Positions 1 through 64,000 of a stretch of DNA of 64,000 bases are shown here, one piece after another. Within the stretch, counting starts at the first letter, position 1; each line of letters begins with the position of its first letter. A model generated the notes under the pieces. It did not search any database. It had not been told where the DNA came from and saw only the letters and a list, made by a program, of their open reading frames with translations. This stretch comes from a virus. The DNA is taken from positions 1 to 64,000 of the IMG/VR virus record IMGVR_UViG_3300036893_000033, one strand, 5' to 3'. The position numbers and the translations under genes are program-made.

Positions 1-286
1 AGCCACGGCGGGCGACAGCGGCACAGCCACGGCGGGCGACAGCGGCACAGCCACGGCGGGCGTCAGCGGCACAGCCACGGCGGGCGTCAGCGGCACAGCC
101 ACGGCGGGCGACAGCGGCACAGCCACGGCGGGCGTCAGCGGCACAGCCACGGCGGGCGACGGCGGCACAGCCATGGCGGGCGTCAGCGGCACAGCCACGG
201 CGGGCTACAGCGGCACAGCCACGGCGGGCGACAGCGGCACAGCCACGGCGGGCGTCAGCGGCACAGCCACGGCGGGCGTCAGCGGC
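1..286 (+). repeat. 24-bp coding tandem repeat, about 12 copies
   Basis: AGCCACGGCGGGC(GAC/GTC/TAC)AGCGGCAC repeated from base 1. Confidence 0.95.
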
Positions 287-430
287 GTAATTGCTATCCA
301 GTACTGGAACGGGAAGCGATACAAGACCAAGATCGCTCACGTAAAAGACGAGGATGGCGATGGGGAGTTGGAGCCGAACACGCCGTATCGACTGGATGAT
401 GGCGGTAATTTCGTTAAGGTTGCAAGGTAA
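2..430 (+). CDS. Phage protein with GxSGTATA octapeptide repeats (5' end outside window)
   Basis: Frame of ORF 173..430 is open to the window start; repeats are followed by IAIQYWNGKRY...LEPNTPYRLDDGGNFV. Confidence 0.75.
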   Translation, partial: ATAGDSGTATAGDSGTATAGVSGTATAGVSGTATAGDSGTATAGVSGTATAGDGGTAMAGVSGTATAGYSGTATAGDSGTATAGVSGTATAGVSGVIAIQYWNGKRYKTKIAHVKDEDGDGELEPNTPYRLDDGGNFVKVAR

Positions 431-433
431 ATT

Positions 434-649
434 ATGGAGGTGCCTGTGATTTCCCTGACAGTAAAGGCAACAATAAAAATCCCGACCGCACCAAATGCGC
501 TCCGACGCGCTGATGGCATTATGATGAAAGTCTGCGACTTCCCAGACGACAGCCTGAAGCAGATCGGCGCGGAGTGGACCAAGGCGCTGATCGCTAACGC
601 GGAACGGCAGCGGGCGCAACCAGACAGTAAGGGCTCTCCCTGTGGCTAA
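434..649 (+). CDS. Hypothetical protein
   Basis: 71-aa ORF directly after the upstream stop. Confidence 0.55.
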   Translation: MEVPVISLTVKATIKIPTAPNALRRADGIMMKVCDFPDDSLKQIGAEWTKALIANAERQRAQPDSKGSPCG

Positions 650-772
650 CAGCGTAGCTGGAACTGCGCATCCCGCGTGAGCTGCCGCGCCTCTGGGCAG
701 TAACGAGGTAAATTTTCGTGGATAAATTAAAGGGAATTATATACTTGACTCCCACAGCGAAATCAGCGGGTT

Positions 773-1771
773 ATGAATAGCCCGTTCCCCTATTTCGGAG
801 GGAAGCGCACGGTCGCGGCGGCTGTGTGGGCGCGGCTCGGATCGCCTGCGCAATACATCGAGCCGTTTTGCGGATCGGCAGCGGTTTTGCTGGCGTGCCC
901 GCGCCCGGCTGCGCTTGAAGTCGTGTGCGACGGGTCCGGCTTCATCGCCAATTTCTGGCGCGCGGTCAAGCATCAACCGGCTGCGGTTGCGGAGTGGGCG
1001 GATTACCCCGTATCGCACATTGACCTCGGCGCGCGCCACGGCTGGCTTATGGCGCAGCGGGATCGCATCGGCGCGGCAATGCAAGACCCGGACTGGGCAG
1101 GCGATGCCAAGGTTGCCGGTTGGTGGCTGTGGGGGCAATGCTGCTGGATCGGTTCCGGCTGGTGCGACTGGTTCGGCAAAATCCCGCATGCGAGCGATGC
1201 CGGGAGGGGCGTACAGGCGATAGGCAAAATCCCGCATGCGAGCGATGCCGGGAGGGGCGTACAGGCGATAGGCAAAATCCCGCATGCGAGCGATGCCGGG
1301 AGGGGCGTACAGGCGATAGGCAAAATCCCGCATGCGAGCGATGCCGGGAGGGGCGCAGACGCCTTGCTGACCTCCTGCGGGCGCACAGCATGGGCGTGGC
1401 TGCATCGGATCGCTGACAGGCTTGAGCGGGTGCGCGTGGTGCATGGTGACTGGTCGCGCTGCCTCAACAATCATTTCGGTGGTGACGACACGGCAGTATT
1501 CCTTGACCCGCCTTATAGGTCCTACGAGGCGCTCTACGGCAAGGCTGGCGCGGTTGCCGATGCGGTCGAAGCATGGGCGCGCGAGAACGAGCACCTGCGG
1601 ATCGCCCTATGCGGGCACCGTGACGATTACAAGCTGGCCGGATGGGACGCCGTGGAGTGGTCGCGCGGGCGGCTCACGTATTCGGGCGGCCAAACCACGG
1701 ATAGCGAGTGCGTCTGGTATTCGCCAGCTTGTCTCCCGGCAGTGCTCACGCAAGAAAGGCTTTTCGCATGA
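773..1771 (+). CDS. DNA adenine methyltransferase (Dam/D12 class)
   Basis: PFPYFGGK, YIEPFCGSAAV (motif I), FLDPPY (motif IV). Confidence 0.9.
   Translation: MNSPFPYFGGKRTVAAAVWARLGSPAQYIEPFCGSAAVLLACPRPAALEVVCDGSGFIANFWRAVKHQPAAVAEWADYPVSHIDLGARHGWLMAQRDRIGAAMQDPDWAGDAKVAGWWLWGQCCWIGSGWCDWFGKIPHASDAGRGVQAIGKIPHASDAGRGVQAIGKIPHASDAGRGVQAIGKIPHASDAGRGADALLTSCGRTAWAWLHRIADRLERVRVVHGDWSRCLNNHFGGDDTAVFLDPPYRSYEALYGKAGAVADAVEAWARENEHLRIALCGHRDDYKLAGWDAVEWSRGRLTYSGGQTTDSECVWYSPACLPAVLTQERLFA
1175..1355 (+). repeat. 48-bp in-frame tandem repeat, about 3.8 copies (GKIPHASDAGRGVQAI)
   Basis: Identical units start at 1175, 1223, 1271 and 1319. Confidence 0.95.
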
Positions 1772-2175
1772 GCGCCGTGGGAGTTAAGTATATAAGTCCC
1801 AAATTAAAGCCGCCCACCACCGCCCAGATCACCACCGAACTCATGCTGCGAATCCCTCGCGATATCCCTGGATGCCTGCACTGGCGGAATAATACTGGCG
1901 TAGCGCGCGCGGATAACAGGTTCGTTCCGTTTGGTATGGTTGGCAGTGCCGACATGCTCGTTGTATTGCCGCCGCGCGGTAGGCTCGCCGGGGTGGAAGT
2001 GAAAGGACCCGGCGACCGGCAGAGCGTGATCCAGGCCGCTTGGGAACTGGCAATACAGCGTGCAGGTGGGGTGTATGTTTTGGCTGAGAAGATCAAGTGG
2101 GGCGTTGGTGATCGGGGACGTTTGGTGCCTGACGTCTCCGGCGTGATTGCGCGGTTACGGGAGGCGTGCGGATGA
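1768..2175 (+). CDS. VRR-NUC family nuclease / Holliday junction resolvase-like protein
   Basis: WRNNTG...GSADML...GVEVKGPGDRQS..Q..W (PD-(D/E)xK); ATG overlaps the MTase TGA. Confidence 0.8.
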   Translation: MSAVGVKYISPKLKPPTTAQITTELMLRIPRDIPGCLHWRNNTGVARADNRFVPFGMVGSADMLVVLPPRGRLAGVEVKGPGDRQSVIQAAWELAIQRAGGVYVLAEKIKWGVGDRGRLVPDVSGVIARLREACG

Positions 2176-2264
2176 GCGACGATGCAGTGGGGCGGTTTCG
2201 ATATCTTCCGGTGCCTGATTTTCCGGCTTACAGGGTTCGCGATGACGGCGTGCCGTGCGTGTGA
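2172..2264 (+). pseudogene. Possible NUMOD4/HNH endonuclease N-terminal remnant (30 aa)
   Basis: MSDDAVGRFRYLPVPDFPAYRVRDDGVPCV* resembles the NUMOD4 start (PxPxFPxYxVxxxG). Confidence 0.4.
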
Positions 2265-2905
2265 TCATCGGTTGCGAAAAATCCGGGGTAGTGCGCCGTG
2301 CCTTCCGCGCACTCGGCCACGAGGCGTTCTCTTGCGACATCGAGCCATCCGAGGACGGCAGCCCGTTTCATTTTCAATGCGACATCCGGGATATTCCGAA
2401 AGGTGCCTGGCATCTGGGAATTTTTCATCCACCCTGCACCTACCTCACCCTGGCCGGCGCCCGCTGGCTGTACCAGAACGGCAGGGGTAAGATCAGAGAC
2501 CAACAACGATGGTTTGATATGGAAGCGGCTGCGATGTTCTTCAACGAGTTACTGTCGCTGGATATTCCGCGCATCTGTATTGAGAACCCGGTGATGCACG
2601 GGCACGCAAAAGAGCGTATCCTGAGTCCGTACAACCAAATCGTGCAGCCATATTTTTTCGGACACCCGGAGACCAAGAAAACCTGTCTTTGGCTGAAGGG
2701 GTTGCCGCCGTTGGTGGCGACAAAGATGATTCCTCCTGATTTTGTACGGTGGCCGAAGGGTCGCGGTAACGGCTACGAGCCGAAGTGCCACTACGAGTCC
2801 CCTGGCGCGGATCGGGCGGCGAACAGGTCGAGAACGGTTGTCGGTTTGGGTGAGGCAATGGCGGAGCAGTGGGGAACTTATGGGGATCCGGGAGCGGGAG
2901 AGTAA
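2255..2905 (+). CDS. Phage DNA cytosine methyltransferase-like protein
   Basis: MRVIIGCEKSG..RRAF...SCDI, HPPCTYL, IENPV, QPYFFGHPETKKTCLWLKGLP. Confidence 0.8.
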   Translation: MRVIIGCEKSGVVRRAFRALGHEAFSCDIEPSEDGSPFHFQCDIRDIPKGAWHLGIFHPPCTYLTLAGARWLYQNGRGKIRDQQRWFDMEAAAMFFNELLSLDIPRICIENPVMHGHAKERILSPYNQIVQPYFFGHPETKKTCLWLKGLPPLVATKMIPPDFVRWPKGRGNGYEPKCHYESPGADRAANRSRTVVGLGEAMAEQWGTYGDPGAGE

Positions 2906-2986
2906 GTCGGAGAACGGCTGGTATTGCCGGGGGTGTTGGGATGCGGCGGGGTGGATTTGATGCCAACGACTATCGACTGAAAGCCG

Positions 2987-3202
2987 ATGCCCCGCACCGT
3001 CTACCCCGCAGTGACCACCAAGGTCCGCCGCCACCTGGCAACCGGGAAGCTCAGCTACCGCCAGATCGCCCGGATGTGCGGCGTGTCCGATTCCTACGTG
3101 CGTGAGATCGAGAAACGCGACAGGCTGGTAACGATGGACCTGAGCGGCCAGTGGATATCGCCAGTGGGCAGTGGGCTAACTGACCAGCTATCGGGCCGTT
3201 AG
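2987..3202 (+). CDS. Helix-turn-helix DNA-binding protein
   Basis: LSYRQIARMCGVSDSYVREI. Confidence 0.7.
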   Translation: MPRTVYPAVTTKVRRHLATGKLSYRQIARMCGVSDSYVREIEKRDRLVTMDLSGQWISPVGSGLTDQLSGR

Positions 3203-3390
3203 TGCGGAGATTGCATCCGCCAGCAGCGCAGGGGTTACACCCCCAGACCTGACCACGCCCCGCCATCCCTGACCGCCAGCGGTCAATAACCCACAACTTT
3301 CGCCTTATCTTCCCCGTTTCTTCCCATTATTAACGGCCAACAACGTGCTCACCTGTATCGGTCACCGCAGGTCGGAGCGGGCCTCTGGTG

Positions 3391-3415
3391 ATGCTGTCCA
3401 GACTCTGGACAGCAT
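3391..3415. promoter_or_regulatory. Perfect palindrome (operator/parS-like), copy 1
   Basis: ATGCTGTCCAGA-C-TCTGGACAGCAT; core repeated at 45469-45485. Confidence 0.6.
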
Positions 3416-3436
3416 TTCCACCATGGAGGGCAGTAA

Positions 3437-4051
3437 ATGCCTACAGCAGCAAAGATAGAAGATAAATGTCAGCTACCGGCATTCGCAGTAAAGATAGCGA
3501 TCTACGACCATTCGACCCCACAGGAGACCTCACGCGCCATCGACGCCGTGTGCGCCGCCATGTCCCGTCAGGAGGCTTCAGCGGAGCGCCTGCGGGTCCT
3601 GCTGGGCCGCCTGCTGGTCCACGTACAGGATCAGCGTTTGTTCGAGCCGGAGTATTCCAGCTTTGAGCTTTTCACGCAGTCCGTGACCGAGCGACACCGG
3701 ATGTCGCGGGCCACGCTGCGGGAGGCGCTCATGATCGCGCGCCGGTTGCCCGGGATCACGCCTGAGCAGGCAGAGGATATCCCGATGACCTCACTGGCGC
3801 TGGTGGCGCGGGCGGCCAAGAACGCCGATCCTCGGGCGGTTTCGGGGATGTTGCGTCACGCGGCTAACCACTCGGTCGCGGAGGTCCGCGAGCATACGAT
3901 GGGACTGGTGCCGCAAAAGAAGCAGAACGGCGTCATTATCCGCCTCATGGTTACGGCGGCGGTGGCGAAGCGGTGGAAGGCACTGGCCGGGGATGACGCA
4001 GGGGCGGCGTTTGCGGCGCTCGTGATGGGTGGGGTGGCTAAGGCGGCGTAA
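3437..4051 (+). CDS. Hypothetical protein, possibly DNA-binding
   Basis: 204-aa ORF with GGAGG RBS, directly downstream of the palindrome. Confidence 0.7.
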   Translation: MPTAAKIEDKCQLPAFAVKIAIYDHSTPQETSRAIDAVCAAMSRQEASAERLRVLLGRLLVHVQDQRLFEPEYSSFELFTQSVTERHRMSRATLREALMIARRLPGITPEQAEDIPMTSLALVARAAKNADPRAVSGMLRHAANHSVAEVREHTMGLVPQKKQNGVIIRLMVTAAVAKRWKALAGDDAGAAFAALVMGGVAKAA

Positions 4052-4099
4052 ACAGAAGCGGCGTAGTATTTTATAAAGCAGTCACCGCTATAGGTTGTG

Positions 4100-4135
4100 G
4101 GCCACGGACTAAAACCCGTGGCCTTTTTATTTTTT
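4100..4135 (+). terminator. Rho-independent terminator
   Basis: GGCCACGG-ACTAAAAC-CCGTGGCC followed by TTTTTATTTTTT. Confidence 0.8.
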
Positions 4136-4279
4136 GCGGTTTTTTATTTACATGGCGACTGGCTTCGTGATACGTTATCCTTGTCCGCCAGGGGTCATGT
4201 CCTGCGGCAGCGCGGCGAGCGACCCGAGGGCCACCCTCCTGGTTCCGGGTCGCCCGCGCACCAAATTGGAGGGTTAATT

Positions 4280-4822
4280 TTGACAGCACAAGAAGCAGCA
4301 TCAGCAGCCTTAAGCCCTGCATTGACTGAGATCGGCCAGCGCATTGTCTGGGACGATCACCAGAACGACCACTGCACGACTGACCCGATCTTCTTTGTCC
4401 AGCAGCGGAAGCGGATTTACGGGATCGAAATGGACTACGACCAGCAGATCGTCTGGCTCCACGGCGATGAGTATACGGAACTTGGGCCGGAGCAGTCCGC
4501 GATAGCAGAGGAGTATTTTGGGGAGTGTGGGCGGGGGCCTGCGTTTATCGCGGACGGCGTGGCTTACGGCGCACTGCACGAGGCCGACCCGAACGCTGCC
4601 ATGGACGCGGTGGAGGCTCCTGACTACGTATCCAATCTCCGCCGCCTTGGCTACATCGATATCTGGGAATTTGTTCAGCCGTTCTTCACCCGCCAGGGCG
4701 CGGAGGCGTACATCAAGTCACAGGCGCACCGCCTGACAGACCCGCGCGTTTATGTGGCGTCGGCGTATCGGAATCCTGAGTGGCAGGGTGTGCGGGAGTG
4801 GCTGAAGGCGGATGCGTTGTGA
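4280..4822 (+). CDS. Conserved phage hypothetical protein
   Basis: TTG start after GGAGG; QNDHCTTDPIFFVQQRKRIYG...WEFVQPFFT...YRNPEW resembles a common phage family. Confidence 0.65.
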   Translation: MTAQEAASAALSPALTEIGQRIVWDDHQNDHCTTDPIFFVQQRKRIYGIEMDYDQQIVWLHGDEYTELGPEQSAIAEEYFGECGRGPAFIADGVAYGALHEADPNAAMDAVEAPDYVSNLRRLGYIDIWEFVQPFFTRQGAEAYIKSQAHRLTDPRVYVASAYRNPEWQGVREWLKADAL

Positions 4823-5004
4823 GCGATAATGCCTGCGTAGTTACTCCATCCAGCCCCGCCACCGCCTGGCTCTGGTTCGCCAGCACCCTTGAGCGCGTAC
4901 CCGACGGGTTGAGCGAGGAGAGCGTTAAGCGTCTGGCGGATCTGCGCTTGCATGCCCTGGAGATGGCGGGGGAGGCGGCGACACTGAAGGGTATAAAAGC
5001 ATGA
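4819..5004 (+). CDS. Small hypothetical protein
   Basis: GTGA and ATGA overlaps with both neighbours. Confidence 0.5.
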   Translation: MSDNACVVTPSSPATAWLWFASTLERVPDGLSEESVKRLADLRLHALEMAGEAATLKGIKA

Positions 5005-5096
5005 CACACGGTTCCCTGTTCGCAGGCATCGGTGGCTTTGATCTTGGTTTTGAGAGGGCAGGGATAAGAACCTCATGGCAGGTTGGGACCGAATGA
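5001..5096 (+). pseudogene. Truncated C5-cytosine methyltransferase (motif I only)
   Basis: MTHGSLFAGIGGFDLGFERAGIRTSWQVGTE* is a canonical Dcm N-terminus that stops after 31 aa. Confidence 0.8.
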
Positions 5097-5701
5097 CCGA
5101 CCTGCGGGTGATCGAGGACATCAAGCGACTGGTCAGGCTACCTGCCTTCATCGGCCAGTACGTAAGTCTGCGCAAGGTCGGAGGCCGATACACGGGGCTG
5201 TGTCCGTTCCATAAAGAAAAGTCCCCAAGTCTATCAGTACACGATAATTACTACAAGTGCTTTGGTTGCAGCGCCAAGGGCGATGTCCTTACATTTTACC
5301 AGGAGATCAATTCCGTCAACTTCTCCGATGCAGTTAAGGCGCTGGCTGAATACGCGGGCGTCTCTCTCGACCCCCGCAGGCCCATGCCCCGCGCCGCACA
5401 GCACGCCGCCCGCGAGGATGCCGCTGTATCGGCCTGGTGGTGGGCGCGGCGGCGTCAGTGCGTCATAGACGCCACCTGCGTGGCGTTTAACGACGAAGAC
5501 GAGGAGTTCGCCGAATGCTGTGGCAGACTAAGGCGGTGGATCGAAGCCATGTCGCCCGCCGACCGCGTTAACCAGTGGCTCTGCCACGGCACGGCAGCGG
5601 AGAGGCGGGAGTATCGTCAGGAGATGGCGGATAAAGATGGCTGGCTGGCTGAGATGCAGGGGATGTGGGTAACGGCGCTGGCGGAGGATACGGCGGCGTG
5701 A
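5093..5701 (+). CDS. CHC2 zinc-finger protein (primase N-terminal-like, no evident TOPRIM)
   Basis: GLCPFHKEKSPS...YKCFGC...GDVLTF...F.DAVK.LA. Confidence 0.85.
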   Translation: MTDLRVIEDIKRLVRLPAFIGQYVSLRKVGGRYTGLCPFHKEKSPSLSVHDNYYKCFGCSAKGDVLTFYQEINSVNFSDAVKALAEYAGVSLDPRRPMPRAAQHAAREDAAVSAWWWARRRQCVIDATCVAFNDEDEEFAECCGRLRRWIEAMSPADRVNQWLCHGTAAERREYRQEMADKDGWLAEMQGMWVTALAEDTAA

Positions 5702-6480
5702 CGCATACACTGGAGTGCGGCGACTGCCTGGAGTTGATGAAGGAGATTCCGGCGGGGTCGGTGGATATGGTGCTGTGCGATCTGCCCTATGGGACGACGC
5801 AGAACAAGTGGGATAGCGTGATTCCGTTTGAACTGTTGTGGAAGGAGTATCGGCGGGCCTGCAAGAGGAATGCGGCAATGGTGTTCACGGCGATTCAGCC
5901 GTTTACAAGTGCGCTGGTGATGAGCAATCCAGGGATGTTCAAGTATGACTGGACATGGCGGAAACCAAAGGGTACCGGGCACCTGAATGCAAAGAAGCAG
6001 CCGTTGCGTGACAAAGAGGACATTATAGTTTTTTATGAAATACAGCCTGCCTACAATCCCCAATGGGGCAACGGCGAGCCTTATAACGGAAATTCACGGA
6101 TTGGCAAGAAACAGCAGACCAGTAATTATGGAACCTATGAAGCTGTCAGAGAAGATAGCGACGGAAGACGATACCCAAAACAGGTAATTGAATTTAATGT
6201 TGTGGGTGTTGGCGGCGAGCACCCCACCCAAAAACCAGTAGCCCTCTTCGAGTACCTCATCCGCACCTACACCAACCCCGGCGAAAATGTTCTCGACAAC
6301 TGCTGCGGTTCCGGCACAACCGGCGTAGCCTGCGCCAACACTGGCCGCTCCAGCATCCAGTTCGAGTTATCCCCGGAGTACGTGGCTATCGCCCGCAGGA
6401 GATTGGATCAGGCACTAAACCCCACCAGTGAAACAGGACAGGCGGCGCTGTTCACACAGTCCGAGGCCACCCCCGCGTGA
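5698..6480 (+). CDS. DNA N6-adenine/N4-cytosine methyltransferase (beta class)
   Basis: GDCLELM, CDLPYG, HPTQKPVAL, VLDNCCGSGTT. Confidence 0.92.
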   Translation: MTHTLECGDCLELMKEIPAGSVDMVLCDLPYGTTQNKWDSVIPFELLWKEYRRACKRNAAMVFTAIQPFTSALVMSNPGMFKYDWTWRKPKGTGHLNAKKQPLRDKEDIIVFYEIQPAYNPQWGNGEPYNGNSRIGKKQQTSNYGTYEAVREDSDGRRYPKQVIEFNVVGVGGEHPTQKPVALFEYLIRTYTNPGENVLDNCCGSGTTGVACANTGRSSIQFELSPEYVAIARRRLDQALNPTSETGQAALFTQSEATPA

Positions 6481-8051
6481 TCCCCGGCGAGGACACCCCC
6501 ACCACAGATCCCGACGCCACAGAACCATCCACACACAAACCCACCACGCCGCTCGCCTTCAGGGTCGCCAGTGCGATCCTGGCCGGCGTCGAAGCCTGCT
6601 ACGAGCCGGAACTTGCACGCCTGTTCGCCTGCGCCTACCTGCAGCGCGGGGAATCCGTCCTGGAGGCCGACGAACTTGAGGCAAAATTAAAATCCAGGTT
6701 CGGCAAGGATTTCAACCTTCACCGGTTCCGTAAGGGAGTCAAGGCGATTCAGGAGCAGATAGCGGCGGAAGCGCGACCCGTTTCCGGTTCGGACTGGACC
6801 TCAAAGCTAATCCGCAAACCGCCCTCTTTCACTCAGGCTGCCCCATGCGTCACCAACGCCCTCCTTTATTTCGACAACCACGAAGCGTGGGCGGGAAATC
6901 TGAAATGGAACGAGTTTACGGGTGAGCCGCTTGTGACGGGCGACCTGCCCATCGGGCTTGCCGCCGGAGAGCCTGTCCGCGATCATCACGACACGCTCGT
7001 GCAGTCGTGGTTCGAGCGCGAGACGCAGGACTACAAATGGACAATCGACACCGTGCGGCGGTCAGCCGACTGCTGGGCTAAGGCGAACAGTTTCCATCCC
7101 GTCAAAGACTACCTGAACGGACTTCCAGCCCATGACGGCGTGCCGCGCCTTGAAACATGGCTACAGCGGCTCTGTGGCGCAGGCCCCAGCGAATCCAACG
7201 ACTCCGATGATGCAATCGCACTGAATAACTTCATCTCGGCTATCGGAGTGCGCTGGTGGATATCGATGATAGCCAGAATCTTCGAGCCAGGCTGCAAGGT
7301 TCACCATGTGCTCGTGCTTGAAGGGGCTAAAGGCATCGGGAAAACGACCCTGGCTGAGATCATTTTCGGAGAATGGTACGCCGTCATCGTGGGCGATGTC
7401 ACCAGCAAAGACAACCAGGCGCTTCTGAGCGCGGGCCTCTGGGGTGTTCTGATGGACGAACTGGACGTTCTCGGAAAGTCAGAAATGCGCTCGATTAAGT
7501 CATGGGTAACCCGCGACTTCGAAAAGTTCCGGCCCACCTGGGGCCATCGCCACGAAAAGCGCCCTCGCCAGTGCGTGTTTATCGCAACCGTGAACGGCGA
7601 CGATTGGGCGCTCGAAGAGGACCGACGATGGTGGCCGGTGGCGTGCAAGAAGGCGTTCGATCTGGACGGCCTGCGCGCGGAACGCGACCTGCTGATGGCT
7701 GAGGCGCTGCACCGCTATCGGGACGGCCAGCGCTGGTACCTGCACCCGGATGAGGATAGGGAGTTGATCGTAACCGCCAGGCAGGAGCAGTCCACGCGCG
7801 TAACTGAGAACGTTAACGCGGTAAGCTTTCTGTCGGCGGCCCACGCCTGCGCGGGGCTTTCGCATGAGTTCCCCGGAACATGCTCCGTGGAAGAAATTAT
7901 GAATAACCTCAAGGTGCCGCTTGGCAGGGAACGCTTCAGTCTTGCCCCGCAATGCGGAAAGGCGCTCACGCAGTCCGGCTGGAAGCGCGAGCGCCCACGC
8001 GGAGACGACGGCGTGCAGAGGGTCAGATACCGGAAACCGGATAAAGCCTAG
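6477..8051 (+). CDS. VapE/VirE family helicase
   Basis: FHPVKDYL, PGCKVHHVLVLEGAKGIGKT (Walker A), MDELD (Walker B), RQCVFIATVN, DRRWWPV. Confidence 0.9.
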   Translation: MIPGEDTPTTDPDATEPSTHKPTTPLAFRVASAILAGVEACYEPELARLFACAYLQRGESVLEADELEAKLKSRFGKDFNLHRFRKGVKAIQEQIAAEARPVSGSDWTSKLIRKPPSFTQAAPCVTNALLYFDNHEAWAGNLKWNEFTGEPLVTGDLPIGLAAGEPVRDHHDTLVQSWFERETQDYKWTIDTVRRSADCWAKANSFHPVKDYLNGLPAHDGVPRLETWLQRLCGAGPSESNDSDDAIALNNFISAIGVRWWISMIARIFEPGCKVHHVLVLEGAKGIGKTTLAEIIFGEWYAVIVGDVTSKDNQALLSAGLWGVLMDELDVLGKSEMRSIKSWVTRDFEKFRPTWGHRHEKRPRQCVFIATVNGDDWALEEDRRWWPVACKKAFDLDGLRAERDLLMAEALHRYRDGQRWYLHPDEDRELIVTARQEQSTRVTENVNAVSFLSAAHACAGLSHEFPGTCSVEEIMNNLKVPLGRERFSLAPQCGKALTQSGWKRERPRGDDGVQRVRYRKPDKA

Positions 8052-8076
8052 CGGAGCGTGGCCTGGGTGGCCGCAG

Positions 8077-8529
8077 TCAGCGTCGGCCCGCAGCCAAGCG
8101 CTCCCATTCCCAGCGATCCTTACGGCATTCGCTGAGCGCTTTCTCTGCCGCGTCTTTCTCGATTCGGAGCGTCTGGATCTCTGCCGCCATCAGGTCAATG
8201 GCCGAAGGCGGGTCGGTCCATGCGTAGTTCGGGAATAACGATGCGTACCGGGCGAGCAGCACCGTGGATATATCGGTGAGCAGACCACGTAGTTCCCGCA
8301 CTTCGGCCATGTATTGAGGTGATACGGGGGCATCCGAAAATTGCGATATTGTCTTATCAAACCCTTCCCCGCAGCATTTCTGGCAAGGTTGCACGCCATG
8401 GAATATCTGGCCGAGATACGTTCCCTTGCCGCCGCAAGCGGGACATATCAGAACGGACGATTGAGTTTCCGGGCGATGCAATCTGCCGTGCCTGTCCTGC
8501 GCCCCTTCGGGCGTATTAAGCTCCCTCAT
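8077..8529 (-). CDS. Hypothetical protein with DnaJ-type CxxCxGxG zinc-finger motifs
   Basis: CPACGGKG...CQKCCGEG. Confidence 0.6.
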   Translation of the reverse strand: MRELNTPEGAQDRHGRLHRPETQSSVLICPACGGKGTYLGQIFHGVQPCQKCCGEGFDKTISQFSDAPVSPQYMAEVRELRGLLTDISTVLLARYASLFPNYAWTDPPSAIDLMAAEIQTLRIEKDAAEKALSECRKDRWEWERLAAGRR

Positions 8530-8734
8530 AAGGATCTCCCAATGTCCTGCTTTCTTTAGCCTGGCGCGGCGGGCGGAAGAGGCTCTGCTTGCGGCGGTCG
8601 GCCAGGGAGCGTTCCAGTTCGGCAATCAGGTCCCGGCTGTGCTGACGGGCGAATATCATGCGTTGCAGTGAGGCGTAAGCAATATCAGCGTCAGGCAGGG
8701 ATATCAGGCCTAAGTCTTTGGGTACATTACTCAT
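8516..8734 (-). CDS. Hypothetical protein
   Basis: 72-aa ORF in leftward gene string. Confidence 0.55.
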   Translation of the reverse strand: MSNVPKDLGLISLPDADIAYASLQRMIFARQHSRDLIAELERSLADRRKQSLFRPPRQAKESRTLGDPYEGA

Positions 8735-8789
8735 GAGTGTCCTCGGTTGTTCTCAATTTCTTCGATGCGGGCTATCGGCAGATGGTGGT

Positions 8790-9005
8790 TCACGCCCGCC
8801 ACCCCGCGAACCGGCAACTCCGCCCGTGCGGCTCGCCGAGATCGATGGACGCTCCGCAATCGGAGCAGACGGGCCTATCAGCGCCTGTGTAAATTCCGCG
8901 TCCTCGTTCGGGTGGCGGATCGGCCGCCGAGCGGTCGTGAAGCCAGAAGCCGACGGCGAGCGCGACGGCGGCGACAGCGCAGGCGATGAAAAATGATTCA
9001 AGCAT
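8790..9005 (-). CDS. Small membrane-anchored zinc-finger protein
   Basis: Hydrophobic N-terminus FFIACAVAAVALAVGFWL; CSDC...H...C. Confidence 0.5.
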   Translation of the reverse strand: MLESFFIACAVAAVALAVGFWLHDRSAADPPPERGRGIYTGADRPVCSDCGASIDLGEPHGRSCRFAGWRA

Positions 9006-9405
9006 TAAAATCCCCCCTAGGTCTTTCCTGGCGCGGCAAAACGCCCAGAATGTAGCGCGGTCTCTCGACACGCAATCCTTTTGATTTCCTGTAAACTCGT
9101 ATCGCGGTGCCTTGTGATACGCCCATCATTTCCGCTATCTGCCGCCACGTGTAACGCTGCGGGTCTTCACGCAGGGCTATCACGCGGGCAGCGTCCGTGG
9201 TGGCCGGCCTACCCGGTCTCGGGGTGGTCGCTCGCGGGGTGGTTTTCCGCGTCTTCTGCGGCGGCTCGATGACGCGAACCGTTACTTTCGCGTTAGGATC
9301 TTCGGTAAAGATCCGGGCGAGATCCGCAGCAAGCATCAAAGCGGCTCCAGGCGGCTGAGTCCTGGTTTCCGGTTCGGGGGGCGGTAAGTCGGGTAACGCA
9401 GACAT
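8998..9405 (-). CDS. HTH DNA-binding protein
   Basis: YTWRQIAEMMGVSQGTAIRVYRK. Confidence 0.65.
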   Translation of the reverse strand: MSALPDLPPPEPETRTQPPGAALMLAADLARIFTEDPNAKVTVRVIEPPQKTRKTTPRATTPRPGRPATTDAARVIALREDPQRYTWRQIAEMMGVSQGTAIRVYRKSKGLRVERPRYILGVLPRQERPRGDFNA

Positions 9406-9422
9406 AGCCCCTTCAGAATCCA

Positions 9423-9848
9423 TCATTCGAACCCCCGACAACCACAATAATACGAATCAAACTCATAAGCCCCGTGCGCAACGAATCCCCGGCACCGCCC
9501 CTGCTCTACTACGGTACGTCGGTTGCCTGGTACGTTCCGCGCCATGCTGTCGGGGTCGTGCGCCGCCCATGCGTAACCGCACAGTCCGCAGCTATCGACA
9601 GCCCGCCGCGACCCTTCTCCCATGTACTCGAAGAACGCCAGCCTCATGCTGGATGGCTGCGTGTGGCCACAGGAGCACCGCGCTACGCGCCCGGACAGGT
9701 CCGGAGTGGCCATGGGCACCGGGTCGGCACCGATGCCCACGCAGATCGCGCATGATGGATTGCCGTGACCGTCTGTGGAGTTGGCCGCGTGGCCGCAGGA
9801 GAGCATGGTGTCAGAGAGCATGGTGTCAGAGAGCATGGTGTCAGACAT
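9423..9848 (-). CDS. Cys-rich phage hypothetical protein with N-terminal 15-bp repeat
   Basis: MSDT(MLSDT)2MLSCGH; multiple CxxC; ends DSYYCGCRGFE. Confidence 0.65.
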   Translation of the reverse strand: MSDTMLSDTMLSDTMLSCGHAANSTDGHGNPSCAICVGIGADPVPMATPDLSGRVARCSCGHTQPSSMRLAFFEYMGEGSRRAVDSCGLCGYAWAAHDPDSMARNVPGNRRTVVEQGRCRGFVAHGAYEFDSYYCGCRGFE

Positions 9849-9981
9849 GGGATACCCCGTATATTAATCCAACCAGGCACAGCGCCAGCAACCCATACCA
9901 CAACAGCAGGCATCGGGCGTGCCGCTCCTCGTCCGTAGCATTGCGCCAGAATTCTTTGATGTCTTTGCCGAGCGCCTTCAT
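9841..9981 (-). CDS. Small membrane protein
   Basis: MKALGKDIKEFW...LLLWYGLLALCLVGLIYG; GGAGG RBS overlaps the IS target duplication. Confidence 0.55.
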   Translation of the reverse strand: MKALGKDIKEFWRNATDEERHARCLLLWYGLLALCLVGLIYGVSHV

Positions 9982-10024
9982 GGTGTCCTCCAAAGGGGAA
10001 TTATATACATGAGTACAGAATGCC

Positions 10025-10150
10025 TCACTTCTTGGACGCACGCTTCGCCCTCTTTTTCTCGCGGCGCTTCGAAGCCTTCGCTTTCTCCTTTGGCTTGTAG
10101 TTCAGGACTACGTCGGAGATCAGGTCTAACTCGGGTGGCGTCTTACTCAT
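10025..10150 (-). CDS. Small basic peptide at the IS1595 end (41 aa)
   Basis: MSKTPPELDLISDVVLNYKPKEKAKASKRREKKRAKRASKK*; hand-translated, below the ORF-track cutoff. Confidence 0.55.
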   Translation of the reverse strand: MSKTPPELDLISDVVLNYKPKEKAKASKRREKKRAKRASKK

Positions 10151-10310
10151 GTTTAGTTGCCTTTCGTGCTGCCCACTTCATCGCGTCATCTGCGTTTTTC
10201 TTCAGGAATCGCGCCAACTCCCTGAGTCCGAGTTGGCTGTACGTGGATGCCAACACCCGCATCCTTCCGGCTTCGTCAAGCGCGAACTCTCGTTGCTGTT
10301 CATCATTCAT
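10143..10310 (-). CDS. IS passenger hypothetical protein (55 aa)
   Basis: MNDEQQREFALDEAGRMRVLASTYSQLGLRELARFLKKNADDAMKWAARKATKHE*; overlaps both neighbours. Confidence 0.5.
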   Translation of the reverse strand: MNDEQQREFALDEAGRMRVLASTYSQLGLRELARFLKKNADDAMKWAARKATKHE

Positions 10311-11109
10311 CGTCGCCCCCGTCGTTACACATACAGGGAATTTGATCCGGCTCGGGGAGTTCTTCAGCTTGCGCCGGGGTAATGTTTACGAACTGACTCC
10401 AGGCGAATTTCCGGCCAAGCCCTTTGACTGCTGGCGTTCCATCTTGCAGGAGCCTATCGGGCTGACTGTGATACGCAACCGCGTTGCGCTCCATTGCCAA
10501 TGCGTCCTCGAAAAGATCGGGGTGAGTGTCCCGAAGCCAGATTATTTCGTGGGGTTTAGACGACGGGCAGAAGTAACAGGCAGACTTCATGGGAATCGGC
10601 AGGCCTGCCCGCTCCAGCGCGTCAAGACACTCTTGTTGACCCCATCCCCATTCCTTCAGCAAGTATCTGTAGCGATAGCGTCCCTTTTCAAAAATCCCGC
10701 TCCCGCGCTTCTCTCCCGCGTGGTAGCCAATGATTTTGGTGATGATCTGATCCCGCCCGTAGGTCTGCGTCTCGTACCGCTCCATGATCTGATGCTTGAA
10801 TTTTACGGAGCATCCCGGAAATCCGTAGGACTTAGACGGCAATGTACCGTTTCGGAAACAACTCTCGCGGAGACTGTCCCGCCAATGCCCAACAGTGATA
10901 ATTCCACGGTCGAGATTGCGGACTACCCACGGTCGCATGTACCGATCAACGTAGTCATAGGTTTCCGGCTTCTCTCCGCGCTTTTCTGGATCACTGCCAG
11001 CCGTGTCCGCGAAGATGATGTAGTCAGGCGGTTCGATGCCCTTCTCTTTCATGCCAACCAGCATCGCGCTACCGTTGATCCCGGCCCCGTAGGACATTCC
11101 GGTAATCAT
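10303..11109 (-). CDS. PAPS reductase-like (PP-loop) passenger protein
   Basis: MSYGAGINGSAML, IIFADT, CSVKFK, IIGYHAGE, PMKSACYFCP. Confidence 0.75.
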   Translation of the reverse strand: MITGMSYGAGINGSAMLVGMKEKGIEPPDYIIFADTAGSDPEKRGEKPETYDYVDRYMRPWVVRNLDRGIITVGHWRDSLRESCFRNGTLPSKSYGFPGCSVKFKHQIMERYETQTYGRDQIITKIIGYHAGEKRGSGIFEKGRYRYRYLLKEWGWGQQECLDALERAGLPIPMKSACYFCPSSKPHEIIWLRDTHPDLFEDALAMERNAVAYHSQPDRLLQDGTPAVKGLGRKFAWSQFVNITPAQAEELPEPDQIPCMCNDGGDDE

Positions 11110-12050
11110 GCCGACACCTTCGCAATCAACCGCTCATACGTGAGGCGTTTCCCGACAATGGCGTCAATGAACGATTCCAGCCGCCGCATGGTGTGGCGCT
11201 TCACGTCGCCTTCGTTCAGGCGGAACGTGAACTCATCGACGTATCGGTGCAGATGCTTCGGAGACACCTGATGGTAAACGCCATGAATGCCGCGCTTCAG
11301 AACCGCCCAGACCGATTCAATGCCATTCGTGTGGGCTACGCCGTTGACCCACTGGCCAGCGGAATGGTTGCAGGTTTCGTGCCGGAAGAACAGGCCGTTC
11401 AGGTCAGTGTACGCGCCGAATTCGTCCGTGTAAATCTGGCTGCCAGCTTCCACCGCGCCGTGAATCTCGTTCTGGACCGTGCCCGCGTCCGTGGAGTCCA
11501 CCACCATAGCGACCGTGCGGCCACCAGCGCCACGCTCCCGCATCCCGAGGACGGCAGTCTTGCCGACGCTCCCGCGTCCAGCCTTGAGCTTTTTGTGCTC
11601 GTGTTTGTTCTTTTCCTTGCCACCGACAAACGTCTCATCAATCTCGATGATGCCCCGGAGTTTGTCGATGTTGTCGGGCGACGAACAGGCTTCCCGCAAC
11701 CGGCCCAAAATAAACCAAGCGGTTTTCTGGGTCACGCCGATTTCCTTCGCCAACTGCATCGAACTGATACCCTTGCGGGCCGTGACAACCAGGTACATCG
11801 AATAGACCCACTTGTGAAGCGGAACCTTCGACCGTTCAAACACCGTGCCAGTCCGAACCGTGAAATCGAAGTTACAGGCGTTGCAGTGATAGAACCCCAA
11901 CCGCTTGCGGACGGTGACCTGTTCACCAGACCGGCAGTCGGGGCAAACCGTGCCAGTGGGCCAGAGCCGCGATTCGAGATAGACCCGCGCCGATTCGTTG
12001 TCGGGGAACATCTCGAAGAGTTTGAAAGTGCTGATGGTCGAACGGCTCAT
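11106..12050 (-). CDS. IS1595-family transposase
   Basis: Zn ribbon CPDC...CNAC; KGISSMQLAKEIGVTQKTAW; EIDETFVGG, YTDE, HTNGIESVW, YVDEFTFR. Confidence 0.95.
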   Translation of the reverse strand: MSRSTISTFKLFEMFPDNESARVYLESRLWPTGTVCPDCRSGEQVTVRKRLGFYHCNACNFDFTVRTGTVFERSKVPLHKWVYSMYLVVTARKGISSMQLAKEIGVTQKTAWFILGRLREACSSPDNIDKLRGIIEIDETFVGGKEKNKHEHKKLKAGRGSVGKTAVLGMRERGAGGRTVAMVVDSTDAGTVQNEIHGAVEAGSQIYTDEFGAYTDLNGLFFRHETCNHSAGQWVNGVAHTNGIESVWAVLKRGIHGVYHQVSPKHLHRYVDEFTFRLNEGDVKRHTMRRLESFIDAIVGKRLTYERLIAKVSA

Positions 12051-12119
12051 GACTTAATTGTAGATGAGTACAGAGGCGAACGCAAGCGAAAATCGTCTGT
12101 ACTCATGTATATAATTCCC

Positions 12120-12232
12120 CTCCAAAGCTTCCGCAACTGATACCACAGCATCGCGCAGCCTGACCCGAAGAAGAATCCGCCAAGCCACAAGCACAGTTCC
12201 ATTACGCCCCGCTCCGCTGGGGTGAGGGTCAT
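12120..12232 (-). pseudogene. Small membrane-protein gene interrupted near its 3' end by IS1595
   Basis: Empty-site reconstruction gives MTLTPAERG...QLRKLWRTP* with the stop coupled to the ATG at 9981. Confidence 0.6.
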
Positions 12233-12681
12233 GACTTAACCCCTGACGGCTTCACGTTCGGATCAACGCCCTCAGGCTCCTCCGCTGCTTCCGGGTATCT
12301 TCGTGGTGTGCCTGCTTCCGCAATCCGCTTATCAATCGCAGCCAGCCTCCGCGCGGACTGCTCCCCCGCCTCGTGGCGCAACGCCTGAAGCGCCAGCAGT
12401 TCCGTCGAGTACAGGTGTAGCGGGCGCTGCGATGTGGTTTTATCCCAACCATGAAGTGAATGATGAACGGAACTGGAGCACGCCTTGCCGACTTCATCCG
12501 CGTAGGAATTAAACATCCATCCCTTAGTCAGAATCATTCCAGTCCACCCCGGCCGCGGCGGCGGAAGGTCGGGCTTCACCACTGCCGTTCTCCGCATGGC
12601 ACGCTCCAGCATTACTTCCCGTGCCAACTGCTCTATGGTGGCCTCCAGCGAGGCTAACTGTGCTTTCTCCGTCTTCGTCAT
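12229..12681 (-). CDS. Phage hypothetical protein
   Basis: 150-aa ORF with AAAGGA RBS. Confidence 0.65.
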   Translation of the reverse strand: MTKTEKAQLASLEATIEQLAREVMLERAMRRTAVVKPDLPPPRPGWTGMILTKGWMFNSYADEVGKACSSSVHHSLHGWDKTTSQRPLHLYSTELLALQALRHEAGEQSARRLAAIDKRIAEAGTPRRYPEAAEEPEGVDPNVKPSGVKS

Positions 12682-12699
12682 GGATTATCCTTTTCTGTC

Positions 12700-13401
12700 C
12701 TATTGCTCCAGGCGTTTAGTCCATCTGTACCGCCATCGGTCGTAGCGGATCAGTTCTTCGCCGTCGATGGATGCGCCCAATCGCATAGCGTCTTCGATCA
12801 GTCGCCGGATTGCGGTCGTGTGTTGTTTCTGCCTAGCGAACTTTGTGGGATAGATGCCAGAGGCCCGAACCTCATCAACCCTGGCGCAAACGTCCTCCGG
12901 GGAGAATCCGAAGTACGCACAGCTGGCATATTCGTAATAGTCACCTTTGCGCCACTGGTGAATACCCCGAAGCGTCACTGAGTAGCTTGCTTCATGGAAC
13001 ATGGCGTGGTGCATCGGATCTCCGACAATCGCGCAGATATCCGGCCCTTCGCATCCCAACCCTCCGAATGAGGCATTTTTCTCACGCGGTATCCTGCCGT
13101 CTGGCGTCTGCCAGAGCACTTCGTATGAGGCGATAGCTTCGATCCGGCCAGCGCCAGCCTTTGCGCCGTAGCTATTGAAGCCGGAAATGTGCATCGCCAG
13201 TTCTCCGACACGGAACGTCCCCGCGTATCCCATAGCGTCGATAACGCGCGGGTCTCCGTCCGGTATCTCAATTGTCCGGATCGAGCAGGGATACCCAAAT
13301 AACATTTGGTTGCCGTATGTCCCGTAGACCCGATCTTTTCCCACCAGCCCCGCTGGTTGCGGATGAACCGCTATATAGCCTCCCGTAAACATCAGGTTCA
13401 C
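12700..13401 (-). CDS. Hypothetical protein
   Basis: Long ORF; GTG start overlaps the upstream TGA. Confidence 0.6.
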   Translation of the reverse strand: MNLMFTGGYIAVHPQPAGLVGKDRVYGTYGNQMLFGYPCSIRTIEIPDGDPRVIDAMGYAGTFRVGELAMHISGFNSYGAKAGAGRIEAIASYEVLWQTPDGRIPREKNASFGGLGCEGPDICAIVGDPMHHAMFHEASYSVTLRGIHQWRKGDYYEYASCAYFGFSPEDVCARVDEVRASGIYPTKFARQKQHTTAIRRLIEDAMRLGASIDGEELIRYDRWRYRWTKRLEQ

Positions 13402-13616
13402 TCCATCCCTTCCGGCATGATATCGCCGTTCGTTACCAGTACGTCGGTACGGGAAACATCGTCCTCTTCGATCTCCCGCGTTGCCGTGTTCAGCATGTGA
13501 AGCCGAGCGTTTTGCAGTTTGCGCCACGCCCACGGATATCGCACCCGGCGACCCGCAAAGCGAAATAACTCATTGGCTGCGTGAGCTTCCGGCGTCATCA
13601 GCAGATACTTACGCAT
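13398..13616 (-). CDS. Hypothetical protein
   Basis: 72-aa ORF with GAGGTG RBS. Confidence 0.55.
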   Translation of the reverse strand: MRKYLLMTPEAHAANELFRFAGRRVRYPWAWRKLQNARLHMLNTATREIEEDDVSRTDVLVTNGDIMPEGME

Positions 13617-14037
13617 GACTCACCTCGGGGGTGGTTACCGCCGCAACCCCCCGCCGCTTATTTTTGGCCGTGGATCGCGGTAACTTAGCTATCTCAACCA
13701 CGGCCCCTTCAGCGATCAGGGAATCGCACAGATTATTAAGCATCACCGTACTGCCGAGAATCCGAAGACATACCGAGTGCATCTCCGTTTCCTCATGCCG
13801 GTAGTCGGAGCTGAAGCGGTCTCCGCTTTCCGCCATATCCACGGCCACGACCCGGCGAATATCGGCCAGTGTCACCTTGGCGTATGCCACCTCGAAGCCA
13901 GCGCAGGAATAGTCCAGCTGGCATTCGTGCGCGTTCTCAACCAGACCGCTGACCGCCGCCGCTATCCGGTCCAGCGTCTCTATCGGCGTCGGGTCGTTGC
14001 GGTGCGTGCGCTTCGCGCCGGTGCGGTCCTTACGCAT
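13609..14037 (-). CDS. Hypothetical protein
   Basis: ATG after GGAGG. Confidence 0.55.
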   Translation of the reverse strand: MRKDRTGAKRTHRNDPTPIETLDRIAAAVSGLVENAHECQLDYSCAGFEVAYAKVTLADIRRVVAVDMAESGDRFSSDYRHEETEMHSVCLRILGSTVMLNNLCDSLIAEGAVVEIAKLPRSTAKNKRRGVAAVTTPEVSHA

Positions 14038-14246
14038 GGGTAGCCTCCGAAATATCCGCGTCCACCCGAGACCATACCCCATCACCGGCCAGCCCCCGCA
14101 TGGCTTCGATTCTCTGCGCTTTATCCATTTTTTCCTGCCCTCCCAGGCTAATTACTCAGCAACCACACCGCCAGCAGACCCAGCCCGCAGGCCAGCACCA
14201 GCAACCCGGCTCCGGCTACCGCGTCCCACGCCGACGACCTCACGGA

Positions 14247-14651
14247 TTACTCCCAGCAACTCCGCCAGATGTCTTCGTCGTCGCGGCGGCTCGACTCGCT
14301 GGTCAGCGAATACCGTTCCACGTAACGTTCAAACAGTTCCGCCGTCGTCTTCTCCAGATCCTGGCTCAACCCGGCGCCCGGGCGGGAGAACTGCACCGAA
14401 CTGTCATCCGGCGGCAGCACTCTGGCGAGAAGCGACTCAATCGCGCCACCGGTCTCAAACGGCAATTCCGTCGGCAAACTCTCGCCGATCGCGCTGACCT
14501 GTTCCTGAATGTAGCGGGTCAACTGCCGTAACCGCACGGCGCGCAGGAACCCAGCTTCGCGCGAGTATACGGCGACGCCGATATTGATAAATTCCTGCGT
14601 CACGGGGTCATGCACGTAACGCAGGATGCTGAAAGTGTAAGGCGTTCTCAC
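14247..14651 (-). pseudogene. DUF3037-family protein, apparently internally deleted and C-terminally truncated
   Basis: RTPYTFSILRYVHDPVTQEFINIGVAVYS...SSVQFS...LFERYV; GTG overlaps the kinase stop. Confidence 0.75.
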
Positions 14652-15121
14652 GCAAGCCTCCTTCTGATTTCTTCCGCGAACTCTGCCGCATGGGCGCTGA
14701 CTGTCCTCAGATGCTGTTCGATCTTCGGTAGACTCCCATTGTTCCACTCCGGTGGCACCTCATTCACGATGCCATCCAGGACAGGCCCAGGCAAGGCGGC
14801 CAGCGCGTCTGTAAACCCTGTTATATCAATGGCCTTCGATTTCAACGCCCGGTAAAACACATGCTCGCTCAAATAGCGCTGTCCCTCCAGCCGCCACGGC
14901 TCGACCGACGCGAGGATATCCAGCAGAAAGGAGAACGCCAGTTCGTGATCGAACAGGTAGATTTCGTTGGCTCGGGTAAGAAGATTGGGATTATTGAAGC
15001 GGCGGTCGGGGTTCTGGACGAGCGCGTCGAACGCGACCGCCTCGGCCCGGTCGCGTGCTGCGAAGGCCTGGCGGTAGGATCTGGTCTTATTGCGTTCGTC
15101 GCGTTGCATGGTGCGGTTCAT
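14648..15121 (-). pseudogene. C-terminal lobe of a HipA-like kinase fused to a short unrelated N-terminus
   Basis: FDALVQNPDRR...NPNLL...YLFDHELAF...VPPEW; N-lobe absent; paired with DUF3037. Confidence 0.75.
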
Positions 15122-15273
15122 GCCTGCCTCGCGAGCTTCTGTACCTGCCAAAGCAGCATCGCGTCCGGGTGGCCTTCGTTGCCGTCGTCTTCGATGTCGC
15201 TGGCGGTATCGGCCAGCAGTGTGGCTAGCCGTTCCATCTGTTCGGCTGAAAGCGTAATCGTTATGGTTTTCAT
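15118..15273 (-). CDS. Small hypothetical protein
   Basis: Stop overlaps the next start. Confidence 0.45.
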   Translation of the reverse strand: MKTITITLSAEQMERLATLLADTASDIEDDGNEGHPDAMLLWQVQKLARQA

Positions 15274-15309
15274 CTTGTGTATGCCGCCGTTAGCTTGACG
15301 CTGCATTGT

Positions 15310-15870
15310 TTACTCCCAGCACGCCCCGGCATCGCGCCAGAGCGGATACTCCCGATCCAGCCATGCAACAGCGGCGCATGCGTCCGCTGCCCATGCTCCG
15401 TGGATTCTGACGCCACTGTCCGTGATGAAGTAAACCAAAGTTGGCAGAGCGATCCTGGACAGGCACGCATCGTCGTAATCCTGCTCGTAACTGTATCGCC
15501 GCTCCAGGTTCATGTCCGCTCGACGGTCATAGAATGCGGCCTTGTAGAAAATCGATGCGCGCTTACGCCCTTTGTCGTCCACCAGATTCGAGTGCATCGC
15601 GTGGTCGGTGGCGACTTTTCGCCATCCCTCTGGTAAAGTGCAGGGGATAAACAGCGGGTCGGACGCGGACGGCTCGCCGAACTTAACGCCGAATCGCTCC
15701 AGAATCTCGCGATCCCCGTCCCCCATGCGCGACGGAAGCGCGCCGGAATGACATAGGTCGCGCTGGCCTGTTGCTTCCTGATGCCGGATCATCGCGTCAG
15801 CGCCTATGCCCATCGCCAATGCCATCATCATCGCTGGATCTTCTTTTGTCGTGTTTTTCGGTAGCTTCAT
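15310..15870 (-). CDS. Conserved phage hypothetical protein
   Basis: LPEGWRKVATDHAMHSNLVDDKGRKRASIFYKAAFYDRRA; GGAG RBS. Confidence 0.7.
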   Translation of the reverse strand: MKLPKNTTKEDPAMMMALAMGIGADAMIRHQEATGQRDLCHSGALPSRMGDGDREILERFGVKFGEPSASDPLFIPCTLPEGWRKVATDHAMHSNLVDDKGRKRASIFYKAAFYDRRADMNLERRYSYEQDYDDACLSRIALPTLVYFITDSGVRIHGAWAADACAAVAWLDREYPLWRDAGACWE

Positions 15871-15906
15871 GTTTCTTTTCTCCATTTCTTTTCTCCATTT
15901 AAAATC

Positions 15907-16227
15907 TCAACACCCGAACCTCGCCATATCGTCCGCGACCTCCCCGGCCCAGTCTCCCTTTGCCTCCATAGCGTCCCGCCTGTTGCACTCCCGGCACTCA
16001 CCCGCGCGGGCGCGTCCGCAGTCGCACGAGGGAGCCACCTCTGCCGCCAGATCCTCAACCGCATCCCGCAGAGCCTCAACGCTGGCCAGATACAACGGCG
16101 GGTTATGGGCCAGCACGCGGAAGGTGTCCAGCGCGGCCCGGAGCGGGGGCGGGATACAGCCGCTCATGCAGCCGCTCATGCAGCCGCTCATGCAGCCGCT
16201 CATGCAGCCGCTCATGCAGCCGCTCAT
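15907..16227 (-). CDS. Hypothetical protein beginning with (MSGC)6
   Basis: ATGA-coupled to the upstream gene; C-terminal CDC...CREC. Confidence 0.55.
   Translation of the reverse strand: MSGCMSGCMSGCMSGCMSGCMSGCIPPPLRAALDTFRVLAHNPPLYLASVEALRDAVEDLAAEVAPSCDCGRARAGECRECNRRDAMEAKGDWAGEVADDMARFGC
16157..16227 (-). repeat. 12-bp tandem repeat x6 (ATGAGCGGCTGC)
   Basis: CAGCCGCTCATG units at 16157, 16169, 16181, 16193, 16205, 16217. Confidence 0.95.
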
Positions 16228-16547
16228 ACTGACACCACCTTCAGCCGGGATATCTCGCGCTTGAGATTTTCCACCGCATCGGGCACCGACATCCAGTGAG
16301 CATAGTGGTGGTTCCATTTTCCCGAGTGCGGGTTGATATCCACGATCTCCCGCGCCGCCTCGATATCAACGAAGCGCCCGAACACGGTTAGCCAGTCCCC
16401 ATCCACTCTGATTTGCAGCACGCCAACTATGGTTTGCAGTTCGAGGGTATGGAACACGTCGTCCACCTTGACAGCCCCTTCCGCGGCAAAAAGCGCCGTT
16501 ATCTCGCGAGCGAATGCGGCGCGCATGGCCTTGCTCGGTTTACGCAT
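16224..16547 (-). CDS. Hypothetical protein
   Basis: 107 aa; GGAGGAG RBS; NPHSGKWNHH motif. Confidence 0.65.
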   Translation of the reverse strand: MRKPSKAMRAAFAREITALFAAEGAVKVDDVFHTLELQTIVGVLQIRVDGDWLTVFGRFVDIEAAREIVDINPHSGKWNHHYAHWMSVPDAVENLKREISRLKVVSV

Positions 16548-16626
16548 GGGACTCCTCCGCCCCGGTTGCCTGGATGGCTCGTTCCTGTGCCTTAACCATC
16601 TTCGTCACCTCCAAGTGACAATACAA

Positions 16627-16690
16627 TTATAATCATAAAACTACCATAATTGTCAAGGAAACTTTTATGGTAGTTTTTACGGTAGTTCGA
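16627..16690 (-). promoter_or_regulatory. Leftward sigma70-type promoter with flanking inverted operator repeats
   Basis: Minus strand TTGACA...TATAAT; AAAACTACCATAA / TTATGGTAGTTTT inverted pair around the -35, plus a third degenerate copy. Confidence 0.6.
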
Positions 16691-16852
16691 ACGTCCAGCG
16701 AACGAGCGCTCCCCGCCTGTAACCCAGTCAACTCAGCCCGTCCAGCGTCCAGCGGACGTCCGCTGGCAGCACATCTCCGCTTGCAGGGGGTGGTTACCCT
16801 CCCCGCTCGCCCCGCCACGGTTACCGCCTTCACGGCGCGGTAACCCCGCTAA

Positions 16853-17050
16853 CTAGACCTGGCTGATGCCTCCCGCCCTCTTAGCCCTCGACTTTCTCTC
16901 GCTGATGCGGGCGCGGCACCGCTTGCACGAATCGGGCGCATCGGGATAGTGGCACGGCGCCCTCCCCGCCCGCGTCTTGCACGCGCGCCCCGCCGCGCGG
17001 GCGATCTCCCGGCGACGTTCCGGGGGCAGGTGGCTGAGTGGGCCTGTCAC
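16853..17050 (-). CDS. Small basic hypothetical protein
   Basis: LPPERRREIARAAGRA (KGG-like). Confidence 0.5.
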   Translation of the reverse strand: MTGPLSHLPPERRREIARAAGRACKTRAGRAPCHYPDAPDSCKRCRARISERKSRAKRAGGISQV

Positions 17051-17051
17051 G

Positions 17052-17363
17052 TTAATCCCGTGCCGCCGCCGCTGGCTTGTCCTCAGTGGCCTCTTCCGGA
17101 ATACTCCCCTGGGCGTCGAAACCGGGCAGTGATCCGAGCCACCACTTCAGCCGATCCCAGCGCGTGCGAATGCGCTCCTCACCCGTGTGCCATCGCCTTG
17201 CGGCCTGATAGACTGGCACTTCTGGTTCCGGCATTCCGCTAAGAAGCGGTTTCGACGTGAGGAGGATTGCGTCCTGCCCCGACCCTATTCCCAGCGCCTC
17301 GGCAGACGATCCTTCGCCCGGTCTGCCAGCGGGCGTCATCGCTTGCACCCTCCGATCCCTCAT
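17052..17363 (-). CDS. Hypothetical protein
   Basis: ATGA-coupled ORF. Confidence 0.45.
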   Translation of the reverse strand: MRDRRVQAMTPAGRPGEGSSAEALGIGSGQDAILLTSKPLLSGMPEPEVPVYQAARRWHTGEERIRTRWDRLKWWLGSLPGFDAQGSIPEEATEDKPAAAARD

Positions 17364-17638
17364 CGTCCATCTCCGTTCTCTTCGTCATCGGAGCGGGTGG
17401 GCCGATCCTCTTCATCGGGATCTTCGCCGTTTGCCACCGTGTTCCGCTCCCGCACGGCTTGAGCGTTTGCGGCCTCGTATTGCTTTTGGGTTATACAGCG
17501 CCCGTACTTCTGGCGATTATTTTCAGTGGCCCGGCAGATAGCCCATTTCGGGCCAAGGATGCGTTGCAGCTCCTCCGGCGTGGCGTGCGTTTTCAGGTAT
17601 TCTGCGTAGGCCTCGCCCGTGCTGCCGCCTACGGTCAT
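17360..17638 (-). CDS. Hypothetical protein
   Basis: ATGA-coupled; GAGGTG RBS. Confidence 0.5.
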   Translation of the reverse strand: MTVGGSTGEAYAEYLKTHATPEELQRILGPKWAICRATENNRQKYGRCITQKQYEAANAQAVRERNTVANGEDPDEEDRPTRSDDEENGDGR

Positions 17639-17883
17639 CGGGCCACCTCCCCGCCGCCAAATCCCACCGCCGGGATAGTCAGGGCGGTGCCGCCCAGCGC
17701 GCCGTGGCGCAGGATGCAGCGCAGCGTATCGTCCCATCCCAGGAAATCCCATACGCACCCTGCGGTTTCGGACGCCTTACGCGCGGCCTCGAATTCGGGC
17801 GAATCCCACTCATCCGCCCCGCCCGCCGCAAACCCGGCCTTGATCGCCGCCACTATTTCGCTGCCCTGCTTGTTTAGTGTCAT
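17635..17883 (-). CDS. Hypothetical protein
   Basis: AGGAG RBS; upstream TTGCAA/TAAGAT promoter-like sequence. Confidence 0.55.
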   Translation of the reverse strand: MTLNKQGSEIVAAIKAGFAAGGADEWDSPEFEAARKASETAGCVWDFLGWDDTLRCILRHGALGGTALTIPAVGFGGGEVAR

Positions 17884-18174
17884 TGTGTATCAACTCCTGA
17901 AACCATCTTAAGTCAATCGCAAAGACGATTGCAATAGTCAAATGCAAATAAAAGCGAAGATAGGGCGAAAGCATGGAAATATCCTGCCGGGAATACCGCA
18001 CAAGGGGCAGGTACTCTATCGTGATGCCGTGGCCCCGCGCCATCTCTGGCCTCGACGCCCGTCTCTCTGTCACAGTCCCCACCCAGTCAGTCCCCAGTCA
18101 GTCACCCACCACCACCCCGAACGCCCCGACCACCCCAAAACCTCTGAGTATGGGTACCACTCCTTTTGAGCCAA

Positions 18175-18470
18175 GGTGAGATAGGCTGTGAGGCAACTTA
18201 GCTCACCTGTAACCTATTGATATATATATACTTATTTAATTTGAGATAAGTGAGTTAAGGTACCTTGACTAAAAAATCTCCCTATAGGGCCTCTATACCT
18301 TTTCGCTAAAAAACATATATACCCCCTTATGGAGAACGAATCGCGGAATATGCCTCACTCAGAGATTTACTTGTCTCAAAGTAGCGCAAGTAACACAAAA
18401 CAAAAGACTTATTTTGAGATAGGGTGGTGAGATAGGGTGGGCGCTGAGATAGGGTACCTTATCTCAGTGC
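18175..18470. other. AT-rich region with TGAGATA(G/A)G iteron-like repeats (candidate origin or packaging site)
   Basis: Direct copies near 18177, 18242, 18415, 18427, 18445; inverted copy near 18458; poly(TA) core at 18216-18245. Confidence 0.5.
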
Positions 18471-19062
18471 CGCTGAAACGCGAAACCCCCCAGCCGCGGC
18501 TGAGGGGTTTGTGGTCGGTTGGAGGTGACGCGGGTTTAGCCCGCAGCAGGTGACTTCTGTAAGATATCACGGGGGCGTGGGGGGAGTCAAGGGTAATTTG
18601 GGGCCGGGGGTGCTGCCCCGCTGGCCAGCGCGCCGGTAAGTAGCACGAAGGACCTGAGCGCCGCCGTGAGGTAGCGGTGCTCAGGTCCGGTCGGCGCCGT
18701 GGCACCAGAAAGGGCGAACGCCGCGCCCCTTTCCAGTGCATTCCCATTATACCATAACTGACCGCGTTCGCGGGTCATGGCCGCGTTCGCGGGCAGTTGG
18801 CTTGGTGGCCGGTAATGCTTGCCGCTCCGGCCACTGCGCAGTCCATGTCAGAGCCAACGGCTTGCTCATCAGGCGTTTAGGATTTCAGTGTACCACGCTC
18901 ATCCTTTGGCAGCGTCCAGCTGACGTCCGCTGGCAGCACACTCCGTGTAACGCTGTAATGTACTGATTCTAAAAGAACGTAACGCGATGTAACAGGTTGT
19001 ACCACCAAAACCCCTGCCTTGTAACGCATCCCCGGCCCACCCCGCGTTATAATGGGTCAGAA

Positions 19063-19620
19063 ATGGTCGGATTCTCGATTGACAAGCACCCGCAGAGGCA
19101 ACAAATCTTCGATTCCATCCTTGCCGGACGATCCGTAAGGGAGATTTGCGCCCTTGTAACACCTCCTGTATCATTCATGACGATACATAGATATAAGACT
19201 AAGATAATAAAGCCTTTAATAGAGAATGCTGAGAATAATCCAAAGCTGAAAAAGGCGCTTGTATCGTATGAAAACCTACCTGTACCACTTGTAAGTGATA
19301 TGCAAGTCTTACAGGCGGTCCGGGAGAGGGCAGAAGCCGCCCCGGCGGTGACGATTTGCCGCGCCCGCATGGCTAAGGTCGGCCAGCGTCTAGACCGCGC
19401 CTTGGATCGTGCCGAAGCCGCCGTAAAGGTCATCAAAGACACCGACGGCAAAGACGTTGTGGTGGGGCAGGATCTCGCGCCACTGGCCCCGCTCATCAAC
19501 CAAGAGCATAAGCATATAGAGCTGTGGGGCAAGCTCACCGGCGAGCTCCAGCCGGACAACCAGCAGCAAATCAACATCCAAGTGATTCAATGCGATTCAG
19601 ACACCAGGGGCCGTGATTAG
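19063..19620 (+). CDS. Putative terminase small subunit / HTH protein
   Basis: HPQRQQIFDSILAGRSVREI..HRY, coiled middle, C-terminal KLTGEL...QQINIQVI; TATAAT at 19048-19053. Confidence 0.5.
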   Translation: MVGFSIDKHPQRQQIFDSILAGRSVREICALVTPPVSFMTIHRYKTKIIKPLIENAENNPKLKKALVSYENLPVPLVSDMQVLQAVRERAEAAPAVTICRARMAKVGQRLDRALDRAEAAVKVIKDTDGKDVVVGQDLAPLAPLINQEHKHIELWGKLTGELQPDNQQQINIQVIQCDSDTRGRD

Positions 19621-19983
19621 TTAGGCCTTGTGGCACGCGCACGGGCAGTTTTGTCGCGCGTACTTGGTGCCGTCCAGGCACGTCTTATAGTCGCCGTTCG
19701 GGGTGTGGCAGCCATCATAGTCGCATCTGACTGGCCGTGGGGGTGGTGGTACGGGCGGTATCACAGTTTGCGCCACTTTAGCGCCATCTGGATTACTTTT
19801 TGCTCCATCCACACTCCCGCTAGCTCCTGATTGGATGCTGGGCGGAGCTAAACGCGCTCCGCTTCGGATGTGATCTACCAGTAGACATCTGATATAGTCC
19901 GTGCGAGTCCTGTAGAAGTACTCGTCAATCCTATCATCAATGCCCTTAAGTATCTCCGTGGTCGCCTCAAAGGAAACTTTCAT
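19621..19983 (-). CDS. Ribbon-helix-helix (CopG-like) protein
   Basis: MKVSFEATTEILKGIDDRIDEYFYRTRTDYIRCLLVDHI. Confidence 0.6.
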   Translation of the reverse strand: MKVSFEATTEILKGIDDRIDEYFYRTRTDYIRCLLVDHIRSGARLAPPSIQSGASGSVDGAKSNPDGAKVAQTVIPPVPPPPRPVRCDYDGCHTPNGDYKTCLDGTKYARQNCPCACHKA

Positions 19984-20161
19984 GCTACCGATGGTAGCAA
20001 AAGTGGCTTTGTGGCGCGAGTCAAGGGTACGGCAGTGTACGTATAGAATCCCAACGGATACTTTCAGGGGTGGTTTATGGCACTGTCTGGCGCATCGCGG
20101 ATTACAATTCCGCGCCTCGGCAGCCCGCCTAACGCGGGAGCGGCCCCTTCGGGGGGTCACT

Positions 20162-20884
20162 TCAGGCCGCCGGAACCGCCCCGGCCCGCGCCAGGCCGCT
20201 GAGGACGTTGGCGACATACTGCACGCGCCAGGCACTCCCGCGCCGGGTGGCCAGCCCGCACGCGTTGAGCTGATCGGCAATCGCCTGCATAGATAGTCCG
20301 CAGGCCCGCCCTTCGGTGATGCGGGTTATGATGGCCTGCTCTGCTTCGTCATGGACTTGCAGGCCCCTCTTACCGGTGGATCGGTAGCCGTACCGGACCA
20401 TGCCCGCGTGCTCGCCCCGGCGAGCCTTGGCGCGTAAGGCGTCCCGCGTGCGCTCGGAGATTACCTCGCGTTCCCACTGCGCAATCGTGGTGGTGATATG
20501 CAGGATCATACGCCCCCCGGCAGTGCCGGTGTCCAGGGTCTCGTAAGTGCTGATGAGGTTTATGTCTCTCTCAGTTAGTAGGTCGAGGATGACAGATAGA
20601 TCCTTAACGGAGCGGGTTAGACGGTCTAATTTACTGATGATGACACCGGCCACCTCACCCGCGCGCATGAGGGTTAAGAGTTGCTGCATACCGGGACGCT
20701 CGAGGGACTTAGCCGAGTAGCCGCCGTCTGTAATGACGGCCTTGAGTGTCAGTCCTTTAGCTGTCGCCATACCGTTTATTTTTTCGGCCTGGGATTCCAG
20801 GCCCAGGCCGGAGGTGTCTTGTTCCTCGGTTGAGACTCTGACGTAGCCGTACCAGTTACGGGGTACTTGTTTAGGTTTCCTCAT
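20162..20884 (-). CDS. Serine recombinase (resolvase domain plus recombinase domain)
   Basis: YGYVRVSTEEQ (catalytic Ser), SAKSLERPG, KLDRLTRS, ERT, YGY. Confidence 0.95.
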   Translation of the reverse strand: MRKPKQVPRNWYGYVRVSTEEQDTSGLGLESQAEKINGMATAKGLTLKAVITDGGYSAKSLERPGMQQLLTLMRAGEVAGVIISKLDRLTRSVKDLSVILDLLTERDINLISTYETLDTGTAGGRMILHITTTIAQWEREVISERTRDALRAKARRGEHAGMVRYGYRSTGKRGLQVHDEAEQAIITRITEGRACGLSMQAIADQLNACGLATRRGSAWRVQYVANVLSGLARAGAVPAA

Positions 20885-21071
20885 GTGGGGTTGTTTCTCC
20901 TGTTAGTAATTTGGTTTATGGTTTTGGTTTCGGATGCTGGTAAGTGGCGTAACGCTGGTTAGCGCCCTTCAGGATGCCGCTCACGCTCGGTCCTGTAGCC
21001 TCCCAGCTGACCGCGACGGCTGACCGCGACGGAACGTGGCAGATGGTTTTGAGCTTGAGGCTTCGCATGGC

Positions 21072-21527
21072 TTAGTAGTCCTCATTGGTGTACGGTTCGC
21101 GGCTTCCACCGGCGCCGGCACGTTCCTGGAGCCCGTCGAATTCGCCCATACCGATGTTGCTCAACAGCCTCCGGCATGGCTCACAGTACCAGGCCCTTAC
21201 AGCGTGGCCCATGTACCTCTCCTGCTGCGAGTAGGCCGCGTTTCCGTCTATCTTTTTTGCGCATCGTTCGCATTTCGTATGATCCCGAAGAACCTGTTCG
21301 CGGGCCGTTTTGATTTCTTCGGCGGTCTGTGTCGCGTGCTCGGCAACCAAGCGTTTAATTTCCGCCATCGGCTTGTGAGCCAAGGCTACATTAAGGGCCG
21401 CCATGGTCGCGCGGACGCCGATGTAGCAACGTCCCTCGGTTGCGTGATCGATCTCCACGATAGAGCGCACTTGCCGATCAGATTTGGCCGCTATCCGCGC
21501 CGCGTCAAGAGTTTTGTGGGTTGTCAT
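21072..21527 (-). CDS. Hypothetical zinc-finger protein
   Basis: CERC...YCEPC; GGGAG RBS. Confidence 0.6.
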   Translation of the reverse strand: MTTHKTLDAARIAAKSDRQVRSIVEIDHATEGRCYIGVRATMAALNVALAHKPMAEIKRLVAEHATQTAEEIKTAREQVLRDHTKCERCAKKIDGNAAYSQQERYMGHAVRAWYCEPCRRLLSNIGMGEFDGLQERAGAGGSREPYTNEDY

Positions 21528-21817
21528 TTCTTATCTCCCGAAACCAGTTTAGTAGCCGTATGGGCTGCCCACTCCATGAATTCGTCCTCGCGGTGCCGTA
21601 TGCATCCGGCTGGGGTCCCGGCCAGCGAGTAGAACGCAGTCCACAAGGCGTGTATGCCAGCCTTGGCCTGCGGCACCTTCGCCCCGGTCAATACGGACAT
21701 GATCTCGGCGCGAGTCTTCGCGTTGTGGGGTCCCGCCAGCATGTTGATGTCGAACCGTCCGCGCGTCGCCTGGTTCAGCATCCTGAGCGCAAGCTTCGCG
21801 TTATTGCTGATTTCCAC
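21524..21817 (-). CDS. Hypothetical protein
   Basis: GTG start after GGAGG. Confidence 0.55.
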   Translation of the reverse strand: MEISNNAKLALRMLNQATRGRFDINMLAGPHNAKTRAEIMSVLTGAKVPQAKAGIHALWTAFYSLAGTPAGCIRHREDEFMEWAAHTATKLVSGDKK

Positions 21818-22037
21818 CTTGCACCTCCGGGCCAGTCCACCGCGCCACGTGGTTGTGTACCTTCACCAGCCTCGTGTTCTCGAGGATGGCGATGATCTTG
21901 TTGAACCCCTCGAGGCTCACCTTGTCCATGAGCGCCGCGTACAGCACCCCGGTGGGTGCCTCCTTCGACTCGCGTATCGTCTCGGCGACCGCGAGTATGA
22001 TCGCCTGGCCTGCTTTCAGCTGCTCTTTTGTCGGCAT
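21801..22037 (-). CDS. Small winged-helix-like hypothetical protein
   Basis: AAGGAG RBS; PTGVLYAALM. Confidence 0.6.
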   Translation of the reverse strand: MPTKEQLKAGQAIILAVAETIRESKEAPTGVLYAALMDKVSLEGFNKIIAILENTRLVKVHNHVARWTGPEVQGGNQQ

Positions 22038-22069
22038 GGTTGCTCTCCTTATGCTGGAAGACAGGGACC

Positions 22070-22300
22070 TCACGCGGACACCTCCCGCAACTCAACGCTA
22101 ATTTCCCATGACACTCCGCTACTTAGGTCTGTCAGTGTGCCAGACTTGTCGGATACCATCATGCCGATAGATCCGATTGCCCACGACTTAGCCGCGAAAA
22201 TGTCGTGGGCGTCAAAAAACGTGCATGATCGCGTCTGGTCTGAGTAGAGGCGGAATCGCCCCACGGCTGGTGCTGTCCTGAGTACTACTGTGTTGTCCAT
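22070..22300 (-). CDS. Hypothetical protein
   Basis: GGAGGTGATATG start context. Confidence 0.6.
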   Translation of the reverse strand: MDNTVVLRTAPAVGRFRLYSDQTRSCTFFDAHDIFAAKSWAIGSIGMMVSDKSGTLTDLSSGVSWEISVELREVSA

Positions 22301-22388
22301 ATCACCTCCAAAGTGATTGCCTTACTTTAGTCCCGATCAACGGGACGCGCGCTATACGTTGTACAGAGCACGTTCCGGTTACCGGCCT

Positions 22389-22634
22389 TCAGCCCCAGGT
22401 AATAACCACGTCAGCGTGTCCGTTGGTCTCACGAGCCGCGTTGGCGCGTGACCGCCAAATATCCAGGCCAGTGCAGTACTCGCGGTCTCCGATGCGCCCT
22501 ATGGGTCTGTCTGTCTGGTATTGCGCGCCGCGATAAACTCGCGCGACTCCGAGCATACGTCGTGCCGTGCTGATAGCGCTAGCCTTGCTGGTGGCCGTGG
22601 CGCTGTCTCCGTTGCTTCGTTCGATGGTGTACAT
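22389..22634 (-). CDS. Hypothetical protein
   Basis: AGGAG RBS. Confidence 0.6.
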   Translation of the reverse strand: MYTIERSNGDSATATSKASAISTARRMLGVARVYRGAQYQTDRPIGRIGDREYCTGLDIWRSRANAARETNGHADVVITWG

Positions 22635-22793
22635 TTTTTCTCCTGGGGGGTTGTTTTCCCGGCCGCCCGCCGGGTTTCTGGTTCTGGTTTCGGTTTGCGG
22701 TAACTTCTCCTAACGGAAAGTGCCGCCCTTCAGGGGTCGTGGTTTTGGCGACGTACAAAGGTTATCGTACGAAGGTTATCGTTTTATTGGTTG

Positions 22794-23275
22794 GACGGCT
22801 GACCGACGGCTGACCGACGGCTGACCGACGGCTGACCGCGGCGGCTGACCACCGGCTGACCGCGACGGCTGACCGACGGCTGACCACCGGCTGACCGCGA
22901 CGGCTGACCGACGGCTGACCGACGGCTGACCGACGGCTGACCGCGGCGGCTGACCACCGGCTGACCGCGACGGCTGACCGACGGCTGACCACCGGCTGAC
23001 CGCGACGGCTGACCGACGGCGGCTGACCACCGGCTGACCGCGACGGCTGACCGACGGCTCGTTCCACCTCCACCACCGGCTGACCGCGACGGCTGACCGA
23101 CGGCTGACCGACGGCTGACCGCGGCGGCTGACCACCGGCTGACCGCGACGGCTGACCGACGGCTGACCGACGGCTGACCGCGACGGCTGACCGCGACGGC
23201 TGACCGCGACGGCTGACCGCGACGGCTGACCGACGGCTGACCGACGGCTGACCGCGGCGGCTGACCGCGACGGCT
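22794..23275. repeat. Complex tandem array of about 38 GGCTGACC cores with GAC/GCGAC/GCGGC/ACC linkers
   Basis: Read directly; a short copy of the same motif lies at 21005-21032. Confidence 0.95.
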
Positions 23276-23426
23276 ATTCCACCTCCACCACTTCGTCGCC
23301 ACGTGTGTACCATTCGTCCGACACGATCACGCCGTACTCGCCCAGGGACTCAGAATAGTGCAGGGCGCGAATCTGTCCGCCGTCGAAGATCATCTCGACA
23401 AAAACAGTGTCTTCAGGTCGTTCCAT
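23274..23426 (-). CDS. Small acidic protein (50 aa)
   Basis: MERPEDTVFVEMIFDGGQIRALHYSESLGEYGVIVSDEWYTRGDEVVEVE*; AGGAG upstream; stop abuts the array. Confidence 0.55.
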   Translation of the reverse strand: MERPEDTVFVEMIFDGGQIRALHYSESLGEYGVIVSDEWYTRGDEVVEVE

Positions 23427-23538
23427 TTCGATGTGGCTCCTATCCTCCTGATCTGCAAAGCCGTGATGCGCACGGCGCGCTGCTGGTAAGTGGCTGGTTA
23501 GCGGCCTTCAGCCACCTCCTGAAACTCTCCGAAGTCAA

Positions 23539-24235
23539 CATTTGTTACCAGCTTGAGTTTTCCAGGCCGCACCATGCGATAGGTGACGCGATGGTATCGG
23601 TCGACGAAAAAATGCACCGCGGAAAACTCCCCGACTATGGGAGATTTGATGGTCCAGGCCAGCCCAGCGCAGCTCCGTCGCCGTCTTCGGGTTGCGGCAA
23701 GTCTTCGTACTCCCACACCGTGCCATTTCCTCCCGATCCGGCCGATACGATCATTCGCATCGGCCGATCGCCGTATTCGTCTGGCAGGTAGAAGGCATAG
23801 AGCCTGTCGCTATCGTCAAAAAATGCATCACCGTCGGCACCCCTGTTGAGCGGAGTATCGGCAATCTCGGTAATTTCACAATCTGCGTCGAGGGGCCTTA
23901 TTTTTCTGTCGATATCTCGCCAATCGGTCAGCCAGTCGCCAGTCAGGATGATGCCGCCGCCTTCTAGCCGATATCCGAATTCGTTGTGGTCGCAAAACTC
24001 TCTTAGTGTCATATCAACTCCAAGTGACTCTTCTGTAAGGTATGCGCAGTCACTCACTGCGCAGAGAGACTAGCAGGTGACGCGGAAGGTAACGCCGTCA
24101 CACGGCGGATCATTTGTTACCAGCTTGAGTTTTCCAGGCCGCAACATGCGATAGGTAGCACGATGGTAATTGTCGAAGAAAAAATGAACCGCTGAAAACT
24201 CCCCGACTATGGGAGATTTGATGGTCCAGGCCAGC
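23539..24235. repeat. 125-bp dispersed direct repeat (23539-23663 and 24111-24235)
   Basis: Ungapped alignment with 10 mismatches; encodes LAWTIKSPIVGEFSAVHFF...KLVTN on the minus strand. Confidence 0.9.
23635..24012 (-). CDS. Acidic hypothetical protein
   Basis: GGAGTTGATATG start context. Confidence 0.6.
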   Translation of the reverse strand: MTLREFCDHNEFGYRLEGGGIILTGDWLTDWRDIDRKIRPLDADCEITEIADTPLNRGADGDAFFDDSDRLYAFYLPDEYGDRPMRMIVSAGSGGNGTVWEYEDLPQPEDGDGAALGWPGPSNLP

Positions 24236-24264
24236 AGGCTCAGGTAGCTCTCAAAGGGCTTCAT
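24070..24264 (-). CDS. Mosaic small hypothetical protein
   Basis: Made of the 125-bp module plus the PCDGVTFR module. Confidence 0.5.
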   Translation of the reverse strand: MKPFESYLSLLAWTIKSPIVGEFSAVHFFFDNYHRATYRMLRPGKLKLVTNDPPCDGVTFRVTC

Positions 24265-24265
24265 G

Positions 24266-24442
24266 TCAGTATCCCCAGTGTCCCGAGTATGCAATCTTAC
24301 GCGCGACGCGCTTGATGGGTCGCTCGATCAAATGATAGACAGCATAGACATACGCGCGGTACAGCGCGCTCGGCGTGGCCACGGTAGCGTCATCGCTGAC
24401 CATAGCGTCAGCGGTCATATAGGTATCGGTCCATGCCAGCAT
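24266..24442 (-). CDS. Small hypothetical protein (58 aa)
   Basis: MLAWTDTYMTAD...HWGY*; GGAGG RBS; fills the gap between neighbours. Confidence 0.5.
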   Translation of the reverse strand: MLAWTDTYMTADAMVSDDATVATPSALYRAYVYAVYHLIERPIKRVARKIAYSGHWGY

Positions 24443-24444
24443 AG

Positions 24445-24648
24445 TCAGCGTGCCTCCGTGGTGTAGGGTATCGCCCAGACATAGCCGAGAAAACGGCTGG
24501 TCTCGAATACGTGAGTGTCCGTGTAGTCTATCTCGGGATCTACCACCAGCCGCGCGGCTGAAAGATCGATAACCAGCCCGTTGCCTTTGGCAGTCCGGTT
24601 GGCCTGCTCGGTCTCCCGTAAGTCCATTCTGTGATTCAAGTTAGCCAT
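24445..24648 (-). CDS. Hypothetical protein
   Basis: GGAGGTGATATG start context. Confidence 0.55.
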   Translation of the reverse strand: MANLNHRMDLRETEQANRTAKGNGLVIDLSAARLVVDPEIDYTDTHVFETSRFLGYVWAIPYTTEAR

Positions 24649-24702
24649 ATCACCTCCAGGTGACTCTATAAAGGACGCGCAGTCACTCACCGCGCCGAGA
24701 GA

Positions 24703-24909
24703 CTAGCAGCAAGCCCGGAAGGTGACGCCGTCACACGGCGTGGCTTGCGAGCCCGTCAGTGCCTCCACCAGGGCTTGCTTGCGGGCCCAGCGGTCAACCC
24801 CGCGCGCGTCAAGTATGGCCATGACCATGCGGCGGGTGACGCGCTGGTGGTTGTCGCCGTCGGTCGTCAAGAGGAACCACTCTGTGCTCGGTGTTTTGTT
24901 GCTTTCCAT
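24703..24909 (-). CDS. Hypothetical protein, first gene of the leftward operon
   Basis: ATG 6 nt after the -10 element. Confidence 0.55.
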   Translation of the reverse strand: MESNKTPSTEWFLLTTDGDNHQRVTRRMVMAILDARGVDRWARKQALVEALTGSQATPCDGVTFRACC

Positions 24910-24915
24910 GTCAGT

Positions 24916-24944
24916 AGTATGCCAAAAACATGAAACCGTGTCAA
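24916..24944 (-). promoter_or_regulatory. Leftward sigma70-type promoter (leaderless)
   Basis: TTGACA-17 nt-CATACT-6 nt-ATG. Confidence 0.7.
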
Positions 24945-25006
24945 GCGGAATAATGTCATCGACCGTCTGTATGATGGAAATTTACAATCGTTTACAATTC
25001 ATGGGT

Positions 25007-25526
25007 TGCGACCGGCGACCGGCGACCGGCGACCGGCGACCCGGCGACCGGCCTCGCCCGGGTCGGTGCGGACGGATTGATCGTTGGCGCCGGGCAGCAG
25101 CGTCGCCGTCCACCCGATTGTTCCCCCGGCTACGGTAATCAGGAACGAGCCGTTCGGGTTGCCCGGCGCGGCGCCCACCTGCATGTTGAACTGCGTTCCG
25201 GCCGGGGCCAGATTCATGCTGGCTGATCCGGAGACGAAGAACGTCACGGGGACCGAAATCGTCCCCGTGGATGCCGAGATGTCGACCGCCGTTCGATAGA
25301 AGCCGATGGATAAGGTGGACGGATCGACGGTGACGTTGACCGGCGTCGCCGGACCTGGCGTCAGCGCCGCCGGGAAAGAGCCCACCTTGCACCACGGCGC
25401 TTCGCAGGAAATCGAACCGATGCCGAGCGAGCCGCTGCCGACGTTCTGGATTCCAGGTTCGCCGCGTTGCCGTTGATCGAATAGCTCACCGTGGCGACCG
25501 GCGACCCGGCGACCCGGCGACCCGGT
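25007..25526 (-). pseudogene. Fragment of a bacterial Ig-like/BACON-type surface protein gene bracketed by GGCGACC(C) repeats
   Basis: VNVTVDPSTLSIGFYRTAVDI...ISVPVTFFVS...GWTATLLPGA; no start or RBS; heptamer repeats at 25007-25050 and 25493-25526. Confidence 0.55.
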
Positions 25527-25661
25527 AATCTTTCGATTAACCGGCGGCCGCCGGCAGCTCCGCGCCTAATAGGCGAAACAACCGAAAAGGCGGCAAAAAG
25601 CACTGCGCGGTCCACTTTTTATGGATTCCCCCCTCAAGCCAAAATAATCATTTGACGCTTG

Positions 25662-25690
25662 TTGACATAGGGGTCGGGCGGTGATAGGGT
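25662..25690 (+). promoter_or_regulatory. Rightward sigma70-type promoter
   Basis: TTGACA-17 nt-TAGGGT with TGn extension. Confidence 0.6.
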
Positions 25691-25791
25691 GTGGTCATGG
25701 CCAGGACAGCAGGCGGAACGACTGAGCCTGACGTTATTCGGTGGGCGGGGAAGAGGTAGTGGGTGAGTTTGACTCACTACGGGGGAAGACG

Positions 25792-26271
25792 ATGAGCGAT
25801 GTCCTGCTGGTGTACTTTGACCTCGACGGCGTGATCTTCGACTTCGACCGCGCGTACAGCGAGCGGATTGGGGTACGCAAGCCGAACGGCGACGTGTATT
25901 GGGACAAGGTGAGCGCACTGGGCGACTTCTTCGAGTCCATACCGCTGATGCCGGGCGCGCTCGACCTGTGGAACGCTGTGCCTGCGCATCGCAGGCGGAT
26001 ACTCAGCTCGATACCGAAGAGCGTTACGGTCGGCTCTAACGCCTACATTGGCGAACGGAAGCGCGCCGCGGTGCGGATGCACCTCGTAATCCCCGACGAG
26101 CACGTCATATTCGTGCGCGGTAAGCGTCTGAAGAAGGCGCATGCGAGCCCAGGCCGCGTGCTGGTGGACGACCGGCCAGACAACGTGAGGGACTGGAACG
26201 ACGCTGGCGGGATCGGTATACTATGCCAGAGCTGCGAGCAGGCGCTGGTCGATTTGATGGGCATACTATGA
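25792..26271 (+). CDS. HAD-family 5'(3')-deoxyribonucleotidase-like protein
   Basis: YFDLDGVIFDF, ILSS, LVDDRPDNVRDW..AGG.GI. Confidence 0.85.
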   Translation: MSDVLLVYFDLDGVIFDFDRAYSERIGVRKPNGDVYWDKVSALGDFFESIPLMPGALDLWNAVPAHRRRILSSIPKSVTVGSNAYIGERKRAAVRMHLVIPDEHVIFVRGKRLKKAHASPGRVLVDDRPDNVRDWNDAGGIGILCQSCEQALVDLMGIL

Positions 26272-26446
26272 CCGATGGAGGCGTGGGAGATGTTGCCCCA
26301 GGATATCGGCAGGAGGCAGGACGGCTATGACGGCTACCATGCTCCCTAGCTCACCGGTATGGTAGTCCAAGATGAGGCAGGGGCTTTGATCGGGTTCAGT
26401 TGTCTAGGCCGGACCCCAATCAGATCCGCTGGCTTCAGGGCGAGAA

Positions 26447-26977
26447 ATGAAGGTATGGCGACCGGTCATGGTTAACGGCGCGCGGTCGGATATGACGGGA
26501 TGCAGCGCGATGCAACTTCAGATCGCAGCCGATGACCTGGCGGTATTTGAGGCCGGACTGGAGTACTTGCGCCGGGGACTGCCGAACTTCCACGCAACTC
26601 CGGACCAGCCAATCGTCGCCCAGTCAATCGTCCCGAAACTGAAACCGCGTCCGCGATGGTCGAGGGTCGGCGACTGTCGTGAGGTCAGCCGAACCACCGG
26701 ACAGCACTGCAAAGGACCGGCGTCCTACGCGAACCAGCTTTGCTACGCGCACTGGCGGGATTTGATCGGTCATCGCTGGCCGATTGACCGCTGGTCGATG
26801 GACCACTGCATGCCCTGCGAATGTGGAGCGGTGCGGATTGAGTGGCATTGCTGGATGCCGAGTTGGCCCCGCCTGAAGAAAGCGGCCGAAGCACAACTGA
26901 AAGAGCCGTGCCCCGCCAATGGAAAGAGCGAGCGAGCGCTTGAGATCCTGGATTACTTGCGGCGCTTGAAAGGTTGA
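26447..26977 (+). CDS. Cys/His-rich hypothetical protein
   Basis: 176-aa ORF; C...C...LCYAH. Confidence 0.5.
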   Translation: MKVWRPVMVNGARSDMTGCSAMQLQIAADDLAVFEAGLEYLRRGLPNFHATPDQPIVAQSIVPKLKPRPRWSRVGDCREVSRTTGQHCKGPASYANQLCYAHWRDLIGHRWPIDRWSMDHCMPCECGAVRIEWHCWMPSWPRLKKAAEAQLKEPCPANGKSERALEILDYLRRLKG

Positions 26978-27033
26978 GTGCCGCTCAGCCACGTTCCGCC
27001 CGAACGGGTGTCCCCGTAAAAAATACCAGCCCG

Positions 27034-27063
27034 TTGACTCTGGAGCGTTAATTAGCGTATAGT
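27034..27063 (+). promoter_or_regulatory. Promoter
   Basis: TTGACT-18 nt-TATAGT. Confidence 0.55.
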
Positions 27064-27112
27064 AAAAGTATGGCACTGGTTCAGAGATGAGGGTAAGAGA
27101 TGAGGGTAAGAG

Positions 27113-27310
27113 ATGAGGGTAAGAGATGATGGTCAGCAGTCGGCCGACCTCACCGCCGCCGCCTCGGCCATGGGGCGTAAGGGAGGCGCGGTTAAGGTCC
27201 CCAAGGGCCTCGCAACGATGTCGCCGGAGGATAAGAAGCGGGTGCGGGCTGAGGGGTTAAAGACGCGGCGGAAGCGGGCGCTGGAGAGGCTGAGGGGGTG
27301 GCTCCCGTGA
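27113..27310 (+). CDS. KGG-motif small basic protein
   Basis: AASAMGRKGG...MSPEDKKRV; preceded by a 13-bp repeat AGAGATGAGGGTA x3. Confidence 0.6.
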   Translation: MRVRDDGQQSADLTAAASAMGRKGGAVKVPKGLATMSPEDKKRVRAEGLKTRRKRALERLRGWLP

Positions 27311-27486
27311 TCCACCGCCAGATCCTGCCGCCATGGGGAGGCCGTGGGTGGGGTAAGGTGGACTGCCCGCACTGCGGGCGCAAGGGCGTCGATAAGTCGG
27401 CTCCAAACCAGGTCACGTGCGGCGGGGCTGCGTGCCGGGATAAGCAGAAGAGTCATGGGCGGAAGCGGATGGTTAAGGAGGGTTAA
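27307..27486 (+). CDS. Small zinc-finger protein
   Basis: CPHCG...QVTCGGAAC. Confidence 0.55.
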   Translation: MIHRQILPPWGGRGWGKVDCPHCGRKGVDKSAPNQVTCGGAACRDKQKSHGRKRMVKEG

Positions 27487-27852
27487 AGCATGAGGCGTAT
27501 TCTGGCTGGTCGAGGTTGGAGCGGGCCGGGACTGATAAGCCTGCGCCTGCCGTACAGGCACGGCGGAATGAAGGGAGAGCACGCTGACGTAAAGCCACCG
27601 TCGAATGGCTCTGAGTTCTGGTTCTGTGGCTGTGACGAGGTGCCTGGAGCGGTGGCCGATGCGGGAAATGGTAGCGCCACAGGTTTCGGGGTGGCAACCT
27701 TCCCCGAAGAAATCGTAATTAAAGTCTTTATTTTGTTATGGTAATGTGTGGCAACCAGAAGGAAGAAAAAATGAACGACGTACCGGCTGAAAGCCGGTAG
27801 CCGCTAAAAGCTCTCCAGCTGAAAGCCGGAGGTATCTACCTCAGGAGTTGAA

Positions 27853-28263
27853 ATGAACCGTCAGAACATTGAATGGATGCCGCCGTGGTTGAAGGCGGTT
27901 GAGACGTTAGCTATCGATACAGGAACCGCCAGCGCCACTGTCCGGCTTGCGCCCGACAACGCCTACAACGTCATGCAATTGGAGCATCATAAAATCCCGG
28001 ATGCTTGGCTGCCGGATGCGTGGCTAAGGAAGGGAGGGGAGGATTGGTTCCGGGTGCCCCGCGCAGGCGAGTGGTATCTGTCCACCAAAGGCGTGCGCTT
28101 GCTGGAGTCCGATCTGTCTTTCGGGGCATTACTAACCGACAACTATGGCAGTAACCAGTACGGCCATGACAACCGCCGCATTATTCTGGAGCCGGTGACG
28201 GCGGAGCGGACGCTGGAGGATAGAGTGACGGAGCTGGAGCGAAAGGCTTCGGCGCGGGGTTGA
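27853..28263 (+). CDS. Hypothetical protein
   Basis: AGGAG RBS; FRVPRAGEWYLS. Confidence 0.6.
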   Translation: MNRQNIEWMPPWLKAVETLAIDTGTASATVRLAPDNAYNVMQLEHHKIPDAWLPDAWLRKGGEDWFRVPRAGEWYLSTKGVRLLESDLSFGALLTDNYGSNQYGHDNRRIILEPVTAERTLEDRVTELERKASARG

Positions 28264-28300
28264 GGGGCAGAGCGTTAAGTAACCGTATTAGCCACGCGCC

Positions 28301-28522
28301 ATGATCGCCGAATACATCCTCCACCACCTCCGTCTGGAATGTGACGCGATACCGCCGCGCGGCATGCACTGTCAGGTCGCGGGTGAGTGGTCGGCGGACA
28401 CGCACGTAAACGTTAACATGCTGGCCTATCACGCAGGCTGGCGCATGCACGGTGAGCGGCATATCTGTCCGACGTGCCTGAGGCGGCAGGGGCGGGTCAG
28501 GTGGAAGGTGCGCGGTAAATGA
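28301..28522 (+). CDS. Small zinc-binding protein
   Basis: LECD...C...AGW...HICPTC. Confidence 0.55.
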   Translation: MIAEYILHHLRLECDAIPPRGMHCQVAGEWSADTHVNVNMLAYHAGWRMHGERHICPTCLRRQGRVRWKVRGK

Positions 28523-28713
28523 TCGAGGCCGCTCTCTGCGCCGTAGTCGTAACCGCCTGCTGTATGTCAGCGGTTGACCCTGTGCTGGCTGTTGTGTGGT
28601 CGCTTTCGGTGCTATTGTTATTGCATCTGGTTTCTGATTACGGGGAAGACCAACCGAACTCCGAAGTCACGCAGGATCGTCCACGAAAAGTCGGCGAAGG
28701 TATTGCGGATTAA
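28519..28713 (+). CDS. Small membrane protein
   Basis: Hydrophobic; ATGA-coupled. Confidence 0.45.
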   Translation: MIEAALCAVVVTACCMSAVDPVLAVVWSLSVLLLLHLVSDYGEDQPNSEVTQDRPRKVGEGIAD

Positions 28714-28798
28714 GCGGAAGGAGCACGGGTTGTTATGGTAATATGCCAGCAGGCGGCACCGGGAAGAAGTGATCCGGTAGTACGCTCTGAGGTGTTAT

Positions 28799-29272
28799 AT
28801 GGAAAACGAAAAAGCAACTGCTCGCGCCAGCGGCGTCGTGCGCGCGAAGTTCAAAGTTCAGTCCTACGAGACCAGCCTTGATCGCGGAGAAGAACTCCGG
28901 ACGATTAAACTCACCGCCGTCTACGACGGATCTCCAGAAAACAAGCAGTTCTTTAAGTGGACCCCCAATGGAACTATCAGTATCGGTGTGCTGAATCGGT
29001 CGGCGTGGGAGCAGTTTGCGTTGGGCGAAGAAAAATACGTAGACTTTGTTAGCGCTGGGGAGGTGGTTGGCTCGGAGCCTTCAGTGGATGAGTTCCATAT
29101 CGCCTTCTACACCAAAGACTGCCCGCCTGGAACGATGGACGCCGTTCGGGTGCGGGTGGACATGGTCCGCCAGCGCGACATGAACGTGAAGATGAGCGTG
29201 GCACTGTGCGACCACCCGCTGTACAGCGAGATCGCGCGGTATGTCGAGAGTAACCCGGTGCCACGTGGGTAA
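28799..29272 (+). CDS. Conserved phage hypothetical protein
   Basis: VRAKFKV...SPENKQFFKWTPNGTI...YVDF. Confidence 0.7.
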   Translation: MENEKATARASGVVRAKFKVQSYETSLDRGEELRTIKLTAVYDGSPENKQFFKWTPNGTISIGVLNRSAWEQFALGEEKYVDFVSAGEVVGSEPSVDEFHIAFYTKDCPPGTMDAVRVRVDMVRQRDMNVKMSVALCDHPLYSEIARYVESNPVPRG

Positions 29273-29494
29273 GGCGGCGGGGAGTCGTCCGCCCGCAGGC
29301 TTTCTTGAGGTTGGGCTGGACATGGTCGCCTCCGGGGAGATTAACGCGCGAACGGGAGATGGTGGCGAGGTTCTATTCTCCTCGAAGCCGTTGTAAGATA
29401 GTTCCGAAAGGAGCCGCCTTTAATGGCGGGCGCGGAAGATACAGGGCAGGGGCCACCCGGAGCACGCTTAACGGCGGGGTGGCCCCTTTAGTAT

Positions 29495-30415
29495 TCAGGC
29501 CAGCGCCAGCCCCGCGCCGCAACGCCCGCAGAACAGGTTCCCGTGCTTATTATTCTTGCCGCACGTCCCACAGGTGAGTTTGTGCGCCACGGTGATTGGC
29601 TCCGTGACTGGAGCACCCGCGACCACCCCGCGCAGTTTCAGGACGATCGCTGAGGATGTCGGCTCAAGCGGGAAACCGGAGACGAGAGTAAATTGCTGGT
29701 TGCTGAGGCCACCGGGGACGGTGATGCCTTCGTGGGTGGAGGAGGCGGCGGGGCCAGGCGCGCCTCGTAATGGCCCCATCTTCGCTCCGCGCGCCTGAAT
29801 AGATGACCGCTGGCGGAGGCTGGGTCCGCTATTGGTGTTCTGGCCGCTGAAGCTTGTTGCGCTGGTTGCGGCGCTGTTGGCGGCATTGATCGGCCACGTA
29901 GTGCCGCCTGTCGCATTGCACCACGTTCCGTACGGATGCTCCCAGTAGGGGCGCGGTCGATACGGAGGCAGGTAGGGAGCCGGGCAGGGAGGATACCAGA
30001 GGCCTGGTCCCGGTGAGGGCACAGGATAAGACACCGGGATGTACGTGTACGGTTCTATCTTCTCTCGCCACGCCTCGACCCGCACCAGGCCATCCTCGGC
30101 TCCGATCCCGCGATGAGCCTCGACCGCCGCCGACCGCTCGATGAACTTAAAGCGGTTGCCCTGCGTGAGGTTGCCGCCCTTAACGAATCGCTCAAGCTCG
30201 ACGCTCTGGTTAGCGCCGATGATCACGGCGCCGACCGCGTCCTCGCCGTCGATGGCCATATTGATCTGGGCACGCACGGAGTTGAGGTTTTTTACCAGTA
30301 CCGTGTACTCGGAGCCGAAGGGCAGGGATACGGCATCTCCCGACTCTCTGTCGCGAGATTCGCGGAGGATTTTTCCGTCCTGTTTTACGCAAACGACTAT
30401 TTGATTTTTATGCAC
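29495..30415 (-). CDS. Conserved phage hypothetical protein with C-terminal zinc ribbon
   Basis: GKILRE..VSLPFGSEYTVLVKNLNS; GITVPG; CGTCG...FCGRCG. Confidence 0.8.
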   Translation of the reverse strand: MHKNQIVVCVKQDGKILRESRDRESGDAVSLPFGSEYTVLVKNLNSVRAQINMAIDGEDAVGAVIIGANQSVELERFVKGGNLTQGNRFKFIERSAAVEAHRGIGAEDGLVRVEAWREKIEPYTYIPVSYPVPSPGPGLWYPPCPAPYLPPYRPRPYWEHPYGTWCNATGGTTWPINAANSAATSATSFSGQNTNSGPSLRQRSSIQARGAKMGPLRGAPGPAASSTHEGITVPGGLSNQQFTLVSGFPLEPTSSAIVLKLRGVVAGAPVTEPITVAHKLTCGTCGKNNKHGNLFCGRCGAGLALA

Positions 30416-30532
30416 GAGGGGTGCCTTTCCAGCGCACGGAGCAAGCGCTCTTTTTTAGGCTCCGTTGGGATTTTAAATACGCTGTCAGTTTAGCCTGGGC
30501 TGCGCCCGCTGTCAAGGGTTACCCTGAGATCA

Positions 30533-32686
30533 GTGGCAAAGAAAGCCGTAGCGGTCGCGCCGCAACCGAAGCCGGGCAGGTTCACCGATAAGCAAGTTCA
30601 GGCAAGCGATTTAATGCGCGGTGAAAACCGCCATACACAGCTTGAAGGCGGATCTCGCTGCGTTGCCAGTTGGACGATTCTTGATGGACAGGATAAGACG
30701 ATCAAGGAACTGGCCGAGATCGGCAAGCCAGTCCGGGTGATCACCTCTCGCGGTACGCAGGTAGCGGAAGCACCTTTCCTTAAAGGCTACTGTCGGATGC
30801 TGGAAGTGACGCTGGCGTCGGGTCGTCGAATAACGGTGACGCCTGATCATCGGTTCTGGTCGCAGTCAGGGTGGGTTCAGGCGCAGCGGCTGCTTCCTGG
30901 CGTTGGGGTCGCCGTTCTGCCGGAGGGTCGGATTGAAAGGCTCAGCGACGTCCTTCTGTTGGCATGGTGGCGGTTAACTGGCAAGTCACGAGATAACCCG
31001 GCGCCCGGCGGTTACGCCATGGATCGCGTCGTCTCCGTTATCGGCGCTGCGGAGCTTCCATACTACACGCTTCACGTCCCGGTAACCGAGCAATATTTCG
31101 CCAACGGCATCCTGAACCACAACTCCGGCAAAACAGCGGTAATAGTCCGCAACATCATCAACCGCGCGTTGTTCAACGCGGGTAGCCGCCATGTCAGCCT
31201 CAGGCTTCACCGCGTCAATGCCTGGGAGTCCCTCTGGCTCGACACAATCCCGAAGGTGATGGACCTTTTCTTTCCAGGGCTGCGCGCGACGGTTAAGCTG
31301 AATCTCCAGTTTGGCTACATGACGTTCCCGAACGGCGCTGAGTATTGGGTCGGCGGGCTCGACGATAAAGACCGTGTTGACAAAGTACTTGGCAGGGAGT
31401 TCAGCACCATTCACATTAATGAATCTTCACAGATCTCATACCAGTCGGTTCTGACCGTCCGTACCCGCCTTGTGCAGCGCGTTGTGGGGCGCAAGGGGCT
31501 CTGTGGTCAGTGCAAGGACCACTCGACGCACGTTACCCCTGAAGGCATAATCTCTTCCTGCTACCTGAAAAACAGGGAATTCCACGATCTCAACCCTATC
31601 GGGCGCGGGCACTGGAGTTACAAGGAGTTCCACCTCAACGTTGACCCGTTGTCGCCGGAGAAGAAGCTGAACCCCGCCGACTACGCCTGGTTGAAGATGA
31701 ACCCGGTCGATAACCTGCAAAACATCGACCCCGATTATTTGGCCATGCTCGACCGGATGCCGGCACGTATGCGCGCGCGGTTCAGGGATGGCGACTACCA
31801 GGACGAACTGCCGGGAGCGCTCTGGACCTCGATGGTACTGGATCGCTGTCTCGGAGATGTATGCGGCGGGACCAACGACTTCCCCGTCCCCATGCGCCGT
31901 ATCGTCGTAGGCGTAGATCCGTCGGGAGCCTCAGGCGCTATCGGGGAAAAGGCCGACAACATCGGCATCGTCGTCTGCGGCATGGGCGAGGATAACCGCG
32001 CTTACGTCCTCGAAGACGCCAGCATGACGGGCTCCCCTGAAAAGTGGGCCTCCATGGTCAACGACATGTGGCTAAAATGGGGCGCGGACCTGGTGGTCGC
32101 CGAACGGAATTACGGCGGGGAGATGGTCCGCAGCACGCTTCACCATGCAAACCCACACATGCGCGTGGACCTGGTAACTTCGTCGCGGGGGAAAATATTG
32201 AGAGCGGACCCCGTGTCTCTGCTGTACGAGAATCAGCCGACGCGAGTTATCCACTGCGGAGTATTCCAGACGCTCGAAGAGGAGATGTGCTCGATCCGCA
32301 GCGGCGACACGGCGGAGGATGTCAGGAAAAGACTGGGGCGTTCGCCGGGGTCGCTGGACGCCTGCGTGTTCGCGCTCACGGAGCTGTTCGGCTTAAACCG
32401 GAGCATGGGGCTGATCGAGTTAATGAAGAAGATGGCGGAGAACCCTGTGGTGCAGGGTCAGATTGGAGATAACGAGTTGGCCAAAAAGATTATGGGTAAG
32501 GTGGTTGGCAGTCAGATGACAAAGCCCGCAGTCGGGGATGAGACACTGGCGTGCCCCGCGTGTACGTCGGTGTCGGTGTCGCGGATGCAGCAGGGCTGGC
32601 GGTGCTCGCAGTGCGCGCACGTCTGGGGAAATCTGATATTGCCGCCGGGGATGCCGAAGAGGGGTGACGTGGCGAAGACGTGGTGA
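30533..32686 (+). CDS. terL: Terminase large subunit with intein
   Basis: GGSR|intein|SGKT Walker A; HINES Walker B; DLNP; nuclease IVVGVDPS, VAERNYGG. Confidence 0.92.
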   Translation: MAKKAVAVAPQPKPGRFTDKQVQASDLMRGENRHTQLEGGSRCVASWTILDGQDKTIKELAEIGKPVRVITSRGTQVAEAPFLKGYCRMLEVTLASGRRITVTPDHRFWSQSGWVQAQRLLPGVGVAVLPEGRIERLSDVLLLAWWRLTGKSRDNPAPGGYAMDRVVSVIGAAELPYYTLHVPVTEQYFANGILNHNSGKTAVIVRNIINRALFNAGSRHVSLRLHRVNAWESLWLDTIPKVMDLFFPGLRATVKLNLQFGYMTFPNGAEYWVGGLDDKDRVDKVLGREFSTIHINESSQISYQSVLTVRTRLVQRVVGRKGLCGQCKDHSTHVTPEGIISSCYLKNREFHDLNPIGRGHWSYKEFHLNVDPLSPEKKLNPADYAWLKMNPVDNLQNIDPDYLAMLDRMPARMRARFRDGDYQDELPGALWTSMVLDRCLGDVCGGTNDFPVPMRRIVVGVDPSGASGAIGEKADNIGIVVCGMGEDNRAYVLEDASMTGSPEKWASMVNDMWLKWGADLVVAERNYGGEMVRSTLHHANPHMRVDLVTSSRGKILRADPVSLLYENQPTRVIHCGVFQTLEEEMCSIRSGDTAEDVRKRLGRSPGSLDACVFALTELFGLNRSMGLIELMKKMAENPVVQGQIGDNELAKKIMGKVVGSQMTKPAVGDETLACPACTSVSVSRMQQGWRCSQCAHVWGNLILPPGMPKRGDVAKTW
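30659..31123 (+). mobile_element. Mini-intein (155 aa) in the TerL Walker A motif
   Basis: Starts with C (CVASWT), block B TPDHRF, ends ANGILNHN followed by Ser +1; no LAGLIDADG motif. Confidence 0.92.
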
Positions 32687-32845
32687 CAGGGGGATGAGGG
32701 AGGGTGGATATGCGCAGGCAGGACAGCAGGCCGGGCACTCGCTGCGCCTGCGGACAGCCAGCCGCCGAGCACATAGCTCCGCCCACGCAGGAGTTAAAGA
32801 AACCCGCCGGGGTGAATATGTCGCTCAGGAAATGACCGCCGGTAG

Positions 32846-33043
32846 TCACCTGGGCAGCGTTAGCGGTGAGAGGTAGCCAGCAGCGCCGAACAGGAAACTG
32901 AGCAGCCATAGGCACACGCAGACCACGACTACGACGCGGATGATCTTTTGAATCATGGCGTCCATGGGTATTTGCTCGATCACCCACAAGATGAGACCCA
33001 CAACCACGAGCGCGATGATGATTTGGATTAACGGGAATGGCAT
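32846..33043 (-). CDS. Small two-TM membrane protein (Thivi_2564-like)
   Basis: LIQIIIALVVVGLILWVIEQIPMDAMIQKIIRVVVVV. Confidence 0.7.
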   Translation of the reverse strand: MPFPLIQIIIALVVVGLILWVIEQIPMDAMIQKIIRVVVVVCVCLWLLSFLFGAAGYLSPLTLPR

Positions 33044-33080
33044 GCCGCGAGTAGTGCATGGCGGTGGCCGAAAAAAATGG

Positions 33081-33110
33081 TTGACAGCGGCTGTCATCTA
33101 AGGTTACAGT
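33081..33110 (+). promoter_or_regulatory. Promoter with palindromic operator over the -35
   Basis: TTGACA-18 nt-TACAGT; TGACAGC-G-GCTGTCA palindrome at 33082-33096. Confidence 0.65.
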
Positions 33111-33117
33111 TTAGAGC

Positions 33118-33297
33118 ATGACATCGGACAGCAAGGTTCTCAGCATCAGGCTTCCAGGCTCTGCGTTTCGCAGGCTGGCCAGGATGGCATCGCAGCAGGA
33201 GCGAAAGCCCAGCGCGATGGCCGCACTTCTCGTGAAGCGCGGACTGCCCGAGGAAGCCGTAGCGGTTAAGCAAGCGCGGCGGGAAGTGTATCCGTGA
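33118..33297 (+). CDS. Ribbon-helix-helix/Arc-like regulator (59 aa)
   Basis: MTSDSKVLSIRLPGSAFRRLARMASQQERKPSAMAALLVKRGL; hand-translated. Confidence 0.65.
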   Translation: MTSDSKVLSIRLPGSAFRRLARMASQQERKPSAMAALLVKRGLPEEAVAVKQARREVYP

Positions 33298-33440
33298 CGA
33301 ATGGACAGAAGAGGATCATGTTCTGGTCCGGTTATGTGACTGCCGGTATCGCGGGTGCTGCCTCTGATGGATATCATGGGGCGAATGAATGACGCGCTAG
33401 AGGATTTTTCGTGGTTGTTTCCTGACGTGGGGGGTGACGA

Positions 33441-33695
33441 ATGGTGATCCTTGAGCACGAAGATCCGACGCCGGGCCACTGGGCAAGGAAAGCCTTCAAC
33501 AACGCCACCTCCCGACCCTCTGTCTGGCCTCCCTTCCAGGCGTATCCGGCGCTATGGCGCATGTCGAACCGTTCAGGCCGGAAATATTACCCTGTGCGCG
33601 TGATGTCTCCGCCCGACCGTGGCCAGGTGCGCTGCTGGGTGGATGATGTGGTTTTTAAGTGGATTCCTTTGGGTGAGATTTTGGGTGCAGAATGA
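33441..33695 (+). CDS. Hypothetical protein
   Basis: 84-aa ORF in operon. Confidence 0.45.
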   Translation: MVILEHEDPTPGHWARKAFNNATSRPSVWPPFQAYPALWRMSNRSGRKYYPVRVMSPPDRGQVRCWVDDVVFKWIPLGEILGAE

Positions 33696-33881
33696 ACCGC
33701 AGAGACATGCTTAGGCTGTTCGGTGTAGGCGCAACGATAGTCCCCGTGGTCGGCGGGACGGTCCCGATGTTAAGGTTGGGGACCTAATAGCCACCAAGAA
33801 GAGGCTATTTCTTGTTGAAAAAATTCCAGACGAGGATGGCGTGTGGCACACGATTGAGGCTCTCGACATGGACGGCAAGCT

Positions 33882-34205
33882 ATGACATTCACGCGCAAAA
33901 ACAACCTCATAATCCCCGAAGACGAGCCGCTCAAGGGCCGCTCTCAGGTCGGGTATTCGCGGCGTGGCTTCCTTGGGATGCTGGCGGCGGGGGCGACGCT
34001 GGCGGCGGTGCCAGACCCCATCCCCCGCAACGTAACAGCATGGATCAGCCTTGGGCGAGACCACTACACTGATTTTCCCACGCCCACAAGGCAGCGGACG
34101 TTCGGCATTTACGCTGAGGTTCTGTCGATCTCAGTTCCGTTCCAGTTTCAAGGTACAGCACGAAAAGAGACGGTGCGCTACCGCCGTGCGGTCGCGGACG
34201 CATGA
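33882..34205 (+). CDS. Hypothetical protein with twin-arginine-like motif
   Basis: SRRGFLGMLAAGATLAAV. Confidence 0.5.
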   Translation: MTFTRKNNLIIPEDEPLKGRSQVGYSRRGFLGMLAAGATLAAVPDPIPRNVTAWISLGRDHYTDFPTPTRQRTFGIYAEVLSISVPFQFQGTARKETVRYRRAVADA

Positions 34206-34585
34206 ACATCCTGAACCGCCTCGGACTCTCCCCCTTCGGCGCCTATGTGCTGGGCACCGCGCTGGTCGCGTGGTCCACTGCCGCAGCCTGCCGCCACTCC
34301 TGGCTGCTGTCGATAGCGCCGCTCTGGCTCGCCGCCGCATGGGTGGCATGGAAGCTCAGCCAGCCCGTTAACGGAGACCCGGAACCACTTAAGCCGTGGT
34401 GCCTGGCGTGCGGGTCGCGGAATATAAAGCCCGAGTGGAATACGGCATCGCTGGTGCTGCACCTGCACTGTGCGATGTGCGGAGCCGCATGGGCAACGAA
34501 GTCGGTGGCTGAGGGCGTGGGCATTAAACCGGACACATGGCGGCCGCATCCGGGGGCAGTGGCGCAGAAGGAAGAGAAAAAATGA
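34202..34585 (+). CDS. Membrane protein with zinc ribbon
   Basis: Two hydrophobic segments; CLACG...CAMCG. Confidence 0.6.
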   Translation: MNILNRLGLSPFGAYVLGTALVAWSTAAACRHSWLLSIAPLWLAAAWVAWKLSQPVNGDPEPLKPWCLACGSRNIKPEWNTASLVLHLHCAMCGAAWATKSVAEGVGIKPDTWRPHPGAVAQKEEKK

Positions 34586-34875
34586 CCACCGAAGAAAAAC
34601 AGAAACTATGGGATGGACGTCCGTCCGCGTGGATCACAGGCGAAGGTGTGCGTGGGATGGTGGATGCGGCGTTTGCGCGTCACGCGGAACTGGCAGGCCA
34701 GAAAGTCGATGACTTCATGATGAAGATCACGGGTGAGGAAAAAGCTGGTATCTCTGATTCCATGTCCCGCGAACCGATGATTATGATTGGGGCGATCATT
34801 GGGTATCTGGATGCGGTTTATGTTCAGCAGCACGGGATCACCATAGAGGAAATGGATGCGTTTGCCACGGAATAG
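34582..34875 (+). CDS. Hypothetical protein
   Basis: ATGA-coupled. Confidence 0.55.
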   Translation: MTTEEKQKLWDGRPSAWITGEGVRGMVDAAFARHAELAGQKVDDFMMKITGEEKAGISDSMSREPMIMIGAIIGYLDAVYVQQHGITIEEMDAFATE

Positions 34876-34935
34876 CCGTCTCTGGCTGTTGCGGTATCTG
34901 CGGGCGAAGTACGCGGTGCTGCGGAGGCGGCTACG

Positions 34936-35121
34936 TTGACTACGGCCTCCCCCCTCTGGCTGATCCGCCTGCAAGCCCGCTGGCGGATATGGTGGAACCT
35001 CTGCCCCGCCTGTAACTCGGACGCGCCGGGGCTGGATACGTGCAAGTTGTGCTGCGGTGCGCGGGATTATCCGTTGACGGACGAGCAAATACAGCGGTAC
35101 CGGAAGGCGTATTTACTTTGA
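34936..35121 (+). CDS. Small Cys-rich protein
   Basis: LCPACNSDAP..DTCKLC; GGAGG RBS. Confidence 0.55.
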   Translation: MTTASPLWLIRLQARWRIWWNLCPACNSDAPGLDTCKLCCGARDYPLTDEQIQRYRKAYLL

Positions 35122-35759
35122 ATCCTTATGAGGTCCTCGACCTCCCCACCGACGCCACCGAATCCGATATCCGCGAAGCCTACCGTATCCTGGCCAGACA
35201 GCACCACCCGGACATTACCGGCGACCCCGAGGCCTTCCTCCGCACCAAGAAAGCCCACGACATCCTGATCGACCCAAACACGCGGGCGGCATACGACGTC
35301 ACCGGCCTTATCGCTGGTGAGGATAACGCAATCCTGAACGCGCTCACGCTGATCCGTCAGATCACGATGAGCATCCTGAACGATAACCCGAACTGCAATA
35401 TCCTTGAGGGCGTGCTGAATAGCCTGTCTTCGCAGGAGGCTACAGCGCGGGCCAGTATCTCGCAACTCAACCGCGTGACTGACAAGTGGCGGAAGGCGGG
35501 GGATAATATTACCGCGCGATGGAGGGGCGGGGATCGGGTTAAGCGGGCACTCCTGAACACCATCGAGAGTTCGATCAACGAGGCGGAAGAGGCCAAAGCT
35601 CCGCTGGAGGCTGAGATCAGGAAGATTGACCTGGCGCGTAAGCAACTGGATGACTCCCGGTATGAGATGCCGGAATCGCCGCGCACCAGGTACTCCGCTG
35701 AGTTGTTTGGGTCGCCTGCGTGGCAGGTTAAGGTGGGTGGGAAGTGGGAGGGACCGTGA
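35118..35759 (+). CDS. J-domain (DnaJ-like) protein
   Basis: NPYEVLDL...IREAYRILARQHHPD...RAAYD. Confidence 0.9.
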   Translation: MNPYEVLDLPTDATESDIREAYRILARQHHPDITGDPEAFLRTKKAHDILIDPNTRAAYDVTGLIAGEDNAILNALTLIRQITMSILNDNPNCNILEGVLNSLSSQEATARASISQLNRVTDKWRKAGDNITARWRGGDRVKRALLNTIESSINEAEEAKAPLEAEIRKIDLARKQLDDSRYEMPESPRTRYSAELFGSPAWQVKVGGKWEGP

Positions 35760-35839
35760 CGCTGCCAGCACCCACGCCGACCTCCTATCTCCCTGATTTA
35801 TAGCGCCTACCCGCCTGTGTTTGCTACCCTGAACGCAGC

Positions 35840-38800
35840 ATGCGTCTCATTCAGGCTCCGATAGTTCGTAACATCGCCCCACTGGCCAATGCCGTTGCGA
35901 ACGGCGCCCGTCGCATGGCGAATGGCCTGTTCCGCCCGCCTCCATCCACCATCGCGGGGGTAGATTCCCGCAACTGGCCGTCAGCGTTGCAGCCGATACA
36001 GCCGATGGGGCCGCCAGGCTCGCAGCCGTTGGGGATGAATTTCTTCTACGGGCAGAATCTGGTTTATACGCCGAGGCCGGATGCTGAGTACACGGCGGCT
36101 CAACTTAAGACCCTTTCGCAATACCCACTAGCCCGCATCTGTATTGAGAACGTCAAAGACACGATCTGCTACCTGCCGTGGCGCATCCAACTGAAGCCGG
36201 TTGCTGGCGAGATGCACACCGACCGCGCTAAGCGCGCCATGAGGGACAAGAACATCGGCAGACTGACCGGGCTGTTCGAGTGCCCCGATGGCCAGCAGCC
36301 GTGGTCGCAGTGGTTGAGGCCATTCCTTGATGCGATGCTCGTTACCGACAGCGCATGTTTCGCCGTGGAGCGCGGCAGTAGGGGCGGCATTCCGCGCCTC
36401 AAGGTGCTCCTGAGTAGTGATTCCATTGCGCGTTATATTGACGACACTGGGTTCACGCCGGAGCCTCCAAGCCCTGCATATAGTCAGCTCTGGGACGGGA
36501 TTCCAAGGATCGATTGCACTACGGATCAGCTATTTTACGTGCCCCGAAACATCGCTCCGCGCAACACAATGTCGAGCGCGCTCTACGGATTCGGCAGCGT
36601 CGAGCAACTCGCCAAACTCATCGAGATCGGCATAGCTCGCCTCATTTTCGTATATGCGTACTATCGCTCTGGCAGCATCCCCGACATGCTCCATATCGCC
36701 CCCGCCGACGTGACCGCCAAAGAGGCCACCGAGGCGATGCAGTGGATGAACTCAGAACTGTCCGGGCAACTCGATACCCGCCGTGGGTACCGCGTCATTC
36801 AGGGATTTCAGCGGGACGGAAAACAGGAGCAGATCCTATTCCCGAAGGAACCGCTGCTGACTGACCTGTTCGACGACTACCTGATCCATCAGATTTCGTT
36901 CGGGATTGGATGCTCAGCACAACGACTCCTGAAATCGATGAACCGCGCATCAGCTGTCGCGGCTCAGGACGCCGCCGAAGAAGAAGGCACGGCCCCGTAC
37001 GTCCAGTGGCTCCAGGCACAGCTAAACTTCTTCATCCAGCGCAGGCTAGGCTACCCGGAGTACGAAATCTCCTTCGACCCCCAAATGGAACTGGACGGCC
37101 TCAAGCAAATGGAGATCGACACCGGCTACGTCAAGAGCGGCATCTACACGATCAACGAACGCCGGGAGCTCAGAGGCGACGATCCACGCGCTGAGCCACA
37201 GGCGGACCAACTCGGGGCGTTGACGCCTAACGGCTGGCTTGCCATCGGAGCGCCCCCCGCAAACTCAGACGACCCTAAGCCGAAACCACAAGTAGCGCCA
37301 CCTGAACCCGCCCGCTCCCGCAAGTCCAGCAGGGTCATCCTGGTCGAGCGCGGCGACCCCATGCCGATGTTTGTGCCGGGGACCCAGGTCGAGAAGGTCT
37401 GGTCGATACCTTCGGGTAAGGTGTTTGACGCGGTGCCGGTTGACGAGGATGCGCCGTTGATGCTCCGTGGCCTCGAGAAGTATTCCTACGGGAGTACGCA
37501 GGTAGACATCGCCCCTGCCAGTGACGCAGGCATGAAGCTAGCCGCACTGCGGGCGTCCATCGATAAATCGCATTTGATGGCGAAGGGACTGGAGAATACC
37601 CCCCACATAACGGTTCGTTATGGCTTCAAGGGCGACACCGCCGCCATCCGTAAGCATCTCCGCGATATGCCGCCGTTCAATATCGCCTTCGGCAAGGTAG
37701 CGGCATTCGATCCGACCGCCAACAGCGATGACGCCGCGCCATTGCACGTTGAGGTTGAGTCTTCGGATCTGGCATCCATCAACGCATCCATCGTGGCACA
37801 CGGCGACTGGAAGAAAGCCGACTTCGAGTATCACCCGCACGCCACCATCGCCTACGTAAATCCAGACAATGCAGCGTCGTATGTGGAGTCCATGAGCACC
37901 GCCATGGCGGGCCTGACATACAACGTAACCGCGATCACAATCAGCCCCAGGGACGGTGATCCAGAGCGCGTGGAACTGTTGGGCGTTCCCGCTGCGCTGA
38001 AGACGGCCAAGGGTGACGGGACAGACCCCTTCACCGACCGCGCACCGCAACCCGTTACCGTCTCCACGCCGGCGATCTCAGCCGAAGCTGATCCGACCTC
38101 CGAAGCCAGCAACGATCCTGCGGATGACGCCAGCACAAAACACCTGAAGCTTCAGATGAAGCAGGATGTCCACAAGTGGCTTACTGGCATCAAGTCAGGC
38201 GTTATCACCAGAATCTCCAGCGTCAAGAAAATCTCCAGAGGCAAACTCCGCAAAGACGACCAGCGCGATATGATCCTGTACGCCGCGTTGGACTACGAAG
38301 TCTTCGAACTGCCGTCTATCGTGGAGGAAACTTTGTACGAAGCCGCGCACTCAGGTGCGCTCCGTGGATTGTCGCAAGTGCAGGCCGTGTCTTCGGTGAA
38401 CATCGGCACACAGCAGCAACTGGCGCGCGAGTTTGCACAGGATCGCGCCGCCGAGATGGTCGGCATGAAGTGGGTGGACGGGGAGCTGGTGGCTAATCCG
38501 AATGCCGCGTGGAGTATCGACGCGACCACGCGGGAGGCGATCCGCAAGGCGGTCACGGATGCTTTCTCGGCGGAGACGAAGATGACCGACCTCATCCAGG
38601 CCATCAAGGACCTGGACACGTTCGATGAGGCGCGAGCGGAGAATATCGCTGTCACCGAGGTTCACAACGCGCAGTCGGCGGGAAATTACGCCGCTTGGGA
38701 GCAGACTGGGGTGGTGTTGGCTACGAAGATCGTATGCTCTAGTCTTGGACCGTGTAAGATATGCGCAGCTAACGAAGCAGCAGGGTCGGTGCCGTTTGGC

Positions 38801-38887
38801 CAGAAGTTTCCGTCGGGACATGTCCGACCGCCATTTCATCTGGGTGGATGTCGCTGTATACAGACCGGGACTGAGTTTAAGAAGTAG
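35840..38887 (+). CDS. Portal protein fused to a 2H-phosphoesterase domain and a MuF-like head morphogenesis domain
   Basis: Portal motifs (LYGFGSVEQ, GSIPD, GIYTINERRELRG); HITV and HATI 2H motifs; RAENIAVTEV...PPFHLGGCRC. Confidence 0.88.
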   Translation: MRLIQAPIVRNIAPLANAVANGARRMANGLFRPPPSTIAGVDSRNWPSALQPIQPMGPPGSQPLGMNFFYGQNLVYTPRPDAEYTAAQLKTLSQYPLARICIENVKDTICYLPWRIQLKPVAGEMHTDRAKRAMRDKNIGRLTGLFECPDGQQPWSQWLRPFLDAMLVTDSACFAVERGSRGGIPRLKVLLSSDSIARYIDDTGFTPEPPSPAYSQLWDGIPRIDCTTDQLFYVPRNIAPRNTMSSALYGFGSVEQLAKLIEIGIARLIFVYAYYRSGSIPDMLHIAPADVTAKEATEAMQWMNSELSGQLDTRRGYRVIQGFQRDGKQEQILFPKEPLLTDLFDDYLIHQISFGIGCSAQRLLKSMNRASAVAAQDAAEEEGTAPYVQWLQAQLNFFIQRRLGYPEYEISFDPQMELDGLKQMEIDTGYVKSGIYTINERRELRGDDPRAEPQADQLGALTPNGWLAIGAPPANSDDPKPKPQVAPPEPARSRKSSRVILVERGDPMPMFVPGTQVEKVWSIPSGKVFDAVPVDEDAPLMLRGLEKYSYGSTQVDIAPASDAGMKLAALRASIDKSHLMAKGLENTPHITVRYGFKGDTAAIRKHLRDMPPFNIAFGKVAAFDPTANSDDAAPLHVEVESSDLASINASIVAHGDWKKADFEYHPHATIAYVNPDNAASYVESMSTAMAGLTYNVTAITISPRDGDPERVELLGVPAALKTAKGDGTDPFTDRAPQPVTVSTPAISAEADPTSEASNDPADDASTKHLKLQMKQDVHKWLTGIKSGVITRISSVKKISRGKLRKDDQRDMILYAALDYEVFELPSIVEETLYEAAHSGALRGLSQVQAVSSVNIGTQQQLAREFAQDRAAEMVGMKWVDGELVANPNAAWSIDATTREAIRKAVTDAFSAETKMTDLIQAIKDLDTFDEARAENIAVTEVHNAQSAGNYAAWEQTGVVLATKIVCSSLGPCKICAANEAAGSVPFGQKFPSGHVRPPFHLGGCRCIQTGTEFKK

Positions 38888-39116
38888 TGGTTTTCGGCGT
38901 TATCGGCTGTAATGCTGGTGGCCGCTCCCGTGACCCGCTGAACTTCCCATCGATCCATCCCATCACGATTCGCGTCAATGTCGATGTCAAGACCATCGGT
39001 CTGCTCATCTCAGGAACGAATCGCAGATAGTTCCCGGTTCCGTCCGCAAGCAGCGACTGGATGCGCTCCATGTCTCGTTGAGTGGGGATGTCGCGGTTGC
39101 TGAGCAGGATGGTCAT
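38877..39116 (-). CDS. Hypothetical protein
   Basis: ATGA-coupled to the Ntn-hydrolase gene. Confidence 0.5.
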   Translation of the reverse strand: MTILLSNRDIPTQRDMERIQSLLADGTGNYLRFVPEMSRPMVLTSTLTRIVMGWIDGKFSGSRERPPALQPITPKTTTS

Positions 39117-39646
39117 ATACTCTCCACCACAAACGGCCCCCGCACCATGCAGTTATGCCGCTCCGCAGCCTGAAGCGCGACCGTTATCCGCGCCGCTGGC
39201 TCCATCCCATGCGTAGCAAACAACGCCCCACGCGCCAGTGCATGTCCCGACCCGCAGGCGTCGTACCCGTCCAGCGGTTCCTCCACCTGATAATCGCCAT
39301 CAATGAGAAACAGTCTTCCCTGATAGCCGATCAGGAACGTCCCTCCGCTCTCGACTTCCTTGTCCTTCGAAGCCATACCGGCCTCCTTCAGGCAGGCTCG
39401 CACCGCATCCACGAACGTCGTCACCATGTAGGAAAAAATCTCCTGATCGTGGCGCTCTGGCGGTTGGAATTTGTAACGGAGAACCTGCCCCATGCGGAAG
39501 CTGGAGGTGAACCCGAACAGGAAGTCTCCGTTGCGGAATATCTTCGGGTCGGCACGGAGCGTTAAATCTGGACCACAGGAACCCGCGCTGTCGCCGCCGA
39601 TCCAGACCCTGCCGTCTGTGTGGATGAAGCCTGCTATGGCGGTCAA
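39113..39646 (-). CDS. HslV/proteasome-type Ntn-hydrolase family protein
   Basis: N-terminal (M)TAIAG...IGGDSAG; ACGSG..LARGAL; VRGPF. Confidence 0.8.
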   Translation of the reverse strand: MTAIAGFIHTDGRVWIGGDSAGSCGPDLTLRADPKIFRNGDFLFGFTSSFRMGQVLRYKFQPPERHDQEIFSYMVTTFVDAVRACLKEAGMASKDKEVESGGTFLIGYQGRLFLIDGDYQVEEPLDGYDACGSGHALARGALFATHGMEPAARITVALQAAERHNCMVRGPFVVESI

Positions 39647-39900
39647 TCAGCGGACCCCATGAACCTCGGGGCCAGCGGTTCCGTGGCTGGCTTCAGTCCC
39701 AGCGCCGACCCCTCCGCAGTAAATCGCTTGTCCCGCTCAGCCAACAGCGCGTCCGCACGCTCAGCGGCAAGCTGCGCAGAGCGATCCTTGACATTGTCTA
39801 GCATTTCCCCGTTCGGACCTACCCTAATGAAGGTGCATTCTGAGGCGTGCGCAGCGAACCTATCCCACGCCTGCTGGCGGGCGATGTCGAAGTCGGTCAC
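39643..39900 (-). CDS. Hypothetical protein
   Basis: Coupled ORF. Confidence 0.55.
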   Translation of the reverse strand: MTDFDIARQQAWDRFAAHASECTFIRVGPNGEMLDNVKDRSAQLAAERADALLAERDKRFTAEGSALGLKPATEPLAPRFMGSAD

Positions 39901-40103
39901 CTGCCACCGCCCCCTTCAATAAAAGCGTCCACGTCTTCTGGTCTGTAGCGAACGGACGCGCCGATCTTGATGAATTTCGGGGGCATGTCGAGCCTCCGTC
40001 TCTTCCTGATCGCAGCAAGCGAGAGGCACAGCAAGTCCGACACTTCTTCCTCTGTCATCAGACGCCACGACCTCGTCTTTCCTGGTTCTCCCGTCTTCGC
40101 CAT
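39897..40103 (-). CDS. AlpA/excisionase-like HTH protein
   Basis: LMTEEEVSDLL.LS...RKRR...PKFIKIGASVRYRPEDVDAFI. Confidence 0.85.
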   Translation of the reverse strand: MAKTGEPGKTRSWRLMTEEEVSDLLCLSLAAIRKRRRLDMPPKFIKIGASVRYRPEDVDAFIEGGGGR

Positions 40104-40211
40104 TAACAACAGCCTACCAAAAATGAGATACACGCCGCTACTGGTGGTTATGTATGAATGTCATTTTTACGGCACTTGCCTGGGAATAACATCGCATGAC
40201 AACACTAAACA

Positions 40212-42086
40212 TTGATGAAGGAATTTCGCAAGACAGTCACCATCACCGACGTTGTTGACGGACCCGATGGACTCGCGACCGCTTACGGGATCATGACCGC
40301 CGAAAAGGTGGACAAGGATAACGAGCGCTGCATCTACGACTGGCAGGTGCCTTTAACGAAGGCTTGGTCGAACGAAATATTTGAGTCCACCACGCTGGCA
40401 GGTCAAGAGCCGTCCCTCGGAAACGTTCGCCTCATGCACGCTGGCGTGATTGCCGGGAAGGTCCAGAAGATGGACTTCGACGACGCCGCAAAGGCCATTA
40501 AGATCGGTGCTCAGGCCGCTAACGCTGAGATCAGCGACATGCTGCGGCGAGGCTTGGTCACTGGATTTTCTCAGGCCGGGCGCTACACCAAGAAGTCTAC
40601 AATTTGTTGCTCTGCCGATCCACAGGAAGACGAAAAAACGGGCGTAGTGTCGTGCAGTAAGTGCAAAAAGGCAAACCCCGTTGTGGACTACGCAGCCAAA
40701 ATCTCCGAAGTCTCCTTCGTAGACAACCCCTGCCTCGACGCCGCCCACTTCGACTCCGTGAAGTCCGCCAGTTTCCGTTACCAGAAAGCAAACGGCTCCA
40801 GCGAGATGCGCAAGTTCTCCGTGGACGTACAGAAGTCCGAAAAAACCAAGCGAGTAGCCGGTGAAGACCTCCCCGCCAGCGCCTTCGCCTACGTAGGCGA
40901 CGAAACCGACACGGGCACCTGGAAGTTCCCGATCAAATTCTCAACCCCGGCGTTAACGAAGTCCCATCTCCGCAACGCACTGGCCCGCTTCGACCAGGCC
41001 AAAGGCATCCCCGAATCCGAACGCGAGACCGTGAAGGCGAAAATAACCGCCGCCGCCCGCGCCGCAGGCATCGAGGTGTCCGCCGACAAGATGGTCGCAG
41101 CGGTAACGGCGAAATTCTCGGAAGCAGTCACCAGGAGCGCGGCGAAGCACAACCTTAAAAAGGGGCTGTACGACGTATCCCGCTTCGCACAGATCCTTCA
41201 GGATCTCGCGTACCTCTGGCGGTCCAGCATCGCCGAAGAGGAGTACGAGGGTGACGACTCCGAAATGCCCGATATGCTCCGCGATCACGTGGAGCAGTTG
41301 GCCGACAGTCTCGTAACGATGTGCGCCGAAGAGGCCGCAGAGCTGATTCCCGCTGCTAAAGCAGTCATACCGGTGGCTACCAAGACCGCCGAACCCAACA
41401 CAGGAGCAAAAAAAATGAACGAAGAAATGCTGAAGGCGGCGAAAAAGGGTCTCGCGGCTCACTTCAAGAAAATGGGCGCGCACTTCGGAAAGTGCGCCGA
41501 CATGCACGAAAAAATGGCAGCGTCTCATGGCGAGATGAAGGAAGCATGCAAGGCCATGATGGAGCACCACAAGGGCGAGGTAGGCAAGGCCGACGGCGAA
41601 ACCTCGGCTGGCCCCAAGGCGCAGATGGCGTTCTGCAAGGCGCAGATGGAACACCACACCGATAAGGAAGCTCACCACGAAAAAATGGGCAAGGCCATGG
41701 ACGCGATGGCCGATCACGCGCACGCAATGGCGAGCGGCATGGACTACGACTCCGACGCTGGTAAGGCTGCTCTCGCACAGGTCTGCAAAGACGTGGACGC
41801 TGAGATGGCAAAGTCCGCTGAGCCGGATGTCGCCGCCGCCGTGAGTGAGGCGATCAAGGGCATGCAGAAGGGGTACGACGCGAAGATTGACGCGCTGACC
41901 GCACTGGTTGACAAACTCACCGCAGTCGGCACGCCCAACAATCCGGTGCTCCCCATCGGCCAGGCGGTCAAGGGTACTGGCACGGACGGATTCCCTCGCG
42001 GAGTTGGACTGCAACTGATCAAGCGTGACGGCAGCGGAACTCCGACGTCGGAACCCGACGCCGAAGACGGATCGGTCGGGCTTTAA
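40212..42086 (+). CDS. Prohead protease / scaffold fusion
   Basis: GNVRLMH, VTGFSQAGRY, EVSFVDNPC; DLPASAFAY...KFPI...RNALARF insert; His/Met-rich helical C-terminus. Confidence 0.85.
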   Translation: MMKEFRKTVTITDVVDGPDGLATAYGIMTAEKVDKDNERCIYDWQVPLTKAWSNEIFESTTLAGQEPSLGNVRLMHAGVIAGKVQKMDFDDAAKAIKIGAQAANAEISDMLRRGLVTGFSQAGRYTKKSTICCSADPQEDEKTGVVSCSKCKKANPVVDYAAKISEVSFVDNPCLDAAHFDSVKSASFRYQKANGSSEMRKFSVDVQKSEKTKRVAGEDLPASAFAYVGDETDTGTWKFPIKFSTPALTKSHLRNALARFDQAKGIPESERETVKAKITAAARAAGIEVSADKMVAAVTAKFSEAVTRSAAKHNLKKGLYDVSRFAQILQDLAYLWRSSIAEEEYEGDDSEMPDMLRDHVEQLADSLVTMCAEEAAELIPAAKAVIPVATKTAEPNTGAKKMNEEMLKAAKKGLAAHFKKMGAHFGKCADMHEKMAASHGEMKEACKAMMEHHKGEVGKADGETSAGPKAQMAFCKAQMEHHTDKEAHHEKMGKAMDAMADHAHAMASGMDYDSDAGKAALAQVCKDVDAEMAKSAEPDVAAAVSEAIKGMQKGYDAKIDALTALVDKLTAVGTPNNPVLPIGQAVKGTGTDGFPRGVGLQLIKRDGSGTPTSEPDAEDGSVGL

Positions 42087-42126
42087 AATTCGGGCTGTCA
42101 ACTAGGCCAATAAAACAGGAGAAAAT

Positions 42127-43980
42127 ATGAGCCGCATGATGATTAAGGCTGGGGCGACACTCGACGACAACGGGTACAAAACCCTAAGCAACTGGACGGC
42201 GAACTTCTACAAGAAGTCGCTGCGCAACTACCTGGAGCACGGCGAAAAGACCACGTTTGAGGCCGACATCCTCAAGTACAAGCGCGGTCGCAGCAGCCAC
42301 TGCGCCTACGGCCCCGTCACCGAGATGCAGCCCATGCCGGGGACGCAGCAGAAGTGGGAGCAACTGGAAACCGAGAAGTTCGCGCGCTTCGAGTTCGCGA
42401 GCAAGATTATCCAGAAGATGTTCCACCACCAGAACAAGGAGTTCGGGCTGGAGAAATCGGGAGGCGTCACCAGCGCCCTCGGCTTCAACTTCTACGATCT
42501 CCGTGGACCGGCTCTCATCCTGGCCCCCATCAACGTACCGTTCCGCAACTCCATCCCGCGCGTGGGCCGCGTCAACGACGGCTACGGTACCGCGGCGAAC
42601 TGGAAGGCGTCCCGTAACCTCGGGCAGAACTACGGCGGCGTGGCCGAAGGTCAGCGCAACGCGACACAAACTCCCGACGAGATCGACTACACCGCGACGT
42701 ACAAGCAGATCGGTAATGAGCGTGCGGTGACGACCTCGGCGGAATTCGCGTCTGAAGGTTACAGCGCACAGCTTGGCGATGAGCATGTTCGCGGCATGTT
42801 GTCCCTGTGGCTCTCAGAAGAGGCCATTAACATCCACGGCAACAGCGGCACGGCGGCCACCGGCGGCTACGCGCTCGGTACGGCAACCACGCCTACCATC
42901 GCGACCGCGACCGGCACGTCCACCTTTGGCGGAGCAACTCCCGTATCTGTGGCTTGCGTGTATATGACCGCCATGGGTAACCCCTCGAACAATCAGTACG
43001 GTTACATGACCAATCTTGTCGCGAACGCCAACACGGTCACTGGTGGCCTGGTACCCAATACCGTTCGCACAAACGCCGACGGATCGGTTATCACCGTACC
43101 CGGCGGCATCAGCGCCATCAGCGCGATGTCCTCGGTTGTAACTCCCAGCGGCACTACTCAGGTAGCCGTGGCCACCGTCCCTGCTGGCACGAAGGGTGTC
43201 TATGGATACGCCTGGTACGTGAACGTCACCGACGCCTCCGCGCCGTCGCTTGCAAACGCCAAGCTGGCCGCGATTACTCAGTTCCCTACTTACACGATCA
43301 CCTCTGCCACTATTGCTGGCACGCAAACCGGTAACGCCACTGGCCTCAATACCGACAACAGCTACAGCCAGTACGACTACACCGGGTTGATGGGATTTGC
43401 GGCGGGCACCGCTGGTTCTTACTACAAGGATCTCGGCGGCGGAACCCTCACCCCCACCAAGACAGGCAAGATCGTTGAGATCGAGACCGCCCTCCAGACC
43501 ATGTACCTGAACTACCAGACCGGCATCAATGCCATCTGGGGTTCGCAGGACGCCATCGAAGCCGTTGACCTTGCTTCCCGCTGGGGTGGGTCGAACGGAC
43601 AGGCGCAGCAGTTCTTCTTTAACGGCGGCGCTGGCGAAGGTGGCCGCAATCTGGTTGTCGCCGGCTACGCGGTGACCGGTTACCAGTCGCGGTACGCTGC
43701 CGCTAACGAACTTGGCGCGCAGGTGATCCCGCTGCGCATCCACCCGATGATCCCTCCGGGCACGCTGTTCTTCGATATTTCGGAACTGCCTGCCGGGTAT
43801 GAGAACAGCCGCCTGCCGTACCTCCGGGCGATGCTCACGCGGCGCGATTACCACTCCTACGAATGGCCGATGGTCACCCGCCAGTGGACGTTCGGAACCT
43901 ACGCGGAACAGGTGCTGGCGCACAATATGCCCTGGAGTTGCGGGGTAATCACCGGCATTGCCGGCGCGAACCTGAGTTAA
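42127..43980 (+). CDS. Major capsid protein with large Thr/Gly-rich insertion
   Basis: Position after the protease; AGGAG RBS; FYDL...PFRNSIPRV, IHPMIPPGT, YHSYEWP. Confidence 0.85.
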   Translation: MSRMMIKAGATLDDNGYKTLSNWTANFYKKSLRNYLEHGEKTTFEADILKYKRGRSSHCAYGPVTEMQPMPGTQQKWEQLETEKFARFEFASKIIQKMFHHQNKEFGLEKSGGVTSALGFNFYDLRGPALILAPINVPFRNSIPRVGRVNDGYGTAANWKASRNLGQNYGGVAEGQRNATQTPDEIDYTATYKQIGNERAVTTSAEFASEGYSAQLGDEHVRGMLSLWLSEEAINIHGNSGTAATGGYALGTATTPTIATATGTSTFGGATPVSVACVYMTAMGNPSNNQYGYMTNLVANANTVTGGLVPNTVRTNADGSVITVPGGISAISAMSSVVTPSGTTQVAVATVPAGTKGVYGYAWYVNVTDASAPSLANAKLAAITQFPTYTITSATIAGTQTGNATGLNTDNSYSQYDYTGLMGFAAGTAGSYYKDLGGGTLTPTKTGKIVEIETALQTMYLNYQTGINAIWGSQDAIEAVDLASRWGGSNGQAQQFFFNGGAGEGGRNLVVAGYAVTGYQSRYAAANELGAQVIPLRIHPMIPPGTLFFDISELPAGYENSRLPYLRAMLTRRDYHSYEWPMVTRQWTFGTYAEQVLAHNMPWSCGVITGIAGANLS

Positions 43981-44012
43981 CGGTCGGTAACTGACATACA
44001 AGGAGAACGAAC

Positions 44013-45368
44013 ATGCCGACACCAACCCCGAATCTTCAGGTAACGCCGCCGGAAACTCTCGGCGCACTCCAGTCGCAACTGGTTAACGCTCTGGCCGCCG
44101 ACGAGGCCGTAGCGGTAACCACGGTAGCCGGCGGATCTCAGACCCTACAGGGGGCAACGCTCAACACGAAAGTGCTGGCGACCCCTGGCGCTCCGACCAT
44201 TACGACTTCCGGCACCGCAGGCGCAACGACCTACACCTACAAGGTCGTTGCTAAGATCGGCGCGGCCCCGCTGGGCCGCCCCACCGCCGCCTCCGCCGCA
44301 GGGTCCACCACCACCGGCAACGCAACGCTGTCGGCCAGTAACTTCAACATCGTCACCTTCACCTGTGTGCCGTATGCCACCAGCTACGACATCTACCGCA
44401 CCGCTGGTGGCTCGGCGCAGGGCAAGATCGCGAACGTCCTCCAGCCCGCTGCGGTGGTCGCGCAATTCCCGACCAGCCTCAGCTACCAGACCACCGCCAC
44501 CACCGCTGTCCTGAACGACACCGGGCTGGCGGGCGACAGCAGCACAGCGCCCACGGTGAACCTGACCGGTTCCTGTCAGAACGACACTCACGGCGACGTG
44601 AATGTGGTCGCACTATCAGCGCCTTATAACCTGGCGGTAGCAAATGCCGGTACGGCTGGGTCTACGGCTTACACCTATGTCGTATCCGCCGTTGATTCGG
44701 TCGGTGAGGTGCCATGCACGGGCGTGGCCACCGCCACAGGCAATGCCACACTGACCTCCGGCAACTCGAACCTGATTACCTGGAACGACACCCCAGGCGC
44801 TCAGTACTACAACATCTACCGCAGCGCCTCTTCGGGCACGCCCGGCACGACCGGCTTGATCGGCACGGTATACCCGTCCGGTGCAGCGACCTACAGCTTC
44901 AGCGACACCGGCATCGCGGTCATCACAACCCGCGTGCCCACGACCAACACAACTGGCTCCGTCAAGGTTCCCGGCTCGATCTTCTGCTCCGGGCTGGTTC
45001 TTAACGGCCCCACGTCGGCGAACACGACCGCCGGTAACGCAGCCCTCACGGTCGCCAACATGCTGTCGAGCGTGCTCCTGCGCTCCGGCAGCACCACCCC
45101 GACCGATACCACCCCCACCGCCGCCGCCATCATCGGTGGACTGGCTGGTACGGCAGTGGCCAACACCGGCTGGTACTGGCTGGTAAGGAACGCTGGTTCG
45201 GGCACGCAGACGCTCGGACAGGCGGCGACGGGCATCACGTGGGCATCAACGCAGACGAACACGGTCGCGACCGTCAGCGGCCACCTGTTCTACATCTATC
45301 TGACGAATGTGACGCCTGGGTCCGAGGCGATCACGATTTACTCGGTCATCGGGTCAGTAGCGTACTAA
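44013..45368 (+). CDS. Capsid decoration / minor structural protein with two FN3-like repeats
   Basis: Two copies of GTAG.T.YTY.V...GNATL...N.(V/I)T(F/W)...Y.IYR; AAGGAG RBS. Confidence 0.7.
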   Translation: MPTPTPNLQVTPPETLGALQSQLVNALAADEAVAVTTVAGGSQTLQGATLNTKVLATPGAPTITTSGTAGATTYTYKVVAKIGAAPLGRPTAASAAGSTTTGNATLSASNFNIVTFTCVPYATSYDIYRTAGGSAQGKIANVLQPAAVVAQFPTSLSYQTTATTAVLNDTGLAGDSSTAPTVNLTGSCQNDTHGDVNVVALSAPYNLAVANAGTAGSTAYTYVVSAVDSVGEVPCTGVATATGNATLTSGNSNLITWNDTPGAQYYNIYRSASSGTPGTTGLIGTVYPSGAATYSFSDTGIAVITTRVPTTNTTGSVKVPGSIFCSGLVLNGPTSANTTAGNAALTVANMLSSVLLRSGSTTPTDTTPTAAAIIGGLAGTAVANTGWYWLVRNAGSGTQTLGQAATGITWASTQTNTVATVSGHLFYIYLTNVTPGSEAITIYSVIGSVAY

Positions 45369-45423
45369 GGCAGGCTGGAGCGATTCCCACGGCGCGGGGC
45401 AATAATTCCTGGCAGTGGTTTCC

Positions 45424-45465
45424 CGGCGCGGGATTGGGGCAACCCGCCCGCGCCGTTAGTTTTTA
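45424..45465 (+). terminator. Rho-independent terminator after head genes
   Basis: CGGCGCGGG...CCCGCGCCG followed by TTAGTTTTT. Confidence 0.6.
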
Positions 45466-45468
45466 TGA

Positions 45469-45485
45469 TGTCCAGACTCTGGACA
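45469..45485. promoter_or_regulatory. Palindrome copy 2
   Basis: TGTCCAGA-C-TCTGGACA, identical to 3395-3411. Confidence 0.6.
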
Positions 45486-45509
45486 GGTTAAGCGAGATGG
45501 CAGTAAGGT

Positions 45510-46379
45510 ATGGCAGCAATCGACCTCACCACGACAGCATCGGTTCGCGGGTACCTCAGCATCACAGCCGGGGCCAGTGCCGGTGCGCCGCCCGTCATTG
45601 CTACCACCATCGCCGCGCCCATCGCTGCCGGAATCCACACAGTTACGCCGCTTAGTATGCAGAATATCGCCGTCAACACCGTTCTTCAGATTGACGTGGG
45701 AATGTCACAGGAGTACGTCCAGGTGACCGGCATCACGGGCACTACATTCACGGCCAGTTTCGCGCTGCCGCACGCGGCGACCCCGGTGCCGGTCGCGGAT
45801 GTCACCGACTCCGTGATCGCGGGGATGATTTCCGACGCCTCTCAGATTTTTCTGGAGCGGATCGGGGTGGCATCGCTCAACTCCGTCAATACGTTCAATG
45901 AGACGTACGACGGCAACGGGACTTCGACTCTTTTTCTGCGTCAGCGGCCTATTGTGTCGATCACGCAGCTCATGGTTAACACCGTGATCGTGCCGCAGTC
46001 CACGCAGGTGAATATCCCGGGCTGGGTTGTGGCGGACGATGCGGCCAGGCTAATTATCCGCCCCGCTGGCCTGCCGTGGGGCCAAGGCTGGAACGGTGGC
46101 GTCGGAATCTACCGCCAGGGGTACGCAGGCTGGGGCTGGGCGTACCAGCAGGGAATCCAGAACATTCAGGTGTCGTATACGGCTGGCTACACGATGACGC
46201 CGTGGGACATCCAGCAGAAGGTTACGCAGTTGGTGGCGATCAACTATAAGCGCCGCGACTGGATCGACCAGCAGAGCCAGGTATTGCAGGGGGCGGGCAA
46301 TATCCGCTACCGGGACTGGGAGTTTCCGCCTGAGGTTGAGAACTGCATTCGGCGGTACATGCGAAGGAGCTTGAATTAA
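45510..46379 (+). CDS. Head-tail connector/adaptor protein
   Basis: DLTTTASVRGYL; ETYDGNG..LFLRQRPIVSI; VSYTAGY..TPWDIQQ. Confidence 0.8.
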   Translation: MAAIDLTTTASVRGYLSITAGASAGAPPVIATTIAAPIAAGIHTVTPLSMQNIAVNTVLQIDVGMSQEYVQVTGITGTTFTASFALPHAATPVPVADVTDSVIAGMISDASQIFLERIGVASLNSVNTFNETYDGNGTSTLFLRQRPIVSITQLMVNTVIVPQSTQVNIPGWVVADDAARLIIRPAGLPWGQGWNGGVGIYRQGYAGWGWAYQQGIQNIQVSYTAGYTMTPWDIQQKVTQLVAINYKRRDWIDQQSQVLQGAGNIRYRDWEFPPEVENCIRRYMRRSLN

Positions 46380-46868
46380 ATGAGTAACAGCGTAAAGCGC
46401 TCCGTAACTAAGATCCTCGCCGCGCTGGCCGCATGCGTGGCCGTGGGCTACGTCATGGCGCAGACAACCTCCCCGCGCCCGGTCAACAACGGCAGTCTTC
46501 AGTCGCGGCAGTTTGTAGTCACGAACCTCTCGCTGTGTACTTCAGCTAAGCCGTGCTATCCGACCGTGGCCGGAAATCCCAACCAGAAAGACACCGGGGA
46601 CGTGTACTTCGGCCAGGCACTGAATAACGTTGCCTCCGCTGGGCAGGTAGTGGTCGGGACGGGAGCCTTCACGCTCGTCATAACCGACGGCAATGGAACT
46701 GTCTGGATCAGCGCCCCGCAGACGGCGGCGGTGAGCGGCACGATCATGAATTCACTGGACAGCATGCACGGACTTTACATGCAGGGCGGTTTTACGGTTT
46801 ACTGTTCGGACTCAGCGAGTGGCGCAAACTGCGCTGCCGGGCTTTTGCAGATCCAATACCAACGATAA
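46380..46868 (+). CDS. Hypothetical protein with Sec-type signal peptide
   Basis: KRSVTK-ILAALAACVAVGYVMA-QTT. Confidence 0.65.
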   Translation: MSNSVKRSVTKILAALAACVAVGYVMAQTTSPRPVNNGSLQSRQFVVTNLSLCTSAKPCYPTVAGNPNQKDTGDVYFGQALNNVASAGQVVVGTGAFTLVITDGNGTVWISAPQTAAVSGTIMNSLDSMHGLYMQGGFTVYCSDSASGANCAAGLLQIQYQR

Positions 46869-47410
46869 TGTCCCTGACTTATCAAATCGACGCGCAGCTC
46901 CAATCCTTCACCGAGGCGAAGGCGGAGCAGTACTACGCCGCGCTGCGCACGAAGCTGGATTCGCTGAACGATCAGCTTCGGTCGAAGATGATAGATAACC
47001 TTTCGGGCGCGGTCGTCCATGCGGTCAGCGGCAAAGCGGCGCGGTCGGTCGAGATGATCCCCTCCTCCACGTCAGGGACGCTCACTGAGGGCGCAGTGCA
47101 GGCAGGCGGCGGCCTTGCGCCGTACCTGAAGTATCAGGAACTTGGCACCGTGGGGCCGTACACGATCGCTCCTAAGTTCGCCACGCTGCCCGGTGAGAAA
47201 TTCGCGAATTACCACGGGCGTATGGGAAAGCCTGTTGGCCAGCAGGCGGGCGTGCTCGCTTTCGTATGGAAAGGGCGGCAGGTTTTCTTCAAGAGCGTCA
47301 TGCATCCCGGCCTCGATGCCAAGGAGCCGGTCAAGGAGGCGGCTATCGAGATGGCTCCTGTGATTGTGGCCGGAATCAAGGAAGTGGGGGCTGAGGTGTT
47401 CGCGTCATGA
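46868..47410 (+). CDS. Neck/tail-completion protein (HK97 gp10-like)
   Basis: APYLKYQELGT.GPYTI.PK...LAFVW...KSVMHPG. Confidence 0.75.
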   Translation: MSLTYQIDAQLQSFTEAKAEQYYAALRTKLDSLNDQLRSKMIDNLSGAVVHAVSGKAARSVEMIPSSTSGTLTEGAVQAGGGLAPYLKYQELGTVGPYTIAPKFATLPGEKFANYHGRMGKPVGQQAGVLAFVWKGRQVFFKSVMHPGLDAKEPVKEAAIEMAPVIVAGIKEVGAEVFAS

Positions 47411-47892
47411 ACGTAAGTCGCGAGACCGTGGCGCTGGCATTCTACGGGCTGTTTAATCCGTCCGGGTTGAACGTTAACGGCGGACTGTTTACGACAGTCA
47501 CCCGCACCTGGGATCTTCCGCAGCAACTCAGCCCGGAGCAGTTACCGGCAATCTACTGTATCGAGGATGACGAGGTTGACACCGAAGCCGAGCGTACCGG
47601 CGTCTGGAACCAGCAGGTTTACGTTTTGAAGTGGCGGCTGGCTGTAGTAGCGCAAATGCCCGGCAAGGATAGCGGCGTCACACCCATGAGCGTTATCAAC
47701 CCGATGATCGACGCGGTGGATGGAATCGGTGGCGTGGGCGGCATACGCGCGGGAACGCTGCCGGGCACGAATCAGACGCTGGGCGGGATCGTCTCGAATG
47801 TATTCATCGACGGTCAGGTTATGAAGGTTCCGGGGTACCTGGGACAGTATGCTTTGGGTGTTATTCCGATCAGTATTTATACGGGGATTTAA
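47407..47892 (+). CDS. Tail terminator-like protein
   Basis: Position; QTLGGIVSNVFIDG. Confidence 0.65.
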   Translation: MNVSRETVALAFYGLFNPSGLNVNGGLFTTVTRTWDLPQQLSPEQLPAIYCIEDDEVDTEAERTGVWNQQVYVLKWRLAVVAQMPGKDSGVTPMSVINPMIDAVDGIGGVGGIRAGTLPGTNQTLGGIVSNVFIDGQVMKVPGYLGQYALGVIPISIYTGI

Positions 47893-47915
47893 GAGAGATT
47901 TAAGGAGAAAAGATT

Positions 47916-48719
47916 ATGCCTAACTCAGCAGTGCAGGGGTATTATATAGAGTTCGGGTCCGCGTGGCTCTTTTGCCTGCCCAACGGCGGCAACCAAGTGG
48001 CCGCTCCGCAGCCCGTGTTCCCGCTCACCGTACAGGACGTGGCCGTCGAGACCAAGGGTAAGCTGGAGGAATTGCGCGGCCAGTACCAGTGGCCCGACGA
48101 CACCGCACTCGGCGACAAATCGGGAACATTCAAGTTCGGCATCGGTCGCAAGGACTGGTATCTGTTCAATCAGATTTACTTCTCCGACACTGTGATCTCT
48201 GGCGGCGTGACCGTGGTTCCTAATCAGCTAAACAGCGTTCCTGCAACCACCTCCTATGTCGTGACCCCCACGCTCCCGGCCACTGGCGTTTACGTCGCTG
48301 ACTTAGGTGTTATCTACGCATCGGGCGCGAATGTTGGAAAGCGCCTTCAGGAGCAGACCGGATCGCTCACGCAGGCTGGCCAATACCAGGTTAACGTGAG
48401 CACCGGCGTTTACACGTTCGACTCTGCCGATGCCTCCGCACAGGTCTACATCAGCTTTAGTTGCACAGTCACTTCTGGCTCAACCTACGAGGCAAACAAC
48501 CAGATCATGGGCTACGGTCCGCAGTGCGAACTCTTCCTTGTGGATGCCTACCAGCCGACTGCTGGCGTAAACAATTGCCTTCAGGTCTTCGCCGCAAAGG
48601 TCAGCGATGTCGGTAACGTTGGCGGAAAGCGCTCCGGCTACGCAATGCCAGAAATATCCGGCCAGTTCTACGCCAACTCCAGCGGTCAGGTTCTGCGCGC
48701 ATTCTGTTCAGCCGGTTAA
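47916..48719 (+). CDS. Major tail (tube) protein
   Basis: AAGGAG RBS; QDVAVE...ELRGQYQWP; GQYQV..GVYTF. Confidence 0.75.
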   Translation: MPNSAVQGYYIEFGSAWLFCLPNGGNQVAAPQPVFPLTVQDVAVETKGKLEELRGQYQWPDDTALGDKSGTFKFGIGRKDWYLFNQIYFSDTVISGGVTVVPNQLNSVPATTSYVVTPTLPATGVYVADLGVIYASGANVGKRLQEQTGSLTQAGQYQVNVSTGVYTFDSADASAQVYISFSCTVTSGSTYEANNQIMGYGPQCELFLVDAYQPTAGVNNCLQVFAAKVSDVGNVGGKRSGYAMPEISGQFYANSSGQVLRAFCSAG

Positions 48720-49330
48720 TGCGGCCATTGCCGGGTAACGACATGGACACCTGCCGGGGATGCAGATACTTCGAGCGCGAACGGAGGCGCCCCTCCGAAC
48801 CGCATATCCATGAGATGTCCGTGCAGGCGTTCGTCTGCCTGCGATCCCCGGCGCATGTGATTTACGCAAGAGACGACGGTTTTCCGAAAAGGTGTAATCA
48901 CTACCAAAAATGTTCTGTGATCGGAACTGAATGGCCTATGCCGATAACGATAGACTGGGAATTAGCCCGAAGAGGCTGGGCTACTATGTACGGGTTTACC
49001 AGAAACTCGCTTCTTATTCTAGCCTTCTTCTGCATTCTTGGCGCGCTGGTTCCTTCGTACATTCCGGGACAGGGCGATAATTCCCGCATCGAGATCCAGC
49101 AGGACGACCTGCGTCTGCGCCTGGACAAGCAGGACGTTCGGGACGCGGTGGTGGACGAGAAGCTGTCCACGCTGGCGGAGCAAATGAAGGAATCCCGCGA
49201 CTGGCAGGACTCGATGGGCAATCGCCTGAACGTGTTCCTGGCCGGGTTCCTGATGTTTGTGGCCAAGCAGATGTTTGAGCGGGCTTTTGGCGGGAGGTTC
49301 GGGGACAAGAAAGGGAAGACAGATGCCTGA
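48719..49330 (+). CDS. Membrane protein (TM-coil-TM), possibly lysis-related; real start may be 48938
   Basis: SLLILAFFCILGALV...LNVFLAGFLMFV. Confidence 0.5.
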   Translation: MRPLPGNDMDTCRGCRYFERERRRPSEPHIHEMSVQAFVCLRSPAHVIYARDDGFPKRCNHYQKCSVIGTEWPMPITIDWELARRGWATMYGFTRNSLLILAFFCILGALVPSYIPGQGDNSRIEIQQDDLRLRLDKQDVRDAVVDEKLSTLAEQMKESRDWQDSMGNRLNVFLAGFLMFVAKQMFERAFGGRFGDKKGKTDA

Positions 49331-49611
49331 TAACGAAGAGGATAAAAAGCGAAGTAAAGGGGGTGATCACGCCTTGGCGGCTGATGATTCGCCCTCCACG
49401 GCTGCGCCGGAGGCACAGCCCAGTCCTGATGGCCCTCCAGGCGGCAGCACGGGAACGTAGTGGTATCCTGCATTCCATAGGCCTCCACACTCAGGCGCAG
49501 AAACGCGGCTAAGTGCGCTTTGCGTCCATCGAGCCGATCCGACTTAACAGTCCGGGGTGGGCAGGGCGATGATCCGGGCGTAATAGTCCGGCGGGAGGCT
49601 CCAGTAATTAA

Positions 49612-49980
49612 ATGCTCTGGTACTTGGAACTCCTGCTCGAATCAGCGCTACTGACGCGCCTCTGCCTGAACCGCGATCCGCGCAAGTATTTCCAGGCATT
49701 CGTCGCCGTTGATCTCCTCGGCGGCATCCTCTCCATGCTCGGTCAGCGGTTGCACTTCCTTGGCTTCAGCGCCCACGCTTGGTGGATCGCCACAATCGCC
49801 TGCATACCGCTGATGGCGCTGTCGCTCAACGAGGCGTCTGAGCGCCGTCACCGATTGCTATTGTTCTGGTGGGTAGCCTTCGGCTACGGCTGCGCCTGGA
49901 TACGCATTTTCCCGCTCACGAATCAGGTTCTTCTGGTCGGTAACTGCCTTGCTTTTATCGCTTGGCTTTGTGTGGCATAA
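49612..49980 (+). CDS. Multi-pass membrane protein
   Basis: Several hydrophobic segments; GGAGG upstream. Confidence 0.65.
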   Translation: MLWYLELLLESALLTRLCLNRDPRKYFQAFVAVDLLGGILSMLGQRLHFLGFSAHAWWIATIACIPLMALSLNEASERRHRLLLFWWVAFGYGCAWIRIFPLTNQVLLVGNCLAFIAWLCVA

Positions 49981-50006
49981 TAAACGCCAGGGAGAATCAC
50001 CACCTC

Positions 50007-50342
50007 TTGAAAAAGAAAACGGTAACATTCGGCGATGCGTCGATAACATTCGCGGAGCTTAACAGGTTTCAGGCCAAGGAGCTTCTGAGGTGGAGTTCCG
50101 AAGCCAGGGAAGCGCCTAAAACTGAGGAAGAGATGGAGTCCCGGTTCTGGCACACCATCGCCATCAGCGTCAACAACGCGGTCGCGCCACCGACCGAAGC
50201 CAGCCCGCTCGGTTCCGACGCAGGGGTGCCTCACCTTCAGGCCACCATCGGATTTGCGTCATCCAAAGAGTTGCACTCCATGATCCTCGACCTCAGTGGC
50301 CTCACGAGCACATCCTCGGGGGAAACGCCGGCCCCCAGTTAA
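50007..50342 (+). CDS. Tail assembly chaperone (G)
   Basis: Between tail tube and TMP; ends SGETPAPS with a slippery site. Confidence 0.75.
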   Translation: MKKKTVTFGDASITFAELNRFQAKELLRWSSEAREAPKTEEEMESRFWHTIAISVNNAVAPPTEASPLGSDAGVPHLQATIGFASSKELHSMILDLSGLTSTSSGETPAPS

Positions 50343-50668
50343 CAGACGTTGCGGAACTGGATCGGCGCATAGCAACGGCAACCGGGTGGACGTTCCGGTA
50401 TATCGACAGTCTTTGGTCATCGGAGTTCTTTGCGCTGATCGATAGCTGGCGCAATAACCCTCCGGCAAACGAGGCGCTCCAGATGGCGCTGAGGGCGTTC
50501 ACGAACTGGAAACCGGAAGAGGCGAAACATTCTTCAAGCACTGAAGATATCCGCGACTTCGCCATGCACACGGGGGTGCCTGTGGTGCCGATTGAGATGA
50601 TGGAGCCACGACTCAGGGGGTACCTGGATCTGGCGCGGGCGCAGATGGCTTCGGAGAAAATTAACTGA
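50318..50668 (+). CDS. Tail assembly chaperone GT extension via -1 frameshift at G-GGG-GAA (50318-50324)
   Basis: -1 frame is open from the heptamer through IATATGWTFRYIDSL...WRNNPP to the stop at 50668. Confidence 0.8.
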   Translation, partial: GGNAGPQLTDVAELDRRIATATGWTFRYIDSLWSSEFFALIDSWRNNPPANEALQMALRAFTNWKPEEAKHSSSTEDIRDFAMHTGVPVVPIEMMEPRLRGYLDLARAQMASEKIN

Positions 50669-50961
50669 TGAGCGTGCGCGTCAGGTTTGAGTACAGCATC
50701 CTTAACTTCGAGGGGCCGTCGCTTGGGGTGATCCGCCAGGAGATCGCCAAAATGGGGCAGTCCGGGTGGGAGAACTATGCTGTTGACATGGGTCGGCTAT
50801 GGTTCTTTTTTAAGCGCCCAGCCGACCCCCTCGCGGACTTCGAGCACGTCCCGCAGCAGCCTGCGGTTAAGCCGGTAGTGCCTGTGGTCGCCCCGCCGCC
50901 TGCGGTGGCTCCGCTGCTAAATCGCAATAAGCAGTACCAGAACGGAGCGGCACGGCGATGA
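50668..50961 (+). CDS. DUF4177-like hypothetical protein
   Basis: FEYSIL...MGQSGWE...FFFKRP. Confidence 0.6.
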   Translation: MSVRVRFEYSILNFEGPSLGVIRQEIAKMGQSGWENYAVDMGRLWFFFKRPADPLADFEHVPQQPAVKPVVPVVAPPPAVAPLLNRNKQYQNGAARR

Positions 50962-51075
50962 GGATCGCATTCTGGCTCCTCCGAAGATTCGAGATATTCC
51001 GCCTGCCTGAACAGCAGAACACGGAGATACGCGCAGAGGTTGATTCGCTCTATGAAGTAGTCTACGGAGTATGGG

Positions 51076-53964
51076 GTGAGCACCATGCCTGATTCCGATT
51101 ACATTAGAATTTTAACACAACTTGATGCTTCTGGCGTAAGAGACGGAATGGCGCAAGTCAATTCTGCCGTCAAGTCCGGTCTCGATCAGGTCAAATCCGC
51201 CTATGCTCAGGCTCAGGCGCAGGTCAAAGCTGCTGAAGAAGGACTGAAGACAGCGCAGGCCGCTATCGGGACTAACGCCGCCGCATGGGTTCAGAACAAA
51301 ACTGCGGTTACCGCCGCTGAAGAGGCGCTGGCGAAGGCGACACTCGCTGCCGCGTCCCTCAAAGCGCAAATGGTGCAGTTGTCACCCGCCGTCGATAAGG
51401 CTACCTACTCCATGCTCCAGGCCAGATTAGCTGGCCGTGCCCTGGTGCAGGAGGTCGGAGGCCCACTGTCGTTTGTGTTCGGACAGGTTGCCAGTCAGTC
51501 GGCTACGCTGGGTCCGCTCATGGCGAACCTCTTCCCGTACATCGCGGGAGCGGCCTTTGTAAAAATAGCATACGACGTTGGGAAAGAATTGTACGACTTG
51601 GTGGAGAAGTCTGGCCCGCTGATCGAGGCGGAGAAGCAACTTGCCGAACAGACGGCAAAGGACACGCAGGAGTTCTCTAAACTGGAGGACCAGTTTGAGC
51701 ACCTTGAAATCGAAAAAATAACGCAGGAGTTGGGCAAGCTGGCCGGGCTGAAGCTTGCTGGATTTTTCGACGCCGGGGAACTGGCTCGCGATGAGTCCAG
51801 AGTAAAGTATCTGAGCGATTTGGCAGTACGTACGAAGCAGAAGATAGCCTCTGATGAATATCAGACATCCAACCCCGTAATATCCACTCTTGAGGCCTTC
51901 AATCCTCTGGTGACTGGCATGAAGTTTGCCAATATCGACGACGCACAGGCACAAATAGATAACCTAAAAAAGATAAACGATGAACTGGACACGCTTAACG
52001 AAAAGCTACGGGTAGAACACTTGCTGCGCGATTTAAATTCCGGCAAGCAAAGCAAGCAGGAGGCCGACGACCTAAAGGATCAGTTCGACGCGCGGGTCGC
52101 GGCGGAGCGCAAGGCCAACGCTGAATTATCCCGCAGCATCCACGATAAATACGACGATCAGGTGTCAGCACTCAAGGCGGGAGCCGATTACTCGAAGGCC
52201 GCCGAGACGAAAATCCGCCAGGACGAGCTTGCAGAGGCGGAATCATACGGCAACCGCGTCAAAGAGTTGACGGTCGAGGTCAACAAGCAGGTCGCATCGC
52301 TGACACTTGAGGGCCAGACTGGACTCGCCCGCATTGTTCGCGAAGGGCATCGCATCGAGGCCGAAGAAGACAAAAAAGCCATAAAGGAAAAAGAAGCCAC
52401 CCTGAAAGAGGGCTTTGAGGTTCTGGCTCGCGAAACTGAGCGCGAGGGGGAAGAACAGATTCGCGCCATACAGGCGCAGGAGCGGGACGCCGAGGCTGCG
52501 CGCAAAGAATCCTATCAGGTGAAACGCAGAGTAACGGAGTCTGCCGGCGCCATTGGGGTAGATCCACTCGAAGTTCAGAAGGTTCAGGTCGAGGAAGCCG
52601 ACAAGGAGCGCGAGAAAAGCATATTCGGGGAGAGCGTAAGGCAGCACGTCGAGTACCTTACGCAGATCGCGGATATAGACCAGGGCATCATCAGGGAAAA
52701 GAAATCCGTCGTGGAGACGTTGAAGGCTCAGGACGAGGCGGCGTTAGCGGAGGCGCATAGGCATGGTGACGACACGAAGTTAATCGACGAGAACATTGCA
52801 CGTGACGACCAGCAGTTGGCTGCGTTGTCGAAAGAAGCGGCAATTGACAAGCTGAAGTCCGACGCCGCCATAGTCGAAGCCGAAACCGCCAACTGGCAGA
52901 AGCTAATCAAGACCCTCAACGGCGAAATCTCCAGCGGACTCGAACACGCCTTTAACGACCTGCTTCAACATCCGAAGAACTTCCAGAAAGACCTGAACTC
53001 CATCTGGCAGAAGATGCTGGAGGATGCCGAAGGGTTCTTTATTAAACTGGGCGTGAAGATCGCTGAGATCGAGGCGCTGAAGATTCTGTTGCCAAACTCA
53101 CAGGCATCGAAGAATGCTCCGAGCATTGCGGATACAATCCGAGACGCGCTGGGGTTGAAGCATAAGGGCGGGGCTGGGCTGCCCGCGCCGGGGAGTGGTG
53201 GAATATTGGGTACCGGCGTCGGAGCACCCACCGGCACTGCCGCGCAGACACCGACACAGGCAACTCATGGCCTCGGCTCACCCGCCACGGCAGGCGCGGA
53301 CCCGGCTACTAACGCGGTTACGTTGGCGCAGCAACAGGCGCAGGCATTCTACGGCCAGCAGATCAGTTACGACCAGCAGATCCTTCAGGCGCTCCAGGAC
53401 ATCCGCACCAGCGCACAGGAGTCGGCGTCATGTACTTGCAGTTCAAGCGGCGGCGGCAGCAGCCTGGCAAATTCGGCGCTCACCACGGCAGGCGCGTTGG
53501 CAGGCGCAGCGGTCGGATCTAAGATCGGACAGATGGGCACTAATAACAGCCCGCAGTACGACAGCGGTGGTGGCTCTTACTTCCCGATCTACGACCCGTA
53601 TGGTCTCGGGTCTGGCTACAACCCAGGCTACGATCCGAATGACCCAGGGGCCACCGGCAACGACCCCGGAACCGCCAGCGGATGGAGCGCGGGCGGCGCG
53701 GACATCAGGCCCAAGGCGCACCTGTCGATGGGAACTAATTATGTGCCCAAGAGCGGCGTGTATCACCTAGACAGAGGCGAGTCGGTTCAGCCAAAAGCGT
53801 ATAACCCGGCAGCGGGCGGTCAAGGCGCGGGTGGTGACACGCACCACCACTGGGGAGGGATCACGGTCAACGCGCCGCAGGCATCCAACCCACAGCAGAT
53901 CGGGGCTATGGTGCTCCAGCATGTGCAGTCTGAAATGCGCCGGTCGAACAGGAAGGCGGCATGA
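51076..53964 (+). CDS. Tape measure protein
   Basis: 962 aa Ala/Glu/Lys-rich helical protein after the chaperones; C-terminal GTNYVP...LDRGESV. Confidence 0.9.
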   Translation: MSTMPDSDYIRILTQLDASGVRDGMAQVNSAVKSGLDQVKSAYAQAQAQVKAAEEGLKTAQAAIGTNAAAWVQNKTAVTAAEEALAKATLAAASLKAQMVQLSPAVDKATYSMLQARLAGRALVQEVGGPLSFVFGQVASQSATLGPLMANLFPYIAGAAFVKIAYDVGKELYDLVEKSGPLIEAEKQLAEQTAKDTQEFSKLEDQFEHLEIEKITQELGKLAGLKLAGFFDAGELARDESRVKYLSDLAVRTKQKIASDEYQTSNPVISTLEAFNPLVTGMKFANIDDAQAQIDNLKKINDELDTLNEKLRVEHLLRDLNSGKQSKQEADDLKDQFDARVAAERKANAELSRSIHDKYDDQVSALKAGADYSKAAETKIRQDELAEAESYGNRVKELTVEVNKQVASLTLEGQTGLARIVREGHRIEAEEDKKAIKEKEATLKEGFEVLARETEREGEEQIRAIQAQERDAEAARKESYQVKRRVTESAGAIGVDPLEVQKVQVEEADKEREKSIFGESVRQHVEYLTQIADIDQGIIREKKSVVETLKAQDEAALAEAHRHGDDTKLIDENIARDDQQLAALSKEAAIDKLKSDAAIVEAETANWQKLIKTLNGEISSGLEHAFNDLLQHPKNFQKDLNSIWQKMLEDAEGFFIKLGVKIAEIEALKILLPNSQASKNAPSIADTIRDALGLKHKGGAGLPAPGSGGILGTGVGAPTGTAAQTPTQATHGLGSPATAGADPATNAVTLAQQQAQAFYGQQISYDQQILQALQDIRTSAQESASCTCSSSGGGSSLANSALTTAGALAGAAVGSKIGQMGTNNSPQYDSGGGSYFPIYDPYGLGSGYNPGYDPNDPGATGNDPGTASGWSAGGADIRPKAHLSMGTNYVPKSGVYHLDRGESVQPKAYNPAAGGQGAGGDTHHHWGGITVNAPQASNPQQIGAMVLQHVQSEMRRSNRKAA

Positions 53965-54146
53965 TGCCCATACAGTTTACCCCACGCGCCGATGGTTGCA
54001 TTCCGGACGCCTGCCCGGATTGGGATGTGTGCGCGGTCTGCGGGGAAGTGATCGACTACTACGATGGCAAGCAGCGCGTTGAAGATCCGATGTCGCTACA
54101 TCGATTCAGGCACGGCAGCGAAGGATGTCCGAGGGACCGTAAATGA
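53961..54146 (+). CDS. Small Cys-rich protein
   Basis: Coupled to both neighbours; CAVCG. Confidence 0.5.
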   Translation: MMPIQFTPRADGCIPDACPDWDVCAVCGEVIDYYDGKQRVEDPMSLHRFRHGSEGCPRDRK

Positions 54147-54838
54147 TATCCCTCTGCATGATTACCCTAAACGAATCCCCCCGCCTCCAGCGCGCCATAG
54201 ACTCCGCACGCTCTCAGGTGGAGGAGCTTATCATCGTAGACACCGGCAGCACTGACGGAACCGTGGATATCGCCCGCGACAACATGGCGACGGTGGCACG
54301 CATCCCGTTCGTGGACTTCTCCCACGCGCGGAACTACAGCATATCGCTCGCACACGGGGATTACATTTTCGTCCTCGACGCCGACGAGACGCTGGAGGGC
54401 GAATTGCCGGTCCCTCACGTAAAACACAGCTACGCCTTTCATCGGGTCAACGTCGGGCCGGATTACAGGGCATGCGACGATTACCCCGTGCGACTGTTCC
54501 CGCGCTCCGCCTGCTACGAGGGCCGGGTACATGAGACCGTCAACGCCTCCGTTGCTCGCAACGGCGGCTCGATCCGCAGCGTAGCGAACGCGATCCGTCA
54601 CTGGCTCCCGACGCAAGGGGAGCGGAAGGCCAAGAATCTGCGCTACATTGAAGTCTTGAGGCAGGAAATAGCGGAGTCGCCTAACATGGAACGTATGGAG
54701 TTTCTGGCGGCGGAGTATTACCAGATGGGCGAGTTTCAGCAGGCAGCGGCAGTGGCGCAGGGGATCGTTGACCGGTGGCCCGGTAACGGTCGCTGGCACC
54801 AGCGGGCGCGTCGCTACCGGGAGGCGGTGGCAGCATGA
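54143..54838 (+). CDS. Glycosyltransferase family 2 with TPR-like tail
   Basis: ISLCMITLNE, IVDTGSTDGT, DFSHARN, LDADE, YEGRVHE. Confidence 0.9.
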   Translation: MISLCMITLNESPRLQRAIDSARSQVEELIIVDTGSTDGTVDIARDNMATVARIPFVDFSHARNYSISLAHGDYIFVLDADETLEGELPVPHVKHSYAFHRVNVGPDYRACDDYPVRLFPRSACYEGRVHETVNASVARNGGSIRSVANAIRHWLPTQGERKAKNLRYIEVLRQEIAESPNMERMEFLAAEYYQMGEFQQAAAVAQGIVDRWPGNGRWHQRARRYREAVAA

Positions 54839-55176
54839 CACCTGACGCTCGCATACCCATTCAGGACGCCTCCGTGCGCCAGATCGGTCCCGATACTTTT
54901 GAGGGCTGCGTGAGCAAGCAGCAATACGACTCCCTGAAGCTGATGATGCGGACGCCTTCTGTGGTGCTTCAGTGCCAGATATGCCACCCGACGGCGGGGG
55001 CGATAACGGTCAGGCTGAAGGCGTTCCTGGAGCGTCCGAAAGTATTGTGGGAGGCCGTTAAGGCGGACCCGCTTACGCCTAAGATCGTGATTCCCGACTG
55101 GATGAAGGCTGAGGCTAAGGTGCGGCGGGAGATGGCGGAGCGGAAGATGAAGAAGGCGATGAAGCATGGTCGCTGA
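54835..55176 (+). CDS. Hypothetical protein
   Basis: Coupled ORF. Confidence 0.55.
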   Translation: MTPDARIPIQDASVRQIGPDTFEGCVSKQQYDSLKLMMRTPSVVLQCQICHPTAGAITVRLKAFLERPKVLWEAVKADPLTPKIVIPDWMKAEAKVRREMAERKMKKAMKHGR

Positions 55177-55363
55177 GATAGGGGTCGCTGAGATAGAGCT
55201 ACTCCAGTTTTTTGAGCACGCCTTTGAAGGTCCGCCGTGTCCCGCGTGCCACGCCCCGCACTCGCGCTTCCTGTCCACCACGAACGAATGGAAATACTAT
55301 TGCAGGGCATGCTACCGCCGCTTTAATGGCGCGGGTGATTTTATGGATGAGGTATCGCGATGA
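55166..55363 (+). CDS. Small zinc-ribbon protein
   Basis: CPAC...YYCRAC.RRF. Confidence 0.55.
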   Translation: MVAEIGVAEIELLQFFEHAFEGPPCPACHAPHSRFLSTTNEWKYYCRACYRRFNGAGDFMDEVSR

Positions 55364-56064
55364 GCACGCCGATATTCGGCCCGCTGCCAGGGCTGATCTC
55401 AACCTATAGTCGCGGCAATGCCTGGGAGGGGATTCTCGTCCAAACGTCAGCTTCGCAAATTGAGGCCCGCCAGCAGCAGCAGTCATTTGCGCGGTATTCC
55501 GCCGACCTCAGCTTTGATTATTTAACAATGCAGTCGCGCGGATCTTACACGAACGCTATCGCGGCGCAGAATCTTCAGTACGTGATAGGCTTCCAGAACT
55601 CCCTCGGCGGTGGACTGTCCAGCTTCTTCTACCGCGACCAGGAAGACAACACTGCGATAGGTTCCGTGATCGGCACTGGCGATGGCGTCACCACCAGTTT
55701 CCAGGCGGTTAGGTATTGGGGATCGAACGCTCAGCCCGTCTACGGTTTCGACACCAGAGGCGCAATCAGCTACGGCTCAGGTTACGTGCAGCCAGCATCA
55801 TATGCGCAGGCCGCGTACAGCAACGGCGTTCAGGACATGTCGGCTACTTTCGACAGCGAGACCGGAATTATAACGTACTCATCAGCGCCCGCCTCCGGCC
55901 ATGCCTTGACCGCTGATTTCACGTACCTGTATCGGTGTCGGATCTTGGAAAATTCGCTTACCTTCGGGAGGCTGTGGAACACCAATTCGCAGAGCAACCT
56001 CAGTACGCCGAATGGCTACTACACGCTGAAGTCGTTCAAAATTATTCAGGTGCTCGCATCATGA
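55360..56064 (+). CDS. Distal tail protein (DUF2460/GTA-like)
   Basis: IGTGDGVTTSFQ; GIITYSSAPASG..LTADFTYLYRCR. Confidence 0.8.
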   Translation: MSTPIFGPLPGLISTYSRGNAWEGILVQTSASQIEARQQQQSFARYSADLSFDYLTMQSRGSYTNAIAAQNLQYVIGFQNSLGGGLSSFFYRDQEDNTAIGSVIGTGDGVTTSFQAVRYWGSNAQPVYGFDTRGAISYGSGYVQPASYAQAAYSNGVQDMSATFDSETGIITYSSAPASGHALTADFTYLYRCRILENSLTFGRLWNTNSQSNLSTPNGYYTLKSFKIIQVLAS

Positions 56065-56243
56065 GAATCATCGACATCGGCGCATTCTACGTGCGTCCGC
56101 GTGGGGTCCGCGTGCCACTCACGCGCGTGAAGTCCAAACCGAAGCGTGGCCAGTATGTGCTCGATGAGGCCAAGGCGCAATATACGACCTCGCGGGCTGA
56201 TATGAAACGGCGGATCGAATATATCTACAGGGTGATCGCATGA
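56061..56243 (+). CDS. Small hypothetical protein
   Basis: ATGA-coupled; GQYVLDEAKAQYT resembles part of the tail tube protein. Confidence 0.45.
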   Translation: MRIIDIGAFYVRPRGVRVPLTRVKSKPKRGQYVLDEAKAQYTTSRADMKRRIEYIYRVIA

Positions 56244-56363
56244 CCCGCCGCCAGAGGTACCTAACCTTTATCCCCACGCTGGTCTTGGGGATTTACTTCC
56301 GGGGCGTGCCGTATGTTATCTGCCAGTACCCATGCTTGAGTCTGACGTTGACGCTTAACTAAA

Positions 56364-56714
56364 ATGACCGCTTACCCATGGCTAGACGCGACAATCGAGA
56401 AACTGAAGGAGCAGGAGCGCGCTAATCTCCTGAAGATTGAGCATCGCCTGTACGAGGATCGATACATCCGGGCGTATTTCAAGAACTACGACGTAGCGCT
56501 GAAGCATCACATCGCCGAACTGACCAGCAAGCTCGACTGGAAGCACAAGGTAAAACTGAAGATGCAACTGGACTGCCATCGGTTACGTGTTAAAATTAAT
56601 GGCGCGGTTCACTATCTGGACTTCGTGCTGTACGACGGGCAACCTCAGGTCATGCACAGAGGGCAGCCGATAGGGAACGAGGCAGGGTGGATTGTGATGG
56701 AGGCAATGAAGTAA
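56364..56714 (+). CDS. Hypothetical protein
   Basis: 116-aa ORF. Confidence 0.55.
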   Translation: MTAYPWLDATIEKLKEQERANLLKIEHRLYEDRYIRAYFKNYDVALKHHIAELTSKLDWKHKVKLKMQLDCHRLRVKINGAVHYLDFVLYDGQPQVMHRGQPIGNEAGWIVMEAMK

Positions 56715-56716
56715 CC

Positions 56717-56980
56717 ATGGAGCCGGAAAAGATCGTACTGAAATTCAGCAATATAATGACTGTATTGCGTGGCACGCTGGCTGGGCGACTGGATGCGCTG
56801 GCGGAATGGTTGTCTGGTTTGGCCGACCGTATTGCGCCGCGCGAGGCCGTGCCGCGACTAAACGATTATTCCTATAACGTGTATTCCATAAAAAGCCCGG
56901 ATGGTGCCGATTCCGTGACAACCGCGACATTGACGGTGCAGGAGAAGGCAAACACTATTACATGGAACCCGCCTTACTGA
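56717..56980 (+). CDS. Hypothetical protein
   Basis: ORF between neighbours. Confidence 0.5.
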   Translation: MEPEKIVLKFSNIMTVLRGTLAGRLDALAEWLSGLADRIAPREAVPRLNDYSYNVYSIKSPDGADSVTTATLTVQEKANTITWNPPY

Positions 56981-56984
56981 CCCC

Positions 56985-58793
56985 ATGAAGTCTTCCGCCT
57001 CTCCCCAGCTAATCGCCTTTCTGAACCAGCCGAACCTGAAGTTCTATGGCGCGGACATCTACGAGTTCGTCCTCCAGAACACCACCAGCGTCCAGTATGC
57101 GATCACGGGGATCACGCAGGCTACCACAGGCGTCGTCTCCTACTCCGGCAGCGCCCCTGTCGCGGTCGGCAGTAAAGTCTATTTCAACTACGTTGCGGGC
57201 ATGACGCAAATCAATATGCTCACGGGCACCGTACTCACCACCGGATCAGGCACGTTCACAGTGGACATCGCCACCAATGTGTTCAACGCCTACGTCTCCG
57301 GCGGCACGTTCGCGGTCCTGCCTGTCTTCCGCTGCTCCACCTTCGACCGCCCAATCCTGTACAACGGCGATTACTACCCGGTGGCGCGGGCGGCGGTCAA
57401 CCAGTTGTACGCCGTGACCGGCATCTCCCAGGCCACGCTGGCAGTCGTGGATATCACCAAAAACCCGTTCAGCGTCGGCGACTCCATGATCTTCGAGTCT
57501 GTCGGGGGCATGACGGAGATCAACGGGATGCAGGGGTACGTGGTCGCCCGCGATCCGGCGACCTGCACGATTACGATAGACACCACGTCCTTCGGAGCCT
57601 ACGCCTCAGGCGGCACGGCGCTGATGCTCTCCGTCCCCGCCATGACGCGCTCGAAGCTGTCCCAGGCGGTCGGATTGAAGGCCAGCAAGGCGGATATCAC
57701 GCTTCAGGCGACCCCCGACGCGCTCATCGCGGGACAGCCCATGCTTACGGCTATCGCACAGGGGGCGCTCGACAACGCTCAGGTTACGATCCGGCGCTGT
57801 TTTATGACCTACGGGGACGTTCACTACAACGACGGCCAGCTGAACGGCCCAGCGATCTGCAATCTGACCGGGTCTCCGTTCGGGACGGGCGATGGCACGA
57901 TCATCTGGTTTGCGGGCAACGTCGGAGCGATCACGAAGGTCGAAGCGCTCAAGGCCGAAATGGAAGTTTGGGATCTGATCTACCTCCTGAACCGGCCAAC
58001 ACCCAAGAATACCCTTGGACCGGGGTGCTGGCATCAGTTGTTTGATGAAGGATGCGGGATCAGTCCCGGTGGTGGGTTCGGTGGCGTCAACTGGACACAG
58101 ACGGGGGGGACGATCACGAGCGCGACGACCCCAGGGGTACAGGCGTTCTCAACGAACATCGCTGTGGGTGCGCCACCACCGCCACCACCAGCGCCAGTGT
58201 TTTCCCCAACAAATGGCATAAACGGCGGCATTAAGACCCTTCCAGGAAACTTCTATTATGCTGTCCTGACCTACGTATCGACAATTGGCGGGGAGACGCT
58301 GGCGTCACCTGTGTCGGTATCGATGTTCCTTGACCCTGGGTATGTCCCCAGGATTCAGCCTCCACCAGATCCAGGCAACGCTGTCGGCTGGAACGTCTAT
58401 GTTGGCACTGAACCGGGAGCGGAGAACCTTCAGAACGGCGCTGTAATCCCTTTCAGCGGCGCGGGCAGCGGGCCATGGACATCCCCCAACGTCGGCATCA
58501 GCTACAACGTGGAGACCCCGCCCGTATTCCCCGGCGCGGGGTACTGGTCGCAGGGGGTTATCACGTTCACCAGCGGCGTCCTGAACGGGATCTCAGCGGT
58601 GGTCGATACGTCTGACGACGCCACCGGGTTTATGACTTTGCGGGTGCCTTTGATTATTGCGCCTACAGTCGGGACTAGTTTTTCGGTGCAATGTAACTGT
58701 GTGAAAACTTACTACAGTTGTAGTTACAAATTTGGGAACACGATCCACCTCGCGGCTGTGCCGTATACACCAACCCCAGAGCAGGCTTTTTAA
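56985..58793 (+). CDS. Baseplate hub / tail protein (DUF2163, BR0599-like) with inserted repeats
   Basis: MKSSASPQLIAFL, GALDNAQV, CWHQLFDEGCG, G.ITFTSG.LNG, C.KT...C..KFGN...PYTPTPE. Confidence 0.85.
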   Translation: MKSSASPQLIAFLNQPNLKFYGADIYEFVLQNTTSVQYAITGITQATTGVVSYSGSAPVAVGSKVYFNYVAGMTQINMLTGTVLTTGSGTFTVDIATNVFNAYVSGGTFAVLPVFRCSTFDRPILYNGDYYPVARAAVNQLYAVTGISQATLAVVDITKNPFSVGDSMIFESVGGMTEINGMQGYVVARDPATCTITIDTTSFGAYASGGTALMLSVPAMTRSKLSQAVGLKASKADITLQATPDALIAGQPMLTAIAQGALDNAQVTIRRCFMTYGDVHYNDGQLNGPAICNLTGSPFGTGDGTIIWFAGNVGAITKVEALKAEMEVWDLIYLLNRPTPKNTLGPGCWHQLFDEGCGISPGGGFGGVNWTQTGGTITSATTPGVQAFSTNIAVGAPPPPPPAPVFSPTNGINGGIKTLPGNFYYAVLTYVSTIGGETLASPVSVSMFLDPGYVPRIQPPPDPGNAVGWNVYVGTEPGAENLQNGAVIPFSGAGSGPWTSPNVGISYNVETPPVFPGAGYWSQGVITFTSGVLNGISAVVDTSDDATGFMTLRVPLIIAPTVGTSFSVQCNCVKTYYSCSYKFGNTIHLAAVPYTPTPEQAF

Positions 58794-59139
58794 TCAACAA
58801 CTTACAGTGAATCTAAATTTCTGCTAAAATAGCAATTGCCCGCAGCGTGTCGAGCGCTGAGGGCAATCTAACCAGGAGTGATCGGAAAGGATCGCAGATG
58901 GCTGAAGACAAGAATATCAGGTGGTGCATCTACTCGCTCGCAGCCCAAGAGTACACCCCCTAAATGCCCCTCTACGAATCCCCCGTTAACGACGCCGAAA
59001 TCTACCTCACCGGCGACCACATCAGTCTGTACATAAACCAGGGCGACTGCGTGCTGCATATGGGCGCGGCGGCGGCGCGGGCGGTGATAAACCTGCTGAC
59101 GGCGGCGATGGAGAGGCTGAAGGAGAGTAAGATAGAAAC

Positions 59140-59394
59140 ATGAGCGCAGCCAGTCGCCAATACAAAAATATCAAAAACTGTGATTTAGGATGGAATCACA
59201 TAATGATAGAGGTCGAACGTGAACTGTCGGAGGCCCAAAGAAGGGTGGTGGATCTTCAGCAATCACGCAATATCATACTTGATAAAATTCAGAACGGTGA
59301 GCTATGCCCAATAAAACTGGCTTTGGGGGATGCAGTAGCTCAGACGCCAGCAGATGATCCCGGAGCCCCTCCCCGACATGAGATAAGCGCATGA
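59140..59394 (+). CDS. Hypothetical protein
   Basis: 84-aa ORF. Confidence 0.5.
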   Translation: MSAASRQYKNIKNCDLGWNHIMIEVERELSEAQRRVVDLQQSRNIILDKIQNGELCPIKLALGDAVAQTPADDPGAPPRHEISA

Positions 59395-59657
59395 ACGTTT
59401 GGTATTGCCTCTACAGGACGCTTGACTACGCGGCCTTTATAACCGCCCAATTGTGGATACAATGGTTCTTATATTGGAAGTGGAGTGCCTTTGCGGTCGC
59501 CTTTGAGCGCGGTTGTGTCACATTTCGTGGCGTCGGAGAGGTAGCCTTTGCCATCGCTATAATGTGGTTCTTTTTGTACTGGTCCATGACTTGGAACAGG
59601 AAGGCAGATAAATTGCGAAGCGCGGGTTCGCCGTCTGATCTGGGGGCTGAGGTATAA
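59391..59657 (+). CDS. Membrane protein
   Basis: Aromatic/hydrophobic segments. Confidence 0.55.
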   Translation: MNVWYCLYRTLDYAAFITAQLWIQWFLYWKWSAFAVAFERGCVTFRGVGEVAFAIAIMWFFLYWSMTWNRKADKLRSAGSPSDLGAEV

Positions 59658-59661
59658 AATT

Positions 59662-60045
59662 ATGAACGTTAGCCGAAGGGGATTATTCACCTCAGCAGTA
59701 GTCGCCGCACTGGCAGGCCTGAAGACGCCGTGTTTTTGGGCATACGATCCCATGACCCCCACTAAACCCCCGGTGGCCACAGAATGCGGCATAGCGACAC
59801 AAAACATAACATCGGAGAGCGCGCCGTATCTGCTAAACCACAACCGTTGCCTGATTCCCTGGCCATCAGACGTTCTTGGCTGCCCGCCCCCGTATTGCAT
59901 CACGATAAGCAAGGTAATGACATTCCCCGCAACGGGCACGCTCAGCTACGTTACGGCTGACGGAAACCACCACACCGAACCGCTCTGCTTTCACCCAATT
60001 GTGTCTGTAGATGCGGTATGGTGCGACGGCAAGAGGACCGCATGA
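59662..60045 (+). CDS. Hypothetical protein with twin-arginine-like leader
   Basis: MNVSRRGLFTSAVVAALAGL. Confidence 0.55.
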   Translation: MNVSRRGLFTSAVVAALAGLKTPCFWAYDPMTPTKPPVATECGIATQNITSESAPYLLNHNRCLIPWPSDVLGCPPPYCITISKVMTFPATGTLSYVTADGNHHTEPLCFHPIVSVDAVWCDGKRTA

Positions 60046-60560
60046 CCTCATCTCCCATGCCAGAAGCCGAAGGCCGCGCGGCTGTGCTCGCCGAGGCCCA
60101 GTCCTGGCTTCGCACGCCATTCAAAGAGGGTGCCGCTGTCCGGGGCGCTGGCATTGACTGCGGCAACCTCCTGATGGTCAGTTACCGCGCCGCTGGCATC
60201 GCCATGGACCTGACGCCTAACGCGAACATATCCAGCGACTGGTTCATGCACAAAAAAACAGGGCAGCTGCTGAATCCCGTCTCTGCCCACGCCCGTGAGG
60301 TAACCGTTCCGCAACCGGGGGACTGCGTGCTGTTCTTTATCGGCAAGGACTGGGCGCACGCCGCCATCGTAGCGCGGCAGGGCTACCCGGTCGTTATCCA
60401 GGCGCGCTGGAAGGCCTGCGTTCAACTGGCCGACTGCACGCAGGGAGATATGAAGAACCTGAAGCGGGTATTTTATTCGCCGTGGAGCGCGCCTGCGCCG
60501 GTGGCTTCTCCGTTCGGGCTGCATGGGGTTGACGCGCACGCTGCCGTGGTGCCGGTGTGA
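60042..60560 (+). CDS. NlpC/P60 tail-associated peptidase
   Basis: RAAVLAEAQSWLRTPF...GAGIDCGNL, PGDCVLF, HAAIV. Confidence 0.88.
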   Translation: MTSSPMPEAEGRAAVLAEAQSWLRTPFKEGAAVRGAGIDCGNLLMVSYRAAGIAMDLTPNANISSDWFMHKKTGQLLNPVSAHAREVTVPQPGDCVLFFIGKDWAHAAIVARQGYPVVIQARWKACVQLADCTQGDMKNLKRVFYSPWSAPAPVASPFGLHGVDAHAAVVPV

Positions 60561-60612
60561 GCGCGGAAGTGGACCATGGTGGCGGATCAGTCCGGGAGTT
60601 AAAATAGCAAAC

Positions 60613-61083
60613 ATGGAAGTCAAACGCAGATCTTTTTTCTCCGCGCTTATCGCGCCGATTGTCGGGCTGTTTACAGGTGACCGGGTTGAGGCAAAGATGG
60701 TGGAACTCAGGGGCAATGGCCATGAGTTTCCCGCCGACGTGTCGGTTGCCGAACCATCCGTCCGCGACCTGTTCACCTTTAACGGCTGGAGCGCTATCAA
60801 CCCCAGGCGATGCTATAAATGCGGAGAGCCTCACCGAGACGCCTTCACACTCTATGCGTTTACCTCCGTCACGCCGCCAGCGCCGCCGCCAGCTTTGGGA
60901 AGAAACGTTGAGTCTGCGTTTGCGCTCATGCCTATCGACGAAACAAGGCTCGCTGAGTTCATCGCACTCGGAAAATCGATAGGCTTCTATCCGCAGAGCA
61001 TGGACATTACCCGCTCATGGGACAAGTACGCAATGGTCACGTTGGCATTTTCACAGGGGCCAGACCCGCGCGTCAAGCTGTGA
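60613..61083 (+). CDS. Hypothetical protein with twin-arginine-like leader
   Basis: MEVKRRSFFSALIAPIVGLF. Confidence 0.55.
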   Translation: MEVKRRSFFSALIAPIVGLFTGDRVEAKMVELRGNGHEFPADVSVAEPSVRDLFTFNGWSAINPRRCYKCGEPHRDAFTLYAFTSVTPPAPPPALGRNVESAFALMPIDETRLAEFIALGKSIGFYPQSMDITRSWDKYAMVTLAFSQGPDPRVKL

Positions 61084-61349
61084 CCACTGAGCAGCGCATC
61101 ATAGCCATATTCGAGCGCGAGGCCCAGGCGTTCCCTGGCGCCTCCCGCATGGCCGGACACACCGAAGTCCGCCCGATCACGCTGGCCACGACCGCCGCCG
61201 ACATCGACTCGCTTGCGTTCATGTCTGCGATCACGAACGTGGAGAATGAGTTTCGCGTGATTACGAACGAGGAGTATGCGGGGCTGCGGTGCGTGGGGGA
61301 TTTGTGCCGGTTGTTTAGTGGGGCACATGAGGAAGTCCGCGTGGTGTAA
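61080..61349 (+). CDS. Acyl-carrier-protein-like protein
   Basis: TTEQRIIAIF...DIDSLAFMSAITNVENEF...EEYAGLRCVGDL (DSL phosphopantetheine motif). Confidence 0.7.
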   Translation: MTTEQRIIAIFEREAQAFPGASRMAGHTEVRPITLATTAADIDSLAFMSAITNVENEFRVITNEEYAGLRCVGDLCRLFSGAHEEVRVV

Positions 61350-61494
61350 CCTTGGTATGGAGCACTGGCCTCCACCATGGGGTCATACAGGGGCGCGCCT
61401 CCCGCTACGGGGCACGCTCCTGTTCCTGAATCCGTAGCGTCTCACACAGACTGCATACATTATCCGCTCCCCTTTCTGTTCTAAACTGTAAGCA

Positions 61495-64000
61495 GTGTCT
61501 TTATTTGGCAGTTCCGGCCCGCCCCCGATAGCTTCCTTCCAGAATACGCAGCCTTTTGGCGCGTACCCGGTCCAGCAAAGCTTGCGTGGGCAGGCTTTAC
61601 AGATCGCTATTGGCACCCCAAGAGTCACTGGCGGCGTCGGGTGGATTGGGGACTGGCATACCATACCGGGCAGTAGCGGCAGCAGCAAGGTCGGTAAGGG
61701 GTCGGGCGGTGGCAAGGGCGCGGTTGATGTCCTGTACGTCGCCTCATTCGCAATTTTTATCTGCCAGGGTGGCCCGAACCCAAGCTCATACGGCACGGTC
61801 TGGCGCGACCGCAGCATCTATGTCCCGACCAACTCCCAATCTCCGATCCCGCTGTACTTTTCCACTGGCCTCCGTGGCCAGGACCCCACTCTAAACACCG
61901 TCCTCTCGGCTGGCGGCCAGTTCGGGCCATACCCGGCCAATCAGATCCTCGGCTACAGCGAAATGACGATTGCCTGGTACAAGGATGCCAACCTCGGCAG
62001 TTCCGGCGCGATCTCCAACTACTCATACGAAATCTTCGGCCAGGCCACGTACGCGGGGACCGTTACGGTCTCCGGCACCTCGGTAACCGCCAACGCCGGG
62101 TGCCAGAGTTTCACCGGCACCATCGGCTTCCCGTCCATGATCGAGTTAACGGGAACGATCACGCTCGACGGCGTGGTCTGCCCGGTGGCCTCAGTTAACT
62201 CCGGTACCTCAATAACGCTCGTGTCCTCAGCCACCTCGGGCGCTACGGTGCCATTCGCCGCCGTCCTGTCCCCCGATGCGCTGGTCACCGAGGCCATATT
62301 CTTTCTGTTAACGGACTTCAATTGCGCTCACTTCCCGTATGCCAGTATCGGGAGCATGCAGGCCCCGTACGGGGTCGTTAACGTATCGCTGACGGTGGTC
62401 AACTGGGTATCCGGGGACAAGTTTGGCGGTCTTGTCGTGGGCACCAACATCGCCATATACCGCGCACAGTACGTCATCGCGACCATCGTCTCCGATACGC
62501 AATTGACCCTCACCACCACGGTCGCTGGCGGTTATCTGTACAACGTGCTCTTCTTCGGATGCGGCGGCGTCACGAACTACTGCCTCGCCGCCGGACTCGG
62601 CATCTCCCCCATCATCGCCAACCAGGACACGTACTCAAGATACCTGGCAGAGTGGTTTCTGGTCGGGAACATGGAGATGTTTTCGAGCGAAGGCATCCTC
62701 AAGTTTGCCACCTACGCGGATAGTCTGATGACCGGAAACGGCGTCACCTTCGTGCCGAATCTGACCCCCGTCTACAGCCTCAGCCTGGACTCTTTCATAG
62801 CGCCACAAGGCCAGGCTCCGGTGGTATTCTCCCGCACGGCCCCACGCGATATCAACAACCGCCTTGTACTGCAATATAACAACAGGGGCAATCAGTATAA
62901 CCCCGAGATCATGGAAGACGAGGACGCCTGGTCGATTCAGTACCAGGTCGGGCGGCGTAACACCGGGGCGGTCATCTCCCTGCCTTGCATTTGTGAGGCT
63001 ACCGTCGCGCAGTCGGTTCTCAGCACGCAACTCAAGCGCAACGTCTACATGGTCCGCAAGGTCGCCTTCACGCTGGGGTGGGCGTACAGCATCCTGGAGC
63101 CGATGGACCTGGTGGACCTGCCCGAGCAGTATCCGTCAACCGGTTTCTGCACGGCACGTATTCTTACCATAGAAGAGGACGAGAACGGCAATCTGGCCAT
63201 GACCGCCGAGGTACTGCCGTTCCCGATACTGACACCATCGCTCTACCAGAAGGCCAGCGCCGGTGGCTTCACTGCCGGGTTCACCGCATTGCCGGGGGCG
63301 ACGAATGTGCCCGTTTTTCTGGAGTTAACGCCGCAAATGTCATCTGCCGTAACAGCAACTTCATTCATCCTCGCCATCGCGCTGTCGGGCGGCCCGAACT
63401 GGGGTGGCGCTAATGTCTTTGTGTCAACCGATGGCGGAGGCTCTTACGATGCCATCGGCGCGCAAACGATTAACGCCAACGTGGGATATCTGACATCCGG
63501 CCTCGCCGCCGTGGCCAATACGAATGTTCCCGATACGACGAATACCCTGAGCATGAATCTTCAGGAGTCGCTCGGGGATTTGAGTAGTTTTACGCAATCC
63601 CAGTGCGACAACAATGTCTCGCTGGCCTTGATCGACCAGGAGATAGTCAGCTGGAAGACGGCCACGCTGACCGGATCGAACGCCTTCGACCTGACCTACC
63701 TGCGCCGGGGAGTGTTCGGGACGCCCTGCACGGCCCACTCTTCGGGCGCCCCGTTTGCGGATTTCAGCAATAACGCCGCCAGCGCTTTCCAGTTGACGTA
63801 TTCGCCAGCCGGGGCATCGGGAAACTCGCCGACCGGTTTTCGGGTTGGCCAGACCCTGCATTTCAAGTTTCCGGCGTTCAATATGGCCGGTCAGCAGGCG
63901 CAAGCGCTTTCCGATGCCGTGGATTATGGCTATACCCTGACCGCGCCGTCCGTGCGTGCGCCGTTGAGCCTGAAGCCTTATTCGCAGCAGTATTTTTTCG
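61495..64000 (+). CDS. Tail tip / host-specificity protein (runs off window; absent from the ORF track)
   Basis: GTG start; hand-checked stretches are in one open frame; NLGSSGAISNYSYEI, LEPMDLV, WGGANVFVSTDGG, LRRGVFGT, GQTLHFKFPAFN. Confidence 0.88.
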   Translation, partial: MSLFGSSGPPPIASFQNTQPFGAYPVQQSLRGQALQIAIGTPRVTGGVGWIGDWHTIPGSSGSSKVGKGSGGGKGAVDVLYVASFAIFICQGGPNPSSYGTVWRDRSIYVPTNSQSPIPLYFSTGLRGQDPTLNTVLSAGGQFGPYPANQILGYSEMTIAWYKDANLGSSGAISNYSYEIFGQATYAGTVTVSGTSVTANAGCQSFTGTIGFPSMIELTGTITLDGVVCPVASVNSGTSITLVSSATSGATVPFAAVLSPDALVTEAIFFLLTDFNCAHFPYASIGSMQAPYGVVNVSLTVVNWVSGDKFGGLVVGTNIAIYRAQYVIATIVSDTQLTLTTTVAGGYLYNVLFFGCGGVTNYCLAAGLGISPIIANQDTYSRYLAEWFLVGNMEMFSSEGILKFATYADSLMTGNGVTFVPNLTPVYSLSLDSFIAPQGQAPVVFSRTAPRDINNRLVLQYNNRGNQYNPEIMEDEDAWSIQYQVGRRNTGAVISLPCICEATVAQSVLSTQLKRNVYMVRKVAFTLGWAYSILEPMDLVDLPEQYPSTGFCTARILTIEEDENGNLAMTAEVLPFPILTPSLYQKASAGGFTAGFTALPGATNVPVFLELTPQMSSAVTATSFILAIALSGGPNWGGANVFVSTDGGGSYDAIGAQTINANVGYLTSGLAAVANTNVPDTTNTLSMNLQESLGDLSSFTQSQCDNNVSLALIDQEIVSWKTATLTGSNAFDLTYLRRGVFGTPCTAHSSGAPFADFSNNAASAFQLTYSPAGASGNSPTGFRVGQTLHFKFPAFNMAGQQAQALSDAVDYGYTLTAPSVRAPLSLKPYSQQYFF

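Follow-up and report, generated by a model that had tools for sequence, protein, structure and literature searches.

In a 64,000-nt stretch of DNA from an uncultivated phage (hereafter the window, with positions counted from its first nucleotide), the segment at 732-1800 is, on sequence evidence, a non-autonomous, MIC-like derivative of a very abundant IS1595-family group, and it carries a divergent D12-class N6-adenine DNA methyltransferase. We consider it likely that this mobile cassette, with its IS1595 ends around the methyltransferase, is expressed via the host operon by termination-reinitiation. Phage genomes are generally regarded as poor ground for insertion sequences, which are held to be rare and harmful there because nearly every base codes and genes are translationally chained. 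The cassette lineage suggests a way round this constraint, in which ribosomes are borrowed from the gene that is entered and then returned. At least six DNA-modification families (D12, N6_N4, C5, N6_Mtase, Dam and Mom) have been moved as cassette cargo among uncultivated phages of many bacterial phyla. If the coupling is real, it would explain the quick gain and shuffling of anti-restriction methyltransferases by phages, and would represent both a new expression strategy for mobile insertion cassettes and a natural, compact template for adding genes to operons without polar effects.

Anatomy of the cassette

The cassette spans 1,069 bp and has IS1595-type ends with no transposase inside. A repeat search places its terminal inverted repeats at 732-759 (plus strand, GGGAATTATATACTTGACTCCCACAGCG) and 1773-1800 (minus strand), each 28 nt long with three mismatches between them, and an exact 8-bp target-site duplication, AAATTAAA, occupies 724-731 and 1801-1808, the right copy beginning at a codon boundary of the downstream nuclease gene. 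The 24-nt core pattern of the repeats has just two sites in the 64 kb, namely the cassette ends, with none expected from 100 shuffles. The sole sizeable content between the repeats is a plus-strand ORF at 773-1771, which encodes the 332-aa methyltransferase and is separated from the left and right repeats by 13 and 1 nt, respectively. An earlier reading of this DNA, made without database searches (the sequence-only reading), had given the same coordinates, repeats, mismatches, exact duplication and sole cargo, all of which were confirmed. Since its only ORF is a methyltransferase and a transposase of its own is absent, the element is filed as a derivative rather than as an insertion sequence.

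The same reading had placed the insertion in the first codons of a VRR-NUC-like nuclease gene. In agreement, excision of the element together with one duplication copy yields an ORF that starts at GTG 718 and in which the duplication begins on a codon boundary. A ribosome-binding site candidate for this original start, GAGG at 704-707 (plus strand), can be read 10 nt 5′ of GTG 718, and by inference it now serves a 20-codon leader mini-ORF at 718-780 (plus strand; by translation, VDKLKGIIYLTPTAKSAGYE followed by a stop). This leader is made up of the original GTG and GAT codons of the nuclease, the left duplication copy and the left inverted repeat, and its TAG stop (778-780) sits 5 nt beyond the cargo ATG at 773. 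A Shine-Dalgarno sequence is absent before that ATG, and a scan of the cassette sequence found no promoter-like or terminator-like sites inside it. Lacking a promoter, a terminator and a cargo ribosome-binding site, the cassette is therefore inferred to be expressed from the operon that it enters.

The interrupted nuclease gene

In its present configuration, the nuclease gene occupies 1768-2175 (plus strand), as indicated by its ORF, a Pfam match and the collection's own gene call (P0001), which begins at ATG 1768 as MSAVGVKYISPKLKPPTT. This ATG overlaps the methyltransferase TGA at 1769-1771 (ATGA), and the frame is intact for 135 codons. The in-frame right end and overlapping restart claimed by the sequence-only reading were thus both found, with the frame open to 2175. 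Its assignment of the gene to VRR-NUC has weaker backing than it stated: the product matches the PHROG 93 endonuclease (1.8e-8) and a homologue at 43% identity (P0003) carries PF08774, but the gene's own PF08774 score of 19.6 bits is below the Pfam cut-off of 23.8.

The right end of the cassette encodes an 11-residue leader, MSAVGVKYISP, after which the original KLKPPTT... follows. The further claim that the cassette repairs the gene it lands in is sound as sequence logic, in that an in-frame restart is present, but it is overstated, as the first two codons are replaced by the 11-residue leader. The closest nuclease homologue (P0002, 79% identity) starts MGNKPPTT and has no such leader. In a three-sequence alignment the interrupted nuclease keeps all invariant columns, including E13, which lies upstream of the next possible start.

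Related phages with an empty site had been proposed as a check; apart from the protein homologue P0002, no empty site for this insertion was recovered at the DNA level. The site as an exact or degenerate pattern gave 0 matches in viral contigs, and when 90+ reconstructed empty sites were compared with the collected family loci by junction-spanning BLAST, there were again 0 matches. Nuclease relatives reached at best 46% identity in metagenome contigs, and none was found in viral contigs.

A family of mobile cassettes

The cassette end is present in 11 other phage stretches. The IS1595-family group to which it belongs has the end consensus GGGAATTATATACTTGACTCCC and makes AT-rich, 8-bp duplications. 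The same D12 cargo is found in L008, a 1,069-bp element on another phage contig with a different exact duplication (AATCTGAA). L013, L011, L007 and L006/L010 are likewise complete elements with different exact duplications; matching duplications were not found for L014 and L269. Mismatches between the window and L008 copies number 0/58 and 2/40 at the ends and 94/971 in the interior.

A looser end pattern matched over 120 stretches from prokaryote genomes and over 119 from viral contigs, among which 94 unique sites have exact 8-bp duplications. A+T content at these 94 sites is 83% at the duplications versus 44% in the flanks. About 60 of the looser-pattern elements encode transposases, which are of the IS1595 family and 50-77% identical to that of the window, and the first 22 nt of the cassette end are the consensus of these autonomous elements. 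One autonomous element, L105, is identical to the cassette over its terminal 24/24 bp and encodes a transposase that scores 202 bits against NF033547 (cut-off 75). Passengers of autonomous elements include N6_N4 (one fused to HNH), C5 and N6_Mtase genes. The idea of a mobile, transposase-less IS1595-type cassette, as put forward by the sequence-only reading, is therefore upheld by L008 at another site, by the sister duplications and by ends like those of autonomous elements. The search it had suggested, for inverted-repeat pairs with 8-bp duplications and no transposase, retrieved sister cassettes with five other DNA-modification gene families.

Conservation of the cassette ends exceeds the 22-nt transposase-type repeat, reaching as far as cargo codon 4 on one side and starting at cargo codon −6 on the other. 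Cassettes with an unrelated N6_N4 methyltransferase have the same four opening codons (MNSP) and six closing codons (QERLFA), from which we infer that cargo has probably been swapped into a constant adaptor frame. Going by the ISfinder end consensus (ggnnatTAT), the cassette probably belongs to an ISNwi1-like group; a transposase protein search returned no IS names. A scan with the internal leader motif AATCAGYGGGTTATGA added only two new cassettes, most of its matches being due to chance.

The window also contains an autonomous IS1595-family element of 2,124 bp at 9996-12119 (minus strand), recognized from its inverted repeats, duplication and transposase. The inverted repeats are perfect over 24 bp (GGGAATTATATACATGAGTACAGA), and the duplication, CTCCAAAG, lies at 9988-9995 and 12120-12127. 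This element encodes a transposase (11106-12050), a PAPS-reductase-like passenger (10303-11109) and two small ORFs. The transposase matches Pfam DDE_Tnp_IS1595 (1.6e-47), NCBIfam NF033547 (207.7 bits, cut-off 75) and phrog_424. An ORF at 12047-12232 ends by an ATGA overlap on the transposase ATG, and a GTG overlapping the stop of the last IS ORF reads out as VRHSVLMYIIPLWRTP followed by a stop, ending on the ATG of the next host gene. Judged by these overlaps, the element is wired in the same stop-restart way as the cassette.

Stop-restart junctions and proposed expression

A read-in stop at element position 47-49 is shared with L013, L011 and L006m. At the other end, the right repeat leaves one of three outward frames open (VGVKYISP), and this frame contains a GTG and is in frame with the nuclease. 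Within this subfamily, five insertions counted as intragenic have the duplication at codon phase 0 of a same-strand host ORF. The hosts are the VRR-NUC gene of the window, a phrog_19005 protein in L008 (aligned from profile position 3) and a DnaJ-domain protein in L013; the set also includes L011 and L006m, whose sites lie a short way upstream of RusA and NinB genes. The L007, L173b and L220 insertions seem out of phase, in host ORFs without homology support, and when unsupported ORFs are included the count is 5/7 in phase (p about 0.05).

Across cassettes, a start codon overlaps the cargo stop or lies within 3 nt of it at 16 of the 31 distinct 3′ junctions, and in 14 of those 16 the frame stays open up to the element end, where 8.0 would be expected. 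Junction types share ancestry and hence are not fully independent in these counts. The exit-open restarts comprise at least six unrelated junction sequences with spacers of 26, 29, 31 and 56 nt. Where cassettes have no Shine-Dalgarno sequence, most incoming non-cargo frames (23/30) stop from −30 to +15 nt around the cargo start. Leaders of 27, 36, 39, 42 and 54 nt all show ATGA stop-start overlaps that keep the register of the left boundary. In roughly half of the junction types, the cassette supplies its own Shine-Dalgarno sequence and a restart codon is absent. Cassette orientation relative to the longest flanking ORFs (11 same, 5 opposite, 8 mixed) was discarded as a measure because antisense ORFs outlength real genes in GC-rich DNA. 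The tabulation of cargos and right-end fusions that had been recommended reveals in-frame restarts recurring, above chance, in cassettes with differing junction sequences. Overall, the stop-restart layout appears commoner than chance across cargos, without being universal; translational coupling is inferred from it, and the phages are uncultivated.

Comparison indicates that the cassette was inserted at the AT-rich AAATTAAA, directly after the second codon of the nuclease gene in the replication module, by a transposase acting in trans; the evidence for mobilization in trans is indirect, namely the copies at different sites and the lack of a transposase in five other cassette-bearing phage records. 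In the proposed mechanism, GTG 718 and the nuclease ribosome-binding site would then direct translation of the 20-codon leader, which ends at TAG 778-780 over the methyltransferase ATG, and the methyltransferase would be translated by termination-reinitiation from the leader stop. Ribosomes arriving at TGA 1769-1771 could restart at ATG 1768, with the frame open through the right repeat, and the nuclease would be made with 11 new N-terminal residues replacing its first two.

Alternative explanations

We are evenly divided on the stronger proposition that cassette ends are evolved translational adaptors, into which cargos, almost all DNA-modification genes, are swapped in constant frame. The left end would shut three incoming frames around the cargo ATG, and the right end would shut two and leave one open from a start codon overlapping the cargo stop, so that the cassette could sit inside or between phage ORFs without polarity. 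Such ends would amount to a transposon-based, frame-aware plug-in system through which environmental phages trade anti-restriction genes. The layout could instead reflect survivorship, with a mobile cassette inserting at random, translatable insertions persisting in dense phage genomes, and ends not adapted for coupling. Much of the pattern is compatible with this account: any AT-rich end would leave one of its three outward frames open, the GTG and open frame follow from end sequence common to autonomous elements, and AT-rich targets cluster naturally at gene boundaries in GC-rich phages, while a restart codon is missing in about half of the junction types and out-of-phase insertions possibly exist. 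We nonetheless regard survivorship as rather unlikely, given that starts overlapping the cargo stop fall in the exit-open frame well above expectation (14/16 versus 8) over six or more unrelated junctions with varied spacers, that ATGA overlaps keep the left-boundary register with leaders from 27 to 54 nt, and that end conservation reaches beyond the 22-nt repeat into the cargo codons.

Another possibility is that the insertion inactivated the nuclease gene, with the ORF from ATG 1768 untranslated or its product non-functional, and is tolerated because the gene is dispensable. There are no experimental data to exclude this, the nuclease would bear a foreign N-terminal leader, and its VRR-NUC match is under the Pfam cut-off. 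However, an intact 135-codon frame, retention of every invariant alignment column, including E13 ahead of the next possible start, and the repetition of the in-phase pattern in other insertions make inactivation improbable. Scarcely tenable is the notion that the repeats do not mark a transposable unit but are one decayed relic, or a palindrome with a regulatory role, from an ancestral phage methyltransferase gene. The empty site missing at this locus is in its favour, yet this cargo and others lie between identical ends at many sites, where the exact duplications differ, and the ends match those of autonomous IS1595 elements; the case that the sequence-only reading had named as its refutation, a single decayed IS with no other copies, is contradicted by these many copies with their own duplications. 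It remains possible, although we doubt it, that the in-window IS1595 element (transposase 11106-12050) served as helper and moved the cassette inside this phage. The two elements share a single 95-kb phage record as well as the first 13 nt of their ends, and both make 8-bp duplications. Past position 13, however, the ends diverge completely, and with an overlap of only 13 bases the in-window transposase is therefore not an obvious helper; the 22-nt cassette end instead corresponds to the consensus of other transposases, 50-77% identical to the in-window one. Moreover, five other cassette-bearing phage records, one of them 100% complete, encode no IS1595 transposase, and for this reason we think that helpers normally lie outside the phage, probably in the host chromosome.

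Relation to known mobile units

IS1595-family insertion sequences with passenger genes have been termed 'transporter IS' (Siguier, Gagnevin & Chandler 2009, cited in PMC3129680 and PMC2853133). Like them, the cassette has an end that begins GGGAATTAT and an 8-bp duplication. The IS1595-end relatives found in this analysis encode a Zn-ribbon and DDE IS1595 transposase, usually with one to three passengers, whereas the cassette has no transposase. In the literature, we found no description of IS1595 elements with a phage habitat, strong DNA-modification cargo bias or stop-restart ends. MICs, such as the IS231-derived MIC231 of Bacillus cereus (De Palmenaer et al. 2004, cited in PMC3129680), resemble the cassette in having IS ends around a passenger, no transposase and presumed mobilization in trans. 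In contrast to the cassette, MIC231 belongs to the IS4 family, and MICs are chromosomal or plasmid-borne with their own expression signals, whereas the cassette cargo seems dependent on host translation.

Transposon-like RM and orphan methyltransferase units between inverted repeats with 8-bp duplications were reported by Furuta, Abe & Kobayashi (2010, PMC2853133), who raised a non-autonomous transposon as a possibility. These units share with the cassette a methyltransferase between imperfect inverted repeats, an 8-bp duplication and the lack of a transposase, but each is a single locus on a bacterial chromosome (Xanthomonas, Neisseria), has different repeat sequences and has not been tied to IS-family ends, phages or translational coupling. 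Integron cassettes without a translation initiation region are reportedly expressed via a short attI ORF (ORF-11), an observation attributed to Hanau-Bercot and colleagues in 2002. The inferred parallel is a promoterless mobile unit, without a ribosome-binding site, that is coupled to a short upstream ORF from the insertion context; unlike the cassette, integrons use site-specific recombination at attI/attC and lack a restart that leads back out into a host gene. Orphan DNA methyltransferases and morons are known in phages (for example, Murphy et al. 2013). The cassette gene is similarly solitary, located in an early/replication region and presumed to protect from host restriction, but differs in arriving as a transposable unit with ends and a duplication.

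The methyltransferase cargo

Assignment of the cargo to the D12 class rests on Pfam, PHROG, motif and homologue evidence, and its activity is a prediction from sequence. The protein scores 31.1 bits against PF02086 (D12; cut-off 22), with residues 7-69 aligned, the N-terminal part only, and matches the PHROG 56 DNA methyltransferase at 1.8e-25. The SAM-binding motif EPFCGSAAV near the N-terminus and VFLDPPY, with the catalytic DPPY, in the C-terminal half meet the alpha-class order, and identity to annotated phage DNA adenine methylases is 35% across 97-99% of its length. The 'Dam-like' adenine methyltransferase of the sequence-only reading is supported to the extent that PF02086 is above threshold and DPPY is present, but not for the Dam subfamily itself, as the TIGR00571 score of 32.8 bits falls under the NCBIfam cut-off of 114.85. 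We therefore do not label it a Dam orthologue, nor do we presume specificity for GATC. Dam-model matches are confined to the N-terminal third. Among GenBank phages, no close relative was found for the region, for the methyltransferase (35% at best) or for the transposase (37% at best).

Comparison of the window and L008 copies gave a dN/dS of 0.11 at a dS of 0.35, and the gene is under purifying selection. Its role, by inference, is probably to guard phage DNA against host restriction. Another methyltransferase gene, at 5665-6480 between primase and helicase ORFs, was considered as a second cassette and rejected, as no repeats are present. Within the cargo gene, the repeat search also detected an in-frame tandem repeat at 1175-1362 (plus strand, family D3) with a 48-bp unit (16 aa, GKIPHASDAGRGVQAI) in about four copies, the first three identical at the DNA level; L008 has four diverged copies and L269 has two.

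Anatomy of the cassette and its cargo

The window covers the opening 64 kb of an IMG/VR virus record 94,887 bp long. In it, 28-nt inverted repeats with three mismatches (732-759 and 1773-1800) are flanked by an exact 8-bp duplication, AAATTAAA (724-731 and 1801-1808). Chance would be expected to give no copy of the 24-nt core of the cassette ends, and the window has it at these two positions alone. An ORF of 332 aa (773-1771) is the sole real content, starting 13 nt beyond the left repeat and ending 1 nt short of the right one. Its TGA (1769-1771) is overlapped by an ATG at 1768 whose frame is open to 2175, and the public gene call for the interrupted nuclease, P0001, begins at this ATG, as MSAVGVKYISPKLKPPTT. 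The sequence-only reading had described these repeats, the duplication, a methyltransferase ORF as the only content and an open right end entered at ATG 1768; each was found at the coordinates claimed. That observation is confirmed, and its interpretation of the cassette is supported.

Two of its gene assignments held only in part. The cargo, called Dam-like, exceeds the Pfam threshold for D12 N6-adenine methyltransferases (alignment to residues 7-69 only), matches PHROG 56, carries an N-terminal SAM-binding motif and DPPY, and shares 35% identity, across 97-99% of its length, with phage proteins annotated as DNA adenine methylases, but it does not reach the NCBIfam Dam cut-off, so GATC specificity should not be assumed. 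An anti-restriction role is plausible. Similarly, the interrupted gene scores below the Pfam threshold for VRR-NUC, although PHROG 93 and a homologue carrying PF08774 support that identity.

An in-frame tandem repeat (1175-1362), consisting of about four copies of a perfect 48-bp unit that encodes the 16 aa GKIPHASDAGRGVQAI, lies between the SAM-binding and DPPY halves of the methyltransferase. The related cassette at locus L008 has four diverged copies and a third D12 cassette, L269, has two, indicating that copy number varies and that the window copies were homogenised recently. The repeat could tune target recognition.

A family of IS1595-end cassettes

The transposition history of the cassette is close to certain. 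Its end was found in 11 other phage stretches, and complete copies are each flanked by their own exact 8-bp duplication: L008 (1,069 bp, the same D12 methyltransferase cargo as in the window, AATCTGAA), L013 (1,158 bp, N6_N4 methyltransferase, TTCGAGTT), L011 (757 bp, small N6_N4 methyltransferase, ATTGTTTT), L006/L010 (1,288 bp, N6_N4 methyltransferase, GAAAATTT) and L007 (421 bp, unknown 118-aa ORF, TTTTAATA). Matching duplications are absent at L014 (3567-4266) and L269 (8985-9975), where the ends are intact; recombination between copies or adjacent deletions could account for this. The proposal of a non-autonomous IS1595-type element is borne out by the recurrence of the same cargo with another duplication in L008, and by an autonomous element, L105, whose terminal 24 bp are identical to those of the cassette. 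Five further phage records with cassettes, among them one that is 100% complete, encode no IS1595 transposase, which argues that the helper is normally supplied from outside the phage.

A looser end pattern, GGGANTTATATACTTRACTCC, scanned in prokaryote genomes and viral contigs, matched more than 120 stretches in the former, across many phyla, and more than 119 in the latter. Among the matches listed, paired ends with exact 8-bp duplications define 94 unique sites. The duplications there have 83% A+T (flanks, 44%) and a strong preference for A/T at positions 2, 3, 6 and 7. Also among the matches listed are about 60 autonomous elements, usually with one to three passengers and with transposases 50-77% identical to that in the window, and about 40 transposase-less elements of the kind the earlier reading had proposed to look for, the smallest being miniature elements of 100 bp and the largest a cassette of 2.6 kb. 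In an alphaproteobacterial MAG, three same-strand end matches at an exact 355-bp spacing (L059, 1466-2196) suggest a tandem array of miniature elements.

Cassette cargo is mostly DNA modification: among the matches listed, N6_N4 (8 cassettes), D12 (3) and phage Dam (3), with further C5 cytosine, N6_Mtase with specificity domain and Mom cargos. Passengers of autonomous elements include N6_N4 (one an HNH fusion), C5, N6_Mtase and the PAPS-reductase-like gene of the window; several small cargos match no family. One phage contig, L173, carries two family cassettes (1658-2462 and 11961-12588), one with an N6_N4 methyltransferase and the other with a Mom-family DNA-modification gene (PF25680, 2.3e-18).

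The concepts of IS1595-family elements with passengers ('transporter IS') and of mobile insertion cassettes are established (PMC3129680). Like the cassette, the units described by Furuta, Abe and Kobayashi place restriction-modification or orphan methyltransferase genes between inverted repeats with 8-bp duplications, and a non-autonomous transposon was raised as a possible explanation (PMC2853133). Our literature search found no paper on phage-borne IS1595 cassettes, nor on their DNA-modification cargo bias or stop-restart ends. The window locus is a newly found member of the cassette family, which is itself a variation on a known element type.

Compared with the L008 cassette, that of the window has 94 differences over 971 interior positions, against none in the first 58 positions and 2 in the final 40. 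Together with a dN/dS of 0.11 (dS 0.35) for the methyltransferase, these near-invariant edges indicate that gene and ends are both maintained. Conservation of the ends goes past the repeats, on the left to cargo codon 4 and on the right from cargo codon -6, and D12 and N6_N4 cassettes have common first (MNSP/MSSP) and last (QERLFA) codons. Since QERLFA looks native to N6_N4 enzymes, we infer that the D12 gene was probably swapped into a pre-existing cassette frame.

Predicted translational wiring

No promoter-like or terminator-like site was found within the cassette, and no Shine-Dalgarno sequence precedes the cargo ATG. The nuclease's own GAGG and GTG 718 open a 20-codon leader, VDKLKGIIYLTPTAKSAGYE, with its TAG 5 nt beyond the cargo ATG. 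These signals would translate the leader, whose stop would hand over to the cargo; the overlap at 1768 would then return translation to the nuclease. Of the frames across the right repeat, only that of ATG 1768 is open, and the duplication starts on a codon boundary, so the in-frame restart that had been proposed stands as a reading of the sequence. We judge such wiring of the cassette likely, if only somewhat; nothing experimental bears on it.

In five intragenic insertions of the subfamily, the host ORF is on the same strand and the duplication starts at its codon phase 0: the window nuclease, a protein at L008 that aligns to phrog_19005 from profile position 3, a DnaJ-domain protein at L013, and ORFs at L011 and L006m whose ends overlap RusA and NinB genes. 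Insertions at L007, L173b and L220 look out of phase, in host ORFs without homology support; counting out-of-phase cases, 5/7 are in phase (p about 0.05). In L173a the host start codon lies within the duplication; in our reading of the sequence, the upstream ATG copy runs through the left repeat to a TGA overlapping the cargo ATG, and the terminal TGA of the exit frame overlaps the host ATG.

A start codon overlaps or lies within 3 nt of the cargo stop at 16 of 31 distinct 3' junctions. Fourteen of these 16 are open to the element end versus 8.0 expected, in at least six unrelated junction sequences. Roughly half of the junction types lack a restart codon and carry a ribosome-binding site of their own. 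Where cassettes lack a Shine-Dalgarno sequence, 23/30 non-cargo frames entering the cassette reach a stop between -30 and +15 nt relative to the cargo start; ATGA overlaps registered with the left boundary are also recurrent, at leader lengths of 27 to 54 nt. These counts overstate independence because the junction types have common ancestry.

The empty site that had been anticipated was met only indirectly: a search at the DNA level found none, but the homologue P0002, 79% identical to the nuclease, begins MGNKPPTT without the leader and is the best evidence for the empty state.

The in-window IS1595 element and neighbouring genes

A complete IS1595-family element (9996-12119, minus strand) has perfect 24-bp repeats, a duplication, CTCCAAAG, and a Zn-ribbon/DDE transposase (NF033547, 207.7 bits versus a cut-off of 75); its end equals the cassette end over the first 13 nt only. 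The PAPS-reductase-like passenger (10303-11109, minus strand; phrog_424, 5.7e-25, no Pfam match) has a 4-nt overlap with the transposase stop, and two small ORFs come after it (55 and 41 aa, the latter lysine-rich). Within 9978-12232 (minus strand), the insertion interrupts a membrane-like ORF of 40 codons in its last three codons, at codon phase 0. This host ORF (start 12232) enters the element and ends where its stop forms an ATGA overlap with the transposase ATG. The stop of the last element ORF is itself overlapped by a GTG, which reads out as a 16-codon exit ORF, VRHSVLMYIIPLWRTP*, that restores the host's last five codons and the overlap with the next gene's ATG (9981). The element shows, as a predicted arrangement, wiring logic like that of the cassette.

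The cassette's surroundings are a replication module that also contains a primase, a helicase and two more methyltransferase genes, so that three methyltransferase genes lie within 6 kb. The nuclease stop shares an ATGA overlap with the start of a 30-codon ORF, after which comes a 216-aa DNA methyltransferase-like gene (2172-2905; phrog_757, no Pfam match). Another DNA methyltransferase (5665-6480, phrog_67), with no flanking IS-type repeats found, has a primase-like ORF (5075-5701) on one side and a primase/helicase ORF (6477-8051) on the other, and the genes of 5075-8051 have overlapping starts and stops. A 24-bp tandem repeat at 1-290, present in at least 12 copies, encodes an 8-residue unit at the C-terminal part of a phrog_18079-matching, probably fibre-like protein. 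At 9799-9845, a 15-bp unit repeated three times (GAGAGCATGGTGTCA...) encodes SDTML x3 at the N-terminus of a minus-strand ORF (9423-9848).

Follow-up and report, generated by a model that had tools for sequence, protein, structure and literature searches.

A passenger-carrying IS1595-family element with a PAPS-reductase-like cargo gene in an uncultured soil phage

We analyzed a 64,000-nucleotide stretch of DNA (hereafter the window) from an uncultured soil phage. An IS1595-family element of 2,124 bp lies between two phage genes at positions 9996-12119 of the window. How the element is built, which family it belongs to, what this family carries and which genes are associated with the cargo are observed directly. 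With a probability of roughly 0.7, we read the element as an intact passenger-carrying IS1595-family transposon, that is, a 'transporter IS' (tIS), in an account that also covers its movement, expression, family and cargo. The tIS of the IS1595 family are a known kind of element, and the window element has what defines a tIS, namely passenger genes within the inverted repeats of one IS: the 268-aa and 55-aa ORFs follow the transposase on the side of the distal end. The features are collected in Table 1.

Table 1. Positions in the window of the features of the IS1595-family element and of the related methyltransferase cassette
Feature	Position	Strand	Remarks
Transposase-less cassette with D12-class adenine methyltransferase	732-1800	+	PF02086, 2.5e-07; 8-bp duplication AAATTAAA
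Target-site duplication, left copy	9988-9995	.	CTCCAAAG, 8 bp
Distal terminal inverted repeat (end far from transposase)	9996-10019	.	24 bp, GGGAATTATATACATGAGTACAGA, 100% complementary to the other arm
Small basic family protein, 41 aa	10025-10150	-	MSKTPPELDLISDVVLNYKPKEKAK...
Orphan passenger ORF, 55 aa	10143-10310	-	8-nt overlap on either side
PAPS-reductase-like cargo, 268 aa	10303-11109	-	phrog_424 match
IS1595-family transposase, 314 aa	11106-12050	-	zinc ribbon (N-terminal) and DDE domain
Inverted inner-end copy, subterminal (12061-12074), and -10-like TACAAT (12057-12062)	12057-12074	-	
Transposase-side terminal inverted repeat	12096-12119	.	24 bp, inverted-arm pairing
Target-site duplication, right copy	12120-12127	.	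CTCCAAAG

In ISfinder, the IS1595 family is characterized by terminal inverted repeats (TIRs) and an 8-bp target-site duplication. The inverted arms of the window element (9994-10019 and 12096-12121) are complementary at 26/26 positions, of which 24 bp are the true TIR and 2 bp come from the direct repeat. The perfect 24-bp TIRs and the duplication recorded in the initial annotation were confirmed (24/24 bp, with CTCCAAAG on both sides). The four minus-strand ORFs overlap start-to-stop throughout, and the start of the 268-aa cargo gene overlaps the transposase stop (ATGA). The three genes downstream of the transposase gene would be translationally coupled to it. The description of an autonomous IS1595 element with a PAPS-reductase-like passenger is borne out. 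The coupling proposed for the transposase, the PAPS-like gene and two small ORFs holds for all four, but the 41-aa ORF is not cargo: the actual cargo is the 268-aa gene and the 55-aa orphan ORF. The latter has no Pfam or PHROG match and no tblastn homologue in the loci fetched for comparison.

The insertion point would be where the stop of one phage gene meets the start of the next, and neither gene would have been disabled. In the downstream gene, whose ATG is at 9981 on the minus strand, GGAGG still stands 5 nt ahead of the start as the ribosome-binding site, since it is restored by the left duplication copy. The upstream gene (12047-12232, minus strand) formerly stopped two codons past the insertion point and now reads 24 codons into the element. 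The duplication had been described as covering most of this GGAGG and as clipping only the last upstream codons. The insertion is probably recent. The 94.9-kb record of the phage contains no second copy. A search via a flanking gene did not reveal any related phage in which the site is empty, and none was found that carries the 268-aa and 55-aa genes at the same site without the ends. The whole element showed no DNA similarity to GenBank phages and one match to plasmids (106 bp, 72.6% identity). The Rfam search of 9500-12600 gave nothing at E <= 0.1.

The transposase matches DDE_Tnp_IS1595 (PF12762, 1.6e-47, profile positions 1-153 of 153) and Zn_ribbon_IS1595 (PF12760, 5.8e-08). C36, C39, C56 and C59, as well as D138, D209 and E245, are shared by 95% or more of 38 relatives, and the three acidic residues are the putative catalytic triad. 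The zinc-ribbon/DDE transposase is predicted to recognise GGGAATTATATAC-type ends, to insert into an A/T-rich 8-bp target and to duplicate it.

The extra copy of the inner end, noticed earlier as forming an inverted pair over the transposase promoter, does pair with 12096-12109, at 13/14 positions. It overlaps the -10-like TACAAT, which ends 6 nt before the transposase ATG. A consensus promoter scan called nothing at the transposase start of the window copy. The identical design is present in six sister copies (L074, L327, L010, L206, L176 and L027), and on this ground 12057-12074 is probably a promoter/operator region. Since an RNA hairpin between the end and the inner copy is no more stable than shuffles (z = -0.57), we treated the inner copy as a DNA site. 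A weak transposase promoter would thus be built into the element's own end, and the inverted copy over it is probably an operator. As the -10-like box is only 6 nt from the ATG, the transposase mRNA may be leaderless.

Elements with GGGAATTATATAC ends form a large family, with members both in viral contigs and in MAGs of Acidobacteriota and Alphaproteobacteria. From one end to the other, its layout comprises slot A (optional), the transposase, slot B (optional) and the conserved small basic protein. There are 42 family transposase loci in viral contigs. End pairs delimit 25 of them, and the 8-bp duplication is perfect in 22, has one mismatch in 1 and is absent in 2. An end-pattern scan of viral contigs gave at least 120 stretches, with at least 33 duplication-bearing elements in 79 loci and at least 14 more in the other 40. 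The genomes yielded 56 loci, mostly in Acidobacteriota and Alphaproteobacteria MAGs; 23 have perfect duplications. A single MAG contains a 4.2-kb version at nine loci, of which three have a perfect duplication. The sites occupied by family copies are numerous and differ, and every copy has a duplication of its own. An 8-bp duplication is present in 49 viral family elements; its A+T content is 0.82, compared with 0.43 for the loci around it. The family also includes solo ends as well as end pairs that are rearranged and lack a duplication. When the strands of elements and flanking genes were compared across the family, 57 flanks were co-oriented and 37 were not, but this count relied on a crude ORF caller and is unreliable; it was set aside because the caller misread the window's own left flank, in GC-rich DNA.

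The 41-aa window ORF belongs to the conserved small basic protein of the family, with 83 unique homologues in the corresponding position of family elements. Neither Pfam nor PHROG gave a match to it. Its median dN/dS is 0.32, a value biased by motif-based selection. Five longer ORFs have the motif fused at their N-terminus. Four of these (L039, L148, L347 and L349) read as methyltransferases, and the fifth (L217) is a 106-aa ORF.

The TnCentral preprint (10.1101/2021.05.26.445724) gives tIS as at present confined to the IS1595 and IS66 families. The family described here shares with the tIS of IS1595 the zinc-ribbon and DDE transposase, the TIRs, the 8-bp duplication and passengers inside the ends. 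It differs in that it lives in phage genomes besides bacterial ones, has two defined cargo slots and a distal small basic protein that is sometimes fused to cargo, and carries mostly DNA-modification genes, with many transposase-less, end-bounded single-gene derivatives. Passenger-carrying IS of the IS1595 family were reportedly treated by Siguier, Gagnevin and Chandler in 2009. Our literature search found no paper describing a phage-borne IS1595 lineage with such slots, small protein and modification cargo.

The window contains a second member of the family, the methyltransferase cassette at 732-1800. GGGAATTATATAC occurs without mismatch at 732, 9996 and 12119 (minus strand) and with one mismatch at 1800 (minus strand). 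At two mismatches or fewer it has five matches in the window against 0.68 expected, a number reached in 1 of 100 shuffles. It had been noted that the first 13 TIR bases match the left end of the cassette; the match at 732 is indeed exact, and the two elements are related members of one family. Their ends agree at 18/24 positions and are identical at positions 1-13. Both elements have the common 13-bp outer end, an 8-bp duplication, a modification passenger and an insertion at a gene junction. Unlike the window element, the cassette has neither a transposase nor the small basic ORF, and it has the GACTCCC type of inner end, the commonest in the family (also, for example, in L010, L176, L198 and L206), whereas the window element has the GAGTACAG type. 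End positions 17-22 are the same on both arms of each element and variable among elements. Such cassettes also reside in complete phage genomes that do not encode a transposase, for example in one of 106 kb. Internal deletion of the transposase gene would give rise to such end-bounded cassettes with cargo only.

The initial annotation had further proposed that the two related elements, both with possible modification genes, form a shuttle system. The relatedness of the elements and the modification-dominated cargo of the family are supported; a helper role of the transposase for the cassette is putative, and the inner ends differ at positions 14-24. Alternatively, the resident transposase does not serve the cassette; the two elements arrived separately, and the cassette relies on a transposase of another subtype, provided by a host or a co-infecting phage. 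We rate this alternative at slightly under even odds. It is favored by the confinement of all six end mismatches to positions 14-24, by the GACTCCC type of the cassette together with the element-specific positions 17-22, and by the 106-kb phage, which carries a family cassette and no transposase. On the other side, transposases that are 75-80% identical use different inner ends (L006/L009 with ACTACC, L011/L012 with ACTCCC), and for this reason the inner part may not decide specificity. The idea that the inner end strictly follows the transposase clade proved only partly true. Cross-mobilisation of the methyltransferase cassette by the window transposase may occur.

Outside the window, we observed a clade of phage TnpB genes that lie exactly between IS1595-type inverted ends. 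One of these TnpB cassettes shares the 24-bp end of the window element letter for letter. The cassettes have no transposase, and most copies have no target duplication. In eukaryotes, Fanzor/TnpB genes are captured inside DDE transposons; here the setting is prokaryotic and phage-borne, and the cassette is without a transposase. The TnpB cassettes would be a prokaryotic parallel to that capture.

The initial annotation had suggested surveying the cargo of the family for enrichment of modification enzymes. In our hand tally, for which there is no formal background rate for comparison, a DNA-modification gene was present in 16 of 23 slot-B cargos and 8 of 15 transposase-less cassettes. The 16 comprise 12 methyltransferases (seven N6/N4, three C5, one of them with an HNH nuclease, and two of phrog_757), three PAPS-like genes and one pair of PP-loop and DpdA-like genes (phrog_887, 3.1e-60). 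The eight comprise six methyltransferases, one Mom-like gene (PF25680, 2.3e-18) and one QueD-like gene (PF01242, 5.3e-12). No function could be assigned to 7 of the 23 slot-B cargos and to the 4 of 4 slot-A cargos tested. Several cargos of the genome copies are membrane proteins of no known role, and bacterial family members carry whole restriction-modification pairs. Because slot B holds mostly DNA-modification genes and transposase-less cassettes exist, we regard the family as a vehicle for DNA-modification modules. Through it, soil phages and their Acidobacteriota/Alphaproteobacteria hosts may exchange modules for anti-restriction or restriction-modification.

PAPS-like genes occur in or against family elements in at least five sequence-distinct forms. 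L074, an element of 1,882 bp flanked by the duplication TTGAGTAT, shares the end subtype of the window element; the transposases of the two are 75% identical, the cargos only 39%. In L383, an end is followed by the last 35 transposase codons and then by a PAPS-like gene at 77% identity. L385 is a remnant with PAPS-like cargo, a PAPS-like gene adjoins a family end in L226 and L237, and L015 carries a phrog_424 protein and a DpdA-like protein as cargo.

The 268-aa cargo protein matches phrog_424 at 5.7e-25 and has 355 homologues. It has no Pfam match at E <= 0.1 and no NCBIfam match, and it falls below the threshold of every curated model. Among 36 aligned relatives, 20 match PF01507 weakly (best 2.4e-07), and the PAPS-reductase label is based on these matches together with that to phrog_424. 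Only 2/36 touch the NCBIfam model of phosphoadenylyl-sulfate reductase. A profile search of the PDB returned chance matches only (pentatricopeptide-repeat), with PAPS reductase at E = 0.7, the ESM Atlas gave the same 'PAPS reductase family' labels only, and a search of viral contigs by single-protein patterns yielded no close relative of this cargo. PP-loop ATP pyrophosphatases have an N-terminal phosphate-binding loop of the SGGxDS type. The 268-aa protein has an S-x-G-x-G-x-N motif; the family consensus is SFGGGxNS, and the window protein, with S6-Y-G8-A-G10-I-N12-G13, departs from it at A9 (G in relatives) and G13 (S in relatives). Seven Cys are invariant in the alignment (84, 100, 161, 178, 181, 259 and 261), two of them in the PCMCxDG that forms the C-terminus of the family. 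One long relative matches the PP-loop family PF01171 (3.7e-05), and another (P0128) is fused to an inorganic pyrophosphatase.

Gene context connects these proteins with DpdA. One relative (P0126) is fused to DpdA (PF23859, 4.5e-71); it is a singleton, 1 among the 120 matches listed. DpdA-like genes were detected in the flanks of 5/80 PAPS-like loci and of 0/199 control loci (Fisher p = 0.0018). Conversely, PAPS-like or PP-loop genes were present in 11/80 DpdA loci and 0/80 TnpB loci (p = 0.0007). No DpdA is nearby in the other 75/80 PAPS-like loci, where the neighbours are ordinary replication-module genes. In two complete phages, DpdA and a PAPS-like gene are 0.7 kb apart or directly adjacent. 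QueC, QueD and FolE were not found in these two phages, and control genomes were positive for all three.

QueC, a PP-loop ATP pyrophosphatase of the PAPS-reductase superfamily, acts in preQ0 synthesis, and its superfamily relatives DndC and SspD act in phosphorothioation. The PAPS-like proteins share with them the superfamily (PF01507 in 20/36), a glycine-rich N-terminal loop, conserved cysteines and a context of modification genes. Identity with QueC was rejected, as PF06508 finds nothing in the phages with DpdA and a PAPS-like gene. Replacement of QueC alone was also rejected, because these phages lack QueD and FolE as well.

A preprint on archaeal tailed viruses (10.1101/2021.05.26.445827) cites Salmonella phage 7-11, an example of DpdA-only 7-deazaguanine DNA modification. 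The two complete phages resemble this type in having DpdA without QueC, QueD and FolE, and add a PAPS-like gene. The window phage differs from phage 7-11 in showing no DpdA, neither in the window nor in its 94.9-kb record, in searches run without a positive control on a record estimated to be 87% complete. Our literature search found no role for a PP-loop partner of phage DpdA.

From the cargo slot and the gene context, we infer a DNA-related role for the 268-aa enzyme. It would be a PP-loop ATP-pyrophosphatase-type enzyme, and its most likely task is the adenylation of a substrate on a pathway of phage DNA hypermodification.

It is unlikely that the 268-aa protein is instead a DndC/SspD-like enzyme that installs phosphorothioate in the phage DNA. 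The protein is a member of the PAPS-reductase superfamily, and its conserved cysteines could hold an Fe-S cluster. According to PMC12707154, DndC and SspD are PAPS-reductase-type components of phosphorothioation, in agreement with the role in DNA modification assigned to DndC in the initial annotation, and such systems need a cysteine desulfurase, an ATPase and a DNA-recognising component. These required partners are absent from the cargo. No Dnd-type partners were found among the commonest neighbour clusters of the 80 PAPS-like loci, which are replication-module genes, and the context links are to DpdA and not to Dnd genes. Unlike DndC and SspD, the PAPS-like proteins stand alone, at about 250-270 aa.

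Also quite improbable is a true PAPS/APS reductase (CysH), an auxiliary metabolic gene of sulfur assimilation that became cargo by chance and has no role in DNA. CysH ends in a catalytic motif of the ECGLH type, which is absent from the alignment of the family (A1). The name of phrog_424 and many source names are PAPS reductase, and the archaeal-virus preprint cited above (10.1101/2021.05.26.445827) reads such genes as sulfur assimilation; it gives, however, the archaeal virus HRTV-29 a lone DpdA and a YaaA homologue as well. Against CysH also stand the failure of the window protein and of all but two relatives with the respective PF01507 and NCBIfam models, the glycine-rich PP-loop-like motif, the seven Cys and the PCMCxDG end. 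Moreover, fusions with DpdA and with inorganic pyrophosphatase exist among the relatives, the DpdA neighbourhood is enriched in both directions, and the gene occupies a slot otherwise filled with methyltransferases.

That the whole is a plain IS of about 1.1 kb with trapped phage DNA, mobilised once via a stray second end, is very improbable: the single copy in the record and the solo ends and duplication-less pairs of the family would fit, but the 8-bp duplication brackets the entire 2,124 bp, the small basic gene precedes the distal end as in the 83 unique cases, L074 has the identical layout with its own duplication, and L383 and L385, from other samples, hold the same cargo clade with transposase remnants.

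For the window element, transposition activity, regulation and enzyme chemistry are predictions. A wider reading is possible, though less likely than not. The common stand-alone, cysteine-rich PAPS-like PP-loop proteins of phages may be an undescribed class of DNA-hypermodification enzymes and not sulfur-metabolism genes, in part acting as ATP-using partners of DpdA in phages without a preQ0 pathway of their own. The IS1595 lineage may be a dedicated vehicle for restriction and anti-restriction modules, with a promoter in its end, two slots and a small, conserved basic protein as a 'tag'; its derivatives without a transposase would include the TnpB cassettes.

Phages evade host restriction largely by DNA modification, and how they acquire and swap such genes is poorly understood. 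In viromes, phage 'PAPS reductase' genes are usually counted as sulfur auxiliary metabolic genes. This very common and mis-labelled gene would become a candidate for an enzyme of DNA modification, with DpdA as its stated partner. The tIS, already known as a type of transposon, would as a modular carrier of DNA-modification genes offer a testable route for the rapid exchange of anti-restriction functions.

The window covers the first 64 kb of an IMG/VR virus record that is linear, 94,887 bp long and has an estimated completeness of 87%. The four ORFs of the element lie on the minus strand throughout, with start-to-stop overlaps. The transposase matched DDE_Tnp_IS1595 (1.6e-47) and Zn_ribbon_IS1595 in Pfam, and its four zinc-ribbon cysteines and the residues D138, D209 and E245 are conserved across 38 relatives. 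According to the ORF map and the sequence, the element was inserted at the former overlapping stop/start junction between two leftward phage genes. The present stop of the upstream gene lies 24 codons within the element, and the downstream gene retains its GGAGG, which is restored by the duplicated target. The perfect inverted repeats, the flanking duplications and the overlapping ORFs thus agree with the anatomy and the insertion site described in the initial annotation. Both small ORFs that it placed beside the PAPS-reductase-like (hereafter PAPS-like) gene are present, but the 41-aa ORF is the small basic ORF of the transposon family and therefore belongs to the vehicle, not to the cargo.

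Features of the window element and of related loci (window coordinates unless a locus is named)
Feature	Coordinates	Strand	Description
Element	9996-12119		2,124-bp unit
Terminal inverted repeats			24 bp, perfect; GGGAATTATATACATGAGTACAGA
Target duplication	both flanks of 9996-12119		CTCCAAAG
Transposase	11106-12050	minus	314 aa
268-aa ORF	10303-11109	minus	PAPS-like cargo protein
55-aa ORF	10143-10310	minus
41-aa ORF	10025-10150	minus	small basic ORF
Inverted copy of inner end	12061-12074		ATGAGTACAGA
Tandem repeat	9799-9845		15-bp unit, three exact copies (17-nt matches, spacing 15)
Gene with tandem repeat	9423-9848	minus	repeat at 5' end
Methyltransferase cassette	732-1800		without transposase
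Repeat in methyltransferase ORF	1176-1345		~48-bp unit (GGCAAAATCCCGCATGCGAGCGATGCC...), ~3.5 in-frame repeats
QueD-like cassette	L145:9791-10945		1,155 bp; duplication CTAAATTG
Truncated family copy	L015:4686-5690		PP-loop and DpdA-like cargo
TnpB cassette	L004:7525-8738		end identical to window end
Solo end	L250:2069-2098		22 bp; 8-bp duplication AATCTATA

Close to the element, the 15-bp tandem copies encode a repeated MLSDT at the N-terminus of the product of their gene.

In viral contigs, 42 relatives of the transposase were found (identity 63-99%), and 25 of them were delimited by end pairs. Perfect 8-bp duplications flank 22 of the delimited elements; in one the duplication has one mismatch, and in two it is absent. 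An end-pattern scan of viral contigs, with at least 120 stretches, added at least 33 elements with duplications in 79 loci and at least 14 in the other 40 loci. The duplicated targets have an A+T fraction of 0.82 versus 0.43 in the loci, and all 49 elements (49/49) carry A or T at the second target position. Read along the transposase gene, the family plan is end, slot A, transposase, slot B, small basic ORF and end. Slot A is empty or contains 430-950 bp with diverse small ORFs; slot B is empty or measures up to 1.6 kb in the viral copies, and reaches larger sizes in genomes. The window-element family was also found at 56 loci of bacterial genomes, 23 of them with perfect duplications. These are chiefly MAGs of Acidobacteriota and Alphaproteobacteria, the likely hosts, from peat and soil. 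A single Poriferihabitaceae MAG has nine loci of one 4.2-kb version (L355-L360, L362, L367), which carries cargo with an apparently split methyltransferase. Perfect duplications in three of these loci and unmatched flanks in several suggest recent bursts followed by recombination.

The small basic ORF, of which 83 unique versions were collected, begins M-K-T-P-P-E-L-D-x-I-A-D-x-V-L-x-Y-R-P-K-P-K and continues into a basic tail. The median dN/dS of its core is 0.32, a value biased by the choice of the ORFs through the motif itself. In five cases the motif is fused at the head of a longer ORF, which reads as a methyltransferase in four (L039, L148, L347, L349) and is 106 aa long in the fifth (L217). 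The form ELDxIxDxVLxYRPxxK stands in frame, like a tag, at the N-terminus of C5, N6/N4 and N6 methyltransferases.

The cargo survey proposed in the initial annotation was carried out as a hand tally across the listed viral elements and remnants. Among those with slot-B DNA, 16 of 23 possess a recognisable DNA-modification gene: an N6/N4 methyltransferase in seven (L010, L027, L023, L159, L186, L144, L217), a C5 methyltransferase in three (L039, together with an HNH nuclease, L206 and L161), a phrog_757 methyltransferase in two (L198, L385), a PAPS-like gene in three (window, L074, L383), and a phrog_424 PP-loop protein with a DpdA-like protein (phrog_887, 3.1e-60) in L015. The other seven cargos have no recognised function. 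Among the listed transposase-less cassettes, 8 of 15 distinct ones with a credible ORF carry modification genes, namely the D12 methyltransferase of the window cassette, five N6/N4 methyltransferases, a Mom-like protein (PF25680, 2.3e-18) and a QueD-like protein (PF01242, 5.3e-12); the remainder encode a DHH phosphoesterase, a DUF3307 protein and unassigned ORFs. Family elements of 285-476 bp with no convincing gene also exist. In bacterial genomes, the cargo comprises methyltransferases paired with likely nucleases, and membrane proteins with no assigned role. Modification genes are in excess among the cargos, an excess set against no formal background rate. The transposase-less L145 cassette has three genes, in which a small zinc-ribbon ORF accompanies the QueD-like gene and one for a phrog_15826 protein, and may be a small 7-deazaguanine-related module.

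As for the element as a possible helper of the methyltransferase cassette, sequence comparison confirmed that the first 13 end bases are common to both; the differences lie within positions 14-24. For 38 transposases, end positions 17-22 match between the arms of each element and vary among elements. The inner end of the cassette, GACTCCC, is the commonest type, and the inner type GAGTACAG was found, among the loci compared, only in the window, L074, L015, L023, L327 and the TnpB cassettes L004 and L005. Since transposases 75-80% identical to that of the window use other inner types, cross-mobilisation of the cassette by the element is possible, judging from these ends.

A promoter-like layout is common to 7 of the 17 left ends compared (window, L074, L327, L010, L206, L176 and L027). 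A -35-like hexamer, TTGACT within the end or TTGACA directly after it, is followed by a spacer of 17-18 nt and a -10-like hexamer, the end of which lies 6 nt ahead of the transposase ATG. Within the spacer the inner end recurs in inverted orientation; in the window this copy is the extra motif that had been noted over the transposase promoter. The window -35, TTGCGT, is weak, a consensus promoter scan of the window copy called none at the transposase start, and the RNA hairpin at the window end is not unusually stable. We infer from this layout a putative self-repressed promoter in the transposon end, and the transposase mRNA may be leaderless.

Several loci bear on the origin of the cassettes. 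In L383, an end is joined to the last 35 transposase codons (80% identical) and then to a PAPS-like gene (77% identity), the product of an internal deletion in an element resembling that of the window. L385 is a further rearranged remnant in which a methyltransferase accompanies the small basic ORF and the tail of a window-type cargo. Deletion has also given rise to L042 and L044, and in L006 one element is nested within another. L015 and L023 are two family copies within the same complete 94.7-kb phage. Their transposase genes are truncated at the 5' end, the proximal end is absent in both, and one of the remnants carries 105 unrelated residues fused at its N-terminus. One copy carries the PP-loop and DpdA-like genes and the other an N6/N4 methyltransferase.

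The genes of a TnpB clade (PF07282, PF01385, PF12323) are bounded exactly by IS1595-type inverted ends, in cassettes of 1.17-1.35 kb (for example L004, L247-L268 and L229). Such cassettes hold 17 of 80 TnpB loci, which are 17 of the 20 at 47-100% identity. The L004 end equals the 24-bp window end letter for letter and contains the TnpB stop codon; the complete 106-kb phage carrying L004 encodes no IS1595 transposase. An 8-bp duplication flanks one distinct TnpB cassette (L268/L229) and none of about eight others. Inside the right end of the L250 cassette is a solo family end with its own duplication, which is missing from the otherwise identical L249 and may represent either a footprint or an insertion that was aborted.

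The 268-aa cargo protein has 355 homologues at E <= 1e-3, and the PAPS-like gene occurs in at least 565 stretches of viral contigs. The protein itself has no Pfam or NCBIfam match; it matches phrog_424 (5.7e-25), and PF01507 was matched in 20 of the 36 relatives aligned. The alignment contains seven invariant cysteines and an N-terminal loop SFGGGxNS, which reads S-Y-G-A-G-I-N-G in the window. Three long relatives (P0148, P0134, P0137) have LAGLIDADG-type domains, probably inteins. In 79 of the best 80 viral loci the gene lies outside such elements, with replication-module genes as neighbours. PAPS-like genes recur in or against family elements in sequence-distinct forms. Besides the window clade (window, L383, L385), there is L074, an element complete at 1,882 bp and flanked by a duplication of its own; it shares the end subtype of the window, its transposase is 75% identical and its cargo only 39%. 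In L226 and L237 the gene adjoins a family end whose partner was not found, L015 has a distant phrog_424 member with a DpdA-like protein, and in L142 and L205 an element abuts a truncated PAPS-like gene.

DpdA is the guanine-exchange transglycosylase of 7-deazaguanine DNA modification. Of 80 PAPS-like loci, 5 have a DpdA-like gene in their flanks, L078 and L079 possibly representing one lineage, versus 0 of 199 control viral loci (Fisher p = 0.0018). Conversely, a PAPS-like or PP-loop gene lies 0.4-5 kb away in 11 of 80 DpdA loci versus 0 of 80 TnpB loci (p = 0.0007); end-pattern loci were excluded as a control because six carry PAPS-like genes at the elements themselves. P0126, a singleton among the 120 proteins listed, combines DpdA (PF23859, 4.5e-71) with a PAPS-like domain in one fusion protein, and in P0128 such a domain is fused to an inorganic pyrophosphatase. 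A PP-loop protein acting as a plain QueC substitute was ruled out, since the preQ0-pathway genes QueD and FolE as well as QueC are absent from both complete phages with DpdA and a PAPS-like gene (L070, 61 kb; L015, 94.7 kb); control genomes were positive for all three in the pathway search. No DpdA was detected in the window phage, in searches run without a positive control. A preprint reports that the archaeal virus HRTV-29 has a lone DpdA together with a YaaA homologue and a 'PAPS reductase', the latter assigned there to sulfur assimilation (10.1101/2021.05.26.445827).

In the open-access papers searched, we found nothing on phage-borne IS1595 cargo elements, on TnpB together with IS1595, or on PAPS-reductase-like partners of DpdA. 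IS1595 elements with passenger genes are already known, as one preprint reports (10.1101/2021.05.26.445724). We regard the element itself as a further member of this known type, and the family design and the cargo logic as a novel variation on it. We read the 268-aa protein, with about an even chance of being right, as an enzyme of the ATP-pyrophosphatase type that acts in phage DNA modification.

Follow-up and report, generated by a model that had tools for sequence, protein, structure and literature searches.

What is an enzymatic domain with the motifs of a 2H phosphoesterase doing in the middle of a phage head protein? The question arises in a 64,000-nucleotide stretch of DNA (the window) belonging to a 94.9-kb record, approximately 87% complete, of an uncultured soil phage. 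A preliminary description had read one gene as a triple fusion with a portal domain, a linker, a 2H domain, an acidic linker and a MuF domain. Translation and profile matches bear this out: positions 35,840 to 38,887 of the plus strand hold a single ATG-to-stop ORF of 1,015 codons, whose product runs from the portal (approximately residues 30 to 470) through a linker to the 2H domain (548 to 716) and, beyond the acidic linker, to MuF (approximately 831 to 1,010), ending in PPFHLGGCRC. The 2 HxT motifs likewise start where they had been placed, with the H589 codon at 37,604 (PHITV) and the H667 codon at 37,838 (PHATI). A phage from a separate metagenome (L004; 99% nucleotide identity) carries the same continuous ORF, as do 3 divergent relatives (L005, L027, and L074). 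Because of this recurrence, the fusion is not an assembly artefact, and the reading as one gene rather than several holds. The features are listed in Table 1.

Table 1. Features of the fusion gene and of the neighbouring head genes, in window coordinates.
Feature	Position	Strand	Basis or remark
Large terminase subunit	30533..32686	+	phrog_979, E 2e-41; packaging module upstream of the fusion
Portal-2H-MuF fusion gene	35840..38887	+	ORF list and translation; identical single-ORF layout in L004, L005, L027, L074
Portal domain (approximately residues 30-470)	35927..37249	+	phrog_2662
Linker 1, Pro-rich stretch plus approximately 50 residues of no recognisable family	37250..37471	+	
L545-E546-K547, directly N-terminal of 2H	37472..37480	+	Candidate prohead-protease site, lead only
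2H phosphoesterase domain (residues 548-716)	37481..37987	+	PF13563, LigT_PEase, AlphaFold, structure matches
First catalytic HxT, H589-I-T591	37604..37612	+	H and T invariant in 26 and 64 family members
Second catalytic HxT, H667-A-T669	37838..37846	+	H invariant in 64 members, H/T nearly invariant in 26
Linker 2, acidic, Pro/Thr/Ser-rich	37988..38329	+	
MuF (head morphogenesis, SPP1 gp7-like) domain, terminal conserved H/C motif	38330..38869	+	phrog_2468, phrog_115
Prohead protease, DUF6582 and His-rich helical scaffold-like region	40212..42086	+	AlphaFold, orthologues, DUF6582 match
Probable major capsid protein	42127..43980	+	phrog_13692, E 3.6e-56, orthologue alignment; role inferred from position and pattern

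The 2 ends of the protein are recognisable head components. Residues 65 to 490 match phrog_2662 (E = 1.3e-51), the portal part scores 741 bits with a local portal HMM and aligns over its full length with the 750- to 830-residue portal-MuF proteins of relatives, and the large terminase gene lies upstream, as it should for a portal. Residues 892 to 959 match phrog_2468 (E = 1.3e-10), phrog_115 also matches, and the MuF part scores 243 bits with a local MuF HMM. On the fusion itself both Pfam models stay below their cut-offs (Phage_portal, PF04860, 24.4 versus 39.1; Phage_Mu_F, PF04233, 20.7 bits versus 29.6), with orthologues above the cut-off in each case. C975, H1000, C1004, and C1006 of MuF are nearly invariant in the alignment of relatives, where MuF is either fused to the portal or encoded by the gene right after it. 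The linkers have no Pfam matches (for the first, none at E ≤ 10); the first is variable or missing among relatives and the second is unconserved.

For the central domain, PF13563 (2_5_RNA_ligase2) matches residues 577 to 707 of the whole protein at E = 3.4e-12, above the gathering score; the domain by itself scores 51.5 bits (cut-off 27; 51.8 when the genome was searched) and also passes LigT_PEase (PF02834; 25.8 bits versus 23.3). Its AlphaFold model (mean pLDDT 91) has the two-lobed alpha+beta fold of 2H enzymes, and the significant PDB structure matches are exclusively 2H enzymes, with Z up to 16.2 over 156 to 163 residues. At E ≤ 1e-3, the domain family comprises 2,383 cluster representatives; the H, T, H, and T of the motifs and approximately 20 more positions are invariant or nearly invariant family-wide, and the window protein keeps all of them. 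Given a family of this size and the retention of every family-invariant position, the match is not due to chance, and by its motifs and predicted fold, the domain is probably a catalytically intact 2H enzyme. Queried with either the domain or the family profile, the PDB sequences yielded chance matches only, plus an Acb1 (9q2g) at E 0.3 to 1.9, and a search of NCBIfam gave none above threshold. Among the best 149 of the 2,383 representatives, 6 have at most 230 residues and 54 have more than 1,500; judging from the sequences, the family is a large phage clade that almost always lies within multidomain virion or "polyvalent" proteins. The domains it is joined to (RelA_SpoT, ART-PolyVal, topoisomerase IB, ParB nuclease, MuF, portal, and S78 protease) are those usual in polyvalent effectors.

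Which 2H enzyme does the domain resemble most? The preliminary description had called it Acb1-like, and of that label the 2H fold and the intact motifs stand, while the specific assignment does not. The Pfam Acb1 model (PF23474) fails on the domain by itself (14.1 bits versus a cut-off of 27, E = 0.04), a genome-wide search with it finds nothing at E ≤ 1, and hhalign gives the 2H family a probability of 44% against T4 Acb1; 25 of 64 2H relatives match the Acb1 model at E ≤ 1e-3. The structure comparison with Acb1 and LigT proposed at that stage returned both, with Z of 14.5 to 16.2 on the LigT-like side (TT0787 16.2, Deinococcus radiodurans CPDase 15.8, Escherichia coli LigT 14.5) versus 12.9 to 13.3 for Acb1. 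Human Usb1 reaches 15.1 (161 to 163 residues aligned). In structure, the domain lies at least as near to LigT-like enzymes, CPDases and Usb1 as to Acb1. LigT-type 2′,3′-cyclic phosphodiesterases resemble it more than Acb1 does in both sequence and structure, an observation that tells against the explanation we prefer below. All 2H families score alike, which means that the fold match cannot tell them apart. Since the label Acb1 lacks specific support, anti-CBASS activity would be one candidate among several 2H chemistries, the candidate substrates being signalling nucleotides and 2′,3′-cyclic RNA ends. The annotation should read 2H phosphoesterase, not "RNA ligase" or "Acb1".

Comparison with 65 nonredundant related phages places the domain in the head module. 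Ten of the 65 have a 2H domain at the matching position, in 6 gene arrangements that include attachment to portal plus MuF, to the portal only, to MuF only and to the prohead protease-scaffold gene, as well as a free-standing form; a plain portal-MuF fusion is found in 37 of the 65 loci. Two prohead protease-scaffold orthologues (P0019 and P0026) have the 2H domain inserted, in L075 it forms the N-terminus of that gene, and in L025 it is its own gene in the same operon, fused to His_Phos_1. This pairing of 2H with a histidine phosphatase resembles RNA end-healing and is a second observation that runs against our preferred explanation. In the tree, the head-carrier 2H domains group in one clade (38 rows, support 94), and 52 of the 53 giant-protein copies fall outside it. 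The proposed tie to head assembly is therefore strong: the same 2H clade sits on the portal, MuF or prohead protease-scaffold protein in relatives. Other cargos occupy the equivalent position elsewhere among the relatives, namely InPase, an ATLF-like metallopeptidase, ART and a His phosphatase. A recent exchange of the 2H cassette between the window phage and L004 was also considered, as the domain shows 0 differences in 169 codons, and dropped: the phages are approximately 99% identical overall, and the differences are patchy.

The gene next after the fusion lies on the opposite strand and encodes an HslV-like peptidase. Further on, the N-terminal approximately 185 residues of the protease-scaffold protein form the prohead protease, with His76 and Ser120 invariant across 35 orthologues; the sole match of its AlphaFold model (pLDDT 88) is the T4 capsid assembly protease gp21 (E = 1.6e-5). 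The capsid protein has a conserved Lys where its variable N-terminal part meets the conserved body (FGLEK/SGGVTS, the slash marking the junction), and this is its only [LIVMF]EK motif (GLEK/SGG, 42,448 to 42,456). The fusion protein has 2 such motifs, and in relatives an h-E-K motif lies before or after the 2H domain. Across relatives, the LEK motif flanking 2H and the capsid maturation junction do not covary, and the relatives' capsid junction reads h-x-K/AGVTT with a variable P2 residue. As a predicted cleavage site, LEK is a short motif picked post hoc and serves as a lead only.

Our preferred explanation, held tentatively, is that the protein is a head-interior carrier with enzymatic cargo, an early counter-defence effector that most likely destroys host immune nucleotide signals. 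The C-terminal side of a portal points into the capsid interior. The portal part would form the dodecameric DNA entry ring, with 2H and MuF suspended by flexible linkers from its interior-facing side and therefore shut inside the capsid. The enzyme would be a metal-independent phosphoesterase acting on RNA-type phosphodiesters or 2′,3′-cyclic phosphates. It might reach its substrate by 2 routes: the prohead protease could free it, so that DNA ejection expels it at infection, or surplus protein that is not inserted could act late in the producing cell. Were the protein to remain uncleaved, the enzyme would stay tethered to the portal, unable to exit the capsid. The likeliest targets would be the cyclic oligonucleotides with which CBASS or type III CRISPR signals, or further messengers with 2′-5′/3′-5′ linkages.

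An injected or late-cytoplasmic 2H enzyme could instead heal RNA ends, opening the 2′,3′-cyclic phosphates that host anticodon nucleases or toxin RNases leave behind; ligases of the host, such as RtcB, would reseal tRNA or mRNA, and translation would continue. The LigT-like CPDases that head the sequence and structure matches, the LigT_PEase score above cut-off and the L025 protein, which joins a CPDase to a phosphatase in an end-healing-like pair, all fit this reading. The gene content fits it poorly: in the 94.9-kb record, approximately 87% complete, no RNA ligase (PF09414, PF09511), RtcB (PF01139), KptA (PF01885) or tRNA gene was found (the PF09511 negative is weak, a control search having matched no genome at all), evidence against an RNA-repair pathway complete within the phage. 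In addition, Iyer and colleagues report that this 2H type is never associated with RNA ligases (PMC5512222). We consider end-healing unlikely. The rank of human Usb1 among the best structure matches (Z 15.1) raises another option, an offensive ribonuclease that, like Usb1, trims or cleaves host RNAs early, for shut-off or guide-RNA destruction. Iyer and colleagues favoured this option in 2017 by analogy with PBECR RNase fusions to MuF and portal (PMC5512222). With Usb1 identity at only 8% to 9%, no marked RNA-binding surface, no evidence of an immunity-like gene and the even scores across 2H families, we find it improbable.

The remaining alternatives concern where the enzyme acts, and whether it exists at all. 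It might never be delivered, the portal fusion simply timing its expression to the late phase, in which defence is triggered by head proteins. Co-translation with late structural proteins, the retention of a portal-tethered domain in the absence of cleavage and the separate 2H gene in the same operon of some relatives (L025) would all suit an enzyme that works in the producing cell only. Timing alone, however, hardly explains why the domain has been covalently joined, repeatedly, to the portal, MuF and the protease-scaffold protein, and we give this account little chance. That the fusion is a misassembly or frameshift-masked gene join, or that the domain is an inert spacer, we regard as barely credible. 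Separate portal, 2H, and MuF ORFs do exist in some relatives; against this stand the continuous ORF in an independent metagenome and in divergent phages, and the retention of every catalytic and family-invariant residue.

A bolder form of the carrier explanation, which we put forward as doubtful, would make the portal-MuF junction of this phage group a general site for cargo, at which counter-defence enzymes (2H, InPase, metallopeptidase, ART, and His phosphatase) are loaded for delivery by the capsid. In the case of 2H, the gp21-type protease would release the domain at the flanking h-E-K, and it would leave ready-made with the DNA, erasing cyclic-oligonucleotide alarms before phage gene expression. 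To our knowledge, the known signal-degrading enzymes, such as Acb1 and Apyc1, are made after the onset of infection. If delivery in the capsid is true, the enzyme would act without delay, the timing of CBASS and type III CRISPR versus phage countermeasures would have to be revised, and an anti-defence enzyme that degrades signals would for the first time have been demonstrated in a virion. The phage group offers a natural experiment, with one 2H clade in 6 gene arrangements beside a recognisable prohead protease. Tests are feasible in cultured phages that carry the domain: Tunturi_5 of Tunturiibacter (gp321), and the Gordonia phages Tardus and MelBins and the Microbacterium phage OneinaGillian, where 2H is part of large virion or capsid-morphogenesis proteins.

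T4 internal proteins and Alt are incorporated via the scaffold or portal core, trimmed by the gp21-type protease and ejected with the DNA. The analogy in mechanism lies in the gp21-fold protease of the window phage; there is no sequence relationship, and processing and ejection are only predicted here. As for the enzyme itself, Acb1 (T4 gp57B and phage FBB1) is an anti-CBASS 2H nuclease (Hobbs et al. 2022, PMC9117128) with the same fold and HxT/HxT tetrad. It shares with our domain the second-motif context DF-x-Y-x-PH-x-T-x-x-Y; the first HxT of T4 Acb1 aligns with the H589 motif and its PHITLSY with the H667 motif, and FBB1 Acb1 fits onto the domain model over 134 of its 137 residues (Z 13.3, 18% identity). 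Acb1 is a free-standing protein of approximately 150 residues with a C-terminal lid over the ligand; our domain has approximately 170 residues and is embedded in a structural protein. The LigT or 2′-5′ RNA ligase-like CPDases (Thermus thermophilus TT0787, Pyrococcus horikoshii, E. coli LigT, and D. radiodurans) are the best structural matches, with PF13563 and LigT_PEase passed; they are cellular and free-standing, whereas the domain belongs to a phage-specific clade within virion proteins, in a record without RNA-repair partners.

The carrier, too, has precedents. In SPP1, the portal brings MuF/gp7 to the procapsid interior (gp6-gp7, PMC6316719), portal-MuF fusion proteins occur in actinobacteriophages (PMC7302621), and MuF has been proposed as a delivery vehicle (PMC6316719, PMC5576092); the MuF-effector fusions of tailed phages include the MuF polymorphic toxins (Jamet et al. 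2017, PMC5576092). As in these phages, the portal of the window phage and its relatives is fused to or lies directly before MuF, and as in MuF-effector fusions, MuF would be a capsid-interior targeting module able to carry enzymes, e.g., a VIP2 ART. A MuF polymorphic toxin has its effector C-terminal to MuF and a paired immunity gene downstream; here, by contrast, MuF (residues 831 to 1,010 of 1,015) ends the protein, the enzyme is N-terminal to it and there is no evident immunity gene, the HslV-like peptidase gene following instead. An enzymatic domain joined to a virion carrier in a late-gene context is what marks polyvalent or head-packaged effectors, and the idea of packaged 2H-MuF/portal counter-defence is not new. 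Fusions of 2H to MuF and portal have been described, and the prediction that they enter the head, are injected and break down immune nucleotide signals has been on record in comparative genomics since 2017 (Iyer, Burroughs, Anand, de Souza, and Aravind 2017, PMC5512222, section 20; Iyer et al. 2022, PMC9503650, section 3.4.5); our literature search found no bench test of it. Compared with the text of these sections, the window protein adds one more example with the same domain type, carriers (portal and MuF), late-gene context and predicted logic. It differs in that the 2H domain lies between portal and MuF in one 1,015-residue chain, and its phage group also has 2H on the prohead protease-scaffold gene and in free-standing form.

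The fusion gene is a single continuous ORF in our ORF list and translation, and profile searches divide its product into portal, 2H phosphoesterase, and MuF domains just as the preliminary description had done, with the histidine codons of both HxT motifs exactly where it had placed them. On the MuF domain, Pfam Phage_Mu_F scored below its cut-off. The gene belongs to a head module, in the middle of which an HslV-like gene sits on the opposite strand, flanked by the portal fusion and prohead protease genes; this small gene has no match in Pfam or NCBIfam.

Features of the fusion gene and its head module
Feature	Position	Strand	Details
Large terminase	30533-32686		
Portal-2H-MuF fusion ORF	35840 (ATG)-38887 (stop)	+	1015 aa
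Portal domain of fusion	residues 65-490		phrog_2662, E 1.3e-51
2H phosphoesterase domain of fusion	residues 577-707		Pfam PF13563, E 3.4e-12, above gathering score
First HxT His codon	37604		H589, PHITV
Second HxT His codon	37838		H667, PHATI
MuF head-morphogenesis domain of fusion	residues 892-959		phrog_2468, E 1.3e-10
Patch replaced relative to L004	38690-39117		3' end of fusion gene
HslV-like gene	39113-39646	-	177 aa; phrog_1040 'peptidase HslV family', E 8e-25
Protease-scaffold gene	40212-42086	+	Read as prohead protease fused to scaffold-like region
Probable major capsid protein	42127-43980	+	phrog_13692 (no function on record), position, orthologue alignment
Head-tail adaptor	45510-46379		

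The family alignment, searched against viral contigs, gave 80 related loci. The same uninterrupted ORF is present in L004, a twin phage from a different metagenome with approximately 99% nucleotide identity, and the 3 domains also share one ORF in the divergent loci L005 (40% identity), L027, and L074. The single-gene fusion of the preliminary description, for which separate genes were the counter-reading, is thus upheld, and an assembly or frameshift artefact is very unlikely. Other relatives keep the portal, 2H, and MuF parts as adjacent separate genes, so that fused and separate states are both natural. Relative to L004, a patch at the 3' end of the fusion gene has been replaced: the last approximately 65 MuF codons are strongly diverged, with 74 mismatches in the last two 150-nt bins from 38690 (bins that reach approximately 100 nt beyond the stop), and 38728-39117 does not align to the twin at all. 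The MuF end motif is HLGGCRC in the window and H-PKCRC in L004.

HMMs built for portal, MuF, and 2H were mapped on the 80 loci and counted over 65 non-redundant ones. Portal and MuF are fused in 37 loci and separate neighbours in 22 (6 undetermined). A 2H domain occurs in 10 of the 65 (15%), invariably within one part of the head module but in six arrangements: portal-2H-MuF in one ORF (L004, L005, L027); the same with an intein within the portal (L074); portal-2H, then MuF as its own gene (L020, L021, L031); portal followed by 2H-(weak ART-PolyVal)-MuF (L014); a free-standing 2H-His_Phos_1 gene between portal and MuF (L025); and 2H as the N-terminal part of the gene that comes next after portal-MuF (L075). 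Other cargos stand at the same junction elsewhere: L078 has an inorganic pyrophosphatase of polyvalent type ahead of MuF, L040 an ATLF-like metallopeptidase following the portal, and L012 an intein following the MuF domain. Separate inserts lie inside the portal domain itself in P0010, L045, L056, and L074. Intein-like or LAGLIDADG inserts (Pfam Intein_splicing, LAGLIDADG_3) were seen in portal or MuF genes of P0010, P0018, P0038, L012, L045-L049, L056, and L074, dividing the portal HMM match in two. A FastTree phylogeny of 163 2H domains groups the copies on portal, MuF, and protease carriers in one clade of 38 rows (support 94), with several carrier switches inside it and just 1 of 53 giant-protein copies.

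Apart from the copy in the twin, the window's 2H domain is closest to those of P0019 (51% identity) and P0026 (44%). Both are protease carriers, orthologous to the next large gene of the window, with 2H inserted between an N-terminal domain and DUF6582. The N-terminal 185 residues of the window's own product gave a model with pLDDT 88, whose sole structure match is gp21, the capsid assembly protease of T4 (E 1.6e-5); His76 and Ser120 do not vary among 35 orthologues. In our reading, the gene encodes a prohead protease joined to a scaffold-like region, which places DUF6582 in a head-assembly or scaffolding context. The protease domain is accompanied by DUF6582 and by a His-rich helical stretch with repeats such as AHHxKM and HHTDKEAHHEKM.

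A candidate cleavage site for the prohead protease is [LIVMF]-E-K (h-E-K), which we offer as a lead from sequence, not as evidence. It occurs only twice in the fusion protein, once exactly preceding the 2H domain (GLEK|YSYG). The capsid protein has a single copy, where its variable N-terminal part meets the conserved body (GLEK|SGGVTS). It stands directly before 2H in P0004, P0005, P0019, P0049, and P0038, and directly after it in L014, L020, L021, L025, L027, and L031. In capsid orthologues the junction Lys is conserved and the preceding residues vary; no covariation of h-E-K with the capsid junction was seen across orthologues. The conserved capsid body (orthologues L006-L083) begins K-[AS]-G-V-T-T-x-L-G-F-N-F-Y-D-L-R-G-P after the variable part, and this start is likely a maturation junction. 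The window's capsid protein also has a long Thr/Ser/Ala-rich insertion.

The preliminary description had called the middle domain Acb1-like. A Pfam scan of residues 535-730 alone, each model against its own cut-off, gave 51.5 bits for PF13563 (cut-off 27), 25.8 for LigT_PEase (23.3), and 14.1 for Acb1 (27), and the Acb1 model had no match at E<=1 in the whole phage record. The AlphaFold model (mean pLDDT 91; alignment of 26 sequences) retrieved only 2H-superfamily structures with Foldseek and VIA-align: T. thermophilus TT0787 (Z 16.2), D. radiodurans CPDase and P. horikoshii LigT-like (both 15.8), human Usb1 (15.1), E. coli LigT (14.5), AKAP18 (14.2), phage FBB1 Acb1 (13.3; 134/137 residues, 18% identity), Burkholderia phage Acb1 (12.9), and Penguinpox cGAMP PDE (11.9). 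T4 Acb1, taken from the T4 record, aligns with the family profile at both HxT motifs, with a probability of only 44%. The domain is therefore a genuine, apparently active 2H enzyme, but not of the Acb1 family by that family's profile. The 2H fold and both motifs stand, whereas the Acb1 label is not specifically supported: the domain is slightly nearer to LigT-type enzymes. Its clade nevertheless borders on Acb1; the Acb1 model matches 25 of 64 relatives at E<=1e-3, and the ESM Atlas clusters lying nearest consist of viral 2H proteins, approximately 180 aa long, with the Acb1 family assigned to 27-62% of cluster members.

With HMMER, an exhaustive search recovered 2383 2H cluster representatives at E<=1e-3 (667 at E<=1e-10). 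Short proteins are rare in the best 149: only 6 have <=230 aa, and 54 are longer than 1500 aa. Partners in 64 mid-sized members include RelA_SpoT (10), MuF (4), portal (3), and DUF6582 (3), together with ART-PolyVal, topoisomerase IB, ParB-like nucleases, GGDEF, GNAT, and S78 prohead protease, a set that is the signature of "polyvalent", virion-packaged effector proteins. In BFVD, the fold lies within large proteins from phages, cultured actinobacteriophages among them; one of these proteins is annotated as structural and one as capsid-morphogenesis. The cultured 309-kb Tunturiibacter phage Tunturi_5 (L002) has a copy 35% identical to the window's in the 1362-aa gp321 (record 261501-265589), which could serve as an experimental model for a virion-borne 2H; gp321 is annotated 'MutT/NUDIX hydrolase' and sits between connector and minor tail genes. 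Directly after 2H, unrelated polyvalent proteins (P0079, P0127, P0128, P0163; L014) share the short motif [KR]-[YF]-[SD]-x-[DS]-[QE]-x-R-D-x-x-G-[RK]-[WF], perhaps as a linker, docking, or processing signal.

That a 2H enzyme is tied to the phage head is well supported. Its catalytic tetrad is intact in a confidently folded domain, flanked on both sides by flexible linkers without a Pfam family match; 2H is linked covalently or genetically to 3 different procapsid-interior proteins, and a prohead protease is encoded in the same module. The portal C-terminus points to the capsid interior, and in T4 the internal proteins and Alt are directed to the core and trimmed by gp21 before injection. SPP1 gp7, a MuF protein, enters the procapsid via portal binding and supports the start of infection (PMC6316719), and MuF has been proposed as a delivery vehicle for fused toxins (PMC5576092). 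The 2H domain would thus be enclosed in the head, at <=12 copies per particle if each portal subunit retains it, and would probably be freed by the protease to act in the newly infected cell. Alternatively, it acts from unassembled fusion protein late in infection.

As to substrate, we rank degradation of immune nucleotide signals first, because the clade borders on Acb1, the partner domains suggest nucleotide conflict, and the 94,887-bp IMG/VR virus record that contains the window (estimated 87% complete) has no RNA ligase, RtcB, or KptA match and no tRNA gene. RNA end-healing, ranked second, draws on the LigT-like matches and on the 2H-histidine phosphatase pair of L025 (11535-13136, +; His_Phos_1 E 2.9e-24), a combination of cyclic phosphodiesterase and phosphatase that could remove all phosphate from the 3' end of an RNA or nucleotide. 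A Usb1-like RNase ranks third. Acb1 identity and an anti-CBASS role are unproven, neither sequence nor structure favouring them over other 2H chemistries.

Among open-access papers and preprints, none that we found connects MuF with Acb1 or describes experiments on a head-carrier 2H domain. A virion ejection protein is reported to block a CBASS effector without catalysis (bioRxiv 10.1101/2025.07.23.666291). Comparative genomics has already described this kind of fusion: 2H occurs in polyvalent proteins fused to MuF or portal, never associated with RNA ligases, with proposed roles as RNase or in degrading nucleotides of nucleotide-activated defence systems (Iyer et al. 2017, PMC5512222). The same fusions were taken to suggest head packaging and injection against signalling in SMODS, cyclic-mononucleotide, and CRISPR systems (Iyer et al. 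2022, PMC9503650), and portal-MuF, MuF-protease, and MuF-toxin fusions are documented in actinobacteriophages (PMC7302621). To these, our analysis adds a census of the six 2H arrangements, the protease-scaffold gene as a carrier, a subclade of head-carrier domains, and a candidate motif for processing, and this phage group offers good handles for testing the long-standing prediction of a head-packaged 2H enzyme.
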